A stretch of 19,536 nt of DNA from an uncultured archaeon (GTDB lineage Archaea > Asgardarchaeota > Thorarchaeia > Thorarchaeales > Thorarchaeaceae), in NCBI GenBank assembly GCA_964458565.1, contig CAYWJO010000056.1, positions 1 to 19,536 on the forward strand. The letters run 5' to 3'. The position numbers and the translations under genes were made by a program. Shown here in pieces: positions 1-19,536 of the stretch (position 1 is the first letter of the stretch; every line of letters starts with the position of its first letter). Below the pieces are notes generated by a model. That model did no database searches, had not been told where the DNA came from, and was given only the letters and a program-made list of their open reading frames with translations.

Positions 1-1
1 T

Positions 2-370
2 TGGAGAGAATCTCATGGACCTCATCTCTCCGGATCTGAAATTGGGGATACAATGGTATCTCGCCAACTAAAAGGGATTAGGGCTGCTTCAGAAGCTGGA
101 ATTCATGTGAAAATTAATACTATCTTGATGAAGGGTATTAATGATACAGAATTGGAACAATTGGCATATAGTTTGAAGATTGCAGGTGCTGAACTTCAAA
201 ATATAATCCCTTTAGTTCCCTGCTTCTCTGAACTTAATAGGTTCCAACCATCCAACCTGGATCTGAGAACCGCTCGATTAAACTGCTCAAGGTATATCCA
301 ACAATTCCATCATTGCGCTATGTGTCGTAGCGACGTTGTTGGAATTCCTGGTGACGATCGAATAATCTAG
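2..370 (+). CDS. NifB-like radical SAM protein, C-terminal part (5' truncated by window edge)
   Basis: Frame is open from base 2 (WRESHGPHLSG...) to TAG at 368-370. VKINTILMKGIND, QNIIPLVP and terminal HCAMCRSDVVG match the radical SAM barrel end and the CxxCRxD(A)xG signature of NifB-family proteins. The CxxxCxxC motif lies outside the window. Confidence 0.7.
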   Translation, partial: WRESHGPHLSGSEIGDTMVSRQLKGIRAASEAGIHVKINTILMKGINDTELEQLAYSLKIAGAELQNIIPLVPCFSELNRFQPSNLDLRTARLNCSRYIQQFHHCAMCRSDVVGIPGDDRII

Positions 371-1194
371 GTCTCTAACTTTGGCTTTAGGCAACCTTCA
401 TCCACTAATTTATTTATCAGGAACCATAGCGCGTTTTTATCATATGGCAAGGCATCCATTGCATCTTGTATTGACGTATTACCATCGAACTTATCCATAA
501 GATCGTCAACGGGTGGTCCATATTGTGCTCTGATGTGCTCAAAAATCGGTGGTGGTTTCTCTGGAATCGACGGTATATCTAGTTCCGTGAGTTTCCTTTT
601 GAATTCGATATGCTTGTAACGTAAGAGGATGCACATAAGAGCAATTACTTCATCTTCAGGAAGCTCGATGAGATCCATTATCTCCATCAATGTTCTTTTC
701 CCATTGATAAAGGCTTCAAGTTGTTCCAATTTCCGATCTATAGAAGCTACTCTAAATGGAATGCTCACACCGCCGTTAGTTTGAACTGGTACCAAGTTCA
801 AATCGAGTTCAAAATATGGGAATTCTGAGATTATTTGTAAGGTGAAATCTCTATATCTCCTGATATCGCCTTCGAATTCCTTCAGCTTTGCTCCATGTTC
901 TTCTTCAACTTTGTGAAGAATCGATTTCAGTTTGTTACGATAAGGCGTTTCATCTGGTATAGGATCAACAACGAGAAGAACGAGTACTGTTTCGCCAACC
1001 TCAATTAGAATATCATATGCCTGCTTCCTTATAGTACGAATTGGTGTATTTGCAAAGATTATGACTGCTGTGACGAATCCTGCTATCAGGTCTGGATCCA
1101 CGGTCATTTCTGCATAAGGAACGTTCAGCACTGATTCTCCTCCTTCAAGTCGAATCAGGGCAATATAGCGAACCTTTGCGACATCGATAGCCAT
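367..1194 (-). CDS. Longin-domain + tandem winged-helix protein (NPRL2/NPRL3-like architecture), paralog B
   Basis: ORF track gives 367..1215, but ATG at 1194 follows a GAGGGGAG RBS and aligns with the paralog. The N-terminal ~120 aa show the longin beta-beta-alpha-beta-beta-beta-alpha-alpha pattern (VRYIALIRLEGGE...DPDLIAGFVTAVIIF...FEGDIRRYRDF). Two wHTH repeats follow (FINGKRTLMEI..., FDGNTSIQDA...LVDEGCL). Confidence 0.7.
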   Translation of the reverse strand: MAIDVAKVRYIALIRLEGGESVLNVPYAEMTVDPDLIAGFVTAVIIFANTPIRTIRKQAYDILIEVGETVLVLLVVDPIPDETPYRNKLKSILHKVEEEHGAKLKEFEGDIRRYRDFTLQIISEFPYFELDLNLVPVQTNGGVSIPFRVASIDRKLEQLEAFINGKRTLMEIMDLIELPEDEVIALMCILLRYKHIEFKRKLTELDIPSIPEKPPPIFEHIRAQYGPPVDDLMDKFDGNTSIQDAMDALPYDKNALWFLINKLVDEGCLKPKLET

Positions 1195-1207
1195 TTTTTT
1201 TCTCCCC

Positions 1208-2050
1208 TCACTCATTATGGGCTAGAATCCCTGCATCCACTAGATTCTTTGCTACTGTTTTCACTGCCTCTATGTTATAAGGCAGTTGTTCACAAATCTG
1301 CTGAAGAGTTCTTGTTCCATCACATAGAGATACAAGCTGAGTTAGTTGTTCTCCGTATACTCCTACTAAGTATTTTGGAGGTTCTATCTTCTTTACTAAT
1401 ATCGTATCCTCTCTTAATTTCCTTGTAAATGCAATCCAATTGTACCTGTCTAACATTGACATTATAGCCATTGTATCAGATTCTGTGAACGCTGACGCAT
1501 CCATTATTTCAAGAATTGTCCTTTTCCCATTTATAAATCCAATAATCGTGTGAATCTTTTCATCAGTTTCACCGACACTCCATGGTATTTCTACACGTTG
1601 ATCTGGAGCTGCATCTGAAGAAGGGAGTAATCTTGGAATCAGTTCCCAATCGATTTCTTTGTAGGGATAGACGCCAAGAATATCAAGAGCGAATTCTCTA
1701 AATGGTCTAATATCGCCTTTCCAGTTATTCAATGCTATTTCGTATTTTTCTTCAAACAATGTAATGATGTTTTTCAGCGCATTTCGAAAAGGCGTGTCAT
1801 CTTCAACACGGTCAATGATTAAGAGGCCAACTACATAATCACCCTCTTCAATCACAACAACATAACCTTCCTTAGTGAACGTTTTCAGTTGTCTATTCTC
1901 AAAAATAATAACTGCGAGGACAAAACTAGCTACTAAATCCGGATCCACACTCATCTCACGATATGGTATACCTACGATAGGCTCTCCTCCCTCTTTTCTG
2001 ACTAAGGAGAGATATCGCACCACTGCATCGTTTCTTGTAGCCTGATTCAT
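1208..2050 (-). CDS. Longin-domain + tandem winged-helix protein (NPRL2/NPRL3-like architecture), paralog A
   Basis: 280-aa ORF, colinear with the downstream paralog (VRYLSLVRKEGGE...DPDLVASFVLAVIIF...WKGDIRPFREF). wHTH repeats FINGKRTILEI...LDRYNWI and CDGTRTLQQI...LVDAGIL. Confidence 0.7.
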   Translation of the reverse strand: MNQATRNDAVVRYLSLVRKEGGEPIVGIPYREMSVDPDLVASFVLAVIIFENRQLKTFTKEGYVVVIEEGDYVVGLLIIDRVEDDTPFRNALKNIITLFEEKYEIALNNWKGDIRPFREFALDILGVYPYKEIDWELIPRLLPSSDAAPDQRVEIPWSVGETDEKIHTIIGFINGKRTILEIMDASAFTESDTMAIMSMLDRYNWIAFTRKLREDTILVKKIEPPKYLVGVYGEQLTQLVSLCDGTRTLQQICEQLPYNIEAVKTVAKNLVDAGILAHNE

Positions 2051-2094
2051 ATCATTCTGACCTTAACTTTTGCCCATTTGAAGTTAATTGGTTG

Positions 2095-2979
2095 TTAAAA
2101 AAACTCTTCTAATCCTGCTTGAGCTGTTATGGAAACCTCTGGATCATCGATGATATTATATCCTCTCAGTTTTTTCATATCGATTGCAAATACTGATTCA
2201 GAAATTCCTATTAATAGAATCGGTCCCTTGACTCCAATGATATCACCTCGAATCTGCATGCCATTGATTTGTTTCCTCTTCGTAAGATCTTGCAGTGGAT
2301 TATTCAATGCTTCAATACCATAATACCCCCCTAGGGGCTCAACATTGATTTTATCCAATTCTAAGGAATCTACTAATTTTCCGGTGATATCACGAATCAT
2401 AGATTCAGCTTCTTCAGTATTCAACACATGTTGCAGAGATGTGATCTTTCTACTTGTTCTGATGGTCTTTGTAATCTCTTCATTTTTTCCAAATCCATTT
2501 TCAACCAGCCGTGCCTTATCTCCTCCTTTAACTATCTCTAATATTGCACCGTAATCAGCTCCCTGTTCTATCCATCTAGTTCTCACACGACCTAAAGTGG
2601 AAACTCCTACTTTTAGATGGGTTCCTATTAGAACAATATAAACTGCATAATCCTTCTCTCTACATTTTTGTAGTTTATCTGGTGTAGCAAAGCATTCTAC
2701 TCCTGTACATTTAGCACAAGCGTCACTATAATCAGTAGCTGCACAAGGTCCGCATTGAGTTCGTCCCATTGGGATTATCATCTCTTCCGGGCAGGGATTT
2801 CGTTTACCCGTCTCATCTCTAAATCCCACACATCTAGATGGTCCCTCAACTCTCCAAGTTATCTGGTCTTGGTGATTCAATTGCTGAACCATTAATTGCG
2901 TCGTTTGCTGATTCCATGCAACCATATGTGGTTTTATTCTTTTATCATTTGAACGCCATGCAATATCAACAAACAACAT
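2095..2979 (-). CDS. DUF2797-like protein with Cys-rich Zn-binding region and C-terminal PCNA-interacting (PIP) motif
   Basis: Contains CVG...CP...QCGPC...CAKC...C...C, then YAVYIV...KVGVS...TRWIEQGADYG and GDIIGVKGPIL, typical of DUF2797. Ends QAGLEEFF*. Start moved from 3039 to ATG 2979, which has a GAGGA RBS upstream and removes a 50-bp overlap with the upstream gene. Confidence 0.75.
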   Translation of the reverse strand: MLFVDIAWRSNDKRIKPHMVAWNQQTTQLMVQQLNHQDQITWRVEGPSRCVGFRDETGKRNPCPEEMIIPMGRTQCGPCAATDYSDACAKCTGVECFATPDKLQKCREKDYAVYIVLIGTHLKVGVSTLGRVRTRWIEQGADYGAILEIVKGGDKARLVENGFGKNEEITKTIRTSRKITSLQHVLNTEEAESMIRDITGKLVDSLELDKINVEPLGGYYGIEALNNPLQDLTKRKQINGMQIRGDIIGVKGPILLIGISESVFAIDMKKLRGYNIIDDPEVSITAQAGLEEFF

Positions 2980-2989
2980 TTGTCTATCC

Positions 2990-4078
2990 TCAGAATAATA
3001 ATCGTGCACCTCGACCTTGTCCCATCCATTTAACACCATGGATATTTAGTTCCTCATCACATTTTGGGCAATGGCCTTTATCATTAAGATTGTTTTTCTT
3101 CATGTAAACGGAGTATCTCTCAATAGCCTTGAAACCACAGCGTGGACAATATGTGTTCTCGTAATCATGCCCAGCTATATTCCCTGAGTATACAAAAACG
3201 AGACCTTCATCCTTGCAGATTTTGATGTGTTTCTCCAAAGTTTCAGCATTTGTACGTGGTAGATTTGTTAGTTTATACATTGGGCTGAACGCTGTGATGT
3301 GTACAGGAGTCTTCTCACCAAGATTCTGAACTATCCAATGTGCCATTTCCTTGGTGTCCTGTTCATGATCACCAATTTGAGGTACTATCAAGTTCGTGAT
3401 TTCAATAAAGATCCCTTTTTCCTTCATCTCTAAGAGCGATGTATATATCGGTTTGACCTTCGGAACATCCATATAGGTCTTGTAGAATTCTTTGTTTCCA
3501 CTACCCTTGAAATCAACCGTAGCTGCATCTAGATATGGTGAAATGTACTCGATAGCTTCTGGGGTCATATAACCATTTGTTACAAAGGTATTATACATCC
3601 CTTGTGAGTGTGCATGCATCGCAGTATCATGTGCAATCTCCATGAAAATCGTTGGCTCAGTGTAAGTATAACTGATGCCATCACATTCGTACTTTTTTGC
3701 TATGTCTACAATATCTTCTGGTGAGAGTGTCCTACCTTCAGGTTTCGTTCGCTGTGATGAATGATAATTAAGACAGAACTGACATCTGAAATTGCAGGAT
3801 GACGTACTTATTGAGAATGCACTAGAACCTGGAGCAAAGTGAAAGAGAGGCTTCTTCTCAATTGGGTCAGGTGCCATGCCATCAATCAACCCATATACCG
3901 TTGTAAAGAGCGTATCCCCTCTATTTGTGCGTACTCTGCAGAATCCTGATTCACCATCCTCAATCAAGCATCGTCGAGCACATAGATCGCATCTGACTCC
4001 ATTTTTCAACTTCGTATATAGGACTGCCTCTTTCATCGTGATGTCAAATATTCCATCTCTTATTCCTGTTTTGGTCAT
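2990..4078 (-). CDS. amrS: AmmeMemoRadiSam-type radical SAM enzyme (PFL-activating-enzyme-like)
   Basis: Motifs VRCDLCARRC...GFCRVR, DPIEKKPLFHF, CNFRCQFC (CxxxCxxC), YTYTEPT, VTNGY, YSGN, TYCPRCG...CPKC. Start is probably ATG 4078 or ATG 4036 (MKEAVLY). The 4195 start overlaps the divergent gene. Confidence 0.9.
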   Translation of the reverse strand: MTKTGIRDGIFDITMKEAVLYTKLKNGVRCDLCARRCLIEDGESGFCRVRTNRGDTLFTTVYGLIDGMAPDPIEKKPLFHFAPGSSAFSISTSSCNFRCQFCLNYHSSQRTKPEGRTLSPEDIVDIAKKYECDGISYTYTEPTIFMEIAHDTAMHAHSQGMYNTFVTNGYMTPEAIEYISPYLDAATVDFKGSGNKEFYKTYMDVPKVKPIYTSLLEMKEKGIFIEITNLIVPQIGDHEQDTKEMAHWIVQNLGEKTPVHITAFSPMYKLTNLPRTNAETLEKHIKICKDEGLVFVYSGNIAGHDYENTYCPRCGFKAIERYSVYMKKNNLNDKGHCPKCDEELNIHGVKWMGQGRGARLLF

Positions 4079-4147
4079 ATAATTTTGAGTCCTATTAAAA
4101 TGAGACATTGTTAAAAGGATAGAATGTATAGTATACCTGATTTTGCC

Positions 4148-4582
4148 ATGTCTAGCTCTGAGAATCTTGATAGACTCAAACAACTGATGGAGCAAGTTGC
4201 AGGGAAGAATATCCCATTACTCCAGCGTTGTTCAGAGGCTAAGATTTTAGCAGTTCAAGACTTTGATAGTGCTATTGATAAATATCTCAAAATAGCATCT
4301 GAGATTCTGACTAGGTCTGATGAGGTTGATTCCAGAGTTGACAGAGAGTTATCAGAGGTTAAAACTGCTCTGAGTTCTGATGTATTAAATCAATCATTTA
4401 TTCATGCATTGAAAGGTCTCAAGAGTAGTTATTACGAATCTGTACTAAAACCTGCAGTGAGTCAATATCTACGAGATGTTTCAAAGTCTGCATCATCAAT
4501 TGAAAACATATATGAACGAGCTGTAGAGTTCGATAAATTACTTGAAGTTGTGGAATTCTTCCATAAGGTCAATCAATCATAG
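4148..4582 (+). CDS. Hypothetical all-alpha-helical protein (~144 aa)
   Basis: Sole substantial ORF filling the space between two minus-strand genes, with amphipathic helical periodicity and no recognisable motif. Start ATG 4148 (or 4124). Confidence 0.7.
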   Translation: MSSSENLDRLKQLMEQVAGKNIPLLQRCSEAKILAVQDFDSAIDKYLKIASEILTRSDEVDSRVDRELSEVKTALSSDVLNQSFIHALKGLKSSYYESVLKPAVSQYLRDVSKSASSIENIYERAVEFDKLLEVVEFFHKVNQS

Positions 4583-4594
4583 ACTATCTTCTTC

Positions 4595-6037
4595 TTATTC
4601 AATATTCCTCATTGTGCGAAGTTTATCTCCATCTACAACCATTGCTATTCCTAACTCCACGAACTCTTCCACCCACTTACTGACCACTGCTGGTGACACT
4701 CCCAATGATTTTCCAATCTCACGAATTGAGATATCCTTATTCTCCTCAGCCATAAGAAATGCTTTTGTCTTCTCGGTATTTCTCATCAGTGCCATGTAAT
4801 CGTCAATAGTTTCCTGCGTCGTTTGAGCTAGGATTCGAGCTGTTTCGTAATCCTTTGTTAGTCTATCAACACTCGCCTTAGCTCTTTCAAGCTCTGACTT
4901 TGTCGTTTCTAGTTCACGAATTCTATCACCTGACTCGTAAGAACGAATTCTTGCCCGAAGGTCATCCATTTCCTCAAGACGCTTATCGAATGATGCTATT
5001 TCCTCTTCTAGCTGCTTTTGTTTTGCCACATAATCATGAATCTGGATGTCCTTCTTTGCTATGTCACTGCCAAGTTGTCGAATTCTCCCTTCAGCATCAT
5101 CTGCACGTTTCATCTCAGCCTCCATCTTATCTTTTATCACATCTCTGGAGGCTTCTGTTGCCTTGAGTGATTGTCTAAGTTCTGCTAATTCTCCTTTATC
5201 TATCGCAGGGGTTGATTTCAATTCACCGATTGTGTCTTCAAGTGTTTCATTTCGAGACTTTAATTCACCAATGGTTTGTTGAAGGGTTTCTAATTCAGAG
5301 TCTCTAGTCATTAATTTTTGATCTGCAGTACGAAGGTCTCGGACTAATTCTTCAATTTGGCGTTCCATGGTCTTCATCTTTTCAGAAACATCCTTCGGAA
5401 TCTCGACCCTTGGTTTCATTGTGAGTTCTTTCGTAAGGAATTCCATCTCTGTTAGTGCTCTTTGGCTGAAATCATCAAAGCTTCCCTTCAAAACAGTGAA
5501 ATCTTCAATGGTTGAATTCATGCTAGTTTTAAGTGCCTCAGTGATATCTCTGACTTTTTCAAGAATGGGTGCAGACATCCCAGTGGTAAGTGTTTCTTCA
5601 ACTTCTCCAAACTCTTCTTCAACAATTGGCTTCACATCATTCTCAACATATGTGATTTGAAGATTGGTCTTTGCTCTTCTCTTAGATCTCCCAATAATAC
5701 TTGTGCGCATGTTTACAAGATTGCCCTTCATACCTACCAGAAAAGATAGAACCACTGGAACAAGGTCTCGTTCAATTCTGTCAATATTCCTTTCAAAATC
5801 TATAACTTGCTTTTCTAGTTGACGAAGACTTTCACGAAGTCTTTCCGTACTTTTTTCGATTTCAAATCTGCGTTTCACTTGTTCAGCTGATTGCACCTTC
5901 AAAATATCCTTCGATATTCTTCCGGACTCAACAAGTTCCTTCTTCATATCATCATCTACACCAAGTTCTGAAAGCAGGTCGTCTACGACCTTTGCTTCAT
6001 CATCTTTCAAATCTCTATCTTTGGGATCTTCAGTCAT
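4595..6037 (-). CDS. Long coiled-coil protein with C-terminal winged helix-turn-helix domain
   Basis: 480 aa, E/K/R/L-rich heptads over most of residues ~50-420. C-terminus KAFLMAEENKDISIREIGKSLGVSPAVVSKWVEEFVELGIAMV is a wHTH pattern. GTGAGG RBS upstream. No Walker A/B motif. Confidence 0.8.
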   Translation of the reverse strand: MTEDPKDRDLKDDEAKVVDDLLSELGVDDDMKKELVESGRISKDILKVQSAEQVKRRFEIEKSTERLRESLRQLEKQVIDFERNIDRIERDLVPVVLSFLVGMKGNLVNMRTSIIGRSKRRAKTNLQITYVENDVKPIVEEEFGEVEETLTTGMSAPILEKVRDITEALKTSMNSTIEDFTVLKGSFDDFSQRALTEMEFLTKELTMKPRVEIPKDVSEKMKTMERQIEELVRDLRTADQKLMTRDSELETLQQTIGELKSRNETLEDTIGELKSTPAIDKGELAELRQSLKATEASRDVIKDKMEAEMKRADDAEGRIRQLGSDIAKKDIQIHDYVAKQKQLEEEIASFDKRLEEMDDLRARIRSYESGDRIRELETTKSELERAKASVDRLTKDYETARILAQTTQETIDDYMALMRNTEKTKAFLMAEENKDISIREIGKSLGVSPAVVSKWVEEFVELGIAMVVDGDKLRTMRNIE

Positions 6038-6058
6038 GATGAGTCCTCACTAACCCTG

Positions 6059-6068
6059 TCTTTAAAGG
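6059..6068. promoter_or_regulatory. Putative archaeal TATA box (CTTTAAAG) in divergent intergenic region
   Basis: Palindromic TTTAAA at 6061-6066, 24-29 nt upstream of the minus-strand ATG at 6037. Confidence 0.35.
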
Positions 6069-6151
6069 TAGGTGCGAGAAAGAGGACTGCTTGATAACAG
6101 ATAAATGTATTCAGGAAGGGTTCTTAGAGAACTACCTAGTGAGGTATTGAC

Positions 6152-6988
6152 ATGCGGCTATCTATCGAGATGCAGGCTAACATCTACAATCGGGGAACAT
6201 CCCGACTACGTGATGGGAAGATGATGTGGCATCTCCTTACAGATATGGATAATCAATTTGTTCGTACGATTGATGTATTTCCCCCTGCAAAGGTTACAGA
6301 GAAGGCAGAAGGAAATATGATGGCAATAATTAAGATTCCAGAGATAAATCCTGGAGAGTCCTTCTCTCCTTCAGTTGTTCTAAGAATAGATACTACAACA
6401 CGTGACTGGCTACTTGAACCCCAAATGATACCTCAAGATATAATGAATCAGGCAAGAGGCATGTATTGTTCAATGCAGAAATATTGGGAAATTCAAGATA
6501 CAGAAATTCAGGAACTCTCTCAGCGAATTGCAGAACGAACAGGAAATGATGAGTCTTACTGTAGACTTGCGTACCAGACTGTTCGTAAGCAGATTAAACT
6601 AAAGACCCATCTTGATGAACGTAAAGGTGCTTCGAGAGCTATCAGGGAGAAGGAAGGCGATTGTGATGAACATGCAGACCTCTTTATAGCACTAGCAAGA
6701 ACAGCTGATATTCCAGCAAGACGAATAGTTGGTCATATTTATCGTGCTGAGAAGGATCCAGAACCCCATGCGTGGGCTGAAGTATTTTTGGAGAATCGTG
6801 GTTGGCTACCCGTTGATCCTGCCTTGGGAAATTTTGGATTCATGAATGAAGTCTATTTCTCAAGAATCCGTGAAGGACTTGTATCAGAAAGACCTACAAT
6901 ATCTCTCAAATGGAGTGGTATCGCATCAATGTCACCAAAGATAGAAGAAGAAGTGCGAATGAATGTTGTGACGAACGGGTCTAATTGA
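6152..6988 (+). CDS. Transglutaminase-like superfamily cysteine enzyme (cytoplasmic)
   Basis: Catalytic triad motifs GDCDEHADLF (Cys), PHAWAEV (His) and WLPVDP (Asp), plus IPARRIVG. GTGAGGT RBS. No signal peptide or TM segment visible. Confidence 0.9.
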   Translation: MRLSIEMQANIYNRGTSRLRDGKMMWHLLTDMDNQFVRTIDVFPPAKVTEKAEGNMMAIIKIPEINPGESFSPSVVLRIDTTTRDWLLEPQMIPQDIMNQARGMYCSMQKYWEIQDTEIQELSQRIAERTGNDESYCRLAYQTVRKQIKLKTHLDERKGASRAIREKEGDCDEHADLFIALARTADIPARRIVGHIYRAEKDPEPHAWAEVFLENRGWLPVDPALGNFGFMNEVYFSRIREGLVSERPTISLKWSGIASMSPKIEEEVRMNVVTNGSN

Positions 6989-7739
6989 AATCTTCCATAA
7001 ATTCTGTTGCAAGTAAGGTTACAAAGAGTTCAGCCCCAAAAGTCCAGCAGGAATGCGTATCGAATATGCAGCATCTAATATTTGGAAGTAGTGGCGCTTC
7101 CAATGCTGAACGAAGTGTACTCGCCAAATGGTGTGTTATCATTTCTCCATAAGCAGATACCTGTGGAAGTGAATCCGTGAATCTCTTATTCGTTGAGTCG
7201 AGTGGACCTGGCTTATAATCACATACATGAATCGTATCATCAATCCATCTAATTAAATCGATATGACCAGTGGTGTGATATCTCTCTGACCACACAGGTA
7301 CTTCAATAGCAATTGTATGTTGATCATGTTCTATAAACTCAGTCAATATACTATGGTCTGAGCAATACGAATTATCGTTTCGCATCTTATGAAAATCACG
7401 AATCATCTCAATAATCGGATCATCAATTGATTTTGAGATTTTGCCTGATCTGGTAAATTTCTTTCTTAATCCTACTCTCGATGCCTTTGACATCTTTTTT
7501 AATTTCAATCGTGAAGCTCTTGTATAGAATGGATCTGTAAATGGTGCCTCAGGGATTTTCCCTTGTTGTATCGTAACAAGATGTGCCCAGAGCGAAGCCA
7601 AATCACCTTTAGTATTGCCCCACTGTAAATGATTCGTCTTATTCCACTGAAATTGATAGGCTATCTTTCCATGCTGGAAATCTCTACGGACGATATCATC
7701 GGAGCGTTGATTCATGTTGCTAGCAACATGGATGCTCAA
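6981..7739 (-). CDS. PD-(D/E)XK (RecB-type) nuclease family protein
   Basis: IEVPVW...TGHIDLI...VCDYKPG...QVSAYG correspond to the E / G-x-I-D / D-Y-K / Q-xxx-Y motifs. Start TTG 7739 or ATG 7715. Confidence 0.85.
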   Translation of the reverse strand: MSIHVASNMNQRSDDIVRRDFQHGKIAYQFQWNKTNHLQWGNTKGDLASLWAHLVTIQQGKIPEAPFTDPFYTRASRLKLKKMSKASRVGLRKKFTRSGKISKSIDDPIIEMIRDFHKMRNDNSYCSDHSILTEFIEHDQHTIAIEVPVWSERYHTTGHIDLIRWIDDTIHVCDYKPGPLDSTNKRFTDSLPQVSAYGEMITHHLASTLRSALEAPLLPNIRCCIFDTHSCWTFGAELFVTLLATEFMEDFN

Positions 7740-7784
7740 CCTTTTTAATATGCCTTAACACAATTACGCAATGGTGGTCGCAGA

Positions 7785-8081
7785 TTGACTTATGCATTCG
7801 TTGTTTTCTATAGATATAAGCTAATGAGTCCCGAAGAATCTGAAAGAGCGCGTGATTTTTGGCGAAAATACAGCGTAGAGGATTGGCCAAAAACCCTCAG
7901 TATCGTTGGCGACTACAGACACGCTTGGGGTACAGAATGGAGTGGTTTTCTACTTATTGAAACTGAATCCCCTCAAACCTTTTTTGAATTCTGGCCAATT
8001 TTCCGAGATAAAACACGGTGGTATATCGAAAACACTCAAACCGTTATTGGGTTGAAACGAAAAGCTACTGAATGGATGTAA
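7785..8081 (+). CDS. Small alpha/beta protein, probably dimeric alpha-beta-barrel (GYD/darcynin/chlorite-dismutase-like) fold
   Basis: 98 aa with TTG start after GGTGG. Shows a beta-alpha-beta-beta-alpha-beta pattern (YAFVVFYRY / helix / SIVGDY / SGFLLIETE / helix / TQTVIG) and is unusually aromatic-rich. Confidence 0.55.
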   Translation: MTYAFVVFYRYKLMSPEESERARDFWRKYSVEDWPKTLSIVGDYRHAWGTEWSGFLLIETESPQTFFEFWPIFRDKTRWYIENTQTVIGLKRKATEWM

Positions 8082-8084
8082 TCA

Positions 8085-8124
8085 TAAAGAAAGGGACCGG
8101 GGTGGGCCACAAGGCCATCCCCTT
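8085..8124 (-). terminator. GC-rich hairpin between convergent genes, putative terminator
   Basis: GGGGTGGGCC-ACAA-GGCCATCCCC at 8099-8122 forms an imperfect stem. On the minus strand it lies just after the TAG of the 8125..8907 gene and is followed by CCCTTTCTTT. Confidence 0.5.
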
Positions 8125-8907
8125 CTATGGCGATTTCTTAACATCTGGTGCATTATCTTCCATGAATTCTACAATCCAACTCAGATCTTTTTCATAAGGT
8201 CCTTCTCCACCACGATAAAGAAGCAGAGAACCCACATCCGCATTAACAACGGTTTTGTAAACTCCACTTGGATACTTGAATGATGCCCGGAATCTATTGA
8301 TTTTTCCCTGATATTTCCTCGTGTACAAACCAATTTCATCTTCAGTTTTGATGTCTTCTCCACCAAATTCGACTCTACTAAGGGTGGAGTATCTCTCTTT
8401 TGCACCTTCTTTTTTCGTAGGATCTGACTTTGTAAGACCTGTTAGAGTTACTACACTCACAGATTCAGCTAAATCGTATAGTTTCTTGGTGCCACCATTC
8501 AAATTGAGTGGTTCTAGCTGCCCTCCAGAGATTTCTTCTATTGCACTTTTTACTCTACCCGCTACGCGACCAGAGGCTCTAACTTCAATCGTTCCACGAT
8601 CCATTTTAATGAATACAATTCCTTTGTCTACGGATATTTGATATCCTGGTGTGAGGCCGCTATCAGGATTATATGTTAAATATGGCATATTAAAGCTGGC
8701 AACAAACTCAGCTCTGATTGTCTTCACTTTGACCTTCACATCTGTGAAGCCTTCTGTAGTTTCATTTTTCTTCTTTGGACTATACGGTTTCTCTTTCATT
8801 GCAGCAGCTAACTTAGCTGGAGTGATTGTGAAATCTTTCATCCTGAAAAGTTTCACAGCGAGAACCATACCTCTGTCGACAACTGGGTTTCCAAATTTTT
8901 TACTCAT
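8125..8907 (-). CDS. Basic hypothetical protein, putative RdgC-like fold DNA-binding protein
   Basis: 260 aa, Lys-rich, with a strong GAGGTGA RBS (8914-8920). Three segments resemble RdgC in order (see findings). The CDS is secure; the fold call is tentative. Confidence 0.55.
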   Translation of the reverse strand: MSKKFGNPVVDRGMVLAVKLFRMKDFTITPAKLAAAMKEKPYSPKKKNETTEGFTDVKVKVKTIRAEFVASFNMPYLTYNPDSGLTPGYQISVDKGIVFIKMDRGTIEVRASGRVAGRVKSAIEEISGGQLEPLNLNGGTKKLYDLAESVSVVTLTGLTKSDPTKKEGAKERYSTLSRVEFGGEDIKTEDEIGLYTRKYQGKINRFRASFKYPSGVYKTVVNADVGSLLLYRGGEGPYEKDLSWIVEFMEDNAPDVKKSP

Positions 8908-8948
8908 TATGGCTCACCTCGGTTTCCTATGGAAATTTGTACTCGAAC

Positions 8949-8960
8949 TAATATAAAGAA
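8949..8960 (-). promoter_or_regulatory. Putative TATA box (TTTATAT) for the 8125..8907 gene
   Basis: Minus strand reads TTCTTTATATTA, with TTTATAT at 8957-8951, about 45 nt upstream of the ATG. This leaves room for a short leader with the GAGGTGA RBS. Confidence 0.5.
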
Positions 8961-9107
8961 TGCATCAAATCCAGACAATAGGTGGATATGACTCAGAATA
9001 ATACCTGTGTATGTGCTAGAGTATGAAATCTGACTGATATGCGAAAACATCGTATTTTGAGTGTCCGTATTTGGCGCCAAATGGGTTATTGAGGTGCGAC
9101 CCGACTT

Positions 9108-9557
9108 CTAATCAATGAGCTTGTGGATCATATCATGTACTAATGGTTTGTCGGTCATGAACGGCTCAAAGGTCTTAGTCTGTGCTTCCTTGATGCATTT
9201 CTCCAAATTTGAAATCTCGCGACACCAAATCAGATGTCCTCTTCGACTCATTTCACCAATCAATTGTGCTTGATGTCCTTCCATAAGTGTAGTATTTTCT
9301 ACGATAACAAGTTTCAAGCCATGAGTGACACATTCCATAGTGGTACCCGCACCTCCAGTACTTACTATCACATCTGCTTTCTCGTATGCAGTCTTTAGTG
9401 ATCTGATAAATCTGAAATATCGGAAGTTTTTAGGAATATATTCTCCACGACCAATCTGGGCTACTACTTGTTCGGTAATGCGTCCCGTAGCAACGAGCCT
9501 ATCTATCTCCTGAATAATAGGGTCAAAGTGCGCGGTTCCAACTGTGATAAATATCAA
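9108..9557 (-). CDS. alg13: Alg13-like UDP-N-acetylglucosamine transferase catalytic subunit (GT28 C-terminal domain)
   Basis: Motifs MIFITVGTAHFD, QIG, ADVIVSTGGAGT and VENTTLMEGHQ. TTG start overlaps the upstream TGA (TTGA), indicating translational coupling. Confidence 0.85.
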   Translation of the reverse strand: MIFITVGTAHFDPIIQEIDRLVATGRITEQVVAQIGRGEYIPKNFRYFRFIRSLKTAYEKADVIVSTGGAGTTMECVTHGLKLVIVENTTLMEGHQAQLIGEMSRRGHLIWCREISNLEKCIKEAQTKTFEPFMTDKPLVHDMIHKLID

Positions 9558-10036
9558 AGTAGTTGTCCTCCGTATATTGCGCCTTGTGTCTTCTTTGCTA
9601 ATTCAGGCCACTGTACGACATAAAGGGTGGTCTTTCCAATTAGGAGACGGCCTGTTATTGAGAGGGACTCTACTCTTGACATGCTCTCAATAAACACAGT
9701 TTTGATTCTAAGAATTCTTGCGGCATAAAAAATAGGCACCGTGAGACCCGTCCCACAACTAATTACGACTTTGGGTTTGAACATCATAAAATAGACAAAA
9801 GACAGTATGAACGTCATAAGCGTTCTAAGAATTGACATGATTCTCGAATCTTGCGGTAATAATCTCGGTGGTATCACAGGAGCTATTTTTCCAGGGATTT
9901 GTATTTTCTTGGGAGTCAATGGGTCAAGAATTCCAATCATGTAGAGGTATTGATATCGATCTCCTAGAAGATTAACTAATGCGAATGTCTGTGCTGTATG
10001 ACCTCCTCGTCCAAGGACGACAGCGACTCGTTTCAA
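9554..10036 (-). CDS. alg14: Alg14-like oligosaccharide biosynthesis subunit
   Basis: Motifs VVLGRGGHT, KPKVVISCGTG, FIESMSRVESLSITGRLL and VQWPELA. Directly upstream of the Alg13-like gene. Confidence 0.88.
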   Translation of the reverse strand: MKRVAVVLGRGGHTAQTFALVNLLGDRYQYLYMIGILDPLTPKKIQIPGKIAPVIPPRLLPQDSRIMSILRTLMTFILSFVYFMMFKPKVVISCGTGLTVPIFYAARILRIKTVFIESMSRVESLSITGRLLIGKTTLYVVQWPELAKKTQGAIYGGQLL

Positions 10037-10159
10037 TTCAACTCACTTGATATCCAAAACAAGATGCTATACATAAAGTGTTATCCCTTGATATACTCAT
10101 GAGCTATGAACGTTGATTACTTATACGACAATGTTTCTCATCCCGCATGAGGAATACAA

Positions 10160-11581
10160 TTGAGTATCGTCAAGTCTTCAAAGATCCATCCTCTATATGA
10201 TAAACTCACATCTATTGTTGGTGAAGATAGACTGAATGACAATCCGTTGATCATTTCTTCGTATAGCAAGGATTCTAGCCATCTTACTGATCAGAGACCA
10301 GGAATTGTGGTTATGCCAACAAGTGTTGAAGAAGTGCAGGCTATTGTCAATTTGTGTCGTGAAACAAAGACACCGTTAATTCCTGCTGGTGGTAGAAATG
10401 GAATCTGCGGTGCTTGCATACCTCGCACTAAAGGTTCTGTTATGCTAGACATGGTAAAGATGGACCAATTGATCGAACTGAATGAAGACGTCATGACTGT
10501 AACAATTGAAGCTGGACTTAGATGGGCTGAATTAATTCGCAGATTGGACGAGCATGGATACAAGTTAGGTTTTAGAGGTCCCTATGGTGGTAATGCCGCA
10601 ACGGTAGCTGGATCGGTAAGTCTAAACAGTATGGGTTATGCAGCATCGAAATTTGGTCCAGCTCCTGAAGGTGTTGTGTCTTTAGAAATAGTGCTTCCGA
10701 ATGGAGAGGTTATCCGGACAGGGTCTGGATGGAATCCAGATGCAGAACTTTTCACAAGATATTCCTCTTTTACAGATCTAACAGGTCTGTTTATTGGAGA
10801 TCATGGTACCCTAGGAGTAAAAACTAAAATCACATTGAAAATTTATCCCAAAGCTAATCATAGTACTTATGCTGATTTTGGGTTCACATCGCTTGAGAAA
10901 GCAACAACATTCTTCTACGAGGTTCAGAAGAGGGGATTGACAGAAGAACTGAATTGTCTTCTGGCAAGAGAGGCGGCTGATACATATTTTCCCGGTCTCT
11001 TGGATAGTCATCCCGAAGTAAATTCAACACTTCATTGTGTCTTTCAAGAGATTGACCAGCAATTGGCCCAGCGCAAATTAGAAATTGTGCAAGAACTTGC
11101 AAAAGAATTCGAAGGGAAGGATCTCGGAAATTTCGCAGCACAGATACACTGGGCTGAAATATTCAATGAAGTGCAACCAATGTATGTAAATGGCTTCTGG
11201 TTAAACACATGTCACCTTCGACCAATCAAACGCCTTCCTGAACTGATGGAACGTATGTATGAGATTTTCAAGAAATATCGATTGGAGAAAAACGGGATCA
11301 AATGGATTGCTGATGCACTAGGCGTGGACCGTAGTTACTCTGCTGCATGGATTACTATCTTTGCTCCTACTAAGGATAAGATGGAATTGGCAGAACAAGC
11401 TTGGAATGATATGCTGAATGCTGCACTTGAAACCGGTGGATGCCCATATTGGACTGGCCTACTCTGGGAGAAACGTGCACTTGCCAAAGTACATGAACCC
11501 TTTATCGAAACATACCGCACTATCAAACGGGCTATTGACCCAGACAATATACTAAGTCCTCACGTATTTGGAGGGGTCTAA
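10160..11581 (+). CDS. FAD-binding oxidoreductase (GlcD / VAO-PCMH superfamily)
   Basis: Motifs PGIVVMPTSVEEV, PAGGRNG, ATVAGSV, LEIVLPNGEVIRTG, DLTGLFIGDHGTLGV and terminal IKRAIDPDNILSP. TTG start after GAGGA. Confidence 0.9.
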   Translation: MSIVKSSKIHPLYDKLTSIVGEDRLNDNPLIISSYSKDSSHLTDQRPGIVVMPTSVEEVQAIVNLCRETKTPLIPAGGRNGICGACIPRTKGSVMLDMVKMDQLIELNEDVMTVTIEAGLRWAELIRRLDEHGYKLGFRGPYGGNAATVAGSVSLNSMGYAASKFGPAPEGVVSLEIVLPNGEVIRTGSGWNPDAELFTRYSSFTDLTGLFIGDHGTLGVKTKITLKIYPKANHSTYADFGFTSLEKATTFFYEVQKRGLTEELNCLLAREAADTYFPGLLDSHPEVNSTLHCVFQEIDQQLAQRKLEIVQELAKEFEGKDLGNFAAQIHWAEIFNEVQPMYVNGFWLNTCHLRPIKRLPELMERMYEIFKKYRLEKNGIKWIADALGVDRSYSAAWITIFAPTKDKMELAEQAWNDMLNAALETGGCPYWTGLLWEKRALAKVHEPFIETYRTIKRAIDPDNILSPHVFGGV

Positions 11582-11582
11582 A

Positions 11583-13160
11583 ATGGCTAAGGTAGATTTC
11601 TCAAATCTTGAAGCGTTTAAAGATGAACTCTGGATCTGTGGACGTTGCGGTGATTGTTCACTTGCAGACAAGACGGTTGCTTCAAATCGTGGTGTCTATC
11701 ACCCTTGCGCCGTGAAAAATGTGCTTGGATTTGAGGCGTATTCAGCACGTGGTCGTACTATGATAATGAATGATTTGCTCGATGGAGAATTAGAAGTAAA
11801 CCAAGATGTAGTTGATTGGGCTTATACCTGCACAACATGTAAGAGCTGCCAGGAAACCTGTGCAGCAACAGCGGATGGTATTAGAATCCCAGATATGATG
11901 GAGGCACTTCGAAAGGATCTGTTTGCTAATGGTTTCACTGTTGACAAGCATGAAACCATCGAGGATTCAATTTTGAATCAGTTCAATCCATACAAAGAGG
12001 ATCATAGTCAAAGAACACTAGTATTTGGTGACCGTGTTTTTCCTGAGGCTGCTGATGTTGTTTATTTCGCGGGATGTACAGGTGTTTATCGAGAGAAAGA
12101 GATAGTCACGACAACTGTTCAACTCCTTGATAAAATCGGTGCAAATTTTACTGTCCTACCAGATGAACGCTGCTGCGGTTCAGTGTTGCTAAGAATTGGT
12201 AGGGTGAAATCATTTGAGAAACTAACGAAACATAACATTGAAGCAATAAAGCGGACTGGTGCAAAGACACTGGTCACTGCATGTGCTGGATGTTATCGAA
12301 CCTGGAAGGTTGATGTTCCCAAAGAAGGATTTGAGTATGACTTCGAAATTTTACATATTACTGAATATCTAGACCGTGTTATTCAGGAAGGAAACGTCAC
12401 CTTCGTTTCATCTGAAAATCTGAAAGTTACCTATCATGATCCATGTCATCTTGGTCGTCATGCCGAGGTCTATGAGGCACCAAGGAGAGTCATTGAATCT
12501 GTTGAAAATGTAACCTTGATCGAAATGGAAACTAATAGGCGCTATGCACATTGCTGTGGTTCTGGCGGTGGAGTTAAGGGAACATATGGTGAACTTGCTG
12601 ATGAGATGGCTGCTGATCGAATCCGCGAAGCCGAGGCTACTCAAGCTGATGTCTTGATCACAGCATGTCCATTCTGCCACCGAGGTCTCCGTGATGGTGC
12701 GAGGTTAATTGATAGTAACATTCGCATTCTTGATATTCCTGCATTTCTTCTGAATGCAGAACTTGGTTCCGTTAAATCTGGCCCTGAAGGGCATCCCATG
12801 AAACCTATCTTTATGGACTATCTTGCTGCACATCCAAAAATCTTCGAAGGTCTCAAATCAGGAGCAGTAATTGACTATGAGATTGATGGCGATAGGTTTC
12901 ATGTTCGAGTTGTAGGAAAGAGCGAAATCAAAGTCTTCCCTCATAGAGCAGAAAATCCAGATGTGGAACTGACCTTCTCACCTAGAGCTGTGGAAACCCT
13001 TGTTACTTTTTCATCTGAAGACAAATATGCAGAGAAGTTCGGATATTTCTTCAAGAAACCAACTGATGAAGAGTGGATTCGATTTAACTTACGCCTCAAT
13101 ATTGTCAAGCTGCTCATGAAGGGATATAGAAAATTCGCACAAAAGGCGGGTCTAATTTAG
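11583..13160 (+). CDS. HdrD/GlcF/GlpC-type Fe-S oxidoreductase (2x[4Fe-4S] + two CCG domains) with C-terminal SCP2-like extension
   Basis: Motifs CGRCGDC...C, CTTCKSCQETC, YFAGC, ERCCG, TACAGC, YHDPCHLGR, CCGSGGG and TACPFC, plus ~125 extra C-terminal residues. ATG 11583 lies 1 nt after the upstream TAA and follows GGAGGG. Confidence 0.9.
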   Translation: MAKVDFSNLEAFKDELWICGRCGDCSLADKTVASNRGVYHPCAVKNVLGFEAYSARGRTMIMNDLLDGELEVNQDVVDWAYTCTTCKSCQETCAATADGIRIPDMMEALRKDLFANGFTVDKHETIEDSILNQFNPYKEDHSQRTLVFGDRVFPEAADVVYFAGCTGVYREKEIVTTTVQLLDKIGANFTVLPDERCCGSVLLRIGRVKSFEKLTKHNIEAIKRTGAKTLVTACAGCYRTWKVDVPKEGFEYDFEILHITEYLDRVIQEGNVTFVSSENLKVTYHDPCHLGRHAEVYEAPRRVIESVENVTLIEMETNRRYAHCCGSGGGVKGTYGELADEMAADRIREAEATQADVLITACPFCHRGLRDGARLIDSNIRILDIPAFLLNAELGSVKSGPEGHPMKPIFMDYLAAHPKIFEGLKSGAVIDYEIDGDRFHVRVVGKSEIKVFPHRAENPDVELTFSPRAVETLVTFSSEDKYAEKFGYFFKKPTDEEWIRFNLRLNIVKLLMKGYRKFAQKAGLI

Positions 13161-13195
13161 AATAGATATACTGAGTATATAGAGTGAAAATTCGT

Positions 13196-13606
13196 TCACT
13201 CAAACTTCACTATACTCTTGCTTAGATCAGTTAATGTCATATCCATGGTTCGAAAGTGATAGGTAATAACATCCGGTTCGTCCGAATTGATTCTCTGGAT
13301 GTTTGGTAAATAATCATCAATGAATATCACATGCTTAAAGTCAATGCTATCTTCATGTGATAATTTCACAATCTCCCGCACTTGGTAGACCTTTGGACGA
13401 AAATCAGCCATGATATATCTGAAATAGTCATGAATGCTGAATCTGTGGAGAATTTCAATGACCTTGTAGTAATCGTTACGTGAAGCGATTGCCAAAATAT
13501 AACCCTTATCGTGCATTTTAGATAAGATGGTAAAATCCTCGTGTTGATCATCTGAATGAATGAGCGTTTCATCAAGATCAAAAATAACAAGGAGCGGTTT
13601 ATTCAT
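13196..13606 (-). CDS. HAD-superfamily phosphatase, capless MDP-1/class IIIC-like
   Basis: IFDLDETL (DxDxT), ASRN, RPK and FIDD. ATG 13606 overlaps the upstream stop (ATGAATAA). Confidence 0.85.
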   Translation of the reverse strand: MNKPLLVIFDLDETLIHSDDQHEDFTILSKMHDKGYILAIASRNDYYKVIEILHRFSIHDYFRYIMADFRPKVYQVREIVKLSHEDSIDFKHVIFIDDYLPNIQRINSDEPDVITYHFRTMDMTLTDLSKSIVKFE

Positions 13607-14681
13607 ACTCCCAAATCCTCCCCTCGTACTTGAATAATTCAAGCCATACTCGCTCCATCTCTAAGCCCCATTTTATTTCTGGTTGAAAGTCGTAATCGAA
13701 CTCTCGCAAAGCCATCATTACGACAAGTTCTGGAATGTTTACGCCCCCTTCAACACTCAAGACTGTGGTTCCTTGCAAACGAGGATTGATTTCTAGAAGA
13801 AGCGGTGTACCCTCATCACTTTCTTTCATTTGAATTCCAACATTGTACGACATTCCAAATCCTTCGATTAATTTTCTTGAGATTGTGTCTATAAAATCGA
13901 AATTAGAATCCTTTGTAAGTACTCCCTTGGTAGTTATTCCCCCTGTCATTCTAGTTCGTAGACGTGGTAAAACAGCAAAGGTTTCTCCCTTTCTACAGAG
14001 TACATCAATAGTATATTCATTTCCAGGTAAATATTCCATTACAACTAACTCAGGAAATGTATCACCGATATCTTCGAGTACTCGGTTAAGAGTGGAGTGT
14101 ATACCAGTTGGTTTCTCTTCGAAGAACAAGTGCCGTGGATCTAGATTCTCATCAAGTATTCTAAAACCACGACTACCATTAGAATAACCTGGTTTTATTA
14201 CAACTCTCTTTTGTGGATATCCAAGTTCATAGACTGCTTCCTGCAATTCTTCTGAATTCGATGCGTTTGAAAATCTAGGAGTGTCTATTTTGATAATCTC
14301 TTTTGTGTACTCCATCAAGGCTCTTTTATTTAGTATAGCATCCATTAGTTGTGGACTTGTTACCACAATTGTAGGTTCGATTCCCTCCTTTTTGAAAGCC
14401 CCATAGCTTTTACATAAAGGGAACTGATCATCTGTTCGGATTGGCAGTACAACATCAATCCCCAGTTCAACACATAAATCAAGCATAGCTCCTGCGAATT
14501 CTCTGCTTCTATTATCTGGTAGTACGTAAGATTCTTCCACATAATGGTGAGAGCTAATAGACTTGCGGTAGTCACTTGCGAATATTTGAAGATTATACTT
14601 CTTGCTGGATTTGAGGGCTTTTACTATACTTACAAATCCGGGAGCTGTTGAACCAGTGACCAACACCTTGCACGTTTTCAA
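13599..14681 (-). CDS. ATP-grasp domain protein (single-domain, CarB-like/PylC-like amide ligase)
   Basis: N-terminal Rossmann-like VLVTGS, then VVIKPGYSNGSRGF, MEYLPGNEYTID and LLEINPRLQG. TTG start after GGTGA. Confidence 0.88.
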   Translation of the reverse strand: MKTCKVLVTGSTAPGFVSIVKALKSSKKYNLQIFASDYRKSISSHHYVEESYVLPDNRSREFAGAMLDLCVELGIDVVLPIRTDDQFPLCKSYGAFKKEGIEPTIVVTSPQLMDAILNKRALMEYTKEIIKIDTPRFSNASNSEELQEAVYELGYPQKRVVIKPGYSNGSRGFRILDENLDPRHLFFEEKPTGIHSTLNRVLEDIGDTFPELVVMEYLPGNEYTIDVLCRKGETFAVLPRLRTRMTGGITTKGVLTKDSNFDFIDTISRKLIEGFGMSYNVGIQMKESDEGTPLLLEINPRLQGTTVLSVEGGVNIPELVVMMALREFDYDFQPEIKWGLEMERVWLELFKYEGRIWEYE

Positions 14682-14813
14682 TAATTGTCACCACATCAAT
14701 TGTGACCAAGTTCCACTTGAATGTGTCGAGAATACCTTCGAATTCAGATACCGAAATGAATATCTTCTAGGCCAACACGGAACATAATGATACGTTTTCA
14801 GAGGCGTTATTCT

Positions 14814-15473
14814 ATGAAATGGACTGTTAATCGTGCCCTTGTTCTTTCTGCACACACTGATGACATGGAACTTGGAGCTGGTGGTACCGTCAGACAGCTT
14901 ATCGAATCCGGTACCCACGTCAAATCATTGGTATTCAGTGACTGTAGAAAGAGTGTAGATACGAGTAAGTTTCCTGAAGATGTGCTAGTAACGGAATGTA
15001 AAGCGGCTGCTGCTCACCTTGGCATAGAAGATCTTGAAATCCTTCAGATTCCAGTTCGAGAGTTTCCTAATTTCCGGCAAGAGATATTGGAACGGATTTA
15101 TGATACTCGGAGGAACCAACACTTCGATCTTGTTTTAACTAGCTGGCATGGGGACTTGCATCAAGATCATAGGGTAGTTGCTGAGGAAACGCTTCGCGCG
15201 TTCATGAAAACGGATACTACAATTCTAGCATACGAAGTGCCTGGAAATTGTCCTGGATTTACTCCACAGGTTTATGTTCCTTTGAATGAAGATGAGGTCC
15301 AAAAAAAGATTGAAATGCTTCAATCATATAAATCGCAAGTTGTTCGAAGAGGATATTTCGAAATCAATGCAATCAAATCACTGATGGGATATCAGGGAAA
15401 CCATGTTGGTACACCATATGCAGAAGCATTTGTACAGCAGAAGGGTTTCATAGCTGGTTTCAATTCGGTATAG
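14814..15473 (+). CDS. PIG-L/LmbE family N-acetylhexosamine deacetylase
   Basis: Metal-binding motifs SAHTDDMELGAGG and DLHQDH, plus YEVP, KKIEML..YKSQ and YAEAF. ATG 14814 follows GAGG (ORF track start is 14787). Confidence 0.9.
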   Translation: MKWTVNRALVLSAHTDDMELGAGGTVRQLIESGTHVKSLVFSDCRKSVDTSKFPEDVLVTECKAAAAHLGIEDLEILQIPVREFPNFRQEILERIYDTRRNQHFDLVLTSWHGDLHQDHRVVAEETLRAFMKTDTTILAYEVPGNCPGFTPQVYVPLNEDEVQKKIEMLQSYKSQVVRRGYFEINAIKSLMGYQGNHVGTPYAEAFVQQKGFIAGFNSV

Positions 15474-15477
15474 GACG

Positions 15478-16419
15478 TTACTCGTTTCCTACGTAACGGA
15501 TAACATCAATAAGTGCAGAAATGGGATTGGAACCTCTTCCATAATATTTGAGGACATCTGGATCTGTACAATTCCATGTCCCACGTTTTCGTTCATATAG
15601 ATATCCTCGCATCATCTGAGTTCCATGGTCTCGAAGAAATAATCGCCTTAATGCTCGGAAGAAAACTGCCCAAAAAGGTCTACCAACATAATAGTTCAGT
15701 CGACCTAGACGAAACACCCCTTTAGAACTGAATCCAGTTGTAGGACGTTCTAATCGAAGTGGAACACGAAATGTCCGAAGTGTGTACCCTCGTGCGAGTG
15801 CTTTTATATTAAGTAAAGTATCTGGAGCTATGTCCCAATATTCCTGGATTTGACGGACAATAGACCATCTAACTACCTTACCTCCACCCATGGGAAGCTT
15901 CACACGCCGCTTTCCAACTTCTCCAAGGGGTATTCCTGCTACAACTCCAATCTTTTGATAACGCTCCAAAAGCCAGATCAATCTAGGGAAATAATTTGGA
16001 CATGGTTCTGTATCAACATCCATCACGGCGAAGTACTCCACACCTGATTGGTCAATTTTTTTTATGAGTGCTGGTAAGATTTTTTGATAGGCCACACCGA
16101 TAGTGTCCAGATTTCCAATGGTCTTAGAGGGCATAGATTCAACCCAAAATTCAGTTTCAGGTAATTTTGTTTGACATCGTTCGATTTCATTTTTGGATCC
16201 ATCTGCGGACCCATCATCTATCCATAACCAAATTCTTGGCTTTTTAGTTTGCATCGAAATCCAATCGAACGTCTGTTCGATATTTTCCTTCTCATTCCAT
16301 ATATTAGTCACTAAAATATAATCCGAGCTAATAGTTACGTCTTCACACCGATTTTTACAAAAACCACAATACTCATGGAACTGAAACTTAGAATCATTAA
16401 TAGGATTCGTGTGAATCAT
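15478..16419 (-). CDS. Glycosyltransferase family 2 (GT-A)
   Basis: Motifs YILVTNIWNE, IDDGSADGS, MDVD (DxD), YFPRL and APDT. GAGGA RBS precedes ATG 16419. Confidence 0.85.
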   Translation of the reverse strand: MIHTNPINDSKFQFHEYCGFCKNRCEDVTISSDYILVTNIWNEKENIEQTFDWISMQTKKPRIWLWIDDGSADGSKNEIERCQTKLPETEFWVESMPSKTIGNLDTIGVAYQKILPALIKKIDQSGVEYFAVMDVDTEPCPNYFPRLIWLLERYQKIGVVAGIPLGEVGKRRVKLPMGGGKVVRWSIVRQIQEYWDIAPDTLLNIKALARGYTLRTFRVPLRLERPTTGFSSKGVFRLGRLNYYVGRPFWAVFFRALRRLFLRDHGTQMMRGYLYERKRGTWNCTDPDVLKYYGRGSNPISALIDVIRYVGNE

Positions 16420-16500
16420 CTTGATGTCCTCATGTACATGTGACTTATCCTGTTGAAATCACTTTGGTCACCTATATAAGACCAACCAAAGGAGGTGTTA

Positions 16501-17499
16501 TTGGTCGACTTGAGAATTTTACACCTGTCAAATGCAGGATTACCTGATCTGCGTATAGAGAAGATGGCAAATACTATGAAGAAAGAAGGACATGAACTTC
16601 TATTTCTTGGAGGTCGTCCCATTCGAGGCCAGAATCTCGGAGCATTTGATCTGACCTATTCTCTTCTCCTGCCTAGCTCCTTCAGAGTAGTATATGATCC
16701 GCGAGTCGAGAACCAATGGGTAAAACGTATCTCTGAACTCAAGCCTGACATTGTTCACGCACATAATTGTACTATTGCAAAATTCATGTTAAAGACAGAT
16801 TTTCCTACCATTTTTGATGACCATGAGTATTATAGTAAACAAAGTTCTAGATATGATGTCTGGCCTTTCTTCAAGAAGCAGTTGGTTAAACCGATGATTA
16901 AACGATTCCCAATCTGGGAGCGTCAACTTCTAGAGCGATATCCCACTCTCACTTCTAACAAAAATATAGCCAAAGAGCATCGGAAATTCGGATCATTTGT
17001 TGAGCCAGTTCCTAATGTGCCAACACGAAATCAAGTTGCTGATTTACCTGATACTGATGAGCGTGGTGGTTATGTTTACGTGGGAAACGATTTCAAATTG
17101 AAGCGATTCCTTCCACATAGAGATATGACTGGATTAACAGATATTCTGCAGTTTGATGTAATCACTGGATTGACTCACCGCGAAATGATGGAACGATTAA
17201 TGCACTATGAGGTAGGTCTCACTCCGTGGCACAAACACCAATGGCATCCCTATTCAGAAGCAAACAAGAACTACGAGTATATGCATGCTGGAATGCCAGT
17301 GTTAACAAATACAATCATTAAGAAACAGAACTTTCCCGATGATCCATTTGTTTACTCATTCGATTCCTATGATGAAATCCTTGATGTTTTGAATGATATT
17401 CCTGAACATGATAGAACAAAAATACAAGAGCATGCACTTAATGAGTATGTATGGGAGCTTAGTGAGCCGGTTATTAGAGAAGCTTACAAACGTGCATAG
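16501..17499 (+). CDS. Glycosyltransferase family 4-like (GT-B)
   Basis: Motifs RILHLS, DLRIEK, KPDIVHAHN, IFDDHEY and ANKNYEYMHAGMPVL. The GGAGGTG RBS at 16491-16497 implies TTG 16501 (or 16510) rather than GTG 16495. Confidence 0.85.
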   Translation: MVDLRILHLSNAGLPDLRIEKMANTMKKEGHELLFLGGRPIRGQNLGAFDLTYSLLLPSSFRVVYDPRVENQWVKRISELKPDIVHAHNCTIAKFMLKTDFPTIFDDHEYYSKQSSRYDVWPFFKKQLVKPMIKRFPIWERQLLERYPTLTSNKNIAKEHRKFGSFVEPVPNVPTRNQVADLPDTDERGGYVYVGNDFKLKRFLPHRDMTGLTDILQFDVITGLTHREMMERLMHYEVGLTPWHKHQWHPYSEANKNYEYMHAGMPVLTNTIIKKQNFPDDPFVYSFDSYDEILDVLNDIPEHDRTKIQEHALNEYVWELSEPVIREAYKRA

Positions 17500-17511
17500 A
17501 TGGTGACTAAA

Positions 17512-18312
17512 ATGAAGAAACTCCTGCAGATTCATGAAATTACCTGCAGTAGTGCTATTATCGCCAGTTACATGGAGCAGAGGGGGTGGAAGTGCAGGGT
17601 AATTGCACGAGAGGTATTTGACAAGCATGAGTGTTCCAAGCAATTCCATGACTATGTATTAGTCAAGGGAGGAGTCAAGCGTTTATATGCGATCATTGTG
17701 AAGAACCTTATGACATTTCGTCCCAATCTGATACTTGTCCGCAGTAGGTATGAGCTACTACCTACTATCAGGTCTTTTGCTCCAAGAACTCCCATAATAC
17801 TACAATTTCATGGTAGCGAAATTCGAGGAAAATCCGAACTTCCTTGGCAAGCGAAATATGCGACAAAATTGATTGCATCAACTAAAGATATCTCTCAATG
17901 GGGTGAATATTACGGAACTCCAATTTCACCAGCTTTCACTCCTCCACAACCTGGCATACGTGAAAAAGGGACTGCTTTATTTCTAAGAACTCGATTTGGT
18001 GCAAAGGATTGCTTAGATGAGGCAAACCAATTTTGCAAAAAGCATGGTTTGAAGCTCACAGTGATTGACCGTACAAAAGGTGAATATATTCCCCATTCAG
18101 AAATGCCGAGTCTGATGCAGAAACATGAATGGTATCTTGATTTGAAAGGACTAACATCAGGTGAGGTTCTGAGTAAAACAGCTATAGAGTTCCTACATAC
18201 TACCGATGATATGTCTCCAGGTAAGGTCCTGACGGATGATGGAACAGTCATCACCGATTTTCAATCGACAACCAATGAAGAATACTACGAGTTGTTTGAA
18301 TCGATGACTTAA
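17512..18312 (+). CDS. Compact GT-B fold glycosyltransferase-like protein
   Basis: Motifs IILQFHGSEIR, IPHSEMPSLMQKHEWYLD and LSKTAIE, in an operon with the GT4 gene. ATG 17512 follows GGTGA (alternative 17500). Confidence 0.65.
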   Translation: MKKLLQIHEITCSSAIIASYMEQRGWKCRVIAREVFDKHECSKQFHDYVLVKGGVKRLYAIIVKNLMTFRPNLILVRSRYELLPTIRSFAPRTPIILQFHGSEIRGKSELPWQAKYATKLIASTKDISQWGEYYGTPISPAFTPPQPGIREKGTALFLRTRFGAKDCLDEANQFCKKHGLKLTVIDRTKGEYIPHSEMPSLMQKHEWYLDLKGLTSGEVLSKTAIEFLHTTDDMSPGKVLTDDGTVITDFQSTTNEEYYELFESMT

Positions 18313-18394
18313 CGGAATCATCACAATTATGAAGTACATATTTGTATCCATCGGAAGAACTTAAATCATCAATAACTTGGAACTCAGTAGAGAA

Positions 18395-19536
18395 ATGGAA
18401 TCTGAAGAAAAACCCATCAGTCGTGATAGATACAGCTTGAATGTTGTCGCGGAATCTTTCTCTCGTGCTTTGACATTCATTAGCGGTTTATTGTCTACAA
18501 CCCTTCTGTATAGAGCAGTTGCAGCAGGGTCTTGGACACTAGACGAGTATGGTGCAGTAAAAGTTCTTACGAACGTCAATCAGTTACTGCTCCCAATCAT
18601 ACTTCTGGGTTTGAATGGTGCAGCCCTCAAAATAATAGCTGAGTATAGCTCAGATAGAAAGAAGCTTGGGCAGACCATTGGCAACTCGGTTCTTATTGTA
18701 ACGCTTGCATACTTTGTTGTTGCGTTAGTATCAGTCTTTTTTGATATGGATATGTTTCTTCTTGGTAGTGAAACTCAGATTCTGGATGCTAGTGCTCTCC
18801 GATTGTATTGGTTTCTGATAATATTCTCGTTACTACCAACAGCTTATCTTAGAATCGTAAAAACTGCGTTTTCAGGAATCCAGAGAATGAAAAAGACTCT
18901 GGTTGTGGATATTGTTTACAATCTATTTTGGATTATCTCGCTTCTTTATTTATTCCTAACAACAATGGTCAATATCTATAACATTCTTCTCCTGAATCTC
19001 ATCCAAATCATTCTGGGTACAACCTTAGGATTAGGGCTTTTAATTAGAGAATGTAGAATTAATGAGATTAAAATTAGCTTTCGACCTGATGGTGAGATTT
19101 TATCAAAACTGCGTGTTCTTGCGGCTGTCTTCTTCGTTAGTGCATTGGTTACTGCGAGTCTAAATAATCTGACAGTTATTTGGATGAATCAATATGGAAC
19201 CTTGAGTGATGTAGGATTATTCTCGATAGCTCAAGGAATCACAGTTACTGTAAGGATGGTCATTGGAGCTCCTCTAGTTGTACTCGGTCCTAATCTAACC
19301 GCAGATTATGCAAGAGGGCGAATTGATGAGGTATATCGAAAATTCAAGGAGGCCTCACATATGTTAGTGCCAACGTACGCCTTTGCATTTGCCTCTATTT
19401 TCGCATTCGCAACTCCTGCGTTGAGAGTCATATATGGTGCTGAAGGTGTTGCTGCAACGGGATTTCTACAATTGCTTTCATTCAATGTTATTTTCGTTGT
19501 GATTCCAGGAATATACACTTACCTCTATCTAGCCGC
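18395..19536 (+). CDS. Wzx/MOP-superfamily oligosaccharide flippase (3' truncated by window edge)
   Basis: Absent from the ORF track because there is no stop in the window. My translation from ATG 18395 is open to the end: MESEEKPISRDRYSLNVVAESFSRALTFISGLLSTTLLYR...DEYGAV...LGLNGAALKIIAEY...GIQRMKK...DVGLFSIAQ...LRVIYG. It has many hydrophobic segments, and the EYG and VGLF motifs are typical of Wzx. Confidence 0.88.
   Translation, partial: MESEEKPISRDRYSLNVVAESFSRALTFISGLLSTTLLYRAVAAGSWTLDEYGAVKVLTNVNQLLLPIILLGLNGAALKIIAEYSSDRKKLGQTIGNSVLIVTLAYFVVALVSVFFDMDMFLLGSETQILDASALRLYWFLIIFSLLPTAYLRIVKTAFSGIQRMKKTLVVDIVYNLFWIISLLYLFLTTMVNIYNILLLNLIQIILGTTLGLGLLIRECRINEIKISFRPDGEILSKLRVLAAVFFVSALVTASLNNLTVIWMNQYGTLSDVGLFSIAQGITVTVRMVIGAPLVVLGPNLTADYARGRIDEVYRKFKEASHMLVPTYAFAFASIFAFATPALRVIYGAEGVAATGFLQLLSFNVIFVVIPGIYTYLYLA

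Follow-up and report, generated by a model that had tools for sequence, protein, structure and literature searches.

A basic protein with a predicted RdgC fold represents a previously unnamed family of Asgard archaea

The gene at positions 8125-8907 on the minus strand of the window (the whole stretch of 19,536 nucleotides analyzed here, which is the complete 19.5-kb contig of a 3.7 Mb Asgard genome, 93% complete) encodes a basic protein, P0001, whose structural model has the fold of bacterial RdgC. This protein belongs to a previously unnamed Asgard family, here denoted T-type, which is a second archaeal lineage of the RdgC/CENP-LN fold, distinct from the CENP-L/N-like Asgard family that we denote O-type. 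RdgC is a recombination-associated, nucleoid-associated protein of Proteobacteria (PF04381; PDB 2OWL, 2OWY), whereas CENP-L/Iml3 and CENP-N/Chl4 are components of the inner kinetochore CCAN (PF13092, PF05238; PDB 7XHN_L, 7PKN_L, 4IT3, 6EQT). The T-type protein probably functions as a homodimer that serves as a nucleoid-associated protein or as a DNA clamp without sequence specificity.

The open reading frame is real, running from an ATG start to a TAG stop in the list of reading frames and their translations, and its own genome holds a single copy of this RdgC-like gene, which carries no annotation in the Thorarchaeota archaeon. As described in an earlier sequence-only reading of this DNA, the 260-residue product is rich in Lys (30 Lys and 13 Arg vs. 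33 acidic residues, namely 14 Asp and 19 Glu; pI 9.4). That reading had tied its interest in kinetochore origins to an Asgard host; the host is indeed an Asgard archaeon, and the named relatives of the protein come from Thorarchaeota. The TATA box, ribosome-binding site and terminator that had been attributed to the gene were all located, but are only matches to consensus; the terminator-like hairpin is common to the RdgC-like gene and a convergent gene for a 98-aa protein. The gene and its putative expression signals are the following:

8125-8907, minus strand: coding sequence of the basic RdgC-fold protein P0001, including the stop codon (open reading frame list, translation, 38 to 41 homolog clusters)
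8949-8957, minus strand: TATA-box-like TTTATATTA, ~46 nt upstream of the ATG (read from the sequence; consensus match only)
8914-8920, minus strand: Shine-Dalgarno-like GAGGTGA, 6 nt upstream of the start codon (read from the sequence; consensus match only)
8084-8126, minus strand: hairpin and T-rich run directly after the stop codon (RNA fold -19.9 kcal/mol, z -2.1)

The AlphaFold2 model, which was built with a 30-sequence alignment, is confident (pLDDT 90.4, pTM 0.86) and shows the center and base domain fold of RdgC over the whole chain, as well as the fold of the LNHD and dimerisation domain of CENP-L/N. The modeled center domain is the equivalent of residues 1-73 and 121-167 of RdgC and of the LNHD of CENP-L/N. 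The top Foldseek match is E. coli RdgC (E 2.3e-7, probability 1.00), followed by CENP-L (5e-4), Iml3 (2e-3) and lambda RexA (4e-3), and a second structural comparison yields a score of 12.6 for P. aeruginosa RdgC and up to 9.7 for CENP-L. Full-length matches that include both domains are limited to RdgC, CENP-L, Iml3 and CENP-N, all of which are DNA-binding proteins; the remaining structural matches span just one TBP-like domain (~76 residues). Thus, the RdgC fold, originally recognized by eye, was called correctly, with RdgC ranking first in Foldseek, and the structural matches also bear out the proposed membership of the protein in the fold superfamily of Iml3/CENP-L and CENP-N. The protein can be divided into the following parts:

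8866-8907, minus strand: N-terminal basic tail, residues 1-14 (alignment A1; lower model confidence)
8497-8865, minus strand: TBP-like center domain, residues 15-137
8605-8721, minus strand: long beta-hairpin, residues 63-101 (modeled secondary structure, gap facing the RdgC tip in hhalign, predicted contacts)
8137-8496, minus strand: base (dimerisation) domain, residues 138-257 (structurally aligned with RdgC as far as residue 257)
8392-8430, minus strand: Lys-rich loop insertion, residues about 160-172 (missing in all 29 aligned relatives)
8350-8388, minus strand: predicted self-pairing strand with flanks, residues 174-186 (contacts 180:180, 179:179 and 177:182, with the lowest errors)

The sequence link between the family and RdgC is weak but specific. 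For this comparison, RdgC was represented by an alignment of 13 diverse sequences consisting of the E. coli K-12 protein and the products of plasmid-borne rdgC genes (28-62% identity). In the full-length hhalign comparison, residues 18-137 align with RdgC 7-169 (P 4e-4), and the comparison of the center domains alone is stronger (P 4.1e-5, probability 70%), vs. 0.38-0.55 for reversed-profile nulls. For the base domain, hhalign detects no resemblance to RdgC at the sequence level (P 0.35-0.48, no better than the nulls). Accordingly, among the three RdgC-like segments that had been noticed by eye, the first two are recovered, within the same hhalign alignment, whereas the third has no sequence support (P 0.35-0.48) and fits only the beta-alpha-beta-beta-beta-alpha order of elements and the full-length structural alignment. 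Standard profile searches do not detect the relationship: the single protein had no Pfam match at E up to 10, the RdgC model PF04381 recognized 0 of 30 members of the family at a threshold as loose as E 10 and was above the cut-off in 0 of 400 Asgard genomes (the E. coli control was positive), and neither the single protein nor the family profile matched NCBIfam or the sequences of PDB.

The principal difference between the two proteins is in the tip. The helical tip domain that RdgC carries between strands beta4 and beta5 (residues 74-120; PMC1885664) is absent from the archaeal protein: in the hhalign alignment, RdgC 75-120 has no counterpart and forms an insertion facing residues 75-82, and where RdgC has the tip, the model contains a beta-hairpin (63-80/84-101) and no helices. 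The earlier remark that the helical hairpin of RdgC is replaced by a beta segment was therefore right. The distal part of the hairpin (about residues 74-95) occupies the place of the helical tip domain, and its own tip is variable among relatives, with indels. Compared with RdgC, the protein is also about 45 residues shorter, lacks a Pfam match, comes from an archaeal host and is basic, with a Lys-rich N-terminal tail, whereas RdgC is net acidic. In the relatives, this tail is Lys/Ser/Thr-rich and of variable length, with 3-12 Lys and Arg among the first 25 residues of full-length members. The Lys-rich insertion in the base domain (about 11-13 residues, model confidence ~60), located just before the predicted dimer strand, is unique to the copy in the window.

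The monomer and dimer predictions that had been proposed as a check gave, in addition to the confident RdgC-fold monomer, a predicted homodimer: the two-copy complex scored 0.66, against 0.00 for the best of three controls. Of 30 proteins whose solved structures are pairs of one chain, 20 reach the mark applied to this score, compared with 1 of 23 that were solved as single chains. The dimer runs agree in at least 97% of the contacts, and the pLDDT of the partner is at least 83. The tightest predicted contacts (180:180, 179:179 and 177:182) correspond to antiparallel self-pairing of strand 176-186, and a second predicted set brings the hairpin into contact with the hairpin of the partner on the two-fold axis (90:90, and 76 with 92). 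In RdgC, interface B is formed by antiparallel self-pairing of strand beta9, which merges the two base sheets, and in interface A, which like interface B is isologous, the two tips meet on the same axis of two-fold symmetry (PMC1885664). Thus, the predicted dimer reproduces the topology of RdgC, including, at the level of prediction only, the base-domain strand pairing of interface B, with the hairpin in place of the tip. The high score may reflect likeness to solved complexes, such as RdgC and Iml3-Chl4. Conservation is not enriched at the predicted interfaces (0.575 in the hairpin, 0.651 in the strand and 0.629 in the rest of the protein), which, together with the indels in the hairpin tip, lessens the support for a conserved contact between the tips.

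These predictions suggest how the protein might work. The T-type proteins, a small unnamed Asgard family, have the two-domain RdgC core, that is, the TBP-like center domain and the base domain, and two subunits would most likely join through the antiparallel first strand of the base domain, so that the sheets merge as in interface B of RdgC. The long beta-hairpins that replace the RdgC tip probably make a second subunit contact, which would yield a clamp that is closed or almost so. The most likely activity of such a clamp would be sequence-independent binding of double-stranded DNA in the capacity of a nucleoid-associated protein; it could also limit the access of the recombinase RadA, in parallel with RdgC and RecA. 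RdgC is characterized by a closed ring around a basic-lined central hole of about 30 A, by non-specific binding of dsDNA and by inhibition of its recombinase. The charge of the family suggests nucleic-acid binding, albeit in a mode somewhat different from that of RdgC: 28 of the 30 aligned members have a pI of 9.1-10, and 22 alignment columns contain at least 70% Lys or Arg across the family.

Members of the T-type family are found in Thorarchaeia, in Jordarchaeia and in one additional Asgard family. They form 38 homolog clusters at 90% identity, among which the named ones are nearly all from Thorarchaeota and the more distant named members are from Jordarchaeia/Freyarchaeota. When 1.84 billion representatives were searched exhaustively with phmmer, 18 matches were obtained, 12 of them below 1e-10, and a profile search of 5.8 billion clusters returned only 41. 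Among 400 Asgard genomes, the T-type profile matches 87, including 67 of the 85 genomes of the family to which the window belongs (f1), the only genome of the sister family f2 (1/1), 11/12 in f13, 6/6 in f16 and 1/31 in f8, with no matches in the other families of this set, including the large family f22 (0/135). Family f16 is identified as Jordarchaeia by the 84-100% identity of its copies to named proteins. Nearly all Thor genomes have a single T-type match. Such mapping across archaea had been suggested along with the original proposal, and it delineated the family in these three groups. In the f2 genome G311 (loci L039 and L040), there are two diverged T-type copies, about 30% identical to each other, and a P0192-family query (see below) detected no CENP-L/N-like copy there.

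The O-type family was searched for in the same 400 genomes, with relatives found in 103. One member, P0192, is the product of a 282-aa open reading frame in the closed 1.4-Mb genome G304 (G304:C1:21372-22217, equivalent to L058:5373-6218, plus strand; alignment A3), where it is flanked by genes of the E2F and PDCD5 families; the P0192 gene is head-to-head with the E2F/DP-family gene, with a gap of about 700 bp, and adjoins the PDCD5-family gene. By family, O-type genes are present in 29/31 genomes of f8, 10/12 of f10, 21/22 of f11, 11/12 of f13, 5/5 of f15, 6/6 of f16, 3/3 of f28, 4/4 of f29 and 4/5 of f30. None was found by the P0192 search in the 85 Thor-family genomes or by a 25-sequence profile in 86 Thor-family genomes. 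In f13 and f16, both types are found in the same genomes, and in the closed genome G117, they share the one contig, with coordinates C1:1016739-1017449 (1.02 Mb) and C1:2663992-2664636 (2.66 Mb). The two families represent distinct lineages rather than orthologs. The T-type and O-type proteins have in common their presence in Asgard archaea, the fold superfamily, the length of about 250-320 aa and mostly single-copy occurrence. Family f21 yielded 0/14 for both types, including closed genomes of 4.4 and 6.0 Mb, and f22 yielded 0/135 for T-type and a spurious 1/135 for O-type; these two families may possess a third, undetected form of the RdgC fold, or none.

Profile comparisons link all three groups. 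The hhalign P values are 4e-4 between T-type and RdgC, 5e-4 between T-type and O-type, and 2-3e-3 between O-type and RdgC, against at least 0.1 for the nulls. The pairwise alignments converge on the same beta-beta-alpha core, which supports a single superfamily, and the alignment of T-type with O-type (79-80 columns) covers this core and the dimer strand. The resemblances of the two Asgard types are reciprocal: the T-type is RdgC-like and the O-type, which aligns with the N-terminus of CENP-N/Chl4, is CENP-L/N-like.

This reciprocity bears on the reading of the T-type protein as an archaeal counterpart or forerunner of CENP-L/CENP-N. In a structural study of the human kinetochore, CENP-LN was described as related to RdgC and proposed to have evolved by duplication of a homodimeric DNA-binding ancestor (Pesenti et al., 2022; PMC9235857); Adams et al. 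(2024) linked RexA, RdgC, Iml3 and Chl4, and Tromer et al. (2019), who detected no relatives of CENP-L/N at the sequence level, assigned these proteins to the TBP-like class. In the literature searched, there was no paper on an Asgard RdgC-fold protein and no archaeal intermediate of CENP-L/N. The part of the earlier claim that concerns membership in the fold superfamily stands, but because the O-type family is the better counterpart of CENP-L/N, the kinetochore reading of the T-type protein is supported only in part. As the best archaeal forerunner of CENP-L/N, the T-type protein is disfavored, being nearer to RdgC, and a counterpart or forerunner status for it appears improbable. The similarity to CENP-L/N is lower than that to RdgC and is not accompanied by a sequence match: neither the protein nor the family members matched PF13092 or PF05238 at E up to 10, and a search for PF13092 found nothing in the genome of the window and only short, stop-ridden noise across the 400 Asgard genomes. 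The pyrin-type N-terminal domain of CENP-N is absent, with the chain opening with the short basic tail that is followed by the center domain. Furthermore, CENP-L/N is a heterodimer of paralogs, whereas the T-type protein is single-copy and predicted to form a homodimer; no second paralog of this kind was found in Thor, where nearly all genomes have a single T-type match and the O-type was not found in 86 genomes. On a highly speculative note, the RdgC/CENP-LN clamp could have been duplicated already within Asgard, into a short T-type form without and a longer O-type form with an N-terminal domain, and the two might pair via the dimer strand in Jordarchaeia and f13, which, if true, would provide a prokaryotic precedent for the CENP-L/CENP-N heterodimer.

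The origin of the T-type family could be either an old Asgard duplication or a transferred bacterial rdgC. The latter scenario, in which an ancestor of Thorarchaeia and Jordarchaeia acquired rdgC, which subsequently diverged with the fold and probably the activity preserved, is a tenable but less than even proposition, and would render the T-type family uninformative on the archaeal ancestry of kinetochore proteins. Several results speak against it: the searches of 1.84 billion representatives and 5.8 billion clusters turned up neither a bacterial member nor an intermediate, the Pfam RdgC profile fails to detect any of the 30 members at E 10, the helical tip is missing, the dimer strand aligns with the O-type family rather than with RdgC, and the synteny within Thor genomes is stable. 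A different ligand is another alternative to the DNA clamp. Given that RdgC has a net acidic charge and a basic pore (PMC1885664) and the T-type family is basic all over, the binding mode or the ligand, for example RNA, may differ; however, binding of RNA or some other ligand via the TBP-like sheets, with the RdgC likeness being architectural only, seems unlikely because the only full-length two-domain matches are the aforementioned DNA-binding proteins and the predicted dimer reproduces the strand pairing of RdgC. Least plausible of all is a RexA-like phage-exclusion or defence component. RexA does combine RdgC-like globular and dimerisation domains with non-specific DNA binding and lacks the helical tip (PDB 8TWQ; Adams et al., 2024), but the structural match to lambda RexA is weak, tblastn of a phage collection gave no match, and PADLOC and PHROGs scans of the protein gave nothing. 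Moreover, the gene is single-copy in a stable chromosomal neighborhood of housekeeping genes, with neither a RexB-like neighbor nor a prophage or defence-island context. The preferred reading remains that of a DNA clamp.

The T-type proteins are also set apart, by description, from the RdgC-like proteins of Halobacteria and Bacillus, which are encoded in an operon with a histone and a four-domain membrane protein, contain two extra small terminal domains and show low identity to RdgC (Schwab et al., 2024; PMC11390915). Both are RdgC-fold proteins, but the gene described here is monocistronic and located beside Alg13/Alg14, and no histone family was detected among its neighbors, so that the histone operon is not found here. 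Nothing else observed in Asgard archaea resembles RdgC as closely as the T-type, which coexists with the O-type in some genomes; in Thorarchaeia, only the T-type was detected. Its identification corrects a too direct kinetochore reading and provides an internal outgroup for rooting the O-type family against RdgC. As a small, well-folded, single-gene target, it could be used to study DNA binding by clamps of the RdgC type and the possible use of such a clamp by archaea for the organization of chromatin or the restraint of RadA.

In Thor genomes, the RdgC-like gene is part of a conserved block that includes Alg14, Alg13, the RdgC-like gene itself, the 98-aa gene, a PD-(D/E)XK-like gene, a transglutaminase and a coiled-coil HTH protein. 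In Jordarchaeia, this block is lost and the neighbors differ, and because the gene is in addition monocistronic, we read the block as lineage synteny rather than an operon; functional linkage derived from gene neighbors was set aside for the same reasons. No recombination gene was found as an operon partner of the RdgC-like gene. Immediately upstream, the split Alg14/Alg13-type UDP-GlcNAc transferase pair is encoded at 9108-10036 (minus strand), an adjacency that persists beside a member with 37% identity, but in a divergent orientation (L031). The convergent 98-aa gene (7785-8081, plus strand) belongs to no known family and occupies the same place in 3/3 Thor loci. It lies between the RdgC-like gene and a gene for a 252-aa protein (6981-7739, minus strand) with PHROG exonuclease matches (1e-5), whose relatives show weak PD-(D/E)XK (PDDEXK_1) matches; in three Thor loci, this exonuclease-like gene is retained in the vicinity of the RdgC-like gene. 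Farther away, the 480-aa member of the Thor block (4595-6037, minus strand) combines weak coiled-coil-type matches (MPS2, syntaxin N) with a C-terminal HTH domain, and a pair conserved in Thor relatives (2095-4195, minus strand) consists of a radical SAM enzyme and, after it, a DUF2797 protein.
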